Origin: an uncultured Acholeplasmataceae bacterium
GTDB taxonomy: Bacteria; Bacillota_I; Bacilli_A; ML615J-28; CAG-698
NCBI GenBank assembly: GCA_963542825.1
Contig: CAUTZD010000002.1
Span: forward strand, 6,326-70,325
Direction: 5' to 3'
Length of the DNA stretch: 64,000 nucleotides
Shown in pieces: positions 1-64,000 of the stretch. Positions within the stretch are counted from its first letter, which is position 1, and every line of letters starts with the position of its first letter. Both the position numbers and the translations under genes were made by a program. Below the pieces are notes generated by a model that saw nothing but the letters and a program-made list of their open reading frames with translations, did not search any database and was not told the origin of the DNA.

Positions 1-2
1 TT

Positions 3-1112
3 AAAACCCCTCCGCTTAAAAAGATTGCTCCTGAGACTTTTGTTTTAGTTTATAATAAATACGTCATAAAAGATGCGATAAACCAGGAGTTATCACGGAA
101 TGGTCAGGTGTTTTATTTAACAAACGATTTAGCTTTTCATGAGCACAAAGTTAAAGAAATAAAATCATTAGTTCCAAAAGCAAGAGTAGTTAATGCTCAC
201 GGTCAAATGAACAAGCAAGAACTTGAAGGAGTAGTTGAAGATTTCATCAATAAAAAATATGATGTTTTAATAGCAACAACAATCATCGAAACCGGAATTG
301 ATATTCCGAATGTTAATACTTTAATTGTTGAAGACAGCCAAAACCTAGGGCTTGCCCAAATGTATCAACTGAGGGGGCGTGTTGGGCGCGGCGATAAGGT
401 AAGTTATGCTTACTTTACAATCCCGAAAGTTTTTTCAGAATCTGAAGCCATCAGTAAAAGGCTTGAAGCAATTAAAGGTTTTACAGAACTAGGCAGCGGA
501 TACCGAATTGCGATGGAAGATTTGTTAATTAGAGGGGCTGGTAATCTTTTAGGAACTAAACAATCAGGACGAATTAACGACATCGGACTTGGTACTTATA
601 TGGAACTATTAGAAAATGAAATTAAAAAGCATCATAATGAAAAAGCCGAAGAAACACGTGTTCCTGATAAAATAAACATCAATAGATATATTCCTAGTAA
701 TTATGTTTTGGAAGATGAACTTAGATTATATATCCATAAAAATATTTTAAATATTAAATCGAGAGAAGATCGCGAAGAATTAATAACTTCATTAACGAAT
801 CGTTTTGGACTTCTGTCAAGTGAAATCCTAACTTATATTAACGCTACTTTTCTAGAACAATTATTTAATATTTGTTTGGTTGAAGAAGTTCATGATGCTC
901 GCGATAAAGTCGTAATTTATTTTAAAGAAGAACTAACCAAAAAAGTAAAAGGTGAAGTGTTTTTAGAAGCGCTTTATAAAACGACTGATAATTGTGCTAG
1001 ATTTAGTCAAAATCGTTTCGTTTTAGAAATCAAAAAACAAGCAAGTTATGCAAGTGACTGGATTGATGAAGCAACAAAAATTTTTGAAAATCTCCAAAAA
1101 ATTTTTGTATGA
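3..1112 (+). CDS. mfd: transcription-repair coupling factor Mfd, C-terminal part (5' end lies outside window)
   Basis: Frame is open from the window edge (KTPPLKKIAPETFVLVYNKY...). SF2 helicase motifs TTIIETGIDIPNVNT and YQLRGRVGRG are followed by a TRCF-type C-terminal domain. The ORF-track start at 108 is an internal GTG. Confidence 0.9.
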   Translation, partial: KTPPLKKIAPETFVLVYNKYVIKDAINQELSRNGQVFYLTNDLAFHEHKVKEIKSLVPKARVVNAHGQMNKQELEGVVEDFINKKYDVLIATTIIETGIDIPNVNTLIVEDSQNLGLAQMYQLRGRVGRGDKVSYAYFTIPKVFSESEAISKRLEAIKGFTELGSGYRIAMEDLLIRGAGNLLGTKQSGRINDIGLGTYMELLENEIKKHHNEKAEETRVPDKININRYIPSNYVLEDELRLYIHKNILNIKSREDREELITSLTNRFGLLSSEILTYINATFLEQLFNICLVEEVHDARDKVVIYFKEELTKKVKGEVFLEALYKTTDNCARFSQNRFVLEIKKQASYASDWIDEATKIFENLQKIFV

Positions 1113-1303
1113 GTAATTTCAATTAGAATAGTTTTATAGAGTTAGGTGTTAAATTATTCAAGAATTTTCCGAAAACAGATTTAAACGCGAGTTTTAAATG
1201 CTTTTCCTTTGTTTAATCTAGGATTTTTAAAAAAATCTAAAAATACGTGAAAAAGCATAAAAACATTCACTAATAATAAAATTTACGGATTTTTTGTTTC
1301 TGG

Positions 1304-1312
1304 TGGTATAAT
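1304..1312 (+). promoter_or_regulatory. candidate extended -10 promoter element (TGgTATAAT) upstream of fba
   Basis: TGGTATAAT lies about 75 nt upstream of the fba start. The -35 is poor (TTTACG at 19-nt spacing). Confidence 0.35.
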
Positions 1313-1385
1313 TTAGTTGCTTAAAAATATTATCTTTTGGCGATAAAATAAATAGAAAAAAACTTACTAATTAAGGAGGTAAAAA

Positions 1386-2252
1386 ATGTTAGTTAGTATG
1401 AAGGAAATGCTTTTAAAAGCGAAGGAAGGAAAATACGCGGTTGGACATTTTAATATCAACAACCTAGAGTGGACAAAGTCTATTTTAAAAGTTGCAGAGG
1501 AAATGAAGTCACCAGTTATTTTAGGTGTTTCTGAGGGTGCTGCAAGATATATGACTGGGTATAAGGCAGTAGCAGGAATGGTTAAAGGAATGCTTGAAGA
1601 TATGAATATTACTGTCGATGTTGCTTTACATCTTGATCATGGTTCAACATTCGAAGCTTGTAAGAAAGCTATCGATGCTGGTTTTTCTTCAGTAATGATT
1701 GATGCAAGCCAACACGAGTTTTCTAAAAACATGGAAATAACAAAACAAGTAGTTGATTATGCACACGAACGGGGAATCAGCGTTGAAGCGGAACTAGGTC
1801 ACGTTGGCGGGCAGGAAGACGATGTTCAAGATCACGGCATTTTATATGCTGATAAAAACGAATGTGTTAAGATGCTTGAACTTACTAAAATTGACTGTTT
1901 AGCTCCTGCTCTTGGTAGTGTTCACGGTCCATATCATGGTGAACCAAAACTTGGCTTCAAAGAAATGAAAGAGATTCAAGAAGCAACAGGACTTCCACTT
2001 GTTCTTCATGGTGGTAGTGGTATTCCTGATGAACAAATTAAGAAAGCGATTAGTTATGGAACTTGTAAAATTAATGTTAATACCGAAAGCCAGCAAGAGT
2101 TCAATAAGATTCTTAGAGAATTTATTGCTGATAAGAAAAACAAAGACGTTTATGATCCACGAAAGCTTATTACCCCAGCAACTGCCGGAATTGAAAAAGT
2201 AGTTCGTGAAAAAATTAAACTTTTTGGTTCTGAAGGAAAAGCAAGTAAATAA
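1386..2252 (+). CDS. fba: class II fructose-1,6-bisphosphate aldolase
   Basis: [23 protein letters not shown] and VLHGGSGIP are class II FBA motifs. Strong SD (AAGGAGG) lies 7 nt upstream. Confidence 0.93.
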
Positions 2253-2260
2253 TAGACAAA

Positions 2261-2288
2261 ACGATCACTTAAAAAGTGATCGTTTTTT
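2261..2288 (+). terminator. rho-independent terminator after fba
   Basis: Perfect hairpin ACGATCACTT / AAGTGATCGT followed by a T-run. Confidence 0.8.
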
Positions 2289-2328
2289 AATAACTAATAT
2301 CTTTTGTATTTAAATTTTGACAAGTAAC

Positions 2329-2361
2329 AAAAAAGCTGAATTTTTTGAGATTCAGCTTTTT
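2329..2361 (-). terminator. rho-independent terminator after the GDPD gene (A/T-flanked, potentially bidirectional)
   Basis: GCTGAAT / ATTCAGC stem flanked by an A-run and a T-run, 7 nt beyond the minus-strand stop codon. Confidence 0.7.
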
Positions 2362-2367
2362 CTTTTA

Positions 2368-3288
2368 TTATGGTATTAATTTAGGGTTAATGCTATCAAA
2401 AATCAGATTGTCGTATTTAGGAAGATTTTCTTTATAGTCTTTCTCGTCTCTTAAAGTCCAGGCAAATGTCGGAACTTTAAATAACCCCTTACTTACCATA
2501 TAGCCAAAAGACTTTTTGATGTTGTATTGATATGAATAGAAATCAGGACGAGAAATGAAATTTGCAAGCATATTACTAAGAACGAAACGAGCGCTTTTTG
2601 GAGCTTCTTTGTTAATCATAAAATTAGAAGAAAGCTGTCCGCGTAAAACTTCGGGAGCATTCTTACGAAACCACTTCAAGGCTCTTGGGTTAAATGACTG
2701 TACACAAAGAGTAGCTTCAGGATGTTTTTTCATGGCTTCATATGTTAACTTGCAAGTATTTTCTTCAAGTTCTTTTTTCTCGACTTTGATTTCGATTAGT
2801 ACTGGTGTCTTGCCTTTAACAAGCTCTAAAACTTCATCAAATGTTGGAACGGTTTGTGAAGTTTTAAAGATATGATATTTTTTAATTTCTGCAAGCGTCA
2901 TTTCGGCAATCGGGGTTTTGTTTTTGATTTTCTCGTCGTCTGGATATTCATCGATACATGCTCTGTAAAGATTATAATCGTGGTGAACAACGAGTTTTTG
3001 ATCCTTGGTTATTTGCACATCAAGTTCAATGATGTAGTTATTATCGATAGCTTTTTGAAAACTAGCGAGAGAATTTTCACAGTGCTCGGCGCCACTTTTG
3101 TTTTCAAATAGTCCCCGATGTGCTATGGGGTTTTTAGTGAAAGCCTTGAGCTCTTGTCTTTTCGTTAGTCTTGGTGTTGCCATAAAAAAGAAAGTACTAA
3201 CAATTAAAACGAATAAAATAACAATTGTGAGCGATATACCGAAAAGAACTTTTCTTAACCGGTGGCTTTTAGGTTTTTGTGTTTGCAT
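2368..3288 (-). CDS. membrane-anchored glycerophosphodiester phosphodiesterase (GDPD family)
   Basis: N-terminal TM helix, then GDPD motifs HRGL..ENSLASF, ELDVQITKDQKLVVHHD and LIEIK. Confidence 0.85.
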   Translation of the reverse strand: MQTQKPKSHRLRKVLFGISLTIVILFVLIVSTFFFMATPRLTKRQELKAFTKNPIAHRGLFENKSGAEHCENSLASFQKAIDNNYIIELDVQITKDQKLVVHHDYNLYRACIDEYPDDEKIKNKTPIAEMTLAEIKKYHIFKTSQTVPTFDEVLELVKGKTPVLIEIKVEKKELEENTCKLTYEAMKKHPEATLCVQSFNPRALKWFRKNAPEVLRGQLSSNFMINKEAPKSARFVLSNMLANFISRPDFYSYQYNIKKSFGYMVSKGLFKVPTFAWTLRDEKDYKENLPKYDNLIFDSINPKLIP

Positions 3289-3406
3289 ATTAACTCCTTG
3301 ATTTACACAAGCATTATACTGAAAAACATTTAATAGGCAAGAAAAATCCCAAGATGTTTAAAGTTTCTTTCATTTTAAGCGAAAAAGACGAATAAGAATA
3401 ATTTTA

Positions 3407-3415
3407 TGGTATAGT
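3407..3415 (+). promoter_or_regulatory. candidate extended -10 element (TGgTATAGT) directly in front of the 3417/3423 start codons
   Basis: TGGTATAGT ends 7 nt before the ATG at 3423. There is no SD. Confidence 0.4.
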
Positions 3416-3416
3416 A

Positions 3417-4064
3417 ATGTATATGGAATTTAATTATCAAAAACAAACATATAAAATTGTATCTTTAGTGAAAGCTGGTGATTTTACTAAAGCCAGGGCC
3501 TTAGTAAAATCAGGGTTACTTCTTGAACCAAACAACCCTAGCCTTTTGTATTTGAAAGCTTGGCTTAATGAAGGAAAGCCGGTGTTTCCCGAGGATATCA
3601 CAAAGGGAGAAGAGCTTCTTTTAAAATCTCTAGATAGCGAAAACGAAACTTCGTCTATTGAAAGTTATGAATATGACGTCACTAACTTTTACGATAATAA
3701 ACTTATTCCTAAAAAAAAGAAACAAAAAACAAGGTTACCAGATCTCATTATAACAATCATTGGTGGTGTTTTATATCTAATGCTCATGCTCATAAGTTTA
3801 ACATTTCCCTTAAAAATTCTTCACTTTACGTTAATTTTTACACTCATTATTCCATCAGTAATGATAAGCGTAAGTAGTGCTAGATTAATCTTTAAAAAGA
3901 AAAATTTGTTTTATGAATTTTTTGTAGTTTTGTTTCTCATCTTTTTCGTTTCATATTTAAGGTTTATAATAGATATGAACTTTCTAAAGCACCTTGAAAG
4001 GACGGCTCTAGCTTTCTGGGAGTTTTTACTCGACTGGATTGAAAGGACTGATTTTAGGTTATGA
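3417..4064 (+). CDS. hypothetical membrane protein (soluble TPR-like N-terminus, about 4 TM C-terminus)
   Basis: Long ORF with hydrophobic helices. The likely real start is the ATG at 3423 (third codon). Its stop overlaps the next start (ATGA). Confidence 0.6.
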   Translation: MYMEFNYQKQTYKIVSLVKAGDFTKARALVKSGLLLEPNNPSLLYLKAWLNEGKPVFPEDITKGEELLLKSLDSENETSSIESYEYDVTNFYDNKLIPKKKKQKTRLPDLIITIIGGVLYLMLMLISLTFPLKILHFTLIFTLIIPSVMISVSSARLIFKKKNLFYEFFVVLFLIFFVSYLRFIIDMNFLKHLERTALAFWEFLLDWIERTDFRL

Positions 4065-4648
4065 ACAGTAAAGAAATTAACAGCATAATTAAAGAACGTC
4101 TCGTTAAGCGTAATAAACTACGCGATGAGTTTAACAAAAAGCACGAAGAGCTTCTTGATAAAACCAATGGAAGTTATTACACGCTTCACAAAAATGAGCA
4201 AAAGCTTGAGGATCAAGTTTTCTATATAACATTTTCTTTGATCGTTTTTGCCCTTGTTCTCTTTCGGTGGAATAAAATGAAATGGTACTGGTACACAGTT
4301 CTTGGTTTAATGATTGTGGTTCTTGGGCTGTATGTTTTTATTTTAGTTAAAAAGATTCTTTTAAAGAAAAAAGAGAAACAGTATGAAAAGCTTGTAAAAG
4401 AAGTGGAAGCGAAAAAAGTCGAGGCTTTTAAAGCTAGTGAAGAACTTGGAAGTGTTTCCTTGGTATCACTTATTTTACTGGAAAACAAAAAGCTTCTTGA
4501 TGAGAGCGAAGACAAAGAAGAGGTATTTAAGTTTTTATTTAGTTTGTATGTAGATGGTTATAAAAACCGCTACGGATTGGTAGTTGGTGATGATTTTACC
4601 CAAGCATATGAGCAGAAAATTTTGAGGCTTAAACAAAATGAAAAGTAA
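4061..4648 (+). CDS. hypothetical membrane protein (2 TM, coiled-coil-rich)
   Basis: ORF is translationally coupled to both neighbours. No recognisable family motif. Confidence 0.55.
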   Translation: MNSKEINSIIKERLVKRNKLRDEFNKKHEELLDKTNGSYYTLHKNEQKLEDQVFYITFSLIVFALVLFRWNKMKWYWYTVLGLMIVVLGLYVFILVKKILLKKKEKQYEKLVKEVEAKKVEAFKASEELGSVSLVSLILLENKKLLDESEDKEEVFKFLFSLYVDGYKNRYGLVVGDDFTQAYEQKILRLKQNEK

Positions 4649-6788
4649 AAAAGAATATAATATTAAAAACATGACTTGTGCATCTTGCGTCTTTTCAATT
4701 GAAAAAGTTTTAGAAAAAACAAAAGGCGTTAATGATTACAGCGTCAGTTTAATTGATAAAACTGTCAAACTGGAATTTGATGACAAGTTTGATGAAAAGA
4801 TGTTTGAAAAGAACTTACTTAAGTCTGGCTTTAAAATTAACAAAACAAAAAACAGCCAAAACACCTTTTTAATTGTTAAAACAACGCTATCACTTGTCTT
4901 TGGATTTCTTTTGTTTTTCTTTTCGATGGCACCGATGTTTAAAATAGTTCTTCCAAATCTTATAAACCCAAAAACCAATTTTATGAATTATGGGCTTTTA
5001 CTTCTAAGTTTAACAGTTCCTATCGTTTTCCTGAACTACGAGATTTATCTTATTGGATATAAACTACTGTTTAAACTAAAACCAAACATGGATAGTTTGA
5101 TTGCGATTGCAACGACGGTTAGTTTTATTTATAGCGTTGTTATCATGATTATGAAAGACAGTTCTAAACATTACTATTTTGAAAGTAGTGGTGTTGTTTT
5201 GGCGCTCGTAAGCCTTGGTAGATTTTTAGAAGAAATGGCGAAAAAGAAAACTAAAAGGGCAACCAACAGTTTAAAGAAACTAATACCTGATAAGGTGCAG
5301 TTAAAAGGCGATGAGGATAAAAAGTTAATTGGCGATATCAAACTTAACGATATCGTTATTGTAAAAAACGGCGAAGTATTCCCGCTTGACGGTAAAATAA
5401 TTTTGGGAACTGGGACGATAAGCGAAGCGGTTTTGACTGGTGAAGCAAAACCTATCTATAAAACTGTAGGTGATAGCGTTGTTGGTGGATCAACAAGTAT
5501 CGATGGATATTTTGAAGTAGAGGTAACTAAAGAAGCACAGAACGGTTTTATCGCAAACATTTTAAATCTTGTGATGGATGCTGAAAGCCAAAAACCGCGC
5601 ATCCAAAAGCTAGCTGATAAAATCAGTCGTGTTTTTGTTCCAACAATTATCCTTCTATCTTTAATTGGCTTTCTTATTTGGTTTTTATATAAAAGAGAAC
5701 TGTTTGCCGGGATTAACACTTTTGTCTCTGTTTTAACTGTTGCCTGTCCGTGTGCTTTGGGACTTGCAACCCCAACAGCAATTGTTACAACAACAGGAAC
5801 GGGAGCAAGGTATGGAATTCTTTTTAAAACTCCTGAGGCTATTGAAAAAAGCGCAAGAATCACTGCTGTTGCTTTTGATAAAACAGGGACCTTAACTGAA
5901 GGCAGTTTTAAAGTTAAAGAAATAGTTGGTGATAAGAAATACTTAGAGGTTTTATATAGCTTAGAGAAAAATACAAACCACCCAATCAGTTTATCAATTA
6001 CAAACTATTTAGAAAACAAGGGCATTAAAAACCTAAAACCTATTGAAGACTTTAAGGTGCTTCCAGGACTTGGGATTATGGGAAAAATTGACGGTACTCT
6101 ATACTATTTAGGCAGCAAAAGGCTACTTCACGAAAACGGTATTAAAGTAGAAGAAACAGGCGATGATACAACAGTTTATCTAGCAAGCAAGGAAGAACTT
6201 CTTTTAACCGCTATTCTTTCTGATACTATAAAGGAGAATAGTAAAAAGCTAATTAGTGAACTTAAGAAACTAAAAATCAAAACCTATTTATTAACTGGTG
6301 ATAAATATGAAGTTAGTAGCCGTGTTCAAAAGGAACTCGGAATTGATTTTCTATATCATTCTTTGCTTCCAGAGGAAAAGTTAAAAATTATCAAGGAACT
6401 TAATAAGACCGAAAAAGTTCTTATGGTTGGTGATGGGGTTAATGATGCTCCAAGCCTAATGGCTTCGTATACTTCAACTTCAATTATTGAAGGAACAGAC
6501 ATTGCGATGGAATCGGCAGACACAATTTTGATTACTAAAAATATTTTTTCAGTAATTGATCAAATAAGATTAGCGAAACTTGGCATTAGAATTATCGGTG
6601 AGAATTTGTTCTGGGCGTTCTTCTATAACTGTATTGGTGTTGTTTTAGCGCTTGGGGCGTTGTATCCACTTGGAATAACATTTACGCCAACAGTTGGGGC
6701 TTTAGCAATGGCGTTTAGCTCAGTATCAGTAGTTTCAAACGCCCTGAGAGTAGGACTATTTAAAACAAGTAAAACTAAAGAAATATAA
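4638..6788 (+). CDS. copA: heavy-metal (copper-type) translocating P1B-type ATPase
   Basis: N-terminal HMA motif MTCASCV, the CPC motif in a TM helix (ACPCALGLATP), phosphorylation site DKTGTLT and hinge GDGVNDAP. Confidence 0.92.
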   Translation: MKSKKEYNIKNMTCASCVFSIEKVLEKTKGVNDYSVSLIDKTVKLEFDDKFDEKMFEKNLLKSGFKINKTKNSQNTFLIVKTTLSLVFGFLLFFFSMAPMFKIVLPNLINPKTNFMNYGLLLLSLTVPIVFLNYEIYLIGYKLLFKLKPNMDSLIAIATTVSFIYSVVIMIMKDSSKHYYFESSGVVLALVSLGRFLEEMAKKKTKRATNSLKKLIPDKVQLKGDEDKKLIGDIKLNDIVIVKNGEVFPLDGKIILGTGTISEAVLTGEAKPIYKTVGDSVVGGSTSIDGYFEVEVTKEAQNGFIANILNLVMDAESQKPRIQKLADKISRVFVPTIILLSLIGFLIWFLYKRELFAGINTFVSVLTVACPCALGLATPTAIVTTTGTGARYGILFKTPEAIEKSARITAVAFDKTGTLTEGSFKVKEIVGDKKYLEVLYSLEKNTNHPISLSITNYLENKGIKNLKPIEDFKVLPGLGIMGKIDGTLYYLGSKRLLHENGIKVEETGDDTTVYLASKEELLLTAILSDTIKENSKKLISELKKLKIKTYLLTGDKYEVSSRVQKELGIDFLYHSLLPEEKLKIIKELNKTEKVLMVGDGVNDAPSLMASYTSTSIIEGTDIAMESADTILITKNIFSVIDQIRLAKLGIRIIGENLFWAFFYNCIGVVLALGALYPLGITFTPTVGALAMAFSSVSVVSNALRVGLFKTSKTKEI

Positions 6789-6790
6789 GA

Positions 6791-6835
6791 AAAAGAGAGA
6801 AGAAGCACAGAATTTATCGTGTTTCTTCTCTTTTT
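6791..6835 (+). terminator. rho-independent terminator after copA
   Basis: AAAAGAGAGAAGAAGCAC / GTGTTTCTTCTCTTTTT stem (one G-U pair) with a T-run. Confidence 0.75.
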
Positions 6836-6858
6836 ATGTCTTAATTTTGTGGTTTATA

Positions 6859-6886
6859 TTGAATAAAAAATGTTTTTCAGTATAAT
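6859..6886 (+). promoter_or_regulatory. sigma-70-type promoter (TTGAAT-16-TATAAT) immediately upstream of the ATG at 6895
   Basis: Good -35/-10 match. The -10 ends 8 nt before the start codon and there is no SD. Confidence 0.5.
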
Positions 6887-6894
6887 ATATTACC

Positions 6895-8346
6895 ATGGTT
6901 CAAGCCCTAGTATTTATGACATTGTTTGCTACTTTCGTTTTTGTTATGTACTTTTCAGTATATAAAAATGACGAAAGAAAACGCAACATCATTTTTAAGA
7001 GTCTTGGCGTTTTACTTTTTATTGTTAGCTTTTATAGACTCTTAGAAGACAACTTAATTGCTGGCACCATTCACTATAACGAAGTTGAAAAAGCGACATC
7101 CTATATTAGGGAACCTTTTTACATACGCAGTGTTGTTGTTTTCATATCGCTTTCCGAAGCGCTTGTCCAAGCAGGAATGCTCATGGGAATTGTGACGCCG
7201 TTTTTCTCTAAGGGAAAACTTAGTCGTCTTCTTGGAAGCGTTGCGAGCATGATTGGTGGGCTTGTGGCGATTGGCGCTAATAAATACATTGTTTATGGAT
7301 ATGTTGGGTATTTTTCAGAAAAAATTTTACCACTTCATACGATGCTTACAATCGAAGGATCACTTATGATTATGGTATCGATTATCACAATCGTTAAAAT
7401 GGTGAAAAATCACGACAAGTATAATGAACGTGACCTTGCTATTTTTCTTCTTTTATATTTCACGGTTGTTTTGATGATTATTCCTAACCACAGTTTAAAA
7501 GCAGTGTTTGGTTTGCCAACATTTCCTTACATGAATTATTCAACAGGGCATATCAACATTTTACTTTTCTCATTTGCAAGCATCGTTTTTCTTATTATCT
7601 CCTTAAAAAATAAACCGGACTGGATTAAACAAATGGTTATCGTAATGATGTCTTTAAGCTGTTTTTACACTTTTTATAATTATTACTCGATATCACGTTT
7701 TAACAGTTTAACAGCACTTCCCATTCACTTATGTCATACTGCGGTTATTTTGATGCCCCTTGGAATCATTTTTAAAATTAAGCCAGTGTTTTACTTTACG
7801 TATTTTGTAAACGTCTTAGGTGCGTTTTTCGCCTTGGCTTTTCCTTCAATTGGTGAACGTTCTTTCTTTAACAACGAATCAATCAGATTTTGGTATAACC
7901 ACTACTATGATTTCGTTATTCCAATCGTTACTGTCGGTATTGGCTATTTTGAGCGTCCCCAAATTAAAGATGCTTTCTATAGTCTTCTTGTCTTTACGGG
8001 ATACTTTGTCTTAGTAATGGTAATTAATACGATTTTTGTAACACTGCCACTTGGTGAAGGAACTGATTATTTCTTTTTAAATGGTGATACGCTCGCAAAT
8101 AAGATTGGTATTTTAAAAGGAGCCAAAGCTAACTACGTTTGGACAAAAGAAATGCTCGACGGAACTGTTTATAAACTGTACTGGCTTTACGACCTACTTG
8201 TTTACATTGGGTTCTGTGGACTGACTTTTGTTACCTTATTTTTCTACGAATATATGTACAAAACTAGTGATTTATTTTATGATATGCTTGATAGGGCAAA
8301 AGAAAAGCGCAGGCTTTTAGAAATGCCAGCTAATAAGGAGAACTAA
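6895..8346 (+). CDS. polytopic membrane protein, C-terminal half YwaF/TIGR02206-like (TMEM164-related)
   Basis: About 14 predicted TM helices. [16 protein letters not shown] matches the recalled P-x-HLC motif of YwaF-family proteins. The N-terminal half is unassigned. Confidence 0.6.
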
Positions 8347-8348
8347 AA

Positions 8349-9491
8349 ATGGATTTTAATATTAAAGTACCTGATGAGAAAAAACCAAAGACAAAACAAA
8401 AGAAACATTTTTCGTGCCCATTTTTAAAGTTAAGAGCACGTTATATTAAATCATTAAAAACAAAAATCGAAAAGCTTAATAAAGAACTTGAAGAAAATAA
8501 TCAAGATCTAAAAAGGAAAGTCTTATTAAGCCGTTTATCTTACCGTTACAAATCACTTATTGACCCATTTAATGAGCCAACGTTTGCCCTCAATCATCAA
8601 AAGGAAAAGGTGAGCATTAAAATTCAAAATCTAGAAAACAAAATTATTTTGCTTTCAAAAAAACGCAATCCAAATAACGAAAAAGAAACGAACTATAAAA
8701 TTAACAAAATCAACGAAACGATATCGAAACTCAAAAATCCTGTTTATGAATTTGAAAAATTCACTGCTAGTATTAAAATTGAGAATTTTGCTAAGAAATA
8801 TTCGAAGAATGATTTTTACTCTGTGAAAGATTTTAATCTTGAAGTTAATGCTGGGGAAGTGTTTGGATTTATTGGTCATAATGGTGCCGGTAAATCAACT
8901 GTCATCAAATCGCTTGTTGGTATGCAAACAATAACGAACGGAAAAATGTTTGTGTGCGGTGTCGATATCGCTAAGGAGCCTGACAAGGCAAAAAGCTTAA
9001 TTGGTTATGTTCCTGATAACCACGCGCTCTATGAACGGTTAACCGGAAGAGAATACACTCGCTATGTAGCCGATCTATATCTTGTAAATCCTCTCGTTCG
9101 TGAACAAAGAATTAGCGAATACATTAAAAGATTTGCGATTGAAAAAGAAGTTGATCGCCAAATAAAATCATATTCACACGGTATGAAACAAAAGATTTCG
9201 GTTATTTCTGCTTTGGTTCACAATCCGAAAGTTTGGATTCTTGATGAACCACTTACTGGGCTTGATCCAACCTCAACTTATCAAATTAAAGAATGTATTA
9301 AAGAACACGCAAGTAAAGGTAATATTGTTTTCTTTTCTTCACATGTCATTGAAGTTGTGGAAAATGTTTGTCAGCGAATTGCCGTTATTAAAGCAGGAAC
9401 CTTAAGAATTGTTGACACTGTTGAAAATATTAAGAAAGAAGAAGGGTCGCTTGAAAAACTTTATCTCAAGTATGTGGTAAACGAAAAATAA
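8349..9491 (+). CDS. ABC transporter ATP-binding protein with about 150-aa basic/coiled-coil N-terminal extension
   Basis: Walker [10 protein letters not shown], signature YSHGMKQK, Walker [11 protein letters not shown]. The ABC domain only starts near residue 150. Confidence 0.88.
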
Positions 9492-9495
9492 AAAG

Positions 9496-11136
9496 ATGCT
9501 TACAAGAATTAAAAGATTTAACATTCTAGTAAAACTTCAGTTATCAGAAGTATTTAGTAAAAGAAGCTTTAAAAAACCATCACAAATATTTAAAATGATG
9601 GTTGTTATGGCTATCATTTTCTTTGCTCTTCTTTATGGAACTCAAGTTTTAATTAATGTTATTACGCAGGGGGCAAAGCTGAATCTTAGTCCCTTAACGG
9701 AATTCTTTTTATCAGTCATCTTTATTTTTCAGATTATTGAGCTTGTTAATATTATCTCAGGATTATCATCATCTCTATATAAAAACGAACAAAACAAAAT
9801 CTTAATAACCTTTCCGGTAAATGGTCCGATGATTTATTTAAGTAAACTAACAGCATACTATCTTCGGTCTCTTCTTAAAAATGTCTTGATTATGTTTCCG
9901 ATATTCATCGCTTATGGAAAATATTTTCAGGTTTTTAGCCATTACGGTGTTCTCTATGTTTTTAAAAGTCTTTTCATTAGCATAATGCTTCCACTTTTTA
10001 TGGTACTTTTAGGAGCATTTCTTACAACTCCGGTAACGTTTATTGGTTCTCTTTTTAAAAGAAGCACAATTGCTTCTCTTGTTTTAGCGTTTTCTATTGT
10101 TGGGGTTATTATTTATTTTATTCACGCCTTCATCACAAATCTTCAGGGAGCAGATGGAATGATTAATCATATCGAATTTTATAACAGAATCAACATTATG
10201 ATTAAAGAGAAGCTTCCTAAATTTAATTACCCATCACTTTTCATTAAAAACTTTTATCGTTTTCTTTTTGCCTATAGGGCAAGTGATAGTTTTCTTAATC
10301 TTCTGCATCTTGCTATTTATTTCTTAGGACTACTTGTTTTTGGTATCGTCCTTTCGATGTTTGTCTACATTAAACTATCTAGTTATATCTTCGAAGAAAC
10401 AACGAAAAGAAAATATAAGCCAACGAGGTTTAGCAAAAGAATACATAGTAAATACATAACTTATTTAGTTAAGGAATTGAAAATTGTTTTTCGAAGTAGC
10501 GAAACAGCAATTTCAACGATTATGTATTTAGCGATTCTTCCGATTTCTCATTTCTTTCTATCTTATCTTTTTAAATCGTTTAACTTATCAGGTAGGGGAA
10601 TTAGACTAACAACAACTGTGATGCTTTTAATTGGGCTTTTGATTGTTACAACATCTAACCACCTTTCAGCATCGATTATTACGCGTGAAGGTGATGAATT
10701 TTATTTAACCAAAGTTATTCCTACCGATATCAAAAAACTCGTAGCTGCTAAACTGACAATCAACTTTGGTTTAGTTTTCTTTACAATTCTTTTTGATTTA
10801 GCATTGCTCTTATTTATTAAGCAAATGCCAACTATGACTATCATTAAATTAACAGGGATTTTACTTATTGTGGCTTTTGTTCATATCGTTTGGTCAGCAG
10901 AAATTGATATTTTAAAGCCTGAGCATAAAATGTACGGGGAGCTTAAAACTCTTGACTATAGTAAAAATATTCAAACATCGATGGCGATTGGAATCACACT
11001 TTCGCTTTTACTAGTACTTTCGTATATGTCACGGCTCGGGATTATGCTTACTTATGGTATTGGCCTTACGCTTCTTTGTTACAGGTTAGTCTTAATCAAT
11101 AAGAAACTTGATTTCTACTATAAGGATACGGAATAG
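9496..11136 (+). CDS. putative ABC exporter permease (about 12 TM)
   Basis: Very hydrophobic 546-aa ORF 4 nt after the ATPase gene. Assignment rests on context and topology only. Confidence 0.6.
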   Translation: MLTRIKRFNILVKLQLSEVFSKRSFKKPSQIFKMMVVMAIIFFALLYGTQVLINVITQGAKLNLSPLTEFFLSVIFIFQIIELVNIISGLSSSLYKNEQNKILITFPVNGPMIYLSKLTAYYLRSLLKNVLIMFPIFIAYGKYFQVFSHYGVLYVFKSLFISIMLPLFMVLLGAFLTTPVTFIGSLFKRSTIASLVLAFSIVGVIIYFIHAFITNLQGADGMINHIEFYNRINIMIKEKLPKFNYPSLFIKNFYRFLFAYRASDSFLNLLHLAIYFLGLLVFGIVLSMFVYIKLSSYIFEETTKRKYKPTRFSKRIHSKYITYLVKELKIVFRSSETAISTIMYLAILPISHFFLSYLFKSFNLSGRGIRLTTTVMLLIGLLIVTTSNHLSASIITREGDEFYLTKVIPTDIKKLVAAKLTINFGLVFFTILFDLALLLFIKQMPTMTIIKLTGILLIVAFVHIVWSAEIDILKPEHKMYGELKTLDYSKNIQTSMAIGITLSLLLVLSYMSRLGIMLTYGIGLTLLCYRLVLINKKLDFYYKDTE

Positions 11137-11146
11137 GAGAAACAAA

Positions 11147-11566
11147 ATGAATCGTAAAATGTCGATAGCGTTAATTTTAATTGCAACTTTTATGTCGGTA
11201 CTTCTTGTTATTCTTGTTGGTTTAAAGCCAGTGATTGAGCCATCAATCGAACCAGCTCGCGAAATTCATCTCAAAGATGAAAAAGGTAGCGACGCTTACA
11301 AAAAAGTTTTTTATTTTAAAAGTCTTGGTGATTCGGTTGTTTTACAGTATTCCTTCACCCCTGAAAAAGTAATTTCTGAAGAAATTAAATGGCGTCTTGT
11401 TGATGGCGAAGGAAAAGAAGTAACAAATCTTGAAATTAGTCAGGATAAACACACCAAAGCTTTAGTTGTTACAATAAAAAAAGAATTTGTCGGAAGGCTA
11501 TTTCTCTATATTGATACAGAGAATCAAATTGCTCATACTGAATGCTCGTTCCGATTTGAACCATAA
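11147..11566 (+). CDS. small membrane-anchored extracytoplasmic protein (Ig-like beta-rich domain)
   Basis: ATG at 11147 is preceded by an AGGAGA SD. N-terminal TM anchor, then a beta-rich about 100-aa domain. The ORF-track start at 11108 was trimmed. Confidence 0.6.
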   Translation: MNRKMSIALILIATFMSVLLVILVGLKPVIEPSIEPAREIHLKDEKGSDAYKKVFYFKSLGDSVVLQYSFTPEKVISEEIKWRLVDGEGKEVTNLEISQDKHTKALVVTIKKEFVGRLFLYIDTENQIAHTECSFRFEP

Positions 11567-11580
11567 AACGATATTAGTCT

Positions 11581-11690
11581 CTAAGTCTTTAAGGCTTAGT
11601 AGGGACCAGGGAGTCCATGTACTAGAGAAAAATTTCTCTTTCAGAAGAGTTGATTCTAGGTTAGCCTAAGCCGCGGTAAAACCCGGGAAA
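11581..11690 (+). promoter_or_regulatory. candidate structured RNA / cis-regulatory leader (unclassified)
   Basis: Locally GC-enriched intergenic stretch with several complementary segments: GGAC/GTCC 11603-11616, AGAGAA/TTCTCT 11624-11639, the overlapping alternative CTCTT/AAGAG 11636-11649, and long-range GGCTTAG/CTAAGCC 11593-11599 with 11666-11672. Confidence 0.3.
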
Positions 11691-11752
11691 CGATTAAAAA
11701 ATGATCTTTCTTAATCAGATACTTAAAAGATATAAAAAAGCAAGGAGAAAAA

Positions 11753-14700
11753 ATGAAGCATTTAAAAAAATTATTTGTGTTGATTTTTATAAGCCTCATC
11801 TCTTTAACACTAGCGGGCTGTAAAAAACGATTAACTGGTGATTTACAATATTTTACAATTGAAAATGTTCAAGAAGGAGGAGTTCTTAAAGAAGGAACGA
11901 CATTCTCTTTCCAGCTTAATAAAGAAAAATTACCAAAAGACAAAGTCTTAGTTAAGGTTATTTACAATAACAAGACTTTAGATAATCCGTATGAAAAGAT
12001 TACAGAACGGGTACACCGAAACTGTAAATTAACAGTTGTCTTCCGTAATCTTTATAAATACGATATTAAGATGAACGATATCGACCGTGAGGCTATTACC
12101 CTAAGCCCTAAAAAAGATAGGTACTTAGAAAACGAAACAGTAACAGGAACAATTGATTTAACGAAAGTTCCTGAAGGGAAGAAAGTTATAGGTGTCAATA
12201 TTAATCAAAAGCCTGTAACAAACTTTAATATTGAAACGAACACTTTTACTTTCGTTTGCTCTGAAGAGATTGCTTCTGACCAGGTTATTAATATTGCCTT
12301 AGTTTATCAAAACGTCAAAGTTTATAAGCTCGAGTTTTCTGGTATCAGCAGTGAGCTTAGAAGTTTGATTGATCTCAAAGACAAGTATTCAGAAGGATCA
12401 GAAATAATAGTTAACAGCGAAACTTTTAAAAACTTTAAAAGTAAAGCTGTAAGAGTTAAAAGAGTATCGTATAAAGACAGGGTTTTAGATCTTAATGTTG
12501 ATAACAAAATTACTTTTAATGAAAACGTTAAGTTAGAAATTGAAACTGAACCAATTCCTACTTATACAATCACAAGTCTAGGAAATGGACGCGATAGCCT
12601 AGTTAAAAATCCTGATAAACCAGTTTACTACGAAGGTGATGAAGTTGAACTGACATTTGATTTAACAAAGCTTATCTACCACCACCATATGAAAGAAGTT
12701 AAGGTAAACGATGAAGCAATCGACTTCACAAAACCTTATAAATTCAAAATTATGAAAAATACGAAGGTGGAAATAACTAGTGAAGAAGACCCAAAACACT
12801 TGGTGGAAGTAGATGATTCTCAAAATATTTTAAGCATTGCTAATCTTCCTAGCGACCATCTTGTTTACGAAGGAACGAAAATCACTTTAAGAGTTAATGA
12901 AGGAAATGTTCCAATTCACCACAGTGTTAAGGTTACAGTTGATGGCAATACGTTAAGTTTTACAAATCCACAAGAAGAAGTAACGATTGTTAAGCCAACT
13001 AAAATCAAAGTTGAGTTAATTGAAGACGAAAAAAAGACCTTAACTTTAACAGAAACTGGTGGCAGTTATATAACGCTTACTCCTAACGATGGAACTGTGT
13101 ATATTGGTGAAAATGTTCAGGCTGAGCTAAAAACAGCAGAGCTTAAAAACGATAACAAACGGGTTAAAAGCGCTAAGTTAAATGGCGAAGATGTTACTTT
13201 TCCATTAAACGTAAAACTTAGTGAAAATGTAACTTTAGAGGTAGTTTATGAAGAACTACCAAAATATGAAGTTACAAAGCCTAGTGATGTCGATATCTAT
13301 CTTAATGATGTGATAACAACTGAAACAAGCTTTTATGAAGGAACAGTTCTTAAATTTAAATACAATAAGCCTGTACAACCAACAGAGATTGCTTTGCTTA
13401 AAGTTAATGGTGAAGGCTATGAAGAAGGAACGCCTTACACTTTAAATAAAAATACAACCGTTACTGTAGAAGTAGTTGATGATGAAACAAAGATTCAAAG
13501 TATTGCTATTACAGTTGGTAGTAAAACCGAAGTATCACCGTTAAATGCTAATGGTAAATACCTTGTTGGGAGTAAGATTACTTTTAAAGCTATTAAATAT
13601 CATAAGCTTACCGAAATTATCATAAATGGCGAAAAAATAGAAATTACCGGAAATACTGAAGAATATCAAGTTACCGTTACAAAGACAGTAACAACGATTG
13701 AAGTTAAAGATGAAACTGTTATTGAATATAAACGTAAACTCAATTTAACACTTGCTGAAGGTGTTAAAGTTGTTGATCCAAAACCAGACAATGTTTACAC
13801 AATCGGTGAACAGTTAAAACTACAAATCATCAATACAAACCTTAAAGATTTTGAACTTGAAACAGTTGAGCTTGATGGTGTAAGCCAAACGATTACAAAC
13901 AGCACCTTTCATATGATTACAGTTACAAATTCACTAACAAACGTTGTAGCGACATCAAAAGTTGTTAGAGTACTTGTTAAGCTAAATCTTGATGGCAATG
14001 TTAATAGTACTTTAACAACAAACGAAGAAAAAGTAAATGTTGGATCAATAATTACATTTAGTGCCAAAGACTTTTATAAAATCGATAAAGTTATTGCTAA
14101 AGATTTTTCCGGGAATGAAACAACAGTTAATGTTAATTATCCTGTTTATGGATATACAGTAACCGAGAACACAAGAGAATTAACAGTAGTAACTCTTAAA
14201 ACACATACTGATTTTATTGGCGATAATACTAAATATACTTTTGTTTCGGATAAACCAGTTTATAAGGGGAAATACGAAATCGGTTCAACAATTACGATTA
14301 CTCCGGTTCCACATCATAAGTTTACTTATGTGAATTACAATCTAACGGCAGTAGCTATCGAAAGCGATGGAACAGCCAAGTTTACGCTTCTTGATGGCAA
14401 GACTTTAGAAGTCGGAATTACAAGAACTCATTATCATGTGACACTTGTGAATGGCGAAAATGTTACGGCAACACCGAGTGATCTCTGGGTACTAAATGGT
14501 GAGAAAATTACTTTAACAGCTAATGAACACTATACGATTCGTAATGTTAAAATATCAGGAACTCTTGTTGCTGTTTACGATAATACTTTTGAAACGGTTG
14601 TAACAAGCGACTTTGAACTTGAAGTTGTTACTGATATGACCGAGTGTCAAATAAACATCATTAAACCTAGCGAAGTAGATCATATGATATCTTCAACTCC

Positions 14701-17044
14701 TGATAGTAATGGTTATTATAAAGCCGGTACTGTTGTTTCCTTTAAGGCTCCCGACGGCAAGGCTTTCAAGAAAGTTAAAATTGACGGCATTTTAAAAGAA
14801 TATTCAGAAGCGGAATGTATTCAGGAACTTAAATTCTATGCTTGTTATGATTTTACAAATTCGCTTGAAATAATTGATGAATATCATCTCGTAACTAAAG
14901 TTGAGACAGTTTTACGTAAACCTTTAAAACTTAATGATACAATCTTTAATGGTGAAGTATATGAGGACTTTAATTTAGCAAGTAACATTACCCTAGAAGA
15001 AGCTGAAGTAGTAACGGCGAAAGCCCCTGGTTCTAGTACAGCTGAAAAACTTGTTTGGTTTAAAAAGGTCGGTATCTATCACATTCAAGCTGTTAAGGCA
15101 AGTGGCGAACACGTTCTTTACGAAATTAATGTAAAGTTTGAAGTTGATGGTATTGATCTTCTTTACAACAAGTTTAGTCATATGGATAGCTTCAAGGTTA
15201 AAAATGAAGTACGTGAAGTTGGGTTTAAAAACGTTTATGAACCAAACGTTGTTGCTAAAACTTCGAAATTGAGACTCGATGCTGGTGAGCTTATTGAGGA
15301 AGAAACGTATGTTCCTTCTGACTCACTTTCTTATAACTACGAAGCAACGGACAAAGATACAGGGTTAGCGGTCGATTTTGAAACGCTCGCTCACGGCTTA
15401 CAGTTTAAAAGCGATGCTTTAAACAAGACCGTTCAATTAAAGATCAAATATGCAGGTTACCAAATCATTGAGGAATTTAAAGTTGTCGATGGATTCAACG
15501 CTTACACAGATAATGGGTTGCGTGAACTTTTTGAAGATTTAAGTGTTGAAAAGATTCTACTTCAGCGTGATATTTATCCAGAGCTTAAAGATTATCAAAA
15601 AGATATTTGGGTTGATAATAGTAACCAAGTTCACGTTTCCTTAGTTAATGGTGGACCAAACAATGCTGGATCTTTCTATAAACGGATTTTAAGCGGCAAC
15701 GATCCTAACCAAAAGTATGTTGATCTTAACGGTAACTACTATATGATTAATGCGAAAAATATCCCGCTTGTAAAACCTGCAGATTATGCTAACATCAATG
15801 GTGAATATTTCTCATCAGTTGTCAACGATATCTTTAATGGGTTATTCCTTTTCTTAGTTAATGGTGTTTTAACTTACGATGGAAAACACAGAATTAGAAA
15901 CCTTCAAACAGTTGGTAATACAAACTTACCAGAACTTCACGGTGGCCAAATGAATATGGTAGCTAAAGGATCTGGCGGTCTTCATGGCATTCGTTGTTCT
16001 GTAGCTGATTTTGAAGTTCAAAATTCTAATATGTCATATTTTGTTATTGGTTCTTTCTCAAGAGCATCGTCAGTAATAATCAATAATAGCCGATTTAATA
16101 TAAACTGGGGATCAAGTGTTTTCTATTCTAATCTATATTATCATAGTCCAGAATTTACAACGACAACTTACAAAAAACTTGAGCTTACCAATTCTGAACT
16201 AGGCAGTTCTGGTGGACCAGGGTTATTTGTTCTTGACTGGGATAAGCGTGTTCGAACAAAGCTAAATGATGATTGGGCACATGATACTGACCCTAATAGT
16301 ACGGTTTTAGATGCGACACCAGAAGATCCAAAGGGACTTACACCATATGAGTTCAACCGTGATCCATATGTTAAAGTTGAAAATACGCATATTAGAAACT
16401 ATATGAAAGGTGATAGTAGTTGGTTTACTTCAATTGGAATTAACGTCAACGCTTTACTCGGGCCTGTTGATTCAACGCTCGGAGCTATTAAACACCCGAC
16501 CCTTCATCCAAAAAGTAAGACAATTTACTTTGATGAACATGGAAATAAAGCAACACAGCTTAACCATAAGTACTTTAACTTCATGGCTTATTTCCAAAAT
16601 AATTATATTAATGACTTCCAGGACAATAACTTTAATAAGCCATATACTGGAGTTCATGATACACCACAATTTGATATTAACTGGAAATATCCAGAAGCGC
16701 TTCAGTGGATACGCAATTATCATAAGAGTAATTATCTAAGCGAAGATCCAGTATTTAATGCGTTTGCGAAAGCTGCTGGTGGAACTTTCACACCATTTGG
16801 ATTTGATATCGTTCAAAAATTCAGAGAAAAGTTTAATTTGAATCCAAGTCTTGATCCAAATAACATTCAGATGATCTTTGCCAGCTGTATTATCGAAGGA
16901 TATTTGACGCATAAAGTAATTCTTAATAATCCAGCGGATGGGCGTGATTATTTGGAATTTATTCCATACGGACATCCACTTGATCCAGAACACAAACACC
17001 GCTTCCCAGGATTTGTAATGCTTGAGATGATGGATAGAGACTAA
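11753..17044 (+). CDS. giant surface lipoprotein: about 13 tandem divergent 75-85-aa beta-sandwich repeats plus a C-terminal beta-helix-like domain
   Basis: Signal peptide with lipobox LTLAGC and a strong SD. Recurrent module pattern: Y.EG..v.l, then (K)V.vNG..i, then ...t.V.ve. The C-terminal about 750 aa contain Gly/Asn/Ser-rich turns suggestive of a parallel beta-helix. Confidence 0.85.
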   Translation: MKHLKKLFVLIFISLISLTLAGCKKRLTGDLQYFTIENVQEGGVLKEGTTFSFQLNKEKLPKDKVLVKVIYNNKTLDNPYEKITERVHRNCKLTVVFRNLYKYDIKMNDIDREAITLSPKKDRYLENETVTGTIDLTKVPEGKKVIGVNINQKPVTNFNIETNTFTFVCSEEIASDQVINIALVYQNVKVYKLEFSGISSELRSLIDLKDKYSEGSEIIVNSETFKNFKSKAVRVKRVSYKDRVLDLNVDNKITFNENVKLEIETEPIPTYTITSLGNGRDSLVKNPDKPVYYEGDEVELTFDLTKLIYHHHMKEVKVNDEAIDFTKPYKFKIMKNTKVEITSEEDPKHLVEVDDSQNILSIANLPSDHLVYEGTKITLRVNEGNVPIHHSVKVTVDGNTLSFTNPQEEVTIVKPTKIKVELIEDEKKTLTLTETGGSYITLTPNDGTVYIGENVQAELKTAELKNDNKRVKSAKLNGEDVTFPLNVKLSENVTLEVVYEELPKYEVTKPSDVDIYLNDVITTETSFYEGTVLKFKYNKPVQPTEIALLKVNGEGYEEGTPYTLNKNTTVTVEVVDDETKIQSIAITVGSKTEVSPLNANGKYLVGSKITFKAIKYHKLTEIIINGEKIEITGNTEEYQVTVTKTVTTIEVKDETVIEYKRKLNLTLAEGVKVVDPKPDNVYTIGEQLKLQIINTNLKDFELETVELDGVSQTITNSTFHMITVTNSLTNVVATSKVVRVLVKLNLDGNVNSTLTTNEEKVNVGSIITFSAKDFYKIDKVIAKDFSGNETTVNVNYPVYGYTVTENTRELTVVTLKTHTDFIGDNTKYTFVSDKPVYKGKYEIGSTITITPVPHHKFTYVNYNLTAVAIESDGTAKFTLLDGKTLEVGITRTHYHVTLVNGENVTATPSDLWVLNGEKITLTANEHYTIRNVKISGTLVAVYDNTFETVVTSDFELEVVTDMTECQINIIKPSEVDHMISSTPDSNGYYKAGTVVSFKAPDGKAFKKVKIDGILKEYSEAECIQELKFYACYDFTNSLEIIDEYHLVTKVETVLRKPLKLNDTIFNGEVYEDFNLASNITLEEAEVVTAKAPGSSTAEKLVWFKKVGIYHIQAVKASGEHVLYEINVKFEVDGIDLLYNKFSHMDSFKVKNEVREVGFKNVYEPNVVAKTSKLRLDAGELIEEETYVPSDSLSYNYEATDKDTGLAVDFETLAHGLQFKSDALNKTVQLKIKYAGYQIIEEFKVVDGFNAYTDNGLRELFEDLSVEKILLQRDIYPELKDYQKDIWVDNSNQVHVSLVNGGPNNAGSFYKRILSGNDPNQKYVDLNGNYYMINAKNIPLVKPADYANINGEYFSSVVNDIFNGLFLFLVNGVLTYDGKHRIRNLQTVGNTNLPELHGGQMNMVAKGSGGLHGIRCSVADFEVQNSNMSYFVIGSFSRASSVIINNSRFNINWGSSVFYSNLYYHSPEFTTTTYKKLELTNSELGSSGGPGLFVLDWDKRVRTKLNDDWAHDTDPNSTVLDATPEDPKGLTPYEFNRDPYVKVENTHIRNYMKGDSSWFTSIGINVNALLGPVDSTLGAIKHPTLHPKSKTIYFDEHGNKATQLNHKYFNFMAYFQNNYINDFQDNNFNKPYTGVHDTPQFDINWKYPEALQWIRNYHKSNYLSEDPVFNAFAKAAGGTFTPFGFDIVQKFREKFNLNPSLDPNNIQMIFASCIIEGYLTHKVILNNPADGRDYLEFIPYGHPLDPEHKHRFPGFVMLEMMDRD

Positions 17045-17058
17045 AAAAAGAAAGGAAA

Positions 17059-17086
17059 GGCACTTAGATTTCTAAGCGCCTTTTTT
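17059..17086 (+). terminator. rho-independent terminator after the giant lipoprotein gene
   Basis: GGCACTTAG / CTAAGCGCC stem (one mismatch) followed by TTTTTT. Confidence 0.7.
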
Positions 17087-17159
17087 AGTTTTTACCTTTT
17101 AAAATAAATACCAATATTTAACTGTGAAAGTGTATAATTAAGTTTAGCGAGGGAATGAA

Positions 17160-17942
17160 GTGTATAAGTGTTTAGACTGTGAATATACAATTAATGAAGT
17201 GAGAAAAAATTGTCCAATTTGTGAAGGGAAACTTAAATACTTTTTTCATAAACAGAGAAAATATACAGCTACGCTTCCCGAGAAACTTAATTTAAATGAT
17301 GACCAGAGTTTAACGTTTGGTTATTTTTGCCCAAGCTGCGACAAGCTTACAGAAAATAAAGCGTGTTTAGTTTGTAATCGTATCGGCAGTTTGACACTTG
17401 TTTATAATAATAAATTTGCAACAGTCAAAGATCTTGATGGTTTGAGTGATATATACACAGAAGAAGAACAAAAAGAAATCGCTAAGGCTTTAACAGAAAC
17501 TGAAAAAGATTTAATTTATACTAGTTATAATAGTAGTAGTAAAAATATCGTTAAAAGAAGTATTGTTTCTTTTATGGCTTATTTAATCGTTGGTTTAGCT
17601 TTGTATGCTTTATTTTTACCGATTGCGATTGAACTTTCCAAAAAGAAACTAGGAATTGCTGTGATGATTAATGCTTTGAGTGATGGTGTTTTAGTATTCT
17701 TTTTAAGTGAGGCACTATTGTCAATAACAAGACCGAAAAGACTAGTTACTTTAAACAGTAATTTAATTAGGCTATCGCTTGTTGTTAGTCCGATGCTTAC
17801 GTACGCGATTTTAGCGACGCTTTTTTTAAAAACGATGCGAATGGTTTTGATTATTGGGTTTATCGTTACTGGTGTTAACTTTTTAATTATTTTCGTATAT
17901 GAATTAATTATTTTTATGCTGGCGAGATATAAAAATGTATGA
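17160..17942 (+). CDS. membrane protein with two N-terminal zinc-ribbon motifs
   Basis: GTG start with a GAGGGA SD. CxxC-x12-CxxC and CxxC-x9-CxxC are followed by about 4 TM helices. The 3' end overlaps the mnmG start. Confidence 0.6.
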   Translation: MYKCLDCEYTINEVRKNCPICEGKLKYFFHKQRKYTATLPEKLNLNDDQSLTFGYFCPSCDKLTENKACLVCNRIGSLTLVYNNKFATVKDLDGLSDIYTEEEQKEIAKALTETEKDLIYTSYNSSSKNIVKRSIVSFMAYLIVGLALYALFLPIAIELSKKKLGIAVMINALSDGVLVFFLSEALLSITRPKRLVTLNSNLIRLSLVVSPMLTYAILATLFLKTMRMVLIIGFIVTGVNFLIIFVYELIIFMLARYKNV

Positions 17943-19803
17943 TGCTATTGTAATTGGTGGTGGGCATGCTGGAGTTGAGGCAAGTGTTAGTTTAGCGCGC
18001 AAGGGCTTAAAGACGCTTCTTATTACTACGAACCTAGAAAAGGTTGGAAATATGCCGTGTAATCCTTCGATGGGAGGACCAGCTAAAGGAATAATCATTA
18101 AAGAAATTGATGCGCTTGGCGGGGTGATGGGGCAAAACGTTGACCAAAACGTTTTACAGATGAAGCTTTTAAATGATTCCAAAGGTCCCGCTGTCCAGGC
18201 TCTAAGGGCACAGGTTGATAAAGTAAGTTATCCCAAGACCGTTTTGAAATGTTTAAAAGCGCAAAAAAATTTAACGCTTTTAGAAACGAGCGTTGAAGAA
18301 ATTCTTTTTGAAGGCAATAAAGTAACAGGTGTAAGAGTTAAAAGTGGTGAAAAAATACTGACTAAGGGCATTGTTTTGTCAACGGGAACGTATTTAAAAA
18401 GTGAGGTTTTGCGCGGAAAAACAAGAACTGTTAGTGGACCAGAAGGCGACATAACAACGAGCGGGATTAGTAAGAGTTTAATCAAAATGGGTTTTAAACT
18501 CAAACGGTTTAAAACAGGGACTCCACCAAGGCTTCTTAACTCGACAATTGACTTTACAAAACTTATTGAACAACATGGTGATGATGAGATTTATAAGTTT
18601 TCGGAATTAACTAAAGACGAAGACATGATTTCTAAAAATAAACGCGTTAAGTGTTACCTGACTTTTACAAGCGATATAACCCATAAACTCATTCTAGATA
18701 ACCTTAGCGATTCAAGCATGTACGGGGGTATGGTTAAAGGTGTTGGTCCTAGGTACTGTCCATCCATTGAAGATAAAGTAGTAAGATTCAAAGACAAAGA
18801 ACGTCACCAAATTTTCTTAGAACCTGAAAGTATTTACTTAAATACAATCTATACTCAAGGACTATCGACAAGTTTTTCCGAAACTATGCAAGAAAAGGTG
18901 ATTCATTCAGTCAAGGGTTTAGAAAAAGCCGAGTTTGTTAAATATGCTTATGCAATTGAATATGATGCAATTGATGCTCAGGTTTTAAAACCAAGCCTTG
19001 AAGCTTTCGATATCGAAAACTTATTTTTTGCTGGACAAATCAACGGAACATCAGGTTATGAAGAAGCCGCTGCCCAAGGATTAATGGCAGGCATTAATTT
19101 AGCTCATAAACTTAAAGGTGAAAAACCTCTCGTTTTAAAACGTGATGAAGCATATATCGGTGTATTGATTGATGACTTAATTATTAAAGGAGTTATCGAT
19201 CCATATCGGATGCTAACATCAAGAGCAGACTACCGGCTTCTACTTCGTAATGACAATGCTGAGGATCGTCTTTTAAAATATGGTTATGAGGAAGGCTTAG
19301 TTAGCCTTTCGCGTTATCAAAAATTTTTAAAAAAAGTGAAGGAAGAAGAAAGATTAACAAGTATTTTAAAAGAAGAATATATTAGTCCAACTATTAAAAA
19401 TAACAAAATTCTTGAAAGTTTGAAGCTTGATCCAATTAATCAAAAGTTATCGCTATATCAGCTTTTAAAGCGTCCGAATGTTGATTTTAAGGTTCTTGAA
19501 AAGTTTTATAAACTATCAACCTCTTTAGTTGCTCGTGAGCTTAGTGCCTTATTAACTAAAATCAAATATGAAGGGTATATTTTAAAAGAAAAGAAACAAG
19601 CAGAAAAACTTTTGGCACTTGAAACCGTTCCAATTCCTAGCAACATTGATTATGATGATATCAAAAACTTAGCGAGCGAAGCTCGGGAGAAACTTAAAAA
19701 GATTCGCCCAACGACGCTTGCTCAAGCACAGCGTATTAGTGGTGTTAACCCAACAGATGTTTCGCTTATTATGATTTATATTGAGGCTCATCGTGGAAGA
19801 TAA
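17935..19803 (+). CDS. mnmG: tRNA uridine-5-carboxymethylaminomethyl modification enzyme MnmG (GidA)
   Basis: FAD-binding N-terminus YDAIVIGGGHAGVEA, plus GPRYCPSIEDK and FFAGQINGTSGYEEAA. Confidence 0.95.
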   Translation: MYDAIVIGGGHAGVEASVSLARKGLKTLLITTNLEKVGNMPCNPSMGGPAKGIIIKEIDALGGVMGQNVDQNVLQMKLLNDSKGPAVQALRAQVDKVSYPKTVLKCLKAQKNLTLLETSVEEILFEGNKVTGVRVKSGEKILTKGIVLSTGTYLKSEVLRGKTRTVSGPEGDITTSGISKSLIKMGFKLKRFKTGTPPRLLNSTIDFTKLIEQHGDDEIYKFSELTKDEDMISKNKRVKCYLTFTSDITHKLILDNLSDSSMYGGMVKGVGPRYCPSIEDKVVRFKDKERHQIFLEPESIYLNTIYTQGLSTSFSETMQEKVIHSVKGLEKAEFVKYAYAIEYDAIDAQVLKPSLEAFDIENLFFAGQINGTSGYEEAAAQGLMAGINLAHKLKGEKPLVLKRDEAYIGVLIDDLIIKGVIDPYRMLTSRADYRLLLRNDNAEDRLLKYGYEEGLVSLSRYQKFLKKVKEEERLTSILKEEYISPTIKNNKILESLKLDPINQKLSLYQLLKRPNVDFKVLEKFYKLSTSLVARELSALLTKIKYEGYILKEKKQAEKLLALETVPIPSNIDYDDIKNLASEAREKLKKIRPTTLAQAQRISGVNPTDVSLIMIYIEAHRGR

Positions 19804-20434
19804 ACTGGAAATTTATTATAATTTTTTAATTGAGGAAAACAAAAAGTATAATTTAACGAGAATAACTTCAAAAAAAGATGTTAGAGAAAAACATTTCAAC
19901 GACTCCTTAGAAGTGTTTAAAGCAGTAGAGTTTAGAGGTGGTTCATCAGTTGCTGATCTTGGCTCAGGTGCAGGATTTCCTGGGGTTTTATTGAAACTAA
20001 AAAATCCCAAGCTTCAAGTTAGTTTAATTGAAGCAACCACAAAGAAATGCCATTTTTTAGAAATGCTTATTGATAAGCTTAAATTAAGCGGTATAAATGT
20101 TCTTAATAAGCGTATTGAAGAAATAAAGGAACGGGAAATATTTGATATTGTTGTCTCTCGGGCGCTCTCTGACGTTCGCACGGTTCTTGAACTGAGTTCA
20201 GGAATCATTAAAACAAATGGTCAAGTTGTCCTTTATAAAGGACCGAGTTACCTCGAGGAACTAGAAGAAGCTCAAGCGGCAATCAAAAAGCTTGGATACA
20301 AGCTTACAAAGGTTCACGAATATACACTTCTTGATAATGAACTTAAAAGATATTTACTGGTATTTAAAAAGAATAAAGAAACACCAAGTATTTATCCACG
20401 GCGTTATGCAAGCATTAAAAAACAGCCTTTATAG
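19781..20434 (+). CDS. rsmG: 16S rRNA (guanine527-N7)-methyltransferase RsmG (GidB)
   Basis: SAM motif DLGSGAGFPG and position directly after mnmG. The start is TTG at 19781 or GTG at 19793. Confidence 0.9.
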   Translation: MRLIVEDKLEIYYNFLIEENKKYNLTRITSKKDVREKHFNDSLEVFKAVEFRGGSSVADLGSGAGFPGVLLKLKNPKLQVSLIEATTKKCHFLEMLIDKLKLSGINVLNKRIEEIKEREIFDIVVSRALSDVRTVLELSSGIIKTNGQVVLYKGPSYLEELEEAQAAIKKLGYKLTKVHEYTLLDNELKRYLLVFKKNKETPSIYPRRYASIKKQPL

Positions 20435-20442
20435 GAGGAAAC

Positions 20443-21222
20443 ATGGGGAAAGTCATATCGATAGCCAATCAAAAAGGTGGTGTTGGTAAAACTACCACAG
20501 CAATTAATCTTGGATCAGCACTGGCAAGTTTTGGTCTCAAGGTTTTGCTTGTCGATCTTGATGAACAGACAAATGCAACGATTGGTTTAGGATTAAAGCG
20601 CCAACAAAAAGGCAAAACATCTTTCGATTTGTTAACGAGCGAGTCGACTATTTTTGATATGATTTATACTGTTGAGACTAATTTTGATATCGTTCCTTCG
20701 TCACCGAGACTGTCAGAACTACCAACTATGGAAACTTCTAATACAGTTTTAAAGGAAAAAATTAAAGATGTTGTTCTAAAGTATGACTATATCTTATTTG
20801 ACTGCCCACCATCACTCGGCTTAATTACTGAGAATGCTCTAATGGCTTCTGATTCGATTATTGTTCCGGTTGAGTGCGATTACTTTGCTTTTGAAGCCCT
20901 TAATCAAATGATTAATAAAATCAACCGCATTCAAAAAGAGAAGCGAAAGGTTTCTGAAAAACTAACAATCGAAGGAATTTTGTTAACGAAGTTTGATAAT
21001 CGTTTCTTATTTGCCTTTAAAATTGTTGATGGGGTTAGAGGAATGTTCCCTGATAAAACCTTTAAAACAATTATCACCCGTTCTTCCCATTTACAAGAAT
21101 CACCGATGTATGGGAAAAGTGTTCTAAAGTATTCTTGGGCTTCAAGGGGAAGTAAAGAATACCGGGAACTTGCAAAAGAAATTCTCATCAATAATAAGGA
21201 ACTAAAAGATGGAAACAATTAA
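20443..21222 (+). CDS. parA: ParA/Soj-family partition ATPase
   Basis: Deviant Walker A KGGVGKTT, then DLDEQTNAT and FDCPPSLG. No parB follows. Confidence 0.9.
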   Translation: MGKVISIANQKGGVGKTTTAINLGSALASFGLKVLLVDLDEQTNATIGLGLKRQQKGKTSFDLLTSESTIFDMIYTVETNFDIVPSSPRLSELPTMETSNTVLKEKIKDVVLKYDYILFDCPPSLGLITENALMASDSIIVPVECDYFAFEALNQMINKINRIQKEKRKVSEKLTIEGILLTKFDNRFLFAFKIVDGVRGMFPDKTFKTIITRSSHLQESPMYGKSVLKYSWASRGSKEYRELAKEILINNKELKDGNN

Positions 21223-22414
21223 GACGATTTATCGAATTGGTCATGGTCCATCAAGTTCACATACGATGGCACCAGAAAGAGCGTGCCAGATTGTTTTAAA
21301 GAAATACCCAGGGGCAACAAAATTTGAGGTCACACTTTTTAATTCACTAGCATCGACCGGTCAAGGCCATTTAACGAATTATATTATTCAGGAGACCCTT
21401 GGTAAAGCCCGCACGAAAATCACGAAAGTTCAGAACTATGATAAGCATCCTAACTACTTTACAATCAGAGTATTAAAAGGTGATACTGTACTTGATGAAA
21501 TTGCTTTTGCTTCGATTGGCGGTGGAGCTCTGAGCGTTAATGGAAAGAGCGATAACAGTAAAAATATTTATAAAGAAAAAAGTTTTGATGATATCAAAAA
21601 GTATATTAAAGAAAAACATATAACATTAACTGATTATGTGTTTGAGCACGAAGATGAAGACTTTAAAGATTACTTACTTAAAGTTTGGGAAGTCATGAAA
21701 AAGTCGATTACTCGTGGTCTTATGGAAGAAGGTATTTTGCCAGGGAAACTTGGCGTTGTAAGAAAAGCGAAAGAACTTTTTAAAGTTTCTAATCTTAAAA
21801 CTAACGATAATTTTATTCGCAAGGTTTCAAGCTACGCTTTTGCAGTAGGCGAAGAAAATGCTGCTGGAAACGTTATTGCTACAGCACCTACTTGCGGGGC
21901 GTGCGGAGTGGTTCCTGCAGTTCTTTATTACTATTATCACGATCAAGGTATGAACGAGGAAAAGATAATTCACGCTTTAGCGGTTGCGGGACTCTTTGGA
22001 AACATTGTACGAAGAAACGCTACCATTTCTGGAGCGGTTGGTGGCTGCCAAGCAGAAGTCGGTACCGCTTGCTCGATGGCTGCCGCTGCCTGTAGTTTTC
22101 TTTTTAATTCGACAGTTGATGAAATCGAGTATGCTGCGGAAATCGGCATGGAACATCATTTGGGTTTAACGTGTGATCCGGTTGATGGATATGTTCAGAT
22201 TCCGTGTATCGAACGTAATGCTGTAGGAGCAATCAGAGCAATCAATGCTAGTATGCTTGCTGATAGTTTATCAGGTACACGTAAAGTTAGTTTTGATACA
22301 GTCGTTAAAACGATGTATCAAACAGGACTTGATATGGATGTTAAATATAAAGAAACAGCAGAAGCAGGTTTAGCTTATTTTTATTATGAGAAAAAGGGGA
22401 AACAAAAGAAGTGA
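21209..22414 (+). CDS. sdaA: L-serine ammonia-lyase (iron-sulfur-dependent L-serine dehydratase, single chain)
   Basis: N-terminal GHGPSSSHT, then ATAPTCGACGVVPAVL and GLTCDPV motifs. Confidence 0.85.
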   Translation: METIKTIYRIGHGPSSSHTMAPERACQIVLKKYPGATKFEVTLFNSLASTGQGHLTNYIIQETLGKARTKITKVQNYDKHPNYFTIRVLKGDTVLDEIAFASIGGGALSVNGKSDNSKNIYKEKSFDDIKKYIKEKHITLTDYVFEHEDEDFKDYLLKVWEVMKKSITRGLMEEGILPGKLGVVRKAKELFKVSNLKTNDNFIRKVSSYAFAVGEENAAGNVIATAPTCGACGVVPAVLYYYYHDQGMNEEKIIHALAVAGLFGNIVRRNATISGAVGGCQAEVGTACSMAAAACSFLFNSTVDEIEYAAEIGMEHHLGLTCDPVDGYVQIPCIERNAVGAIRAINASMLADSLSGTRKVSFDTVVKTMYQTGLDMDVKYKETAEAGLAYFYYEKKGKQKK

Positions 22415-24207
22415 AAATTTCAAAAACTAATCTAAAAAATTTTTCAAACTGTGAAAGTTATCCAGCTCTCTATAACATCAAACGCGATAAACTAAGAGCG
22501 TTTGAAGAAACAGTTGGAATACCTCTTGAAGAGATATATGAAATTTTAGGAAATATTTTTGATCCTGAATCTGGAGAAGACCTAACAGCGATTGATACCA
22601 CTCAGCTTGAAGCTATGGCGGAAAAATATAAAGACGTTGAGGAACTTGCTATTAAGTTTTGTGAAGATGTTTTCCAAACAAAAATTAAAGCCTCGCGTAA
22701 CATAAACGAGCAGGAGAAGGTTGAGTATTTTAAAGATGGTCACACTTTTTATACCTATCTTGATGGCTTTAAAGAAACTGATGATGAATTTTTAATCTTT
22801 GAGGTTAAGGCAACCACAAATAGTGAATTTCTAAAACTTTCTGGTAAAGTTGGAATCGATAAAGTTCCTTATTTTAATAAGGAAGAAAACTTTCTTGTTC
22901 TCAATGAACATTATGAAAGAATGTGGGACGCAAGAAAAAAGCTTTTAGATCGCTATAGTGATACTGGTAAATACATTTTTGATATAGCTATCACTGATTA
23001 CCTCTTTAAACATTCTAGTCGCTTCATCAATAACAAAAAGAAAAAAGTACGTTCGTATCTTGTAATACTTAATAGTGATTATGTATACGATGGTGCGTCC
23101 AAAGGTTACCCTGAGCTTAACGGTGAGAAACTTTTTAATATCATCGATACAACATACATCATTAAAGATTATGATATCGAAGAAGAAATAAATAAGACAA
23201 TAAAATATATTAATAAGGCAAACACCGATTGTATCGTTGATAAAAAGTGTCGAAGAAAAAAAACCGACTGCTGCCCAATGGTTAATTACTGCTGGAAAGA
23301 GCCAGGAGCAAATGGTTCTATTTTTGAATATTTATACAACCACTGTGGCTTCAAAAGAGGTAAGGAAAAAGCGATATCGACATTTGATCTTTATTACCAA
23401 TATAAATATTTTAAAATGGTCGATGTTCCTGATGAATTTTTAAATAGACCAATAAATAAAGTTCAAAAAGCTTGCGCTTTAAATAATGAAGAGTATATAA
23501 ATATTAAAAACATCAAAATGGTTTTAGAAAAACTTAGATACCCTTTATACCATTTAGACTTTGAAAGCTTCAACGATCCACTTCCTCGCTTTAGGGGTGA
23601 AAACCCTTATTCACAAAGTGTCTTTCAATATAGCCTTCATATCGAAAATGTGCCTGGTGATAAAAACGTTTTAAAAAATCATACACAGTATATTGCTAAA
23701 AGCTTTGGTGATGAGCGTTACGAACTAGTTAAACAGTTAGTTAACGATATCAAAATAACTAGTAAAAAAGGAATGGTTGTAGTTTATAATAAAGCTTTTG
23801 AGGAATCAAGATTAAAAGAATTTATGGTTTTGTTTCCAGAATTTGAAGAGAAACTGCAGTTAATGATTGATAATATGGTAGATCTTTTGAAGATTTTAAA
23901 CTCAGATAGTTATATGGCTGATAGCATAGACAGGTCAAAAGGTAGTATGTTTAATTACTACAACACGGATCTTCATGGATCGTTTTCAATCAAAAAGGTT
24001 TTACCTGTGTTTTCAGACCTTAGCTATAAGGACCTAGCAGTTAGAAACGGTATGGAAGCCATACTAGCTTATTCAAAGTTTGAACACGGGACCAAAGAAG
24101 AAATTGAGGATATTCGTAATAACCTTGCTATTTATTGTGGGCAAGATACATATTCGATGGTTGTTATTCTAAATAAATTATGGGAGAGAGTTAGGAAAGG
24201 TAAATAA
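22411..24207 (+). CDS. DUF2779-type protein: N-terminal Cas4/RecB-like PD-(D/E)xK domain fused to C-terminal DEDDy-like exonuclease domain
   Basis: IFEVKAT (ExK). One N-terminal Cys plus the cluster C-x6-CC-x5-C. C-terminal YHLDFES, VVYNKAFEE and YCGQDTYSM resemble ExoI-III motifs. Confidence 0.65.
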   Translation: MKISKTNLKNFSNCESYPALYNIKRDKLRAFEETVGIPLEEIYEILGNIFDPESGEDLTAIDTTQLEAMAEKYKDVEELAIKFCEDVFQTKIKASRNINEQEKVEYFKDGHTFYTYLDGFKETDDEFLIFEVKATTNSEFLKLSGKVGIDKVPYFNKEENFLVLNEHYERMWDARKKLLDRYSDTGKYIFDIAITDYLFKHSSRFINNKKKKVRSYLVILNSDYVYDGASKGYPELNGEKLFNIIDTTYIIKDYDIEEEINKTIKYINKANTDCIVDKKCRRKKTDCCPMVNYCWKEPGANGSIFEYLYNHCGFKRGKEKAISTFDLYYQYKYFKMVDVPDEFLNRPINKVQKACALNNEEYINIKNIKMVLEKLRYPLYHLDFESFNDPLPRFRGENPYSQSVFQYSLHIENVPGDKNVLKNHTQYIAKSFGDERYELVKQLVNDIKITSKKGMVVVYNKAFEESRLKEFMVLFPEFEEKLQLMIDNMVDLLKILNSDSYMADSIDRSKGSMFNYYNTDLHGSFSIKKVLPVFSDLSYKDLAVRNGMEAILAYSKFEHGTKEEIEDIRNNLAIYCGQDTYSMVVILNKLWERVRKGK

Positions 24208-24208
24208 G

Positions 24209-24784
24209 ATGCTTCTTACTAATTTTTGGGAACAAGTTAAGAATTTTTTTCAAGTAAGCAATTACTGGCTACTTTTATTTATTTTCTTTGCTAGAGCAAT
24301 TGAGGTATCAATTGGTACCCTAAGAGTTATTGTGATGAACAAAGGATATAAAAACATCGGAGCTATTCTTGCATTTATTGAGGTTTTAATCTGGGTGTTT
24401 GTTGCCAGTGAAGTAATCAAAGATATCAGTTCAGAGCCGATGCGAGGAATCGTTTATTCACTAGGGTTTGCTGCTGGTGTGTGGCTTGGAACATTGTTTG
24501 AAGATAAAATAGCTCTCGGTAAAATTTTAATTCAGGTAGTGTGTGAACCAGACAAAGCAGAAGCGATTCTTGAAGCTGTGCGAATTGAGGGTTTTGGTGC
24601 TACGGAAGTCGAGGCTCAAGGCAAGGGCGGAAAGAAAAAAATGCTTTATATTTACACTAATCGTAAATTTAAAAACAAAGTCTTTAATTTAATCAATGAG
24701 ATTGATGAAGATGCATTTATTACAAGCAATCAAATCGATGAACCTAAGGGTGGATATTTTAGGTCTCGAAGAATTTTGAAGTAG
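24209..24784 (+). CDS. UPF0316/DUF2179-family membrane protein
   Basis: Three N-terminal TM helices (ARAIEVSIGTLRVI..) and a C-terminal soluble alpha/beta domain, typical of the YebE/UPF0316 family. Confidence 0.7.
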   Translation: MLLTNFWEQVKNFFQVSNYWLLLFIFFARAIEVSIGTLRVIVMNKGYKNIGAILAFIEVLIWVFVASEVIKDISSEPMRGIVYSLGFAAGVWLGTLFEDKIALGKILIQVVCEPDKAEAILEAVRIEGFGATEVEAQGKGGKKKMLYIYTNRKFKNKVFNLINEIDEDAFITSNQIDEPKGGYFRSRRILK

Positions 24785-24816
24785 AAAAAAGGCGATTTAA
24801 TAAAAATCGCCTTTTT
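24785..24816. terminator. bidirectional rho-independent terminator between convergent genes
   Basis: GGCGATTT / AAATCGCC stem flanked by A6 and T5. Confidence 0.85.
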
Positions 24817-24826
24817 AAGTACTTAA

Positions 24827-26680
24827 CTATTCAACCGCATAAACAATGTATTTTTTGGTTTTGAGCCAAATGTTATAAAGGTTCTCAGCGCTATAGCGCT
24901 CCTCAACTGGTCTAATTGCTGGATCGTTAGCGATGAAATATAGTTTATCGCCCACATATTCGTAACCTTTAATTACTAACAAATGTCCATCAGTCGACCA
25001 AACAATTCCTGATTCGCCAACGATTTTTCCAGTGACGCTAATGGCAACAGGACCAATTTTTGCAAGGTGGTTTACTAAACCGTTCAAAGAAGTGTAAGCC
25101 ACTACATAACTAAATTCGTTAAATCCTGAGATAGCTGCTGTATTGTAAACCCAGTTACCGTAGAAGCCGTCGGTTACGTGGTCTTGCGTGTATCTTGCAA
25201 AATTTCCATGAGGGAAGTTTCTATCATAACTTGTGATGTTATTGGGATCCTTTGCCCATTCTTCAATTTTGTGTCCTTTATACATAAGGAGCATTGTCGA
25301 AGATGTTGGACTACATATAATATTACCAATCTCTGGAACACTACGTTGATATAGTTTAGGAACCTCATAGACTTTTTTATTTGGAAGATCTTTAACGCTT
25401 ATTTCATGTACTATATCCTCATCAAAAATAAAAGTCATTGCTACACCTCTAAGTACAGGAGAAACTTCTTTCTCTTTTTTGAGAATAACCTTTAACTGGA
25501 CTTTACTAACGTTTATGCTATTGAGGCGGCGCATCCATTCGGTTTCAAAGACGAAACCACTAGTGTTATCTTCCTCGTAAGGCCTACTTTTATTAACTCT
25601 TCCAAGACCCCACTCGCCGAAGGAGAACCATTTGCTCCATTCGTTTCCACTATTATATCCTCTAATAAATACCTCAACAGAATTTGTTTTATCAGTGGTT
25701 GTTATCCAGCTAACGAGTACCTTACGAAAGTTTAGCGTATCATACTCAGGGCTTACCCAGGTTCCAAGATTTTTATTTTCATCTAGTTTTAAAAACCCAT
25801 TAGATGTTTTAACGACATCTGTATAGGTACCATCAAGCTTTTTATCAACGATTAAATTTGGTTGTTTCATTACATTTACCTCATATGCTTTCATTTGTTT
25901 ATCAATTTCTAGTTTTAATAGTGATTGTGTTTTTTCACTTTTTAAAACCTGAACTTTGTTATTTTCAATTTTGTATAAATCTTCATCGCCACTGATGAGT
26001 GTTCCCTTAAGTCCATAACGCAGATTAAAATCAATTTCTTGGTTATCGTAAATAAGGTTAGGAACTGTGAAATGATTTAAAGTGTCGTTTATCATTTCTT
26101 CAGAAGTCATTTTTAGAAGTTTGACGGTTTTTTTAACCGCAGGATAACCTTGGCGATTTAAAGTAAAATCAACGATATAATCTTCGGTTATCGGTCTTGT
26201 GATTGCTCCAGTAGCATCAATAATAGAATCACTTATTTGCCAGTCGAGAGCTTTATCGCGAAATGATTTGGGAATATCTAAATATCCTTTGTGTTCTTTA
26301 GGAAGGTCAGTTACTGTGAGAAATCTTTTGTATTCTTCATCACCTATTAGTGTAACTCTTTTACTAATGGTTATTTGTGTATCTTTTTGGGTTAAATAAA
26401 AATCTAAAACAAGCGAATAAACTTTATCACGCTTAAGGATCTTTCCTTCAGAGCTAATGATATCATCTTTTTGAGGAATCATCGTCACTTCAATGGTAAC
26501 TCCCTTGTATTCAAACGTTTTAGGAATTGGTAAGTCAAGATAAGTTTCATCAGGAATCTTAAGAAGCGTAAAGGCTTCATTTAATTCTGCTTCCGTTAAA
26601 ACTTTATCTTCGGTTTTTTTCTTGCATCCAGTAAGCAGTAAACCAAAAATAAGTAGTAAAAATAAAATAGTTCTCTTCAT
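24827..26680 (-). CDS. surface lipoprotein with C-terminal C39-like (papain-fold) cysteine peptidase domain
   Basis: Lipobox LLLTGC. N-terminal small Ig-like modules (LDIPKSF..LDWQISDS..ITRP). C-terminal GNIICSPTSSTMLLMY (Cys) and DGHLLVIKGY..ANDP (His/Asp) resemble Peptidase_C39_2. Confidence 0.6.
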   Translation of the reverse strand: MKRTILFLLLIFGLLLTGCKKKTEDKVLTEAELNEAFTLLKIPDETYLDLPIPKTFEYKGVTIEVTMIPQKDDIISSEGKILKRDKVYSLVLDFYLTQKDTQITISKRVTLIGDEEYKRFLTVTDLPKEHKGYLDIPKSFRDKALDWQISDSIIDATGAITRPITEDYIVDFTLNRQGYPAVKKTVKLLKMTSEEMINDTLNHFTVPNLIYDNQEIDFNLRYGLKGTLISGDEDLYKIENNKVQVLKSEKTQSLLKLEIDKQMKAYEVNVMKQPNLIVDKKLDGTYTDVVKTSNGFLKLDENKNLGTWVSPEYDTLNFRKVLVSWITTTDKTNSVEVFIRGYNSGNEWSKWFSFGEWGLGRVNKSRPYEEDNTSGFVFETEWMRRLNSINVSKVQLKVILKKEKEVSPVLRGVAMTFIFDEDIVHEISVKDLPNKKVYEVPKLYQRSVPEIGNIICSPTSSTMLLMYKGHKIEEWAKDPNNITSYDRNFPHGNFARYTQDHVTDGFYGNWVYNTAAISGFNEFSYVVAYTSLNGLVNHLAKIGPVAISVTGKIVGESGIVWSTDGHLLVIKGYEYVGDKLYFIANDPAIRPVEERYSAENLYNIWLKTKKYIVYAVE

Positions 26681-26783
26681 TATCTATTTCTCCTTGATAT
26701 GTATTTTACCATATCTTTAATATTTGTTGATTAAGATTTGTAAAATAATAAGATATTAATATAAAAAAGAAGTATAATATCAT

Positions 26784-27569
26784 GTGATATTTAAAGTAAG
26801 AAACAATTTAGCGGGGAAAACAGCAAGAGAAATTTTATTATCACTAGGAATCGGCAAGCCAAGAATCTATGAACTGTTTTTAAATGGAGCTGTTCTAGTT
26901 AATGGTAACACCGTTAAAGAAAATATAGTTCTTAAAGAAGATGATACTTTTCAGATTGTTGAAACCGAGAACAAGACAAAATACGATAATAGCATCTGGG
27001 AAAATGATTATCTTGTAGCTCTTTATAAACCCAAAAATATTCTTACTCATACCGATGGAAAAGAGAAGGGCTTTTTAGAAATACAGAAAAACCACGAAAA
27101 TCTTTATGTTGTTCAGCGTCTTGATAATGAGACAAGTGGAATTATTGTATTTTCTAAATCTAAATACTACGCAATTTATTTAGATAAACTTTTCAGAGAG
27201 CGTCTTGTTACAAAGGAATATTTAGCGGAAGTTAAAACTTTTAAAGAGGAAAAGGCGATAATTAAAAATGCTCTTCGATATGACAGGCACGACAAGAAAA
27301 CAAGAGTTTATCCTGAAAGTGGTCCCTTTATAACAAGTGTTAAAAAGATTAAAAAAGCAAACGAAGTAACAACTTTAAAAGTAATATTAAACTCAGGGAT
27401 GACCCATCAAATCAGAGCTCATCTGAGTTATATTGGTTCACCAATCATTGGTGATATAAAGTATGGCGGAAAGCCAAGCGAAACTTTAAGACTAGAAGCA
27501 ACAGGAGTAAAGTTTTTCGATATCGTTACAAATAAAGAAATAGAAATAAAACTAAAGGAGGAAAAATGA
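26784..27569 (+). CDS. RluA-family pseudouridine synthase with N-terminal S4-like domain
   Basis: VVQRLDNETSGIIVFSK (catalytic Asp motif) and MTHQIRAHL. GTG start with no obvious SD. Confidence 0.85.
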   Translation: MIFKVRNNLAGKTAREILLSLGIGKPRIYELFLNGAVLVNGNTVKENIVLKEDDTFQIVETENKTKYDNSIWENDYLVALYKPKNILTHTDGKEKGFLEIQKNHENLYVVQRLDNETSGIIVFSKSKYYAIYLDKLFRERLVTKEYLAEVKTFKEEKAIIKNALRYDRHDKKTRVYPESGPFITSVKKIKKANEVTTLKVILNSGMTHQIRAHLSYIGSPIIGDIKYGGKPSETLRLEATGVKFFDIVTNKEIEIKLKEEK

Positions 27570-29539
27570 GAAAAACGATCAAATTTATTTTTGTGTTTCT
27601 TGTGGCTTTGATTCTTGTTGGCTGTAAGAAAAATAAGAAAAACGATTTAAACGAAGTTAAAGAATGGATGAAAGCATTTGAAAAGGAAACACGGGTTGGT
27701 GAGCTCAAGCTACCTAACAAATACAAAGATTACGATGTAGCTTGGCTTGTTGATAAGCAAACGAATATTAGCGTTAATGAAAACGAGAACGAAACTACTA
27801 TTAAAGCACAAACTGGAAAAGTTGGGAGTTTCACTTTATCAGGATCAGTAACAGTTAGCAAAGAAGAAGTTAGCATTGAAGGCTTAAAGGTTTTGATTCA
27901 TGAAAATGAAGTAAGTGGGAAAACAATTATCGAGACAGTAGTTCAAGACATTACTTCCAAAGTTCAAAGTTATGATGCGCTCTTTGAACTATCAAAATTT
28001 GGGAAGATGTTTAATGCTGAATACCAAACAGAAAGCACTCTTCTTGATTTTAAAACTTTAAAGGTAACTCAGCCTATTGATGATGAAACAGTTAAAGTTA
28101 CTTGTACTATTAGTTATAAAGGTCAAAAGTTCACAAAAGAAAAAGATATCATTTTCTTAGGAGTAAATGCCATGATTAAAAGACATGAAGCAATTGAGGA
28201 ACTTAAAAAAGAAGGTGGTGTTTTCTGTGATACTTACTTAGTTACTAATCAGCTAGTTTATCCAACTGATTTTAGTAAGTACAATTTAAAATATAGGTTT
28301 ACGAGTTTTAACGAAGATTTAATAGAAAAAGATGGTAAAGTTAATCATAGATTAATTGACATTTATGCACGGGTTGGTGTTGAGGTGATATCAAAAGATG
28401 GTACAGTTTTAGGTAATCCTGAGTATTTTAAACTTAAAATCGCCAAGAAAAATGTTGAAACTAAAAAGGAGAAGGTTGATGAACTTTTGAAACTATTAGC
28501 TCCTAAAAATATTAAATCGATGAGTTTTGAAAAAGCATACTCAGGAATTAGTCCAACCCATAATCATCTACTATTTGATATTGGATCTAGTCCTGTTTTT
28601 CAAGAAGAATTTGCACTTCCTGCTGGTCCTGGTCCTGGAAATAGAAAACCAGGTCGTGATCTCGTTAAGGTTGAGATGATTACAATCCATGATACATGGA
28701 AAACAGGTGATGGTTTAAGTGGAAGAGAATGGGCGAGATATTTACGGTTTCCAGAAATCTATGATAAGGATCGCGAAGTTTCTTGGCATTTCGTAGCCGC
28801 TGAAGATGGTCTTTGGCGCGGTGCTCCAATCAACGAAGAAGCATGGCACGCTGGCGATGGCGGACGCATGTTTAAACTTCTAGATACAGGAATAAAATAT
28901 ACCAAAGATGATGTTGATCTTGATATTTCAACTGATGGCTTCTGGACGATAGACGGTAAGAAAACCCTAGTGAAAGCGCCAACTGATGAAAAAGGTAATA
29001 TCTTAGGAAAAACCCATATTGCTTCTAATGGTATTTTGATTGATAAGGGAACTAACGGAAATTATGTGATTAATAATACTTATTACAATACAACATATGG
29101 ACGCATTGCAAACTGCGGCGGTAATAAATATTCAATAGGTTTTGAAAGTGCTGTGAATTCTAATACCGATTATATTATGACGTTGAGACAATTAGCGCGT
29201 GAAGTTGCTGACCTATTGATAGAACATAATCTCGGAATTAACCGGGTAATGCAGCACAACAATTTCTCCGGAAAACCTTGTCCATATGCTTTACGGATGT
29301 CTGGTCACTGGAACGATTTTCTTAATATGGTATTAATTGAAAAATATTATCGGGAAAATTTAAGTGACGTTGAACTTAAGTTTACATCTTTAACACCAGA
29401 ACTACTTGATAATATGGGTAGAATTAAAAAAGAGTATAATGGTAATTCAACGATCGGCGAGACTGTTAGATATAAAGTTGAATATAAAATTAATGGCGTT
29501 GAGACTACTGAAACGTTTGAAACAAAAATAATTGAGTAA
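27566..29539 (+). CDS. surface lipoprotein with C-terminal N-acetylmuramoyl-L-alanine amidase (amidase_2/PGRP-type) domain
   Basis: Lipobox LILVGC. C-terminal MITIHDT, SWHFVA, EAWHAGDG, SIGFES and MQHNNFSGKPCP fit the His/His/Cys zinc-amidase pattern. Confidence 0.75.
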   Translation: MRKTIKFIFVFLVALILVGCKKNKKNDLNEVKEWMKAFEKETRVGELKLPNKYKDYDVAWLVDKQTNISVNENENETTIKAQTGKVGSFTLSGSVTVSKEEVSIEGLKVLIHENEVSGKTIIETVVQDITSKVQSYDALFELSKFGKMFNAEYQTESTLLDFKTLKVTQPIDDETVKVTCTISYKGQKFTKEKDIIFLGVNAMIKRHEAIEELKKEGGVFCDTYLVTNQLVYPTDFSKYNLKYRFTSFNEDLIEKDGKVNHRLIDIYARVGVEVISKDGTVLGNPEYFKLKIAKKNVETKKEKVDELLKLLAPKNIKSMSFEKAYSGISPTHNHLLFDIGSSPVFQEEFALPAGPGPGNRKPGRDLVKVEMITIHDTWKTGDGLSGREWARYLRFPEIYDKDREVSWHFVAAEDGLWRGAPINEEAWHAGDGGRMFKLLDTGIKYTKDDVDLDISTDGFWTIDGKKTLVKAPTDEKGNILGKTHIASNGILIDKGTNGNYVINNTYYNTTYGRIANCGGNKYSIGFESAVNSNTDYIMTLRQLAREVADLLIEHNLGINRVMQHNNFSGKPCPYALRMSGHWNDFLNMVLIEKYYRENLSDVELKFTSLTPELLDNMGRIKKEYNGNSTIGETVRYKVEYKINGVETTETFETKIIE

Positions 29540-29662
29540 AAACAAATAAAAGCTCCTAAAAATAATATTTAAAGGCTTTTTGTTTAAGGCGAAGTATTAC
29601 GACAATCGCTAAAACGTTTTCTTACGATAATCACAAAGATAATCTCATTAAAATTTAAATTC

Positions 29663-29690
29663 TTGCATTAATTTAATATTGTGGTATACT
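29663..29690 (+). promoter_or_regulatory. sigma-70-type promoter TTGCAT-16-TGgTATACT (orphan, inside a 423-nt intergenic region)
   Basis: Good -35 plus an extended -10. No ORF or SD follows within 90 nt. Confidence 0.55.
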
Positions 29691-29696
29691 AATATT

Positions 29697-29781
29697 AGAG
29701 ATAGAACTAATCCTAAGATTGCTTTTTAACATTCTTAGATAATAATTTATAAAAAGCTCTCTATGGAAGTAGAGAGTTTTT
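29697..29781 (+). ncRNA. candidate small RNA (about 85 nt) bounded by the promoter and an intrinsic terminator
   Basis: Internal hairpin CTAAGA/TCTTAG (29713-29738). Terminator CTCTCTA/TAGAGAG plus T5 (29757-29781). No coding potential. Confidence 0.35.
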
Positions 29782-29962
29782 ATGTATAAAGAAAAATAAT
29801 TAAATATTATAACAAAAAGAAAATTTTCAAATCTTGTTTATATAATCTTATATTACATATAATGAAAGGAGTTGTAAAAGAAAACGGAAGCGTTTAAAAG
29901 TATTTAAGATTAGTACAGAGTTCTAAATGTACTAAAATTTTTTATGAAAGGAGAAAAATAAA

Positions 29963-30748
29963 ATGAAAAAAACGTTGTTATTAATTTTTATGTTGTTTTT
30001 TGGATTGAGCTTATTTGGCTGCAACGTCAAAAACAAATCAGTCAAGGTCAATTTTATTATAAATGGCGAAAACCATCCCGTTCTTTTGAAAACTGGAGAA
30101 GTTATTAATAAAGAACTCGTACCGGTCGACCAAGAAAAAAACGAAGTAAAATTATATTTTGACGAAGAATTTTCTAAAGAATATAATAACCAAAAGATTA
30201 CACAAGATTTAACAATCTATGTTATAACAGATGAGAAAAAGAAATACAATACAAATATGAATATAAAATTTGTTATGGGATATCACCGTATTAAACATCC
30301 TTGGCATTATCATTGTGATTATTATTATGGAAATGAAGTAAAAAATATTGATAATTCCGGGGTTAGGTATAAAATTTTTATGATTAACAACAAATTAGAA
30401 GTTGAAAATTTCATCATTGAAAAAGAGAAACATTTAAAAAAGAGAGTTTATAGCATTGAAGTTGAAAATTTAGATAAAGATGGTTTTAATGCCAGTATTA
30501 TGGATAACTATTTATCAAAATACGATGCCAATTTTTTCAAAGAAAAATCGTTAGTAATTCTTGATTATTCTATACCAACGACACCGAGCGAAGTAACGGT
30601 TACCGGAATCGCAAAAGATAATGGGAAATTATTAATTACTACAAATGTAAAACTAGGAATTTTTGATGCTATTTCTTTCGGAATTACAGTATTAGAAATT
30701 TCAAAAGAAGATTGTAAAAATATCGACAGTGTTGAAATATGTAAATAG
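29963..30748 (+). CDS. lipoprotein of unknown function (N-terminal InlB-B/Flg_new-like repeat)
   Basis: Lipobox LSLFGC and strong SD AAAGGAG. VKVNFIINGE...LYFDEEFSKEY...DLTIYV resembles the Listeria-Bacteroides repeat. Confidence 0.75.
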   Translation: MKKTLLLIFMLFFGLSLFGCNVKNKSVKVNFIINGENHPVLLKTGEVINKELVPVDQEKNEVKLYFDEEFSKEYNNQKITQDLTIYVITDEKKKYNTNMNIKFVMGYHRIKHPWHYHCDYYYGNEVKNIDNSGVRYKIFMINNKLEVENFIIEKEKHLKKRVYSIEVENLDKDGFNASIMDNYLSKYDANFFKEKSLVILDYSIPTTPSEVTVTGIAKDNGKLLITTNVKLGIFDAISFGITVLEISKEDCKNIDSVEICK

Positions 30749-30760
30749 GTAAGAAAACGT

Positions 30761-31478
30761 ATGAAATTAATAAAAAAAGTATTTACAATTATAAACATTG
30801 TGTTCATTACTATATTTTTGTTGGCCATATCAAATGTAAATTTATTAGCTTCGAAAAGTAAAATAAATTCAAATGATTATAATAATATAAGCGATAATAC
30901 ACTTAGAGATATTGCAAATAAATGTTGTTGAAAGAGATATCCCGATAGAAGACAGAAGTTATGGCGAGACATATATTACTGAAGGATTTACGCGGCTAAT
31001 ATACTTAAATGAAGAACTGGCTCCTGATTTATCTAGAGAGAGTTATTATTGGTATTCTAGCGATGAAGATATCGCCACCGTTAGTCGTTATGGTACGGTG
31101 TTTGCAAAAAATGTTTCTCAAGATATGGTAATTAGGATTATGGCTGTATGTCGCTATGATATGTCAAAAGTTTTCGTTAAGGAATTTACAATTTTAAACG
31201 ATCTTGAAACATACGCAAGCAGCCCACTTGACATAGAAATTTCCATGAATGCATACGCCGGCGTTACAACCACTATTGATTTAAGTAGTGGATTTGTTCC
31301 GATAAACATACTGCAATATTATGAATGGGTGTCGTGGAATAATAATCTTGTTACAATTGAAAACTGGGGAAGGATATATTGCAGTTATGTAGCAATTGGT
31401 AGTACTGTATTAATATCGGGGGTTTATCAATTCAACAGAAGAGTTGAAATAAATGTTTTTGTGAATGTAATTGGATAA
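30761..31478 (+). pseudogene. secreted Big_2-domain protein gene interrupted by a frameshift near 30891-30931 (or two separate ORFs)
   Basis: A 56-codon ORF from the ATG at 30761 encodes a signal/anchor peptide (MKLIKKVFTIINIVFITIFLLAIS..) and stops at 30929-30931. A second frame is open from 30891 and encodes W.SSDEDIATVSRYGTVFA, which is Big_2-like. Confidence 0.5.
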
Positions 31479-31498
31479 TTTAAAATAGAAAGTATTTT

Positions 31499-31539
31499 AA
31501 AAGAGTTAGTAAGGCAAAAATGTCTTTTCTAACTCTTTT
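31499..31539 (+). terminator. probable rho-independent terminator ending the accessory islet
   Basis: 11-bp stem AAAAGAGTTAG / CTAACTCTTTT with a large 19-nt loop. Confidence 0.5.
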
Positions 31540-31656
31540 ATCTTGCTTTTTTCATTTTCGATAAAATACCTCTTTAATGTATTTTATCATTTTTTCTTAA
31601 ATTTTGAGACAAAATCTGAAGTTAATCACAACGTAAAAACACAATATAAAAAATGT

Positions 31657-31685
31657 TTGACAGGGGTGTTATTTAATAGTATAAT
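31657..31685 (+). promoter_or_regulatory. consensus sigma-70 promoter of the S10 operon (TTGACA-17-TATAAT)
   Basis: Perfect hexamers at optimal spacing, about 115 nt upstream of rpsJ. Confidence 0.8.
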
Positions 31686-31712
31686 CAGTATGGCTTTTTA
31701 TGAGCCTTAATT

Positions 31713-31768
31713 TTATGAGGTTGCTGGAACGCACGGAAGAGTTGTCGCCGTGACCAGGTAATTCATAA
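31713..31768 (+). promoter_or_regulatory. structured 5' leader of the S10 operon
   Basis: Nested helices TTATGA/TCATAA, CTGG/CCAG and CACGG/CCGTG. GC-rich relative to the surroundings. Confidence 0.45.
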
Positions 31769-31801
31769 GATGAAATAAATCCAAAAAGAGGAGGAAAAAA
31801 G

Positions 31802-32110
31802 ATGGCCAAAGGAAAAAGTTTACGAATTAAATTGTTATCTTATGATCACCGTTTAATTGACGAGTCTGCTAAAAAAATCGTTGATGCAGCCCGGAAGACT
31901 GGCGCTAAGGTATCAGGACCTATTCCCCTACCTACAGAGCGCGAAGTATTTACGATTATTCGTTCACCACACAAGTATAAAGACAGTCGTGAACAATTTG
32001 AACGTCGCACTCACAAACGATTAATCGATATCGTTGTGACTAATGCGAAAACGATGGACACACTTGTTCATCTTGAGATACCTTCAGGTGTCGATATTGT
32101 CATTAAGTAG
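31802..32110 (+). CDS. rpsJ: 30S ribosomal protein S10
   Basis: Full-length family match ([13 protein letters not shown]..., [15 protein letters not shown]). First gene of the conserved cluster. Confidence 0.97.
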
Positions 32111-32125
32111 GAGGTTATTTGATTA

Positions 32126-32776
32126 ATGGCTAAAGGAATCTTAGGAAAGAAAGTCGGTATGACTCAGGTCTTTGCTAAGGACGGCAGTGTTGTTCCGGTT
32201 ACTGTAATCGAGACGACACCATCAGTTGTTCTACAAAAAAAGACCGTTGAAACCGATGGTTATGTGGCTGTTCAATTAGGTTTCGAAGATAAAAAGAAAT
32301 TCACGAAGCCTGAAGAAGGACATGCAAAAAAAGCCAACACAACACCTAAGCGCTTCATTGTTGAAATCGCTGGGGAAGAGATGTTGGCGTTCAATGTTGG
32401 TGATAGCGTAAAAGCTAGCATCTTTAAAGAAGGCGAAGTTGTTGATATCACAGGTACAAGTAAGGGTAAAGGTTTCCAAGGAACAGTAAAACGCTACAAC
32501 ATGCATATTGGACCTAAAGCTCATGGATCTAAATATCACAGAGGAATTGGTGGTAATGCCGTTGATTATGCGCGGATGTTTAAAGGTCGGCATATGCCTG
32601 GAAGAATGGGTGGAGAAAAGACCACAATTCAAAATCTCGAAATTGTGAAAATTGATTTACAAAATAATTTAATGCTTATTAAAGGTAATGTTCCTGGTGC
32701 TCGCAAAGGCTATGTTGTTATTAGGAGTGCTGTTAAGAAAGGAAGTCACGCCCTTAATAATGAGGCTCAGGCTTAG
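32126..32776 (+). CDS. rplC: 50S ribosomal protein L3
   Basis: [17 protein letters not shown]-terminus and conserved order. Confidence 0.97.
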
Positions 32777-32790
32777 AAAGGAAATTCAAC

Positions 32791-33426
32791 ATGCCAAAAA
32801 TAGATGTTATCAATCAAAAAGGTGTAAAAGTTGAAGAATTAAGTGTCAGTAAAAGTGTTCTTGAAGCGAAGATTTCTGAGGATGCTGTTTATCGCGTCAT
32901 TAAAGCTTATAATGCTGGTCTTCGCCAGGGAACCCAAAAAGCTAAGACACGTTCCGAAGTTCGTGGTGGTGGTAAAAAACCATGGCGTCAAAAAGGAACT
33001 GGTCGGGCACGGCAAGGTTCAATCAGAGCACCACAATGGGTTGGCGGTGGCGTTGTTTTTCCACCAACACCTAGAAGTTATCAAGAAAAAGTTAATAAGA
33101 AACTTGTTCAATGTGCTTTAAGAAGCATTTTATCTGACCGGTTTAAAGAGAACCGCATCATCGTTATCGATGATATTAAATGCGAAGCGAAAACGAAAGA
33201 TTTTGTTAAAATCATTCAAAAGCTTAAGATTAAATCAAAAATGATTTTAGTGCTTGAAGGAAGTATCTTTGATGAAGGAAACTACGAACTTTACCTAGCT
33301 TCTCGAAACATTCCTAATGTTTATGTTCAATCACGGAATCATGTGAATGCTTATGATTTACTATGGGCAGACAAAATTGTTTTAACAAAACCTGCCTTAT
33401 TAAAATATGAGGAGGAACTTAAATAA
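32791..33426 (+). CDS. rplD: 50S ribosomal protein L4
   Basis: GGGKKPWRQKGTGRARQGS motif and conserved order. Confidence 0.97.
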   Translation: MPKIDVINQKGVKVEELSVSKSVLEAKISEDAVYRVIKAYNAGLRQGTQKAKTRSEVRGGGKKPWRQKGTGRARQGSIRAPQWVGGGVVFPPTPRSYQEKVNKKLVQCALRSILSDRFKENRIIVIDDIKCEAKTKDFVKIIQKLKIKSKMILVLEGSIFDEGNYELYLASRNIPNVYVQSRNHVNAYDLLWADKIVLTKPALLKYEEELK

Positions 33427-33713
33427 TGGCTAAATCAGTATTTGATGTTTTAGTTTGTCCTTTGATTACGGAAAAGTCTTCTAGTCAAATCGAAAAAAGA
33501 AAGTACACTTTTCAAATTGCAGAAGGTGTAAATAGACTAGAAGTAAAAGATGCAGTTGAAGAAATTTTTAAAGTGAAAGTCGAAGATGTAAATCTTATAA
33601 ATGGTGTTCGCAAGTTTAAGCGTGTTGGACGTCACGAAGGAATGAAACCACGAGTTCGCAAAGCTATCGTTACTTTAAAACCTGGCTTTAAACTCGACGT
33701 CTTCGAGGTATAA
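33426..33713 (+). CDS. rplW: 50S ribosomal protein L23
   Basis: PLITEKSS motif and conserved order. Confidence 0.96.
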
Positions 33714-33723
33714 GGAGGCTTTA

Positions 33724-34551
33724 ATGGCAATTAAGAAATATAAGCCAACCACTAATGGTCGGCGGAATATGAGTGTTTTATTAAACCCAGAACTTTCTAA
33801 AAATGAACCAGTTAAAAGTCTCTGTGTCATTTTAAAAGAAAAGGCTGGTCGCAATAACACTGGTCATATTACTGTTCGCCATCAAGGTGGTGGTGCCAAA
33901 AGAAAGTATCGTTTGATTGACTTCAAGCGTAACAAAGATAATATTAAGGCTACTGTAACTTCGCTTGAATACGATCCAAACCGTTCAAGCAACATTGCTC
34001 TTTTAACTTATCAAGATGGTGAGAAGCGTTATATCTTAGCACCAAAAGAGTTAAAAGTTGGAATGGAAGTTATAAGTGGTGATAATGTTGATATCAAAGT
34101 TGGTAATGCTTTACCACTTAAGAATATTCCTGTTGGTACAGTAATTCACAATATTGAAATGTATCCAGGACACGGAGCTCAACTCGTGCGTTCAGCTGGT
34201 GTTGGTGCCCGGATAATGGGTCGTGAAGGGAAGTATGTTTTGGTAGTTTTACCAAGCACAGAAAGCCGTTATATTTTAGGAAACTGTAAAGCAACGATTG
34301 GCGAAGTTGGCAACGAAGATCATATGAATGTTAATATTGGTAAAGCTGGTAGAAAACGCCATATGAAGATTCGTCCAACTGTTCGTGGTTCAGTTATGAA
34401 TCCTAACGATCACCCTCATGGTGGTGGTGAAGGACGTGCTCCAATTGGTCGGACAGCTCCAAGAACTCCTTGGGGTAAAATGGCACGCGGTGTTAAAACT
34501 CGTGACCAAAAGAAAAAATCGAACGAACTTATTGTTCGTCGGAGAAAGTGA
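33724..34551 (+). CDS. rplB: 50S ribosomal protein L2
   Basis: [14 protein letters not shown] and [13 protein letters not shown] motifs. Confidence 0.97.
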
Positions 34552-34560
34552 GGTTAAGTT

Positions 34561-34857
34561 ATGGGTCGTTCAGTAAAAAAAGGTCCTTTTTGCGATGATC
34601 ATTTAATGAAGAAAGTTCAAAACGCAATCGATACTAAATCTAAAAGAATTATTCAAACTTGGTCTCGCCGCTCGACTATTTTTCCTGAGTTCATCGGTTT
34701 GACAATTGCTGTTCACAACGGTAAAGAACACGTTCCTGTTTATATTACTGAAGATATGGTTGGGCACAAACTTGGTGAATTCGTACCAACGAGAACTTAT
34801 CGTGGTCACGGATCAAATAAAGATAAGGTTGCAAAACCTAGTGGGAAGAAGGATTAA
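34561..34857 (+). CDS. rpsS: 30S ribosomal protein S19
   Basis: [10 protein letters not shown] and [24 protein letters not shown]. Confidence 0.97.
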
Positions 34858-34859
34858 TC

Positions 34860-35204
34860 ATGGAAGTTAGAGCTCATAAAAATACCGTTAAACTAACTCC
34901 AAGAAAAGCCCGTTTAGTTATCGATTTAATTCGCGGAAAGGATGCTAAGGAAGCACTCTATATCTTAAAGATGTCAACGCAAAAAGCAGCGCGAGTTGCT
35001 GAAAAAGTTTTAAATCAAGCCGTAGCTAATGCTGTTAATAATCATAAGCTTGATGCTGAGAAGTTATATGTTAAGAAAGCCTTCATCGATGAAGGCGTAA
35101 CGATGAAAAGATTTCAACCACGGGCACACGGAAGTGCTGACCGCAAACTTAAACGTACTGCTCACGTAACTATAATTGTAGAAGAGAAGGAGACGAAAAA
35201 ATAA
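34860..35204 (+). CDS. rplV: 50S ribosomal protein L22
   Basis: [16 protein letters not shown] motif and conserved order. Confidence 0.96.
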
Positions 35205-35854
35205 TGGGTCAAAAAGTAAATCCAAATGGAATGCGTTTAGGCATCATTAGGGATTGGAATACTCAGTGGTATGCCAACAAAAAAGAAGTTGCTGATCTCC
35301 TCCTTGAAGATATCGAAATTAGAAAGTATATTGACAAGCATTTTCCGGTACGTGCACAAGTATCACGAATCGTTATTAGAAGAGTCAAACAAAGAGTGTT
35401 TATCGAAGTTTATACAGCAAGACCAGGAATGGTCATCGGTAAAGACGGTTTAACAAAGAAAGAAATTGTTGAATATCTCCAAAAAATGACAGGTAAGAGC
35501 GTTTACCTAAATATCGTTCAAATCAAGAATCCAAATCTTGACCCACTTTTAGTAGCGCGGCGGATGGCGGAAGACCTTGAAAACCGGATGAGTTTTCGTC
35601 GGGTTCAAAAGAAGGCAATTCGCGACGCTATGCGGGCCGGAGCGAAAGGAATTAAAACGGAAGTTTCTGGACGCTTAGGTGGTGCGGAAATGGCACGTAG
35701 TGAGCATTATAGTGAAGGAACCGTTCCACTACATACTCTTCGTTCTGATATCGAATATGCTCATGCGGAAGCGAATACAACATATGGAAAATTAGGTGTT
35801 AAAGTCTGGATTTGTAAAGGAGAGATTTTACCTGATAAGAAAGGGGTGAAATAA
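35204..35854 (+). CDS. rpsC: 30S ribosomal protein S3
   Basis: [15 protein letters not shown] domain and GAEMARSE motif. Confidence 0.97.
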
Positions 35855-36267
35855 TGTTAACACCAAAGAGAACAAAATATCGTAAGCCCCATAGAGTAAG
35901 CTACGAAGGTAAAGCTAAGGGTGCTAAACAAATTGATTTTGGTGAGTGGGGTTTACAATCACTTGAAGGTGCTTGGCTCACGACTTCCCAAATCGAAGCA
36001 GCCCGTGTAGCTTTAACAAGAAGAATGCGTCGTTTAGGAAAAGTCTGGATTCGGATTTTCCCTCACAATATTTTTACACGTAAACCGCTCGAAGTGCGGA
36101 TGGGATCTGGTAAAGGATCACCTGAAGGATATGTAGCAGTTGTTAAAGTTGGAACCGTAATGTTTGAGGTTGCGGGTGTTGATGATTTGACAGCTCGTGA
36201 AGGATTACAACTTGCTGCAGCAAAACTTCCAGTTAAAACAAAAATTATTAGGAAAGAGGTGGCTTGA
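35854..36267 (+). CDS. rplP: 50S ribosomal protein L16
   Basis: [15 protein letters not shown]-terminus. Confidence 0.97.
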
Positions 36268-36269
36268 TA

Positions 36270-36512
36270 ATGGCAACGAAAAAGATTGAAAAAGTAGTTG
36301 CAGCTGAAAAGTTATCAGCTGCTGAAAAATTACGCAAATTAGAAAGTTCAGAACTTGAAACAAAAATTAAAGAGCTTAAAAGTGAACTCTTTAATCTTCG
36401 TTTCCAGGCGGCAGTAGGGAAACTTGAAAATACTGCGCAAATTAAAAAGAACAGAAAGGAAATCGCACGAATGATGACTATCTTAACTGAGCGTCGTGCA
36501 CTTACAAAATAA
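36270..36512 (+). CDS. rpmC: 50S ribosomal protein L29 (with about 17-aa N-terminal extension)
   Basis: ELKSELFNLRFQAAVGKLENT core. ATG at 36270 with an upstream SD. The ORF-track TTG at 36264 was trimmed. Confidence 0.93.
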   Translation: MATKKIEKVVAAEKLSAAEKLRKLESSELETKIKELKSELFNLRFQAAVGKLENTAQIKKNRKEIARMMTILTERRALTK

Positions 36513-36778
36513 TGAAACAAACAGAAACAAAAAGAAGAAGTTTTATTGGTGAAGTCGTAGCTGCTCGTGGCGATAAGACGATTCGTGTTGAAGTTAAAAG
36601 AGCAACGCGGCATTCGCTATACGGCAAGCGGGTTTTTTCAAGTAAGAAATTTGCGGCTCACGATGAAGAGAATAAAGCGATGCTTGGCGACAAGGTCAAA
36701 ATTGAAGAGTGTCGTCCAATCTCTAAACAAAAGAAATTTAGACTTGTGCAAATAATTGAGAAGGGCGTGCGAATTTAG
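36512..36778 (+). CDS. rpsQ: 30S ribosomal protein S17
   Basis: [16 protein letters not shown] and [23 protein letters not shown]. Confidence 0.96.
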
Positions 36779-36788
36779 GTGGCTATTT

Positions 36789-37157
36789 ATGATTCAAACG
36801 CAAACAAGATTAAATATCGCTGATAATTCTGGTGCTCGAACAATTATGGCAATTAAAGTTATCGGCGGTAGCAAAAAGCGTTATGCAACAATTGGTGATA
36901 TCATTATCGCTTCTGTAAAAACTTCCACTCCTGGTGGTCAAGTTAAAAAAGGCGACGTTGTTAAAGCTGTCGTTGTTAGAACGAAATCTGGCGTTAGACG
37001 CGAAGATGGTTCCTATATCAAATTCGATGATAACGCTGCCGTTATTTTAAAAGAAGATTTAACGCCTAAAGGAACACGTATTTTTGGTCCTGTGGCTCGT
37101 GAGCTAAGAGATAAGGAATTCATGAAAATCGTATCTCTTGCTGCTGAGGTATTATAA
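36789..37157 (+). CDS. rplN: 50S ribosomal protein L14
   Basis: [17 protein letters not shown]. The ORF-track start at 36756 was trimmed to the canonical ATG. Confidence 0.96.
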
Positions 37158-37159
37158 TT

Positions 37160-37471
37160 ATGAAAATTAAAAAAGGCGATAAAGTTATCGTTATTTCAGG
37201 AAATGACAAAGGCAAAAAAGGCCAAGTTTTACAAGTGTTGCCTCAAGAAGCTCGCGTAGTTGTTGAAGGCGTTAATATTGTAAAGTGTCATAAAAAACCA
37301 TCAAACAGTCAACCAAACGGGGGTATCCTCAAAAAGGAAGCACCGATCTCTGTTAGTAACGTTGCGATTCTTGATCCTAAAGAAAAGAAAGCAACACGCG
37401 TTGGTTACAAAATTGTTGATGGTAAAAAAGTTAGATTTGCGAAAAAATCTGGAGAGGTTTTGGATAAATAA
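37160..37471 (+). CDS. rplX: 50S ribosomal protein L24
   Basis: [21 protein letters not shown] (KOW motif). Confidence 0.96.
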
Positions 37472-37473
37472 AG

Positions 37474-38013
37474 ATGAATAGAATACAACAAAACTATCAA
37501 AAGAAGATTCGAAAAGAATTACAAAAGACGCTTGGTTTCACTTCAATTATGGAAGTGCCAAAACTTGAAAAGATTACCGTTAATATTGGCTGTGGTGATG
37601 CTATTCAAAACTCTAAGTTAATCGATGCATCAGTTCATGATCTAACAGTTATCACAGGGCAAAAGCCAGTCGTTTGTAAAGCCAAGAAATCAATCGCTAA
37701 CTTCAAGCTTCGTCAAGGCGCAGCTATTGGTTGTAAAGTTGATTTACGTGGTGATAAAATGTATGATTTCTTCGATAAGCTTATTTCGATTTCACTACCT
37801 CGGGTACGTGATTTCCGTGGTTTATCAAAGAACTCATTTGATGGCAGAGGAAACTACACAATGGGAATTAAAGAGCAACTTATTTTTCCAGAGATTGTTT
37901 TCGATGATGTCATCAAAATTCGTGGTATGGATATCGTTATCGTAACCACAGCGAAAAATGATCAGGAAGGATACGAACTCCTAAAAGCTTTAGGCGTTCC
38001 GTTCCGTAAATAA
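37474..38013 (+). CDS. rplE: 50S ribosomal protein L5
   Basis: [25 protein letters not shown] motif. Confidence 0.97.
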
Positions 38014-38022
38014 GGAGGACCT

Positions 38023-38208
38023 ATGGCTAAGAAGTCACAAGTAATTAGATGTAAGCGCGGAAGCAAATTTGAAGTTCGTAATTACACACGTTGTGAACGT
38101 TGTGGTCGTCCTCACGCGATTTTTCGCAAGTTCAAAATTTGTCGTATTTGTTTTAGAGAACTCGCCCATAGAGGACAAATACCTGGCGTGCGCAAGGCGA
38201 GTTGGTAA
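38023..38208 (+). CDS. rpsN: 30S ribosomal protein S14 type Z (zinc-binding, 61 aa)
   Basis: CERCGRP...CRICFRE Cys pairs and the short form typical of Bacillota. Confidence 0.96.
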
Positions 38209-38219
38209 GGAGGCTTAAT

Positions 38220-38618
38220 ATGGGAATGACAGATCCAATTGCTGATCTTTTAACGAGAATTAGAAATGCTAATCATATGAAGCATCCTAATGTCGAAATT
38301 CCAGCATCAAAGATGAAACTTGAAATCTTAAAAGTTATGAGAGCGGAAGGTTTTATCGGAAAAGTAGAATACAAAAAAGACAAAAAACAAGGAATGATTA
38401 CCGTAAATTTAAATTATACGGAAGAACGCGAACGCGTTATTCATGGAATTAGAAGAATTTCTAAACCAGGCTTACGCGTTTATGCTGGTTCAAACGATGT
38501 TCCGAAAGTACTAAATGGCTTAGGAATTGCTATCATTTCAACTTCACAAGGAGTGATGACTGATCGTGATGCTCGCAAGAAGAACATTGGCGGTGAAGTT
38601 ATCGCCTATGTTTGGTAG
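38220..38618 (+). CDS. rpsH: 30S ribosomal protein S8
   Basis: [18 protein letters not shown] at 38220 after an AAGGAGG SD. The ORF-track start was trimmed. Confidence 0.96.
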
Positions 38619-38626
38619 GTGTTAAA

Positions 38627-39172
38627 ATGTCACGATTAGGAAGAAAACCAATTATGATTCCTGAAGGCGTTACAGTTACTATAACTGGTAATACTGTTAC
38701 TGCTAAAGGACCAATGGGTGAAAATAGTTTTACTTTTCGTTCACCAATCAAAGTTGAATTAAAAGACAACCAGCTAGTAGTTACAAGACCCGATAATGAA
38801 ATCTTTAATCGCTCACTACACGGGACGACAAGAAGCGTTTTAAATAACTTAGTAGTTGGTGTTAAGGAAGGGTTTATTAAGACATTAATTACCGAGGGTG
38901 TTGGTTACCATTTTCAACTAGCAAACGATAAAATCAGCGTTTTCGCAGGTTATGCTAAACCTTTTGAACTCAAGTATCCAAAAGGCATTAAGATTGAAAA
39001 TCGTAATCCTAATAACCCGAATGAAATTACAATCGTTGGTTATGACCGACAAGTCGTTGGACAATTTGCTAGCGAAATTAGAGCTGTCAGAAAACCTGAA
39101 CCATATCTAGGTAAAGGAATTCGTTATAGCGATGAAATTATTCGTCGCAAAGTCGGAAAGGTTGCTAAGTAA
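38627..39172 (+). CDS. rplF: 50S ribosomal protein L6
   Basis: MSRLGRKPI N-terminus. The ORF-track start was trimmed. Confidence 0.96.
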   Translation: MSRLGRKPIMIPEGVTVTITGNTVTAKGPMGENSFTFRSPIKVELKDNQLVVTRPDNEIFNRSLHGTTRSVLNNLVVGVKEGFIKTLITEGVGYHFQLANDKISVFAGYAKPFELKYPKGIKIENRNPNNPNEITIVGYDRQVVGQFASEIRAVRKPEPYLGKGIRYSDEIIRRKVGKVAK

Positions 39173-39181
39173 GGAGGAAGT

Positions 39182-39544
39182 ATGGCTAAAATTAAATCTC
39201 GTAACGATCAAAGAAAACTTCGCCATTTACGCTTACGACAAACAATCAGCGGGACGAAGAAAGTTCCAAGACTTTGTGTATATCGTTCTAATTTACACAT
39301 TTATGCACAGCTTATTGATGATGAGAAGCGGGTAACACTTGCCTCTGCATCAACTCTTGATAAGAGCTTAAAACTCAAGACAACATCAAACGTTTTAGCA
39401 GCGAAAGCTGTTGGAACTAAAATAGCAGAGAAAGCACTTGAGAAAAAGATTAAGAAGGTTGTGTTCGACCGTGGTGGTAATTTATATCATGGGCGCGTTA
39501 AAGCTTTAGCAGAAGCAGCTCGTGAGAAAGGCTTAGAATTTTAA
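39182..39544 (+). CDS. rplR: 50S ribosomal protein L18
   Basis: [18 protein letters not shown] and [21 protein letters not shown]. Confidence 0.96.
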
Positions 39545-39553
39545 GGAGGCAAT

Positions 39554-40078
39554 ATGGCAAAAGATGTATTGAACGTTGAAAAAGAACGTAATCAACAAGA
39601 TCTTGGTTTAGAAGAACGTGTTGTTTGTGTTAACCATATTGCTAAAGTAGTTAAAGGTGGACGTCGTTATCGTTTTAATGCGGTCGTCGTTGTTGGTAAC
39701 AGAAGCGGTAAAATCGGTTTAGGAACTGGCAAGGCTGTCGAAGTTCCAGATGCTATTAAGAAAGCCGTTGAAGATGCGAAAAAACATTTAATTACAGTTC
39801 CCGTAATTGAAACAACAATTCCTCACGAAATCACTGGTGTATATGGTGGTGGAAAAGTTTTCCTTCGCCCAGCACCTCTTGGTACAGGAATTATTGCCGG
39901 TGGTGCCGTGCGGTCGGTTGTTGAATTATGTGGAATTGAAAACATTGCCAGTAAATCACTTGGCTCTAAGAGTGCTATCAACGTTGTTCGTGCAACAATT
40001 GATGGTTTAAAACAACTTAGAACTGTCGATGTTATCGCAAAATTAAGAAATAAAAAACCTGAGGAGATTGTTAAATAA
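39554..40078 (+). CDS. rpsE: 30S ribosomal protein S5
   Basis: [24 protein letters not shown] and [11 protein letters not shown]. Confidence 0.97.
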
Positions 40079-40461
40079 TGGCAGAAACAAAAACACCTGC
40101 TGTTAAGAAAACAGCGACTAAGTCAGCAGCCGTTAAAAAGACGCCTGTTGAAAAGACTCCTCTTAAAAAAGAGGCTACGGTAAAAGCTAGTGCTCCTAAA
40201 GAGAAAAAAGCTCCGGCGCCTAAAAAGGCAGTGGAAACAAAAGCTTCTGTAAAAGAAGCAGTAGCTTCTAAAAAACCTGTAGCTAAAAAAGGAAATTTGA
40301 AAATAAAACTTATCAAAGGATTATCTGGGCGTAAACCTAGCCAAGTAAAAACTTTAAAAGCGTTAGGATTATACAAGATTAATCAAGTCGTTAGTAAACC
40401 AGACAACGAGGCGATTCGCGGAATGATTAAAACTGTCGAGCATCTCGTTGAACTAGTATAG
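40078..40461 (+). CDS. rpmD: 50S ribosomal protein L30 with a 73-aa Lys/Ala/Pro/Thr-rich N-terminal extension
   Basis: The C-terminal 54 aa ([24 protein letters not shown]...) are canonical L30. The ATG overlaps the rpsE stop (TAATG). An alternative internal TTG lies at 40297. Confidence 0.85.
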
Positions 40462-40471
40462 GAGGTTTAAA

Positions 40472-40909
40472 GTGGAACTTCATAATTTAAAACCAGGAAA
40501 AGGAACTGCTGACCGCAAACGTGTTGGTCGTGGTTCATCTAGCGGACACGGTAAAACTTCTGGACGTGGTAGTAACGGGCAAGGACAAAGAAGCGGAGGT
40601 AAAAAAGCTCCCGGATTTGAAGGTGGACAAACACCACTTTTCAAGCGTTTGCCAAAACGTGGATTCACAAACATTCATGAAAATGTTTATGCGATTGTCA
40701 ATGTTGAAAAACTTAATGCTTTTAAACAAGGAACACTTGTTAATCGTGAAGCTTTGATTGAAAAAGGCTTCATTAAGAAAGCTGACGAACTTGTCAAAAT
40801 TTTAGGACAAGGTGAATTAAAAGTTGAATTAACAGTTAAAGCAAACAAATTCTCGAAAACAGCGGAAAAGGCTATCAAAAAAGCCGGCGGAAAAATCGAG
40901 GTAATTTAG
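40472..40909 (+). CDS. rplO: 50S ribosomal protein L15
   Basis: LHNLKPGKG...[20 protein letters not shown] start after an AGGAGG SD. Confidence 0.96.
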
Positions 40910-40910
40910 A

Positions 40911-42290
40911 ATGCCAAAAGCAAAAATCAAGCACCCTGGTTTGATTACAAGAAAACTAGGTGGTCAAAGGTTATGGTTAATGATAATTATAACTTTTGCT
41001 TTGCTCTTAGTTTTTCGAGTAGGTTCTTTCATTACCCTACCACTTATCAACACGCGGGTACTTACGAACACTAACTTTGGAAAAGCCTTTGGTTTTCTCG
41101 ATATTTTTTCAGGTGGTGCGTTAGGTCGGTTTAGTGTTCTAGCGCTTGGTATCGGGCCATACATCACCGCTACAATCGTTACACAGCTTCTAGAAATGGA
41201 TGTTATTCCTAAACTTAAAGAGTGGCGAGAGGAAGGCGAAAGCGGTCGTAAAAAGATTTCCGATCTTAATAAGTATATTGCTTTAGGACTTGCTTTTCTT
41301 CAGGCCCTCTTGTTAACTTTAGGTATCAAAGTACAATATGGAAACGGGATTATTAAGCCAAAAGTTGCTGATCCTTCGTTCTTTATGTTTGTTTACTTAG
41401 CTTTAGTAGCTACTGCGGGCACAGCTTTCTCAATTTGGCTAGCTGAAAAGATTACCGCTCACGGCGTTGGTAATGGAACAAGTTTATTAATCGTTACTGG
41501 AATTCTTTCAGCTTTCCCAGAAATGATTATGGGTCTTGTTAATAACCTATTAAAGGAACAAAAGACAAAAAACAGTGCTGGCAAAGAAGTTATTACAAAG
41601 GTAACAGCTGGAAACATCGTTTTGTTTGTTGCTTGTATTCTCCTTCTTATTGGCATCGTTATTGCTGTTTGTTTCATGGAACGTAGTCAAAGAAAGATTC
41701 CTGTACAGTACGCTAACCGTCCAGCACAGCAAGCTTTCCAAGGTAAAGGTGATTCAAATATTCCAATTAAACTCAACACACCATCAGTTATCCCTGTTAT
41801 CTTTGCAGGTACAATCATGAGCCTTCCAACAACCGTTGTGCAAGTCTCAGGCGGTGATTCAAGCACTTGGGGAAAAACAATTCTCAATATTTTCTCACCA
41901 TCAAAACCAATTGGCTTTTGTGTATATGTTGTTTTAATTGTAATATTCTGTTTCTTCTATGGCTTCATGCAAATAAATCCTGACAATATGGCAAAAGATC
42001 TTCAAAAACAAAACGGTTTCATCCCTGGTGTACGTCCAGGTGAAGAAACAGCTAGCTACATTTCAAGAGTACTATTTAAAGTGACTGTTCTCGGGGCAAC
42101 ATACCTTGTTATTCTTGCCTCTTTACCAATTATTTTTGGCTGGATTTTCCCAAAAACTCAGTCATTACAACTTGGTGGCACGGGACTGATTATCGTTGTT
42201 GGTGTAGCTATTGAAACAGTAAAACAACTCTTTCAAAAGAACCAAGATCTTCAATATACAGGCTTTAGTAGAGGATACATTCCTAAATGA
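40911..42290 (+). CDS. secY: preprotein translocase subunit SecY
   Basis: 10-TM protein with LGIGPYITATIVTQLL and position after rplO. Confidence 0.96.
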   Translation: MPKAKIKHPGLITRKLGGQRLWLMIIITFALLLVFRVGSFITLPLINTRVLTNTNFGKAFGFLDIFSGGALGRFSVLALGIGPYITATIVTQLLEMDVIPKLKEWREEGESGRKKISDLNKYIALGLAFLQALLLTLGIKVQYGNGIIKPKVADPSFFMFVYLALVATAGTAFSIWLAEKITAHGVGNGTSLLIVTGILSAFPEMIMGLVNNLLKEQKTKNSAGKEVITKVTAGNIVLFVACILLLIGIVIAVCFMERSQRKIPVQYANRPAQQAFQGKGDSNIPIKLNTPSVIPVIFAGTIMSLPTTVVQVSGGDSSTWGKTILNIFSPSKPIGFCVYVVLIVIFCFFYGFMQINPDNMAKDLQKQNGFIPGVRPGEETASYISRVLFKVTVLGATYLVILASLPIIFGWIFPKTQSLQLGGTGLIIVVGVAIETVKQLFQKNQDLQYTGFSRGYIPK

Positions 42291-42940
42291 GATTATTAAT
42301 TATGGGTCAGCCAGGTGCCGGAAAAGGCACCCAGGCTGCCTTAATCAAAAACTTTTTTGGTATCGAGCATATTTCAACTGGTGATATGTTTCGTGAGGCA
42401 ATTTCTGGAAAAACAAAGCTTGGTCTTGAGGCCCAAGGTTATATAGCTAAAGGCGAACTTGTTCCCGATAGCTTAACAATGAAGCTTGTTGAGGAGCGCT
42501 TGGGGCGTGGTGATTTAAACGCGAAAGGATTTTTACTTGATGGGTTTCCAAGAAACGTTAAGCAAGCTGAATTTCTCGATGGCCTTTTGATGCGTTTGCA
42601 TCTTGAACTTGATTTAGTTATCAACATTAATGTTAACGAAGAAATCTTAGTTTCTCGGATTACCGGTAGAAGAGTTTGTAGCAGTTGTCAATCAGTTTAT
42701 CATATCGAAACTTTGAAGCCAAAAACGGAAAATGTTTGTGATAAATGTCAAGGTAAACTCATCCAAAGAAAAGATGATGAAGAAACAATCATTAGAAACC
42801 GGCTCAAGGTTTACAAAGAAAATACCTATCCTTTACTCAAGTTTTATGAAGATAAAAAACTTTTAAAAACTTTTGACGGCAGTAAAGATGTTGATAGTGT
42901 ATTTAAAGATATTAAAGATGCCCTAAGGGGTTTACAATGA
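42287..42940 (+). CDS. adk: adenylate kinase (zinc-lid type)
   Basis: P-loop GQPGAGKGTQ and lid CSSC...CDKC. Confidence 0.96.
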   Translation: MRLLIMGQPGAGKGTQAALIKNFFGIEHISTGDMFREAISGKTKLGLEAQGYIAKGELVPDSLTMKLVEERLGRGDLNAKGFLLDGFPRNVKQAEFLDGLLMRLHLELDLVININVNEEILVSRITGRRVCSSCQSVYHIETLKPKTENVCDKCQGKLIQRKDDEETIIRNRLKVYKENTYPLLKFYEDKKLLKTFDGSKDVDSVFKDIKDALRGLQ

Positions 42941-43707
42941 TTATTATTAAATCAGAACGTGAAATCGAAATCATGAAAGAGGCGGGGCGAATTACCCACG
43001 TTGCTTTGATGGAAACAGCTAAGCATATTAAGCCAGGCGTTTCCACATATGATTTGGATAAAATTGCTGAACAAACAATTTTAAAAATGGGGGCGACACC
43101 AGGATTCAAAGGTTATCAAGGATTCCCGGGGTCTATTTGTAGTTCAGTGAATGAAGAAATTTTACATGGAATTCCTAGTAAAAAGAAAATTTTAAAAAGT
43201 GGTGATATTTTAAAAATCGATATTGGTGCTTATTATCGTGGTTATCATGGTGATTGCGCCCGGACGTTTGTTGTTGGAACTACAACAAAAGAAAATGAAG
43301 ATTTAATTAAAGTGTGTGAGGAAAGTTTTTGGGTAGGTGCCCGCGAGGTTAAGCCTGGCGCAAGACTCTCAAACATTGGTCATGCAATCGAAGAGTTTGT
43401 TTTGAGCCACGGTTATTCTTTAATCAAAGAATATACCGGTCACGGTGTTGGACAAGCGCTCCATGAAGATCCAAGTATTCCGAATTATGGCAAGCCAAAC
43501 GAAGGACCAGTTCTCAAAGAAGGAATGGTTTTAGCAATCGAACCAATGATTGCAACGAAATCAAACCGCATCCTTTTAGATAGAGATGACTGGACGGTGA
43601 GAATGGCAGACAAAGGAATTGGTGCTCATTACGAAAACACTTTAGCAATCACAAAAGACGGATTCATTATATTAACCACAGGAGGCGAAGAAGTTGTCAA
43701 AAAGTGA
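42937..43707 (+). CDS. map: type I methionine aminopeptidase
   Basis: Metal ligands in [18 protein letters not shown] and LAIEP contexts. Confidence 0.95.
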
Positions 43708-43912
43708 CATTATCGAATTAAAGGGAACAGTTATTGATGCTTTACCAAATACGATTTTCATCGTAGAGCTCGAAAATAAACATCAAATCACGGCCCACGT
43801 TTCTGGTAAAATACGTATGCACTCCATTAACATTTTACCAGGCGACAAAGTAACTGTTGAACTATCACCATATGACTTAACACGTGGCCGCATTACTTAT
43901 CGATATAAGTAG
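43694..43912 (+). CDS. infA: translation initiation factor IF-1
   Basis: 72-aa S1-fold protein with [17 protein letters not shown] and [18 protein letters not shown] start. Confidence 0.95.
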
Positions 43913-43927
43913 AAAGAGAGGAATAAA

Positions 43928-44041
43928 GTGAAGGTTAGACCATCAGTTAAACCGATTTGCGATCAATGCAAAGTAATAAAACGTAAAGGGTGTGTTATGG
44001 TGATTTGTAATAATCCCAAACACAAACAACGTCAAGGATAA
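43928..44041 (+). CDS. rpmJ: 50S ribosomal protein L36
   Basis: Hand-translated; too short for the ORF track: (GTG)[46 protein letters not shown] upstream. Confidence 0.93.
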
Positions 44042-44059
44042 GGAAAGGAAAAATAAACA

Positions 44060-44425
44060 ATGGCGAGAATTGCGGGAGTAGATATCCCTAAAGATAAACG
44101 CGTAGTCATTAGTTTGACTTATATTTTTGGTATCGGAAGAACATTAGCTTTAAAGATTTGTAAGCTAGCTAAGGTTTCTCCAGATAAACGCGTCAAAGAT
44201 TTAACCGATCAAGAATTTTTAAACATTCGGCAACAAGTTGCCAAGTATAAAGTTGAAGGAGATCTAAGACGTGAGGAAACATTAAACATTAAGAGATTAA
44301 TGGAAATTGGTAGTTATAGGGGAATTAGGCACCGTAAGGGTTTACCAGTTCGTGGCCAAAGAACCCAAACCAACGCCCGGACAAGAAAGGGTCCAGCTAA
44401 GACAATAGCGAACAAGAAGGCATAA
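44060..44425 (+). CDS. rpsM: 30S ribosomal protein S13
   Basis: [10 protein letters not shown] and [19 protein letters not shown]. Confidence 0.97.
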
Positions 44426-44427
44426 TT

Positions 44428-44814
44428 ATGGCAAAAGCAAAGACAAGAAAAAGAAAAGTTAAGAAGAATATTCCTTTAGGAATAGCTCATATTCATTCAA
44501 CATTTAATAATACTGTTGTCACTATTACTGACCCTGAAGGCAACGCTGTTGCTTGGTCTAGTGCTGGTGCTTTAGGCTTCAAAGGTAGCAAAAAATCAAC
44601 ACCATTTGCAGCGCAGATGGCAAGCGAAGCTTGTGCTAAAGCTGTTTTAGAATACGGAATGCAAAAAGTTAAAGTATCAGTTAAAGGACCTGGTCCTGGT
44701 CGCGATGCAGCAATCAAGACACTACAAATCACAGGGTTACAAATCACAGAAATCAGTGATGTTACACCTGTTCCCCATAACGGATGTCGTCCACCAAAAC
44801 GACCAAGAGGATAA
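44428..44814 (+). CDS. rpsK: 30S ribosomal protein S11
   Basis: [18 protein letters not shown] and [12 protein letters not shown]. Confidence 0.97.
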
Positions 44815-44851
44815 TTTTTTGAATACTATTTATGACGATTGGAGGTAATAG

Positions 44852-45856
44852 ATGGCTAAACTAGAATCATTAAAACCCCAAGTTAAAGTATCGGAAACTC
44901 CAGAAACAAACTATGCGAAGTTTACAATCACGGGGCTTCCTAGAGGTTTTGCCCAGACTTTAGGCAATTCCTTAAGACGAGTACTTTTATCTTCAATACC
45001 AGGAGTCGCATTTTCGGCTGTCGAAATCGACGGAGCACTACACGAGTTTACCGCTCTTGATGGCGTTTATGAAGATGTTACTCAAATTATTCTTAATCTT
45101 AAAAAAGTTGTTTTAGTTATCGATAACGACAAACTTTTTAAGGTTAACAGTAAACCGGTAAAAGAAGAACTATACGTATTTGAAATCGATCACAAAGGCA
45201 AAGGTGAAATCAAAGCCAAGGACTTAAAACATTCAAGTGAAATTAGGATTATTAATCCTGAAGAGCACATTGCCACCGTTAGCGATGGAGGACACTTCAA
45301 ATGTTTCCTTTTTGCAAGACGAGGGATTGGTTATGTTGGAGCAAACGACAACAAAATATTTTGCGAAGACATTGGTGGCAACATCATCACAGGCCGGATT
45401 GCAATCGATTCAATCTTTACACCAGTTATACGCTGCCGATACGACTGCTTGAAGGAAAATAACCTTAACGGTCAAGAAACTGATAAGCTCGTGCTTGAAG
45501 TTCGGACAAACGGTAGTATTAAACCAACTGATGCTTTAAGTTTAGCTTCGAAATTTTTAGATGATCATTTTGCTGTTTTGAAAGAAGCAGTAAATGAAGA
45601 TATGCAAAACATCTTCACTTTCCAGAAAGGGACTCCTAAAGTTGATAAACGCTTAGAAATTGAACTTGAAACTTTGGATTTCTCTTTGAGAACTAGTAAC
45701 TGTTTTAAGGCAGCAGAACTTGTAACGGTTGGTGATCTTTTAAAATATTCCGAAGAAGATTTAAAAAAGCTTCGAAACTTAGGTGATATTTCAATCAGCG
45801 AAATCAAAGAAAAACTAAGTAATATGAACTTATCGCTAGCTAGCGATAAAAAATAA
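44852..45856 (+). CDS. rpoA: DNA-directed RNA polymerase alpha subunit, copy 1 (canonical operon position)
   Basis: NTD motifs TLGNSLRRVLLSSIPG, IDGALHEF..GVYEDVTQIILNLKK and INPEEHIATV. The C-terminal HhH-like domain is present but degenerate (LDFSLRTSNCFKA). Confidence 0.88.
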   Translation: MAKLESLKPQVKVSETPETNYAKFTITGLPRGFAQTLGNSLRRVLLSSIPGVAFSAVEIDGALHEFTALDGVYEDVTQIILNLKKVVLVIDNDKLFKVNSKPVKEELYVFEIDHKGKGEIKAKDLKHSSEIRIINPEEHIATVSDGGHFKCFLFARRGIGYVGANDNKIFCEDIGGNIITGRIAIDSIFTPVIRCRYDCLKENNLNGQETDKLVLEVRTNGSIKPTDALSLASKFLDDHFAVLKEAVNEDMQNIFTFQKGTPKVDKRLEIELETLDFSLRTSNCFKAAELVTVGDLLKYSEEDLKKLRNLGDISISEIKEKLSNMNLSLASDKK

Positions 45857-45877
45857 TAAGAAAGGACAAGAAGAAAT

Positions 45878-46243
45878 ATGTCACTTTATAAAAGACTTGG
45901 TCGTAACCAAGCACAAAGAAAAGCACTCTTCAAAGATTTGATTACCGATTTGATTTTAAATAACCAAATCGTGACAACACTTGCGAAAGCCAAAGAGTTA
46001 AAACCACTTGCTGATAAAATGGTAACTTTAGGCAAAAAGCAAACTTTAGCGGCTCGTAGGCAAGCAGCAGAGACGATACGCTTTGAAGAAAACGAAAAAG
46101 GTGAAACTGCTCTAAAAATTTTATTTGATGATTTGGCTAAACGGTTTAAGAAACGTAATGGCGGTTATACCCGAGTTTTACGGATGGAACCACGCCAAGG
46201 AGACAGTGCTCCTATGGCTCTCATCATGTTTGTTGAGAAATAA
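45878..46243 (+). CDS. rplQ: 50S ribosomal protein L17
   Basis: YKRLGRNQAQRKALFKDL and GGYTRVLRMEPRQGD. Confidence 0.96.
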   Translation: MSLYKRLGRNQAQRKALFKDLITDLILNNQIVTTLAKAKELKPLADKMVTLGKKQTLAARRQAAETIRFEENEKGETALKILFDDLAKRFKKRNGGYTRVLRMEPRQGDSAPMALIMFVEK

Positions 46244-46257
46244 AAGGGGAAATAAAT

Positions 46258-47283
46258 TTGCGGAAATTTGAGTTTATTAAACCAGTATTAAATGGTGATA
46301 TCAATCCTAGCATTAACTATGGTAAGTTTACTTTGAATAAACTAGAACGCGGTTATGGGATTACTTTAGGCAACGCCTTAAGACGGATTATGTTATCATC
46401 GTTTCCCGGAATTGCAGTTGTTGGCGTTAAAATTAATAATATCGAGGCTCCACATCTACCAATTCCTAACTGTGAAGATTCGCTCATTAAACTTATTTTA
46501 AATTTAAAGGAATTAGTCGTTAAAGGCGAGATTGCGAAAAACGATATCGTTAAAGTAACGATTGAAAAACAAGTAGGAGACCTTCATGCTTTTGATATCA
46601 AAATGCCTGATGGACTTGAGATTATTAATCTTGATTTAAAACTTTTAACAGTTTTAAAAGGTAAAATAACTTTTGATATTTTCTTAAAGAAACTCGAGGG
46701 ATATCAAACTGAAAACGAAGTAAAGAGTTATTTGAAAAATCTTGGAAGCGACGTTTATCCTATTGATGCTTCTTTTACACCGATTAAGCGGTGCCGGTAC
46801 ACAGTTGATAAAGCCCGAGTTGGTGATAATACTGACTATGACCTTTTAACGCTCGAAGTGTGGACTGATGGTTCTGTTACCCCTCAAGAGGCGGTTGCTA
46901 AAGCAGCCGATGTTGCTACAGAATCGCTTTTAGTTCTTGAAGCCTTAAATAAAGACATTAGTAGTCAGTACTATTTATACGAACTTGAAGAACAAAAGGT
47001 TGATAAGCGCCTATTCAAGAAAATCGAAGATCTTGATCTATCAGTAAGATCTTATAACTGCTTAAAAAAAGAAAGTATTCTTACAGTTGGTGATTTGATT
47101 CTCAAAACTGAAGCCGAATTAAGACGCATCGATAATATGGGAACAAAATCAGTTGCGGAAATTATTGACGTTTTAAAGAGCCACGGTTTAGAACTAAAAC
47201 CATCCGCTGATAGTTTAATTCCTAACAATTTAGAAAATGAAAAAATTGCTCAGCCTTCAGAACTAGCTGAAAAGAAAAAATAG
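46258..47283 (+). CDS. RNA polymerase alpha subunit paralog, copy 2 (full-length NTD plus canonical CTD)
   Basis: TTG start with AAAGGGGA 7 nt upstream. LERGYGITLGNALRRIMLSSFPG, RVGDNTDYDLLTLEVWTDGS and CTD LDLSVRSYNCLKK..TVGDL..NMGTKSVAEI. Confidence 0.8.
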   Translation: MRKFEFIKPVLNGDINPSINYGKFTLNKLERGYGITLGNALRRIMLSSFPGIAVVGVKINNIEAPHLPIPNCEDSLIKLILNLKELVVKGEIAKNDIVKVTIEKQVGDLHAFDIKMPDGLEIINLDLKLLTVLKGKITFDIFLKKLEGYQTENEVKSYLKNLGSDVYPIDASFTPIKRCRYTVDKARVGDNTDYDLLTLEVWTDGSVTPQEAVAKAADVATESLLVLEALNKDISSQYYLYELEEQKVDKRLFKKIEDLDLSVRSYNCLKKESILTVGDLILKTEAELRRIDNMGTKSVAEIIDVLKSHGLELKPSADSLIPNNLENEKIAQPSELAEKKK

Positions 47284-47290
47284 TAAATAA

Positions 47291-47314
47291 AAAAAGGGGC
47301 AAAAGCCCCTTTTT
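47291..47314 (+). terminator. rho-independent terminator closing the ribosomal/alpha cluster
   Basis: GGGGC-AAAA-GCCCC followed by TTTTT. Confidence 0.85.
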
Positions 47315-47395
47315 AAGTTGTTAGTTTTCCTTGCTCCTATTTTTTAGTTTTAAGAAAAATTGAAAAATAGAGTATAATAATTCTTGGTGGTAGCA

Positions 47396-48505
47396 ATGAT
47401 ATATTTGGATTATGCAGCGACAACGCCAGTTGATAAAGAAATCAAAGAATTAAGAAACAAAATTGAAGATGACTTTTTTGCTTCCTACAATTCTTTGCAT
47501 TTTTTGGGTGGAGAGAGTCGTGCACTTTTTCTTAAAAACAAAGAAGAAGTTTTAGCTCTTCTCAATTTAAAAAACCACGATCTTGTTTTAACCCAAAACG
47601 CGACGCAAGCAAATAACCTCGCAATTCGTGGATATACAGACAGTAAAAACGGAAACGTTGTTACAACAAAACTTGAACATGCATCAGTCGCGAATGTCTT
47701 TTCTAACCTCAAAGGTGTTGAAGTGCGCTATGTTAATAGTCTTCCTGATGGAACAATTGATATCAGTGATTTAAAAACAAAAGTTGATAAGAACACAATT
47801 CTTGTTTCAGTTATGTGGGTAAATAACATAACAGGGAGTATTTTGCCAATTAAAGAAGTTATCGAAGTAGTTAAAAAATATCCTAGGGCTAGACTCCATG
47901 TTGATATGGTTCAGGGATTTGGAAAAACACCTCTAACTTTTTCTTTAAATGATATCGATTTTTTTACATTTTCTTTACACAAAATTTATGGACCAAAGGG
48001 AATTGGTGGATTATTTTTTAATAAGTCCTTGTCGCTATCACCAATCATCAACGGATCGATGGGCACAATTCCTTTAATGCCTGGGACCCAGGATACCTTT
48101 TCAATGGTTGCGATTAATACGCTTTTTAAGAAATATGTTGTTAATCCTAGTCACTTAGAACATGTAAAAAAACTTTGGCTAAGACTTAATGACTACTGTG
48201 CTCATGACGAGCATTTTCTTGTGAACTCATGCTTAAAGAATTCATCGTTTTATGTTTATAATGTTAGCGTTAAAAACCATCCTTCACAAACGACTGTCAA
48301 CTACTTAAGTAGTAAAGGTATCATGATATCAGCGGGCGCTGCTTGTTCTAGCAAAAAAATTTACGACAAAGTCATCTACGAACTTTTTAAAGATGAGAAG
48401 CGGGCAAGTGAATGCGTGCGCATTAGTTTTTCCTATTTAACAACACTGGAAGAAATCGATGAGCTTATCAAAGCGTTTAAGGAATACACATGCAAAAACT
48501 CATAA
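47396..48505 (+). CDS. cysteine desulfurase (class V aminotransferase, NifS/IscS family)
   Basis: IYLDYAATTP N-terminus, PLP-lysine motif SLHKIYGPKGIGG and active-site SAGAACSS. The ORF-track TTG at 47384 was trimmed to the ATG. Confidence 0.88.
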   Translation: MIYLDYAATTPVDKEIKELRNKIEDDFFASYNSLHFLGGESRALFLKNKEEVLALLNLKNHDLVLTQNATQANNLAIRGYTDSKNGNVVTTKLEHASVANVFSNLKGVEVRYVNSLPDGTIDISDLKTKVDKNTILVSVMWVNNITGSILPIKEVIEVVKKYPRARLHVDMVQGFGKTPLTFSLNDIDFFTFSLHKIYGPKGIGGLFFNKSLSLSPIINGSMGTIPLMPGTQDTFSMVAINTLFKKYVVNPSHLEHVKKLWLRLNDYCAHDEHFLVNSCLKNSSFYVYNVSVKNHPSQTTVNYLSSKGIMISAGAACSSKKIYDKVIYELFKDEKRASECVRISFSYLTTLEEIDELIKAFKEYTCKNS

Positions 48506-49689
48506 TTATTCGCTACGGGGAAATGACCTTAAAAAAGGATAACTATCGTTTCTTTCTTAATAAACTGAAAGATAGTTTTAAGAGTAGGTTTAAAGGCATA
48601 GCTCTAGAATATAACCTTGATAAATACAGGGGATATTTATATTATGATGAGGCCCTAGAAGAAAAGGTTATTGATAATTTACAAACAATTAGTGGACTAT
48701 ATTCATATAGTGTTTGTGAAAAGACACCCAAAGATTTAGATAGTGTTTCTCTGAAGGGTATAGAACTTTTAAAAAAGGAAACGTTTAGTACATATAAGCT
48801 TGAAACAAAGCGCGCAGATAAAACGTATCCTTTAACATCAATTGAAATTAGTAAAGAAGTAGCTAAAAGAATTGTTCCAAAGTTTCCCGATAAGAAAGTT
48901 GATGTCCATAATCCTGATATCGTTTTAAACATCGACTGGCGATTTGATGGGGCGTACTTATACACAAAAGAAGTAAAACTAATTGGTGGGTATCCTCAGC
49001 TCACGGCGTCTTCGACCTTAGCTTTATTAAGTGGAGGAATCGATTCGCCGGTTAGTTTATACTTGATGCTTAAAAAAGGAATGTACGTTGAGGCTTTGTA
49101 TTTTGAATCGCCGCCTCACACTTCTCAAGACGCTTTACAAAAAGTTATTAGTCTTGCTGAAAGACTTGCAAGTTACACTTCAAATCTTACTTTAACACTA
49201 CATACAATCAGCGTGACTAAAATTCAAGAAGCGATTCTTGATCACTGCGACAACAAATATTTGGTGACGCTTCTAAGACGCCAAATGATTAGACTTAGTG
49301 ATGTTTTAAGAAAAGCGCGGAAGCTTGTCAGTTTAACAACGGGCGAAAGTATCGGACAGGTGGCAAGCCAAACGGTCGAAGGGATGAAAAGCCTTGAGAA
49401 TCTCTCCGATGCGATAATTTTCCGGCCGCTTCTTACCTATGATAAAGAAGAGATAATTAAAATTTCAAGAGCAATTAAAACTTATGATATCTCAGTTCTT
49501 CCCTATGAAGACTGTTGTACGGTTTTTGTGCCTTTACACCCCGTGATTAAACCTGTGCTTTCTGATATCGTAAATGAAGAAAAAAAGCTTGATTTAGACA
49601 CCCTGATTTCTGAAGCTTTTAAGACACTTAAAAGCTATACAGTAAAAGTGGGAGAAAGGATTAATGTGTATTTAAATGGAAACAAATAA
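48490..49689 (+). CDS. thiI: tRNA 4-thiouridine(8) synthase ThiI
   Basis: N-terminal ferredoxin-like/THUMP region and PP-loop LLSGGIDSPV. Adjacent to the cysteine desulfurase gene. Confidence 0.9.
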   Translation: MQKLIIIRYGEMTLKKDNYRFFLNKLKDSFKSRFKGIALEYNLDKYRGYLYYDEALEEKVIDNLQTISGLYSYSVCEKTPKDLDSVSLKGIELLKKETFSTYKLETKRADKTYPLTSIEISKEVAKRIVPKFPDKKVDVHNPDIVLNIDWRFDGAYLYTKEVKLIGGYPQLTASSTLALLSGGIDSPVSLYLMLKKGMYVEALYFESPPHTSQDALQKVISLAERLASYTSNLTLTLHTISVTKIQEAILDHCDNKYLVTLLRRQMIRLSDVLRKARKLVSLTTGESIGQVASQTVEGMKSLENLSDAIIFRPLLTYDKEEIIKISRAIKTYDISVLPYEDCCTVFVPLHPVIKPVLSDIVNEEKKLDLDTLISEAFKTLKSYTVKVGERINVYLNGNK

Positions 49690-50218
49690 TGAAAAGCTCG
49701 AATTAACGCTTCAAGAGCTTGATCTAGAAATCGAAGAACTTTCCATAAAACTTGAGAACGCTTCGGAAGAGGATTTTCCTAAATATAAAGAAGAGCTTAA
49801 AGCGCTTTATCAAAAACAAAAACTTTTAAAAAAGAAAATGAGGTCAGGCATCGAAAACGTCAGATCGTGGGTTTGGGTATATGGAGTTCTTCAGACCATT
49901 ATATCTTCGCCCTTATCAATTCTTGTTTGGATACAGATTTTTAATTCGATAACTAAATCATTTAACGATACTCTAGGAAGACTTGGCAACAATGTCAGCA
50001 CGACAGCTTATAAGGTTATTTTGTCAGTTGTATTTTTTATAGCCCCTGCGCTTAATGTTTTTCTATCGTGGATTCTTTATGCTTTTGTCGTGCGAAAGGA
50101 TGTTCGGGAAGAAAGAATAACATACAAAATTATTTGGATTATTCAGGCATCTTTAACTTTAATTTCAATAATTATTGCCTTGGCTCTAATAATCATTCCC
50201 GCTTTTAAGGCAATATGA
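49676..50218 (+). CDS. hypothetical membrane protein (coiled-coil N-terminus, 3-4 TM)
   Basis: ORF is translationally coupled on both sides. No family motif recognised. Confidence 0.55.
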   Translation: METNNEKLELTLQELDLEIEELSIKLENASEEDFPKYKEELKALYQKQKLLKKKMRSGIENVRSWVWVYGVLQTIISSPLSILVWIQIFNSITKSFNDTLGRLGNNVSTTAYKVILSVVFFIAPALNVFLSWILYAFVVRKDVREERITYKIIWIIQASLTLISIIIALALIIIPAFKAI

Positions 50219-50946
50219 TTACATCTGTTAACAACGAGACAATTAAATTTTTTAAATCACTTACCACAAAAAAAGGCCAAGATTTAAATAAAATGTTTTT
50301 GGTTGAAGGCTTTCACTTAGTAAGTGAGGCTTATAAAAAAGGTCTTCTTGTTAAGGTTATTACAATAAAACCTCAAAGCGGTTTTGTGAATATAGAAGAA
50401 GTTTTGGTTAGTGATAACGTTTTAAAAAGTTTATCAAGTCTAAAGTCAGAAAGAGAAATCATCGGGGTTGTAAAAATTCCTGAAGGCCGTGATTTTGGAA
50501 AACGTATTGTTTTGCTTGATAACGTTCAGGACCCTGAAAACGTCGGGACACTGATTCGCTCAGCTCTTAGCTTTAATATGACTGGTGTCTTTCTGTCTAG
50601 GGGAAGTTGTGATATTTTTAATGAAAAAGTCATTAGGGGTACCCAAGGAGCGTTTTTTCACATTCCGTGTATACGCGGAGATAAACTCGAGTTTTTAAAT
50701 GATCTTATAAAGAAAGGCTATAAAATTATCGTTACCGATTTAAAAAGCAAAAACGATATCAAAGATTTAAGTTTTAAAGAGCCTTTTGTTTTGGTTCTTG
50801 GTAACGAAGGAAAGGGTGTTACAGAGGAAGTTACGAATTTAAAGACTGTTGATTTTAAATTAAATCAAAGTGAAAACTTTGATTCTTTAAATGTTGCCGT
50901 CGCCGGAAGCATCATTATGTGGTATATTAATGAGTGTAATAAGTAA
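50215..50946 (+). CDS. TrmH/SpoU-family RNA 2'-O-methyltransferase
   Basis: LDNVQDPENVGTLIRSA, LGNEGKGV and SLNVAVAGSI motifs. Confidence 0.88.
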   Translation: MITSVNNETIKFFKSLTTKKGQDLNKMFLVEGFHLVSEAYKKGLLVKVITIKPQSGFVNIEEVLVSDNVLKSLSSLKSEREIIGVVKIPEGRDFGKRIVLLDNVQDPENVGTLIRSALSFNMTGVFLSRGSCDIFNEKVIRGTQGAFFHIPCIRGDKLEFLNDLIKKGYKIIVTDLKSKNDIKDLSFKEPFVLVLGNEGKGVTEEVTNLKTVDFKLNQSENFDSLNVAVAGSIIMWYINECNK

Positions 50947-51568
50947 CTGGAAAGAACTTTTTAAACAAGAAGAAAATAAGCCGTATTTCAAAACGCTTAA
51001 GGAAAAAGTTCTTGAAGCTTACGAAAAGACAAAAGTGACGCCACCCCACGAGCTCATTTTCTCTGCTTTCAAAAGCGTGAGGTTTGAGGATGTTAAACTT
51101 GTTCTTCTTGGACAAGATCCATATCCCGGGGAAGGAGTAGCGGTAGGGCTCAGTTTTGTGAGCGGAAAAGGAACGCCAAAGTCACTGCAAAACATCTACC
51201 TTGAACTTGGCTGTGAGTGTGATTTAAGGTCTTGGACGAAAGAAGGCGTTTTGTTTCTCAACTCGATTCTTACAACTGAAGTTGGTAAAAGTTTGAGTCA
51301 TCGCGAATTTGGCTGGGAAACTTTTACTGATGAAGTCATAAGACAGCTTAGTTTGAGAGGCGGTGTGTGTTTTTTACTTCTTGGTAATTACGCCCAAAGT
51401 AAAGCTCATTTAATTGATCAAGAAAACAACAAAATCATCATGACCTCGCATCCGAGTCCCTTGAGCGCCCACAGAGGTTTTCTTGGTTCGGGGTGCTTTT
51501 TAAAGGTTAACGAATATCTAAAATCAATCAATAAAAAGGAGATTAATTTTTGGTGTCAAAAAGTGTAG
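50930..51568 (+). CDS. ung: uracil-DNA glycosylase (family 1)
   Basis: LLGQDPYPG, LNSILT and HPSPLSA. ATG at 50930; the upstream ORF-track extension was trimmed. Confidence 0.88.
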   Translation: MSVISNWKELFKQEENKPYFKTLKEKVLEAYEKTKVTPPHELIFSAFKSVRFEDVKLVLLGQDPYPGEGVAVGLSFVSGKGTPKSLQNIYLELGCECDLRSWTKEGVLFLNSILTTEVGKSLSHREFGWETFTDEVIRQLSLRGGVCFLLLGNYAQSKAHLIDQENNKIIMTSHPSPLSAHRGFLGSGCFLKVNEYLKSINKKEINFWCQKV

Positions 51569-52608
51569 TTTGTGTTTTTAATGATTTTAAAAAGACGATG
51601 ACCTCAGGCGAAGCTAATAAGGCTGTCAAGAAATATCTTGAATCGATTGGCTTTAAAGTTACGATGCTTGAAGCAAGTGATGGGGGTCCGGGTTTTTTAC
51701 AAACAATCGATGGCGACACTGTCGTTGTTGAAACGGTTGATAATCTTTTAAAACCAATAACCGCCTACTACAAAATATACGAACAACACGCTTTCATCGA
51801 GTCGTCCTTAATTATGAAAGAAAAGAACATCTGGGAAGCTAGTTCCTATGGCGTTGGTCTCATGATTCTTGATGCCGTGAAGAAAGGCGCTAAGTATATT
51901 CATTTAGGCCTCGGTGGTAGTTTAACAAACGATGGTGGCTTTGGGATTTTAAAAGCCCTAGGTGCTAAATTCTATCTCCAAGACGGAACAGAAGTTTTTG
52001 ATCCTAAGCTTAAAGATTTGAAAGTTATCGATAAAATTAGTCTTAATGAACTTTTAATAAAACAGGACGCCATATCGATTTTACTTGTATGCGATGTAAT
52101 GAATCCCCTTTTAGGACAAACGGGAGCAACGGCGGTATTTGCTCGGCAAAAAGGCGCGAAAAAAAGCGATTTGTTTATGCTTGAGCTTTCTTTAGCGAAA
52201 CTTCACAATTTGTTAAAAGTTCGCACTTCTAAAGAAGTAACTAACAAAAAAGGACTGGGAGCAGCCGGTGGAATGGGGCTTTGTCTGTATCATCTTTTCG
52301 ATACGAAAATCGTTTCCGGAAGCGAGTACTTTATTCTTCGCAACAAAGTCTTTAATACTTGCGATTATATAATCACTGGCGAAGGAAAATACGACGATCA
52401 ATCATTCCTTGGGAAACTACCATTTGTCATCAAAGAAAATTTTCCCAACAAGACGATTATTATTGCTGGGGAATCGCAAAAAAGTGGCTATCTAATCTTT
52501 GATCTCATTAGTAGCTACGGAAAAAAATTATCGTTTGAAAACCCCGAGGAAGCGCTCGTTAAAAAGGTTAAAGAACTATACTTAACAGGAATCTTAAAAA
52601 ATGACTAG
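51550..52608 (+). CDS. glxK: glycerate kinase
   Basis: SDGGPGF and GLGGSLTNDGGFGILKALG motifs. TTG/GTG start overlaps the ung 3' end. Confidence 0.8.
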   Translation: MVSKSVVCVFNDFKKTMTSGEANKAVKKYLESIGFKVTMLEASDGGPGFLQTIDGDTVVVETVDNLLKPITAYYKIYEQHAFIESSLIMKEKNIWEASSYGVGLMILDAVKKGAKYIHLGLGGSLTNDGGFGILKALGAKFYLQDGTEVFDPKLKDLKVIDKISLNELLIKQDAISILLVCDVMNPLLGQTGATAVFARQKGAKKSDLFMLELSLAKLHNLLKVRTSKEVTNKKGLGAAGGMGLCLYHLFDTKIVSGSEYFILRNKVFNTCDYIITGEGKYDDQSFLGKLPFVIKENFPNKTIIIAGESQKSGYLIFDLISSYGKKLSFENPEEALVKKVKELYLTGILKND

Positions 52609-52620
52609 CTATTAAAAAGA

Positions 52621-52649
52621 TTGCCGTAAAAATACTTTTAGGGTATACT
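52621..52649 (+). promoter_or_regulatory. promoter TTGCCG-17-TATACT upstream of rimP
   Basis: Hexamers at 17-nt spacing in the intergenic region. Confidence 0.5.
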
Positions 52650-52658
52650 ATAAATAGT

Positions 52659-52687
52659 AAAGTGAGACTAATGTAGTCTCACTTTTT
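52659..52687 (+). terminator. intrinsic terminator/attenuator hairpin in the rimP-nusA-infB leader (may also terminate glxK)
   Basis: GTGAGACTA / TAGTCTCAC perfect stem followed by TTTTT, 16 nt before the rimP ATG. Confidence 0.65.
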
Positions 52688-52702
52688 AAATGAAAGGGAA
52701 AT

Positions 52703-53155
52703 ATGCCAAAACTAAAAGAGCTTTTTGACATCATAAAAGAAGAAGCAAAGAAAGAAACTGAAGCTATAGGTTTAGACTTTATAAGTCTTAAACTTTGTGA
52801 AGACCGAAAAATACTTGAGGTTCTTGTGACCAAAGACACCGGTGTCGATATCGATGAAATCACAAAAATAAATAATCACCTTAGTAAGTTTCTTGACACT
52901 CTTCAAATAGATGATGATAATTACTTTTTGGAAGTTTCATCGCTTGGTATCGATGATGAAATTCCAAAAGAACTTATTAAAAATTATCAAGGTTTCTATC
53001 TACGTGTAAAAACAAACGATGATGAGTTTATAGGACGCCTAGTACGCGAGGAAAAAGATAAGATAATTTTACTAGTTAACAAAGTTAAAACCGAAATTAA
53101 ATTAGATAGCATTACAAAAATAATATTAAAAAATGAGGGAGAAGAAAATGAATAA
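52703..53155 (+). CDS. rimP: ribosome maturation factor RimP
   Basis: Size, LEVSSLGID motif and position upstream of nusA. Confidence 0.88.
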   Translation: MPKLKELFDIIKEEAKKETEAIGLDFISLKLCEDRKILEVLVTKDTGVDIDEITKINNHLSKFLDTLQIDDDNYFLEVSSLGIDDEIPKELIKNYQGFYLRVKTNDDEFIGRLVREEKDKIILLVNKVKTEIKLDSITKIILKNEGEENE

Positions 53156-54251
53156 AACTTTTTTTGATGCGATTGAAGAAATCACAACGCAAAGAAATTT
53201 AGAATTTGAACGCGTAATCGCGAAAGTTTGCCGGGCGATGGAAGTTGCTTGTCGGAATGCAAGTTTACCATACAAGGGAAGCATTAAAGCAGTAACTGAT
53301 GTCAGTAAGAAAAATGTCCGGTTTTATAATACTTATACAGTAGTAAGAGAGATTAACGAGGAAAAGCCTGTTCTTGGTGAGATTAGTTTAAAAGACGCTA
53401 AAGCTCTTAAACAAACAGCGAAGATTGGCGACGTTATTAAAACACGGATTGACCTTAAACTCTTTAACCGGAAAGCTGCGAGTCAGTTTAGATCAACATT
53501 TCTTTCTGAACTTATTGTTCTTGAAAAAGAAGAAACATTAGACTACTTTAAAAACCTAGTTGGCAAACTTATTACTGGAAGAGTTAGCGATGTTCGGGAA
53601 GATTTTATTGAATTTGCTATCGGAAAGAATACCATCACGCGGGTTTGGAATGATTATTTAGTACCAAACGTTAAGTATTTAATTGGTTCAGAAAAGAAGA
53701 TGCTTGTTAAGGCTGTTGAACCAGCTAAGAAATTTGTTAAGGTGACTGTATCACTTCTTGATAAAGACATCGTTGCGAAACTGTTTGAAGAACACGTTCC
53801 AGAGATTAAGAGTGGGGATATCGTCATTAAAGGTATCGAACGCTTCCCTGGCGTGAGAACTAAAGTTGGTGTTCAAAGTTTAAATCCAGAAATCGATGCC
53901 AAGGGGGCTTGTGTAGGGCCTGGTGGTATGCGAGTTAAAGCGATGAACGAAGAACTTGATGGTGAAATAATCGATGTTTTCCTTTGGAATGATAACCCAG
54001 AACTTTTAATGAAAGAAGCACTTGGACCAAGCGAGGTTTTAAGTGTTCAGGTTCAAGGTGATAAAAAAGTCAGAGTCATCGTTCCTGATGATCAGTTTAG
54101 TTTGGCAATCGGTGCTAAAGGTATTAATGTAAGACTGGCTGTTGGGGCTACTGGATACAGTATCGATATCAAAAAATTAAGTGATAAAGATAAACTTGAA
54201 GAAACAAATTATGAAGAGGCGGATACAAATGAAACGCCAGGTGAAAACTAA
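53148..54251 (+). CDS. nusA: transcription termination/antitermination factor NusA
   Basis: S1 and KH domains (GVRTKVGV, GACVGPGGMRV, LAIGAKGINVRLA). ATG at 53148 after a GGGAGAAG SD. Confidence 0.95.
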   Translation: MNKTFFDAIEEITTQRNLEFERVIAKVCRAMEVACRNASLPYKGSIKAVTDVSKKNVRFYNTYTVVREINEEKPVLGEISLKDAKALKQTAKIGDVIKTRIDLKLFNRKAASQFRSTFLSELIVLEKEETLDYFKNLVGKLITGRVSDVREDFIEFAIGKNTITRVWNDYLVPNVKYLIGSEKKMLVKAVEPAKKFVKVTVSLLDKDIVAKLFEEHVPEIKSGDIVIKGIERFPGVRTKVGVQSLNPEIDAKGACVGPGGMRVKAMNEELDGEIIDVFLWNDNPELLMKEALGPSEVLSVQVQGDKKVRVIVPDDQFSLAIGAKGINVRLAVGATGYSIDIKKLSDKDKLEETNYEEADTNETPGEN

Positions 54252-54495
54252 AGAAGTCATTCGCAAGTGTCTAATTACAAAAAAACACTATGACCGTAAT
54301 GGTTTAATAAGAATTGTAAAAACCAAAACTAAAGAAGTGTTTTTATCAGATACGGTTTTGGGGCACGGTTATTATTTAGTCAAGGATAAAGAAGTTATTA
54401 AGAAAGTTATTAGCAAAAAGCTTTTGAATAATTTTTTTAGAGATGTAAATCTTGATCATATCTATGAGGAACTTGAAAAATGGATAAGGTCTTGA
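54229..54495 (+). CDS. ylxR: YlxR/DUF448-family RNA-binding protein
   Basis: IRKCLITKK...LIRIV motif, after nusA. The start was chosen at the ATG at 54229. Confidence 0.85.
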   Translation: MKRQVKTKEVIRKCLITKKHYDRNGLIRIVKTKTKEVFLSDTVLGHGYYLVKDKEVIKKVISKKLLNNFFRDVNLDHIYEELEKWIRS

Positions 54496-54782
54496 ATTTT
54501 CTAGGATTGTCGCTTAGAGCAAAGAAAGTTATTTGCGGGGAAGAAAAAGTTTTAGAAGGAATTAAAAAGCGAAAAGTTTTTCTTGTTTTTGTTGGAAGCG
54601 ATACGAGTACTACTACTAAGAAACGCCTCGCAAACAAAGCTTTCTATTATAACGTTCCCGTAATTGATAACTATGAAAACGAAGAACTTATAAAGGCGAC
54701 AAGCTTAACTTATAAAATATATGGAATAATTGATTTAGGAATTGCTAAGGCAATTCTTGAAAGGAGGCAAAATGAAAATTGA
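54480..54782 (+). CDS. ylxQ: L7Ae-family ribosomal-protein-like protein YlxQ
   Basis: LGLSLRAKKVICGEE motif, between ylxR and infB. Confidence 0.85.
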   Translation: MDKVLNFLGLSLRAKKVICGEEKVLEGIKKRKVFLVFVGSDTSTTTKKRLANKAFYYNVPVIDNYENEELIKATSLTYKIYGIIDLGIAKAILERRQNEN

Positions 54783-57078
54783 TGCGATAGTTAAAAGAAT
54801 TAACGAAGAGTTTCAATTTGAAAACGAAACTAAAGGGACTAATCATAAGCTCCTTGAAAATGAGGAACTAGAAGAACTTTTAGATAATATTGGCGTCGAT
54901 TCTTCAGAAGATATTGATGATGGTGTTATTAAGAAACTATCAAAAAAATATGGTTTCGATATCAAAAAACCGTTCAAGCGCGAAGAAAAGATAGCGCCCG
55001 TTAAAGAAATGGTGACAACGATTAAAAAGGAAATCAAGGAAGAACCAGAGTCTGTAAAGAAAGAAACCGTTAAACCCGTTTCTAAACCAGAGCCAAAAAA
55101 ACAAGAAGTTAAAAAACCGGAAAAAGAGAAACCTAAAAAGGAAACTGTTAAGCCCGTTATTAGTGAGGAGGAAGAACTGATTTCCGAAATTGAAAAGCGC
55201 GGTTTTTATGAGGAAAAATATTCTGACCTTCAAAAAGAATCTCGCGTCCATTCGCGGATTAAAAACGTCAAGAAAAAACGAAGCTTCCGCGGCGATAGCC
55301 GTCTCACAAATGTTGGTGGTTTAGAAACGGATAATAAAGTCCTTATCTACAAAGAAGGGATGAGCGTTGCTCAAATTGCTGATGGTTTAAAAATTAACAT
55401 CGGCGAGGTTGTAAAAAAGCTCATTAGTTTAGGTCACATGGTCTCGGCTTCAAATACAATCGACAGAGATACAGTAGAGGTTTTAGCTCTTGAATATAAC
55501 TACGAACTAAAGAACCAAGAAGAAGTTGATATTGTTAAATTTGAGAATATCGAAATTGTTGACGATCCTAAAGATCTTGTTGAACGTCCACCGATTGTTA
55601 CAATCATGGGTCACGTAGACCATGGTAAGACAACACTTCTTGACACAATCAGAAACACAAAAGTTGTCGAGGGCGAAGCCGGACACATTACGCAGCATAT
55701 CGGAGCTTATCAGGTTAAGAAAAATGATAAGTATATTACTTTCATTGATACGCCAGGACACGAAGCTTTTACGGAAATGCGAAGCCGTGGTGCTCAGTTT
55801 ACCGACATTGTTGTTTTGGTAGTAGCAGCAGATGATGGTGTCATGCCACAAACAAAAGAGGCAATCGAACACGCGAAAGCTGCGAAGGTTCCAATTATTG
55901 TTGCGGTTAATAAAATTGATAAACCAAGCGCTAACCCTGAACAGGTCATTCAAGAGCTTTCAGCTTTCGGACTCGTTAGCGAAAAGTGGGGTGGTGATAC
56001 AATTTTTGTTCCGATTTCAGCTTTAAAAGGAACGGGGGTTGATGAACTTCTTGATAATATTTTAGTTCTTAGCGAAGTTTTGGAACTAAAAGCTAACCCT
56101 AACCGTTTAGGATTAGGAACTGTTGTTGAGGCGAAAATCGATAAGGGCCGCGGAGTCGTTGCAACAATTCTTGTTAAAAATGGTACTGTGAAAATTGGTG
56201 ACCCAATTGTTGCGGGTTCGTGCTTTGGTAGAATTCGTTCGATGAGTGATGAGAAACAAAAAATATTAAAACAAGCAAAGCCATCAAAAGCAATCGAGAT
56301 TACAGGACTTAGCGAAGTTCCAAATGCTGGTGATCAGTTCATTATTTTCGATGATGAAAAGACTGCACGTCTCATCGCTGAAAAGCGGGCCCAGGAAGCT
56401 TTTGATAAAGAGAAAGGCGTCGGAACAACTGTCAGCTTTGCATCGCTTGTTGCGAGCATGGATGACGATGATAAAATCCTTAAGCTCGTTGTCAAGGGTG
56501 ATGTTAATGGTTCAATTGAAGCATTGAAGTCTAGCCTTGATAAACTTGATGTTACGGGCGTAAGAATCGATATTATTCGTAGCGCTGTTGGTACGATTAC
56601 AGAAACTGATGTAACTTTAGCAAAAGCATCAAATGCTGTTATTATTGGTTTTAATGTCCGTCCAACTTCAACCATTAAAGATCTAGCTCGTGAACAAAAA
56701 GTAGAGATTAGATTATATTCAGTAATTTATGCTTTACTTGAAGATATCGAAAAAGCGATGAAAGGTATGCTTGATCCGGTATTTGAAGAAAAAACGATTG
56801 GTGAGGCTGAAGTCAGAAAAATCTTTAAAGCATCAAAGATTGGTACAATTGCGGGATCAAAAGTCATCAATGGTGTCATTAAACGTTCAGCTAAAGCTCG
56901 GGTTATAAGAGATGGTATTACCGTTTATGATGGGGAAATTTCTGGTCTTAAACATATCGCTGAAGATATCAAAGAAGCTAAGGAAGGTCTCGAATGTGGT
57001 ATCACAATTGCTAACTTTAACGATATCAAAGAAGGGGATATTATCGAAGCATATGAAATGGTTAAGGTGGAAAACTAA
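54772..57078 (+). CDS. infB: translation initiation factor IF-2
   Basis: Charged K/E/P-rich N-terminus, then GTPase motifs [17 protein letters not shown] and NKID. ATG at 54772 after a GGAGG SD. Confidence 0.96.
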
Positions 57079-57416
57079 TGGGATTTCATCTAGAACGCCT
57101 AGCTTCGCAAATCCAGAGAGTTTTAAGTATTGCTTTAACCAAGGAAGCACGTGATTATAAACTTGAGTTTATTACGATTACGCGTGTTGAACTGACAAGC
57201 GATCTTAGCTATGCAAATTGTTTTTACACAACCCTTTATACAACAGATAAGGAAAAAGGTTTAGCAAAAGAAAGCCTAAAAGAGGCAAAGAGCTTCCTGA
57301 GGAAGAAAATTGCTGACAACGTTAAAATGCGCAAGATTCCTGATCTCAGATTTCACTATGATGATTCGTTTGAGCAAGGCAATAGAATTGATGGAATATT
57401 GGCAAAAATCAAGTAG
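57078..57416 (+). CDS. rbfA: ribosome-binding factor A
   Basis: Size, KH-like fold motifs (ITITRVELTSDLSYA, MRKIPDLRFHYDDS) and position after infB. Confidence 0.92.
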   Translation: MGFHLERLASQIQRVLSIALTKEARDYKLEFITITRVELTSDLSYANCFYTTLYTTDKEKGLAKESLKEAKSFLRKKIADNVKMRKIPDLRFHYDDSFEQGNRIDGILAKIK

Positions 57417-57487
57417 TGCAATCTGCACATTGCTATGATTAGATAATTTAGATATAATTTTACATATGGAGGAAAATTTAAAAAAAT

Positions 57488-58606
57488 ATGGCAACAGTCA
57501 CTTTAAAGAATGTCAATAAAGTTTATGCAGGCAATGTCCATGCGGTTGTTGACTTTAATCTTCACATTAAAGATAAAGAGTTCGTTGTTTTTGTTGGTCC
57601 ATCAGGCTGTGGTAAATCAACAACTCTTCGAATGATTGCGGGGCTCGAAGAAATTACATCAGGCGAATTAAGAATCGATGATGAAATTACAAACGATGTC
57701 GCCCCTAAAGATCGTAATATTGCGATGGTATTTCAAAACTATGCGCTTTATCCTCATTTTACTGTTTACGATAATATGGCTTTTGGGTTGAAACTTCGGA
57801 AATTTAGCCGTGACGATATCGATCGCCGGGTTAATAAAGCAGCCGAAATCCTTGGTTTAAAATCGCTCTTAAATAGACGCCCTGCTGCTTTGTCTGGTGG
57901 ACAGCGTCAGCGGGTTGCGCTAGGTCGGGCAATTGTCCGCGATGCCAAGGTATTCTTAATGGATGAACCATTAAGTAACCTTGATGCAAAACTACGGGTA
58001 CAAATGCGTACTGAAATCATTAAGATTACGGAAAGCCTTGGAATTACTACTGTCTATGTAACTCATGACCAGACGGAAGCGATGACGATGGCATCACGAA
58101 TCGTTGTGATGAAAGATGGATACATCCAGCAAGTTGGTGCTCCTAAAGATATCTATGATTTTCCTGTTAATAAATTCGTTGCTGGATTTATCGGAACACC
58201 GCCAATGAACTTTATCGAAGGACACGTTTTAGAGAATGGTTTTTTTGAAGTTGGTAATAACAAGCTTGGTGTTAAAAAGTTTAAGATTCCAGCTGGTAAG
58301 TTTAAAGTTCTCGATGAACAGGGCTACGTTAATAAAGAAATCATTTTAGGAATCCGCCCTGAAGATATTCATGATGAGAACGTCGTTATTGAAACTTATA
58401 AAGATGCGAAAGTAACTTTGAAAGTTGATATCTCTGAACTTTTAGGAGCAGAGACACTTATCTATGCTCGTGTTATTAATCAACCAATTGTCGCTCGGGT
58501 TAAGGCTCGTGTTGATATCCACACAAATGATGAAGTGGAACTTGCATTCGATATGAATAAATGCCATTTCTTTGACCCTGCTACTGAACTGCGAATTACA
58601 AAATAG
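57488..58606 (+). CDS. carbohydrate ABC transporter ATP-binding protein (MalK/MsmX/UgpC family), orphan
   Basis: GPSGCGKST, LSGGQRQRVALGRA and LMDEPLSNLD plus a C-terminal TOBE-like regulatory domain. No permease is adjacent. Confidence 0.9.
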   Translation: MATVTLKNVNKVYAGNVHAVVDFNLHIKDKEFVVFVGPSGCGKSTTLRMIAGLEEITSGELRIDDEITNDVAPKDRNIAMVFQNYALYPHFTVYDNMAFGLKLRKFSRDDIDRRVNKAAEILGLKSLLNRRPAALSGGQRQRVALGRAIVRDAKVFLMDEPLSNLDAKLRVQMRTEIIKITESLGITTVYVTHDQTEAMTMASRIVVMKDGYIQQVGAPKDIYDFPVNKFVAGFIGTPPMNFIEGHVLENGFFEVGNNKLGVKKFKIPAGKFKVLDEQGYVNKEIILGIRPEDIHDENVVIETYKDAKVTLKVDISELLGAETLIYARVINQPIVARVKARVDIHTNDEVELAFDMNKCHFFDPATELRITK

Positions 58607-58624
58607 GAAAGGAAAAAAATAATT

Positions 58625-59815
58625 ATGAAAAAGACTATTAAAGATTTAGAATTAAATAATAAGACGGTGTTAATTAGAGTTGATTTCAACGTTCCAATGA
58701 AGGATGGCGTTATCACCGATGATAACCGAATCGTTCAAGCTTTACCAACAATTAAGTATGCACTTGAACATAATGCTAAAGTTGTTTTATTTTCACACCT
58801 TGGAAGAATTAAAGAGGAAAAGGATAAGGAAACAAATTCTTTACGGCCTGTTGCGAAAAGATTATCTGAACTTTTAAAGAAAGAAGTACAGTTTATTCCT
58901 GAAACACGTGGAGAAAAATTAGAAAGTGCTATCAAGGCATTAAAGCCAGAAGAAGTATTAATGTTTGAAAATACTCGCTTTGAAGATTTAGATGGTAAGA
59001 AAGAATCGAAAAACGATCCTGAGCTTGGCAAATACTGGGCTTCACTTGGTGATTTGTTTATTAACGATGCTTTCGGAACTGCTCACAGAGCTCATGCTAG
59101 TAATGTTGGTATTGCCTCTAACATCAAAGAAAGCGCTGTTGGCTTTTTAATGGAAAAGGAAATTAAGTTTTTGTCAGAAGCTGTTGATAATCCTGTTCGT
59201 CCATTTATCGCCATTCTTGGTGGTGCTAAGGTTAGTGATAAAATCTCAGTTATTGAAAACTTGCTTCCAAAAGCTGATAAGATTCTCATTTGTGGAGCGA
59301 TGGCTTACACATTCTATAAGGCCCTTGGTTATAACGTTGGTACAAGTAAATGCGAAGATGATTTCGTAGAATTTGCTAAAGGGCTACTTGAAAAAGGCAA
59401 AGACAAGATTGTTCTTCCTGTTGATAATGTTGTTAGTCAGGAGTTTAAAGAAGACGCTAAGAGCAAGACAGTTGACTGCGATAAGATTCCTGAAGGATAT
59501 ATGGGACTTGATATCGGCAAGAAAACTTTAAAATTATTCGAAGATGTTTTAAAAGGAGCTAAAACTGTTGTTTGGAATGGCCCTGCGGGCGTGTTTGAGT
59601 TCAAAGAATTTGCTAAAGGTACTAATGGCATTTGTAAGATCTTAGCTTCACTTAAAGGTGCAACAACAATTATCGGTGGTGGCGATAGCGCTTCAGCAGC
59701 AATCAACTTGGGCTTTGAAAAGAAGTTTACCCACATCTCAACCGGTGGTGGTGCTAGTCTTGAATATTTGGAAGGCAAAGATTTACCAGGAATTAGTGCT
59801 ATCGAGGATAAATAG
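58625..59815 (+). CDS. pgk: phosphoglycerate kinase
   Basis: [17 protein letters not shown] and STGGGASLE motifs. Confidence 0.96.
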
Positions 59816-59817
59816 TA

Positions 59818-60084
59818 ATGGCAAGAGAAGTTCTAAAAATTGATTCGACCGCCGGAATTGATGCACTTGTTGCACAAAAGGTCGTCAATATTGCTTCAAA
59901 CTACGAAGCCGATATGATTCTTCGTTATCAAAATAAAGAAGTCGATCTTAAAAGCATTTTAGGAATCATGTCACTAGCAGTCATTAAAGATAGCGATGTT
60001 GAAATCGTTGCTGACGGTAGTGATGCCAGTGAAGCGTTAAAAGCAATCGGAGCTTTTTTAGGTAAGAAGGCACATAATGCGTAA
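59818..60084 (+). CDS. HPr/Crh-like phosphocarrier-fold protein lacking the His15 active site (Asp instead), Ser46 region conserved
   Basis: Aligns by eye with HPr: STAGIDALVAQ versus SGIHARPAT, and KEVDLKSILGIMSL versus KTVNLKSIMGVMSL. Confidence 0.75.
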   Translation: MAREVLKIDSTAGIDALVAQKVVNIASNYEADMILRYQNKEVDLKSILGIMSLAVIKDSDVEIVADGSDASEALKAIGAFLGKKAHNA

Positions 60085-60835
60085 ACTAATCATTGCCGGC
60101 AACTGGAAAATGTATAAGACTCAGGATGAGGCTTTGAATTTTATTTATGATGTTACGGAGAAAATAAAAGATAAGGACGTTGATGTTGTTATCTGCGCGC
60201 CCTTTGTATATTTGGCATCACTTGCGAAACGGCAAGGCGAATTTATTAAAATTGGTGCCCAAAATATGTACTTTGAAAAAGAAGGAGCATATACAGGAGA
60301 AGTAAGCCCCTTGATGCTTAAAAGCGTTGGTGCTAGTTATGTCATTATCGGTCACAGTGAACGTCGGCAAATTTTTAAAGAAACTGATGAACTAGTAAAC
60401 CTCAAAATCAAAGCTGCCTTTAAAAATGGTTTAAATCCGATTCTTTGTATTGGTGAAACGCTTGAAGAACGGGAAAACGGGACGATGAAAAAAGTCCTTT
60501 CTTCACAGCTTCTTAAAGATCTCGAAGGATTAACCCCAAAAGAAGCAGGTAATCTAATAATTGCCTATGAACCAATTTGGGCAATAGGCACTGGTAAAAC
60601 CGCTACTAGCAAAGAAGCCGAAGAAGCAGCCCTCTTTATTAGAGAAACACTTACTGCTATTTTTGATGAAAAAACAAGCAACAAGATTCGTATTCAATAC
60701 GGTGGCAGTGTTAAACCAACGAACATTGAAGAAATACTTTCTGAGCCAAACGTTGACGGAGCTTTAATCGGCGGTGCTAGCCTTGATGCTGATAGTTTCG
60801 TTAAGATGGTTGAGATGAGTTCAAAAGACAAATAA
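60077..60835 (+). CDS. tpiA: triosephosphate isomerase
   Basis: AGNWKM, IIGHSERR, AYEPIWAIGTG and YGGSVKP. Confidence 0.96.
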   Translation: MRKLIIAGNWKMYKTQDEALNFIYDVTEKIKDKDVDVVICAPFVYLASLAKRQGEFIKIGAQNMYFEKEGAYTGEVSPLMLKSVGASYVIIGHSERRQIFKETDELVNLKIKAAFKNGLNPILCIGETLEERENGTMKKVLSSQLLKDLEGLTPKEAGNLIIAYEPIWAIGTGKTATSKEAEEAALFIRETLTAIFDEKTSNKIRIQYGGSVKPTNIEEILSEPNVDGALIGGASLDADSFVKMVEMSSKDK

Positions 60836-60839
60836 AAAG

Positions 60840-60866
60840 ACGAGCAAGTTTAAACTTGCTCGTTTT
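60840..60866. terminator. bidirectional terminator between tpiA and the convergent MATE gene
   Basis: Palindrome ACGAGCAAGT-TTAA-ACTTGCTCGT with flanking A/T runs. The MATE stop codon lies in the loop. Confidence 0.8.
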
Positions 60867-62271
60867 CTATTGTTGTAAGATTATCTTTTGAATGATCGAA
60901 GCGTTTGACCCAGGTTTCTTTTTTAACAAAATAGTAGGAGAAAAACGCTTTTAGGTAATCAGTAGCTTTACTTATTTCAAACATCCAAAATAAACCAATG
61001 TGCCATCGAGGTTCCATGAAAGAGAAAAGAAAAAGTAAAGGAATACCAAATAGGTATGCAGGTATTTGGTCAAGAAGAAACGCTTTAACGCTTTCGCCGC
61101 CGGCTCTCAGGATATAATAACATAAAGCGTTGTATCCGTAAATTGGAACCGCTGCAGCACTAATGAGAAGAAGATAATAAGCGTCCATATAAGTTCTGTG
61201 GTCTAGCTTAAATATCAAGAGAATAACAGGAGAAAGTCCAACGATGAAAATAATAACGATAATGCTAAAAATAAGTGAAAGCCCCTTTAATTTATTAGCG
61301 TAATCTTTAGCTTTATCAAAATTTCCCTCACCAAGCGTTGAACCAACAAGAACCGCCGTTCCTGTCGCGAGTCCCGAATAGAAAATCGAGAAAAGGTCCA
61401 TGACGTTTTGGGAATAGCTATAAGTTGTATACCATCTTTCGCTATTGCGGGTGATAAGCCATACACAGAGAATAACTCCAAGTGCCCATATAACTTCGTT
61501 ACAAATAATTGGAATTCCCTTTTTAAGGAAAGAAATAAAAAGCTCTTTCGAAATGTGCCATTTTTTAAAAACATCTTTGATGTACTTATCTTTACTATAA
61601 AAGATAGCGATTGCTACAAGGATTATAAGTTCTAAAACTTTTGAGAGGACGGTGGCGACAGCTGCCCCCTTAGCACCAAGCTCTGGGAAAATCCAAATGC
61701 CATTAATTAATAAATAATTAAAGACAACATTAAAAATAATTCCTGATACTCCCGATATTAAAACAACCACCGTTCTTTTCATGCTTCTAAAAATATTAGC
61801 AATCAGCATATTAAGAAGTATTATTGTTGCTCCAAATGCCATGATTTTAGCGTAATCGATGCCGTACTGTTGTCCAAGACTATCGCCAGGAATAAAAGCT
61901 TTAATTACTAAAGGACCAATAAAATAAATCGTAATGCCAGATAGAAGTCCAAAGATAATTGTTATCGAAAGTGTTAAATAAATCGTTTCGTTTACTTTGC
62001 CACGGTTTTTCGATCCAAAGTATTGCGAAATGAAAATTGACAAACTTCCTGCCGTTCCAATCCACAAGAAGTAGATAAAGAACATTAGTTTATTAGCTGC
62101 CGTTACGCCATTATATGCGTGTGGTATTTGTGAATTTGTTGGGTTATAAGAGTTAATCATCGTATTGTCGATATATCCAGCAATGGAAATAATAACTTGC
62201 TGAAGAACAACAGGGATAATAATTATTAACGCTGTTTTATAAAATTGTTTGTTTCCAAAATATTTTTTCAT
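60850..62271 (-). CDS. MATE-family multidrug/efflux transporter
   Basis: 12-TM protein. N-terminus MKKYFGNKQFYKTALIIIIPVVLQQ is typical of MATE. The ATG at 62271 is preferred over the ORF-track TTG at 62289. Confidence 0.85.
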   Translation of the reverse strand: MKKYFGNKQFYKTALIIIIPVVLQQVIISIAGYIDNTMINSYNPTNSQIPHAYNGVTAANKLMFFIYFLWIGTAGSLSIFISQYFGSKNRGKVNETIYLTLSITIIFGLLSGITIYFIGPLVIKAFIPGDSLGQQYGIDYAKIMAFGATIILLNMLIANIFRSMKRTVVVLISGVSGIIFNVVFNYLLINGIWIFPELGAKGAAVATVLSKVLELIILVAIAIFYSKDKYIKDVFKKWHISKELFISFLKKGIPIICNEVIWALGVILCVWLITRNSERWYTTYSYSQNVMDLFSIFYSGLATGTAVLVGSTLGEGNFDKAKDYANKLKGLSLIFSIIVIIFIVGLSPVILLIFKLDHRTYMDAYYLLLISAAAVPIYGYNALCYYILRAGGESVKAFLLDQIPAYLFGIPLLFLFSFMEPRWHIGLFWMFEISKATDYLKAFFSYYFVKKETWVKRFDHSKDNLTTIENEQV

Positions 62272-62279
62272 ACTTTCTA

Positions 62280-62288
62280 ATTTTACCA
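62280..62288 (-). promoter_or_regulatory. candidate extended -10 (TGgTAAAAT) 8 nt upstream of the MATE ATG
   Basis: The minus strand reads TGGTAAAAT-TAGAAAGT-ATG. Confidence 0.4.
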
Positions 62289-62341
62289 AAAGAGTTCAAA
62301 AAATGCGCTAAAAAATTTAGGATAAATATTTTTCATTAGGC

Positions 62342-62370
62342 TTGACGAAATATTTCTTTTACCGTATACT
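62342..62370 (+). promoter_or_regulatory. promoter TTGACG-17-TATACT upstream of the NUDIX gene
   Basis: Near-consensus hexamers at 17-nt spacing. An AAGGGGG SD follows. Confidence 0.6.
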
Positions 62371-62399
62371 TAAAAAGCCCACACCAAGGGGGTAATAAA

Positions 62400-62903
62400 A
62401 TGAAAAAATTATGGTCATATCAGGAAAAACTTGATGTTCATAACCGGGAAACAAAGCGAGTTTCGGTTAAGGGAATTGTTTTTAAAGATAATAAAATTCT
62501 TTTAGTTAAAAGCGATGCCATCGGGAAAGTATGGTTTCCAGGTGGTGGTAAGCATAAGGGGGAAACCGATATCGAAACTCTGAACCGGGAAATGCAAGAA
62601 GAAACAGGTTATCTTATTAATCTTGAGGCGGTTAGTGAATTCGGGTACGCTGAGGAAATTATCAACTCAACAATGAATCTTGGGGAAGTCTTTCACCAAA
62701 TTTCACGCTACTATTTTTGTGAAATAAAAGAACAAGGAACAAAACACCTCGATCACTATGAATCCAATCTACATCTTCATAATGTTTGGCTTGATTTAGG
62801 CGAAGCCATTAAACTTAATGATAAGCACCTAACGGGTATCTACCGCGTCTCAGCACGTCGTGATAACTATATTCTTAAACTGCTTCAGGAGATGATTAAA
62901 TGA
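62400..62903 (+). CDS. NUDIX hydrolase
   Basis: Nudix box GGGKHKGETDIETLNREMQEETGY. Confidence 0.88.
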   Translation: MKKLWSYQEKLDVHNRETKRVSVKGIVFKDNKILLVKSDAIGKVWFPGGGKHKGETDIETLNREMQEETGYLINLEAVSEFGYAEEIINSTMNLGEVFHQISRYYFCEIKEQGTKHLDHYESNLHLHNVWLDLGEAIKLNDKHLTGIYRVSARRDNYILKLLQEMIK

Positions 62904-63382
62904 TTCCCCTATATGTCAGTATTTTGGTTGTTGTCATTCTTCTATTTGTTTATGTGATTATTATTCCAAGAAGTAAAGAAAGAAAAATAAGTAAATTTAT
63001 TAGTAAGTATGATGGCAACGTTTGCGCTTTTGTTAAAGCTGAAAACTCATTGTATGATTATAAAGTGATTTATGAGGGAGCTACTTTAACAGTTAAGTTT
63101 ATTTTTCTTAAACGAAAAAGCGTTTTAAAAATTAGCGATACAAACGAGATAACACTAAAATATGGAAAGAAGCGAAACGGAGAATATAAGCACATAAAAT
63201 TGCTTGCAGATATTACCAAGTTTTTGCAAAGCAGTTTACTTGGAAAAACTATTGTCATTTATCCTAGTTTAAAGGATATTGAAATTTATCCAAACGATAT
63301 GAATACAAAAATAGATATTAAAAAAACCAAAGAACGTTACGGTTTTGATATTGTAGGTTTTGATGAGAATTTTATTAAATAA
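62900..63382 (+). CDS. hypothetical membrane-anchored protein
   Basis: N-terminal TM helix. Coupled to the NUDIX gene by an ATGA overlap. No motif recognised. Confidence 0.55.
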   Translation: MIPLYVSILVVVILLFVYVIIIPRSKERKISKFISKYDGNVCAFVKAENSLYDYKVIYEGATLTVKFIFLKRKSVLKISDTNEITLKYGKKRNGEYKHIKLLADITKFLQSSLLGKTIVIYPSLKDIEIYPNDMNTKIDIKKTKERYGFDIVGFDENFIK

Positions 63383-63393
63383 AGGAGGAATAT

Positions 63394-64000
63394 ATGAAAA
63401 AAATAAAAAGTCTACTTTTAATTTTACTACTTACAGTAATACTGGTTGGCTGTAAACACGGTCACGAAAAACAGCTTCAGGTTGCCTATACTAGCTATCC
63501 TGTTGGATATCTTGTAAACAACATCATCGGTGATGTTAAGGACATTAAAGTTGGGGGAATCATCAAAGAGGGCGGTCATATCCACGATCACGAATCACAT
63601 GCTGATGAACTTGTTCATACACACAATGCTGAACTTATTTTTGCTTTCACTAATCAGCTTGAATCATTTCTTGAGAAAAACAAAGAACAGTATAAAAAAT
63701 CAAACATCATTTATTTAAACGAAACTATCGATAAATATTACATCAATGAAAAACAAAATATCGAAGACCCACATTCATGGATGGATGTGAAAAATATGAT
63801 TACTTTTGCAAAGGAGATTCTTAAAGAACTTACAGCTAAGTTTCCAAAACACAAACAGGCGTTTTCAGACAACTACAATAAGCTCGTTGAAAAACTAGAG
63901 GCTCTTGATAAAAAGCTATTAGAACTTAAAAATCTTGGGAAAAAAGAGGTTTTGGTGGACCATGATGCCTTTAATTATTTCAGTAAACGTTATGGCTTTA
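63394..64000 (+). CDS. metal (zinc-type) ABC transporter substrate-binding lipoprotein, ZnuA/TroA family (3' end outside window)
   Basis: Hand-translated. MKKIKSLLLILLLTVILVGC lipobox, His-rich loop GGHIHDHESHADELVHTHN, DPHSWMD and DHDAFNYFSKRYGF. AGGAGG SD. The frame is open to the window end. Confidence 0.85.
   Translation, partial: MKKIKSLLLILLLTVILVGCKHGHEKQLQVAYTSYPVGYLVNNIIGDVKDIKVGGIIKEGGHIHDHESHADELVHTHNAELIFAFTNQLESFLEKNKEQYKKSNIIYLNETIDKYYINEKQNIEDPHSWMDVKNMITFAKEILKELTAKFPKHKQAFSDNYNKLVEKLEALDKKLLELKNLGKKEVLVDHDAFNYFSKRYGF

Follow-up and report, generated by a model that had tools for sequence, protein, structure and literature searches.

Two diverged, operon-linked RNA polymerase alpha paralogues in an uncultured Bacilli lineage, a candidate analogue of the Francisella alpha heterodimer

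The alpha protein of RNA polymerase dimerises and nucleates the assembly of the alpha2-beta-beta-prime core, for which residues R45 (beta binding), K86 and V173 (beta-prime binding) are needed in E. coli. The alpha homodimer is regarded as universal in bacterial RNA polymerase and, to our knowledge, a heterodimer has been demonstrated solely in Francisella. In this genus the pairing of alpha1 and alpha2 (encoded by rpoA1, FTT_0350, and rpoA2, FTT_1442c) was proven biochemically (PMC3294249, PMC1891329) and is seen in the structure of the polymerase (PDB 6wmp); the alpha1 homodimer is weak and of low activity, and alpha2 carries a Gln at the R45 position, a loss that fixes the orientation there (PMC3294249). 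The preliminary description of the DNA analysed here named Francisella as the one well-documented bacterium with two alpha genes, a statement that has to be widened: Chloroflexus spp. (in which the pair is ancestral to the genus) and Streptomyces avermitilis also harbour two rpoA genes, the products of which are free of drastic substitutions in the regions where they dimerise or touch beta/beta-prime and may still be equivalent (PMC3294249). The archaeal Rpo3/Rpo11 (D/L) and the eukaryotic Rpb3/Rpb11 and AC40/AC19 platforms are built from two different alpha-like proteins; the large partner has retained the insert domain and is the one in contact with the beta-like subunit, and the small one is devoid of that domain (PMC3294249).

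The window, by which we mean the whole 64,000-nucleotide stretch of DNA under analysis, holds two rpoA genes (a count that covers these 64 kb of genome), hereafter copy 1 (type A) and copy 2 (type B). Like the Francisella pair they are diverged, full-length and lineage-conserved alpha paralogues that accelerated after duplication, and the asymmetric loss of large-subunit contact determinants in Francisella may have a counterpart in segment 65-75 of the window proteins, a pattern that may be read as a homodimer subfunctionalised into an oriented heterodimer. The two systems differ in several respects: the Francisella rpoA2 lies elsewhere in the genome, whereas the window genes share an operon and flank rplQ; R45, replaced in Francisella alpha2, is kept in both window paralogues; and the asymmetry in the window is domain-wise, one paralogue showing decay of its insert domain, the other of its linker and of the DNA-binding residues of its C-terminal domain (CTD). 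Moreover, the Francisella heterodimer has biochemical and structural proof, while that of the window is a prediction. The window proteins reach 223-229 bits against Firmicutes RpoA and 95-121 bits against Francisella alpha1/alpha2 (6wmp chains A, B); these low scores, together with the branching of both types within Bacilli (NJ tree), rule out descent from the Francisella rpoA1/rpoA2 duplication, and the duplication in the window is evidently an independent one.

The resemblance to Rpb3/Rpb11 is one of analogy, not descent. The asymmetry between types A and B looks like the beginning of the same division, but they do not belong to the D/L type, as the type B insert domain is retained (full-length and predicted to fold) and both types keep the CTD that the archaeal and eukaryotic alpha-like proteins lack; Rpb10-/Rpb12-like partners are not implied for the window. 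Unlike the Chloroflexus and S. avermitilis paralogues, the window copies have each lost 40-51% of the positions conserved in their relatives. With canonical RpoA they share the domain architecture, the operon position, R45, K86 and R265, and they differ from it in being two per locus instead of one, each with about half to 60% of the conserved positions. A tandem alpha duplication at the canonical locus, with one N-terminal domain (NTD) devoid of the HEF segment, was also encountered in a different phylum, as a 526-aa ORF of 'Candidatus Termititenax persephonae' (GBR76562.1, P0210), which is represented by one database record and may be a frameshift or fusion artefact; there the NTDs are fused, 53% identical and served by one CTD.

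Locus architecture and protein families

Both complete alpha ORFs, separated only by rplQ, lie where the preliminary description had placed them (Table 1), and its TTG start with an upstream Shine-Dalgarno (SD) sequence for copy 2 was likewise recovered (AAAGGGGA at 46243-50, overlapping the last base of the rplQ stop codon). The two rpoA genes and rplQ are the final genes of the ribosomal-protein/alpha operon, and rpsK, the S11 product of which was also called by Pfam at the matching position of the independent assembly L001, is the gene directly 5' of rpoA throughout the relatives. The orthologue of copy 2 at the related locus L002 likewise starts with TTG (with a GAGAGG SD), and the two alpha genes of another relative (L076) both have an ATG start and an AGGAGG SD.

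Table 1. Features of the alpha operon end and its surroundings (positions in the window)
Feature	Position	Strand	Details
rpsK (ribosomal protein S11)	44428..44814	+	ORF; S11-rpoA-L17 synteny in all related loci (tblastn)
Shine-Dalgarno GGAGG	44841..44845	+	6 nt 5' of the copy 1 ATG; read from the sequence
rpoA copy 1 (type A)	44852..45856	+	ATG start, 334 aa
rplQ (ribosomal protein L17)	45878..46243	+	between both alpha genes; Pfam PF01196, 114 bits
Purine-rich SD-like AAAAGGGGA	46243..46250	+	7-8 nt 5' of the copy 2 TTG; read from the sequence
rpoA copy 2 (type B)	46258..47283	+	TTG start, 341 aa
GC-rich palindromic hairpin, A-run and T-run flanks	47291..47314	.	10 pairs, 5 GC
Promoter-like site TTAAGA-17-TATAAT	47350..47378	+	10/12 matches; best in the scanned 16.5 kb

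Copy 1, rplQ and copy 2 are predicted to be co-transcribed, since the gaps between them are short (21 nt from copy 1 to rplQ, 14 nt from the rplQ stop to the start of copy 2), a sequence scan found no terminator-like or promoter-like signals inside the unit (including the gap between rplQ and copy 2), and a hairpin and then a promoter-like site lie 3' of copy 2. The hairpin, put forward earlier as a strong terminator and confirmed as a 10-bp GC-rich structure with a T-run, is a terminator-like, predicted end of the operon that could act bidirectionally. The promoter-like site, which precedes a downstream unit composed of a cysteine-desulfurase-like gene and thiI, is taken to mark the 3' boundary of the alpha operon. 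Scanning the whole window against Rfam at gathering thresholds yielded no structured RNAs or leaders.

By curated family models the products of both copies classify as genuine RpoA. They scored 280.1 (copy 1) and 277.0 bits (copy 2) on the NCBIfam rpoA equivalog TIGR02027 (cut-off 227.8 bits), and the HMM check recovered the alpha NTD and CTD previously noticed in each of them, with all Pfam domains (dimerisation, insert and CTD; PF01193, PF01000 and PF03118) present, although the insert domain of copy 2 (32.5 bits) falls slightly below the Pfam gathering score of 33.9. The AlphaFold model of copy 2 had a mean pLDDT of 82.8 (84-94 in the insert domain), its best Foldseek matches were RNA polymerase alpha chains (probability 1.00), and the modelled insert domain matched RNA polymerase alpha chains solely. 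The strong divergence between the copies was borne out (34% identity), and all of the motifs quoted for them are present. R45 and K86 are kept in 5/5 A and B proteins, in which position 173 is I or M.

Orthologues, age and selection

The window derives from an uncultured, low-GC, gut or digester bacterium, whose closest relatives are MAGs labelled Bacilli, Acholeplasmatales/Acholeplasmataceae or Anaeroplasma. Three organisms were found to carry the paralogue families: A and B occur together in the window species and in L076, and B stands beside L17 in L002, where an L17 that is 83% identical to that of the window is followed by the B-type gene P0002 (59% identical to copy 2). The order in L076 is S11, B-type, L17, A-type, that is, swapped around rplQ relative to the window, with the orthologue of copy 1 at L076:2131-3123. 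P0211, the other B-type orthologue of copy 2, is 41% identical to it; besides P0211, an exhaustive profile search of 1.84 billion representatives gave no additional B-type sequence, and a three-sequence B profile run against 5.8 billion clusters retrieved only the 3 known B-type clusters, with scores falling from 582 to 383 bits. In the NJ tree the clades {copy 2, P0002, L076_up} and {copy 1, L076_down} each reached bootstrap values of 100/100, and the A/B pair is evidently old and retained.

The monophyly of A plus B received a bootstrap of 25%, with just 4 shared derived residues, and one of the copies could stem from a related lineage through an older transfer. A recent horizontal acquisition of copy 2 is unsupported, as the codon usage and GC3 of both alpha copies match those of the ribosomal-protein genes. 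The possibility that the tandem arrangement is a common trait of related genomes, which had been raised at the outset, was ruled out by a survey of the loci with the closest RpoA: all of the ~70 (30 GTDB representative and 42 metagenome loci) have a single S11-rpoA-L17 arrangement and none has a second rpoA copy. The single RpoA of these canonical relatives is 351-379 aa long, ends in an acidic tail and is highly conserved. At 70-75% S11+L17 identity canonical RpoA pairs are 66% identical (minimum 58%), while copy 1 and copy 2 are 47% and 40% identical to the same relatives and the L076 pair 43% and 42%, values which indicate that both paralogues evolve faster than ordinary RpoA.

Both alphas are under strong purifying selection. 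Between the window and L001 dN/dS amounted to 0.054 for copy 1 and 0.031 for copy 2, with neighbouring housekeeping genes at 0-0.085 and zero nonsynonymous changes in rplQ, and within the species the ORFs were intact in 14/14 full-length sequences of copy 2 and 9/9 of copy 1. The low dN/dS and the intact strain variants rule out a pseudogene, including the decay of copy 2 that the preliminary description had asked about. The same arrangement recurs in the independent assemblies L001, L080, L081 and L082 (at least 5 independent assemblies in all), and this agreement, together with an identity too low for repeats, rules out an assembly artefact. Two sequences scoring highly against copy 2 (P0003 and P0208) proved to be artefacts with exact internal repeats of rpoA segments and were set aside from the comparison.

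Complementary decay of types A and B

The complementary motif subsets reported for the two copies were upheld statistically. Among the columns conserved in relatives, 38 of those in the insert domain are kept by A only and 2 by B only, while in the linker and CTD 6 are kept by A only and 22 by B only (Fisher p = 2e-10); the L076 pair repeats the split (23/4 vs 5/24, p = 6e-7). This decay is ongoing, with insert domains 28-31% identical between B lineages (64% in canonical relatives) and CTDs 37% identical between A-type proteins (82% in canonical relatives).

Type A keeps the insert domain, the HEF segment and the dimerisation helix H3, and its linker and CTD are strongly diverged and its acidic tail is absent. 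As its dimer-interface residues are fully canonical, an A2 homodimer is possible. The view that the copy 1 CTD is degenerate stands as regards R/K297 and K298, both invariant in canonical relatives and here replaced by D and I, and the majority of the remaining conserved CTD and linker positions, which are gone too; it does not hold for the domain as a whole, which still reaches 67.9 bits on PF03118 and retains R265, N268 and C269 (E. coli numbering). Across type A proteins position 298 (K in all relatives and all B) is I or Q and position 297 is D or K, and L076_down additionally bears N268G, C269A and K271E, leaving the 265 determinant (R265, N268, C269, G296, K298, S299) incomplete in this type.

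Type B keeps helix H1 (LGNALRR), the DYDxLTLEVWT strand and the linker, and copy 2 retains the N-terminal strand, a short acidic tail and the DNA-binding determinant of the CTD (R265, N268, C269, K271, G296, K298, S299). The determinant is complete in the window B and P0002, and has one change (S299T) in L076_up; the earlier expectation that one of the two CTDs would be classical is thus matched by a full 265-type determinant kept by type B only. Copy 2 has a degenerate insert domain from which ~12 aa are deleted, and type B has lost the HEF segment and shows drift in a part of helix H3. At the dimer-interface position 227 (E. coli numbering), H in 46/46 relatives and both A proteins, the B proteins have S (copy 2), E and E.

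The HEF segment (65-75), the stretch protected by beta in E. coli, is kept at 13/22 positions in A and 5/33 in B (p = 0.001). In segments 175-185 and 195-210, which belong to the beta-prime footprint, no significant difference between A and B was found (p = 0.79 and 0.36), and hence the orientation proposed below draws chiefly on the insert domain and on segment 65-75.

A candidate oriented heterodimer and its alternatives

We reason that A and B are best read as a heterodimer analogous to Francisella alpha1/alpha2 that arose independently and is encoded within one operon, with one A and one B per core enzyme in an oriented arrangement (a reading to which we assign a probability of roughly 0.6). 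A single ancestral rpoA would have undergone duplication before the members of a small lineage of uncultured, low-GC Bacilli diverged, and the copies would have remained within the alpha operon, flanking rplQ, transcribed together and both functional as alpha subunits. Both would then have accelerated and lost constraint on different parts (subfunctionalisation by complementary degeneration), A keeping the insert domain, the HEF segment and helix H3 while its linker and the DNA-binding surface of its CTD drifted, and B keeping the linker and a canonical DNA-binding CTD while its insert domain, HEF and part of H3 drifted. In such a core enzyme of fixed orientation A would take the beta-contacting alphaI position and B the beta-prime-contacting alphaII position, and the polymerase would be left with a single classical UP-element/activator-binding CTD. 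The gene sequences suggest, in this sense, the incorporation of both proteins into RNA polymerase, their heterodimerisation and their orientation. Counting against the orientation is the retention of R45, the key beta-binding residue, by A and B alike; a strict 1:1 stoichiometry also fits poorly with the TTG start and weaker SD of copy 2, as opposed to the ATG and GGAGG of copy 1, although the L076 alphas share the same start codon and SD. More tentatively, and at less than even odds, the heterodimer may be obligate and partway to Rpb3/Rpb11, with A as the structural platform on the beta side and its CTD freed from DNA binding, and B on the beta-prime side with an insert domain in decay and the sole classical UP-element/activator-binding CTD.

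The two proteins might instead serve alternative polymerases, as A2 and B2 homodimers or as a mixture of A2, AB and B2 in a ratio changed as a regulatory device, which would mean at least two core enzymes that differ in how they respond to promoters or activators. The canonical type A interface, by which A2 should be able to form, the precedent of the weak, low-activity Francisella alpha1 homodimer, and the start codons and SD strengths that differ in the window and L002 and allow unequal synthesis all speak for such an arrangement. It is nevertheless unlikely: independent transcriptional control is improbable in a single operon without internal signals (the 14-nt gap between rplQ and copy 2 included), the complementary decay leaves neither homodimer with the full set of conserved features, and B2 would be without the beta-footprint segment and the invariant H227 on either protomer. 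The regulatory swapping of alpha subunits, which the preliminary description had offered as its second option, appears less likely on these grounds.

Less probable still is that one copy, rather B than A, works outside the polymerase, either using its alpha-CTD as a free DNA-binding or adaptor protein or serving as a decoy or an aid to assembly, with A2 forming the core. The sub-threshold insert domain of B, its divergence between B lineages, the loss of the HEF segment and H227 and the canonical interface of type A would be in keeping with this; yet B is no less conserved than A in helix H1, R45, K86 and the DYDxLTLEVWT strand, copy 2 scores above the RpoA equivalog cut-off and is more constrained than A within the species, and an A2 core would have no canonical DNA-binding CTD at all (neither A protein has K298, and that of L076 has also lost N268, C269 and K271). 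A chimeric assembly, a segmental duplication of recent date or an inconsequential pseudogene is barely credible as an account of the second copy, for even if duplicated-rpoA artefacts do exist in databases (P0003, P0208), the agreement of at least five assemblies, the 34% identity, the intact variants, the dN/dS of 0.03-0.05 and the orthologues of A and B in other species all run counter to it.

Should the preferred reading of one A and one B per core be true, this would be a second, independent alpha heterodimer, in a phylum other than that of Francisella and with its genes locked in one operon, which displays a clean domain-by-domain division of what each alpha copy preserves. The pair would constitute a natural experiment on the alpha surfaces needed at the beta-side versus the beta-prime-side position, bear on the sufficiency of one alpha-CTD for promoter recognition, and offer a replicate for the evolution of homomers into obligate heteromers, as happened toward Rpb3/Rpb11. 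If the heterodimer is obligate, this bacterial RNA polymerase would have just one functional alpha-CTD, and that one in a fixed position, and the swapped gene order in L076 and the Termititenax NTD-NTD-CTD fusion would be further signs of recurring homodimer-to-heterodimer transitions. For the lineage itself, two divergent rpoA genes per genome can mislead marker-gene phylogenies and estimates of MAG contamination.

Two alpha genes around rplQ

The preliminary description had reported two complete and diverged RNA polymerase alpha genes flanking rplQ. This observation was correct, and the ORF coordinates of copy 1 (type A, 334 aa), rplQ and copy 2 (type B, 341 aa) all agreed with our re-check. 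Copy 2 begins 14 nt after the rplQ stop codon, and the interval between the two was scanned without finding a promoter-like or terminator-like signal. Its TTG start was confirmed by the resulting N-terminus, MRKFEFIKP, a sequence identical to the consensus with which canonical RpoA proteins of the relatives begin.

Features of the window, with emphasis on the alpha genes
Feature	Position	Strand	Remarks
546-aa ORF	9496-11136		no Pfam match at E <= 1e-5
1763-aa ORF	11753-17044	+	no Pfam match at E <= 1e-5
Ribosomal-protein/alpha supra-operon, 3' end		+	secY, adk, map, infA, rpsM, rpsK, rpoA copy 1, rplQ, rpoA copy 2
rpoA copy 1	44852-45856	+	ATG start, GGAGG upstream
Codon 193 of copy 1	45428-45430		I193 in the window strain
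Codon 218 of copy 1	45503-45505		R218 in the window strain
Palindrome at copy 1 end	45829-45850		perfect, 9 bp, 4-nt loop, CTTATCGCTAGCTAGCGATAAA; within the final codons, before the rplQ Shine-Dalgarno
rplQ	45878-46243	+	between both alpha genes
rpoA copy 2	46258-47283	+	TTG start, AAAGGGGA upstream
Hairpin	47291-47314		palindromic, GC-rich, 10 bp, with T-run; 3' of copy 2
Promoter-like site	47350-47378		after the hairpin; top scorer within the scanned 16.5 kb

The palindrome in the copy 1 coding end is not a plus-strand terminator, because it is followed by an A-run rather than a T-run, and it could play a role in mRNA processing or in the relative translation of the downstream genes. At gathering thresholds, Rfam returned zero matches over all 64 kb (no tRNA, rRNA, ribosomal-protein leader or riboswitch), although the window holds most of the S10-spc-alpha gene cluster.

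Both proteins, which are 34% identical to each other, pass the curated rpoA equivalog model TIGR02027 (copy 1 at 280.1 bits and copy 2 at 277.0 bits, cut-off 227.8), and both contain the Pfam dimerisation, insert and C-terminal (CTD) domains, the insert domain of copy 2 falling 1.4 bits short of its gathering score. In the AlphaFold model of copy 2 (overall mean pLDDT 82.8) the insert-domain block reaches 84-94, and every top structural hit from the PDB is an RNAP alpha chain; as the model was built from a 72-sequence alignment of mostly canonical RpoA, it indicates compatibility of this domain with the RpoA fold and stops short of proof.

Compared with a second strain of the same species (dS ~0.15), copy 1 had a dN/dS of 0.054 and copy 2 one of 0.031, the neighbouring housekeeping genes ranging from 0 to 0.085. 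The 90%-identity clusters drawn from NCBI, ENA, JGI and Logan assemblies held 14 full-length copy 2 and 9 copy 1 sequences (the window counted), all of them intact, and the order copy 1-rplQ-copy 2 was seen again in independent assemblies. In GC3 and codon usage both copies resemble ribosomal-protein genes. Judged from these sequence data, copy 1 and copy 2 are both functional genes of the organism; an artefact or a pseudogene as the source of the second copy is ruled out by the independent assemblies, the intact ORFs and the low dN/dS.

The window strain itself differs at two codons of copy 1, for which the other variants (8/8 at each) encode T193 and W218. W218 corresponds to the conserved tryptophan in strand 'LEVWTNGS' and lies within segment 195-210 of the E. 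coli beta-prime footprint (segment numbers here, and residue numbers below, are those of E. coli RpoA).

Distribution and origin of the two types

The nearest relatives of both copies form an identical set of single-copy RpoA proteins (351-379 aa) from uncultured MAGs labelled as Bacilli, Acholeplasmataceae/Acholeplasmatales or Anaeroplasma, to which copy 1 is ~50% and copy 2 41-44% identical. Their unusual length (L003-L075) is due to a 30-60-aa Asp/Glu-rich tail beyond the CTD. The suggestion that tandem alphas might be a common feature of this lineage did not hold, as a second alpha gene was absent from 30/30 GTDB representative loci and 42/42 metagenome loci, each with a single S11-rpoA-L17 arrangement.

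Two further organisms, both represented by very short contigs, share the two-alpha feature. The Logan contig L002 (1.3 kb) carries an L17 gene 83% identical to that of the window, followed by a copy-2-like gene (P0002, 59% identical to copy 2 and likewise with a TTG start), while the Logan contig L076 (3.1 kb) encodes S11, an alpha protein (P0211), L17 (70% identical to the window's) and a second alpha protein, incomplete at the contig end. By neighbour-joining (the method of all trees; 60 sequences, 337 columns), copy 2, P0002 and the L076 upstream gene form a type B clade, and copy 1 and the L076 downstream gene a type A clade, each with a bootstrap of 100/100 and in agreement with reciprocal identities. 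Since A and B have orthologues across organisms, the duplication predates the split of the three. Around rplQ the two types have exchanged places: the window reads A-L17-B (44852-47283) and L076 reads B-L17-A (667-3123), L002 matching the window with B downstream of L17. The swap might reflect a rearrangement, or a larger tandem duplication followed by differential loss.

When 5.8 billion clusters were searched with a profile built from the three B proteins, their own three clusters scored 582-644 bits and no other exceeded 383 bits; an exhaustive search of 1.84 billion representatives agreed, with no further type B member. Our literature searches gave no report of a second rpoA gene in Bacilli or in Mollicutes-like bacteria.

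Both types emerge as long branches close to the base of the group of related Bacilli, with an NJ bootstrap of 25% for their monophyly and four shared derived residues in all (two within the CTD). A single in-lineage duplication is the simplest reading; an old transfer of one copy from a related lineage is a less simple, conceivable route. As the window proteins score far lower against the chains of the Francisella RNAP structure 6wmp (95-121 bits) than against Firmicutes RpoA (223-229 bits), the duplication is independent of that in Francisella.

Among other candidates, P0003 (L033:26-1366, 446 aa) and P0208 (569 aa) were rejected as assembly artefacts owing to exact internal repeats; both are annotated 'RpoA' and, appearing near the top of search results, could be misread as duplicated or fused alpha genes. 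In 'Candidatus Termititenax persephonae' (P0210 = GBR76562.1; L077:5001-6581, GCA_003864475.1, BGZO01000033), one 526-aa ORF at the canonical S13-S11-S4-[rpoA]-L17 site encodes two tandem alpha N-terminal domains (53% identical) followed by a single linker and a single CTD; the first N-terminal domain has a 7-aa deletion that exactly spans the 'HEF' beta-footprint segment. This single database record seems to describe a putative asymmetric pseudo-dimer of alpha, joined covalently and carrying one CTD.

Acceleration and complementary decay

Pairs of canonical RpoA at an S11+L17 identity of 70-75% are 66% identical (minimum 58%), whereas at the same distance from relatives copy 1 reaches 47%, copy 2 40% and the L076 pair 43% and 42%; by this comparison both copies are accelerated. 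Of the 232 alignment columns that are conserved among the relatives, 93% are retained by a typical relative, 60% by copy 1 and 49% by copy 2.

The losses fall in complementary domains, as seen by counting conserved columns retained by just one type. In the window, 38 insert-domain columns were kept by A only and 2 by B only, against 6 and 22 in the linker plus CTD (Fisher p = 2e-10), and L076 gave 23 and 4 against 5 and 24 (p = 6e-7). The CTD is the most conserved domain of the relatives (82% identity), to which type A is 31-40% identical in the CTD and 4-19% in the linker; the type B insert domain is 26-35% identical to theirs. Insert domains of different B lineages are mutually 28-31% and A-type CTDs 37% identical, and this ongoing divergence suggests that constraint has been relaxed, not that a new conserved function has arisen.

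Determinants known from E. coli were taken from the summary in PMC3294249 and mapped with an E. coli reference sequence checked against the PDB. All five A and B sequences retain R45 and K86. Of the positions in segment 65-75 ('HEF'), which beta protects, type A retains 13/22 and type B 5/33 (p = 0.001); in the beta-prime-protected segments 175-185 and 195-210 the types do not differ significantly. At the dimer-interface site corresponding to Q227, 46/46 relatives and both A proteins have His, and the three B proteins have Ser, Glu and Glu; retention along helix H3 is higher overall in A. R265 of the CTD is present in every protein compared. The type B CTD retains N268, C269, K271, G296, K298 and S299 (single exception S299T). 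In type A, I or Q stands in place of K298 and D or K in place of R297, and the L076 A protein further carries N268G, C269A and K271E. The acidic C-terminal tail is long in the relatives, short in type B and missing from type A.

Alpha composition of the core enzyme

In Francisella, Mukhamedyarov et al. described such a two-alpha pattern and then demonstrated heterodimer formation (PMC3294249). Here, likewise, the duplication is old, both copies are kept under selection, both are accelerated and their degeneration is complementary; co-transcription is indicated by sequence signals. Because the pattern reproduces that of Francisella, an A:B arrangement is favoured, and we infer, with a probability of roughly 0.6, that the core enzyme contains an alpha heterodimer. 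Selection, orthology, acceleration and complementary decay thus considerably strengthen the heterodimer idea of the preliminary description, as a plausible deduction. The canonical dimer interface of type A would also suit alternative enzymes built on A2 and B2 homodimers, which are nevertheless hard to reconcile with both genes sharing a transcription unit and with the incomplete feature set of each copy. That one copy no longer takes part in the polymerase is contradicted by type B, the more constrained of the two within the species, which retains helix H1, R45, K86 and the core strands.

As to the orientation of the A:B dimer, type A may sit on beta and type B on beta-prime, a tentative assignment that follows from the loss in B of segment 65-75 and of insert-domain conservation, together with the analogy to Rpb3/Rpb11, in which the partner on the beta-prime side lacks an insert domain (PMC3294249); it is weakened by the presence of R45 in both types and by the uninformative beta-prime footprints.

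The two genes represent an operon-linked, independently evolved new variant of the two-alpha polymerase of Francisella, and, if the heterodimer is real, the organism would possess a polymerase with a single classical DNA-binding alpha-CTD.
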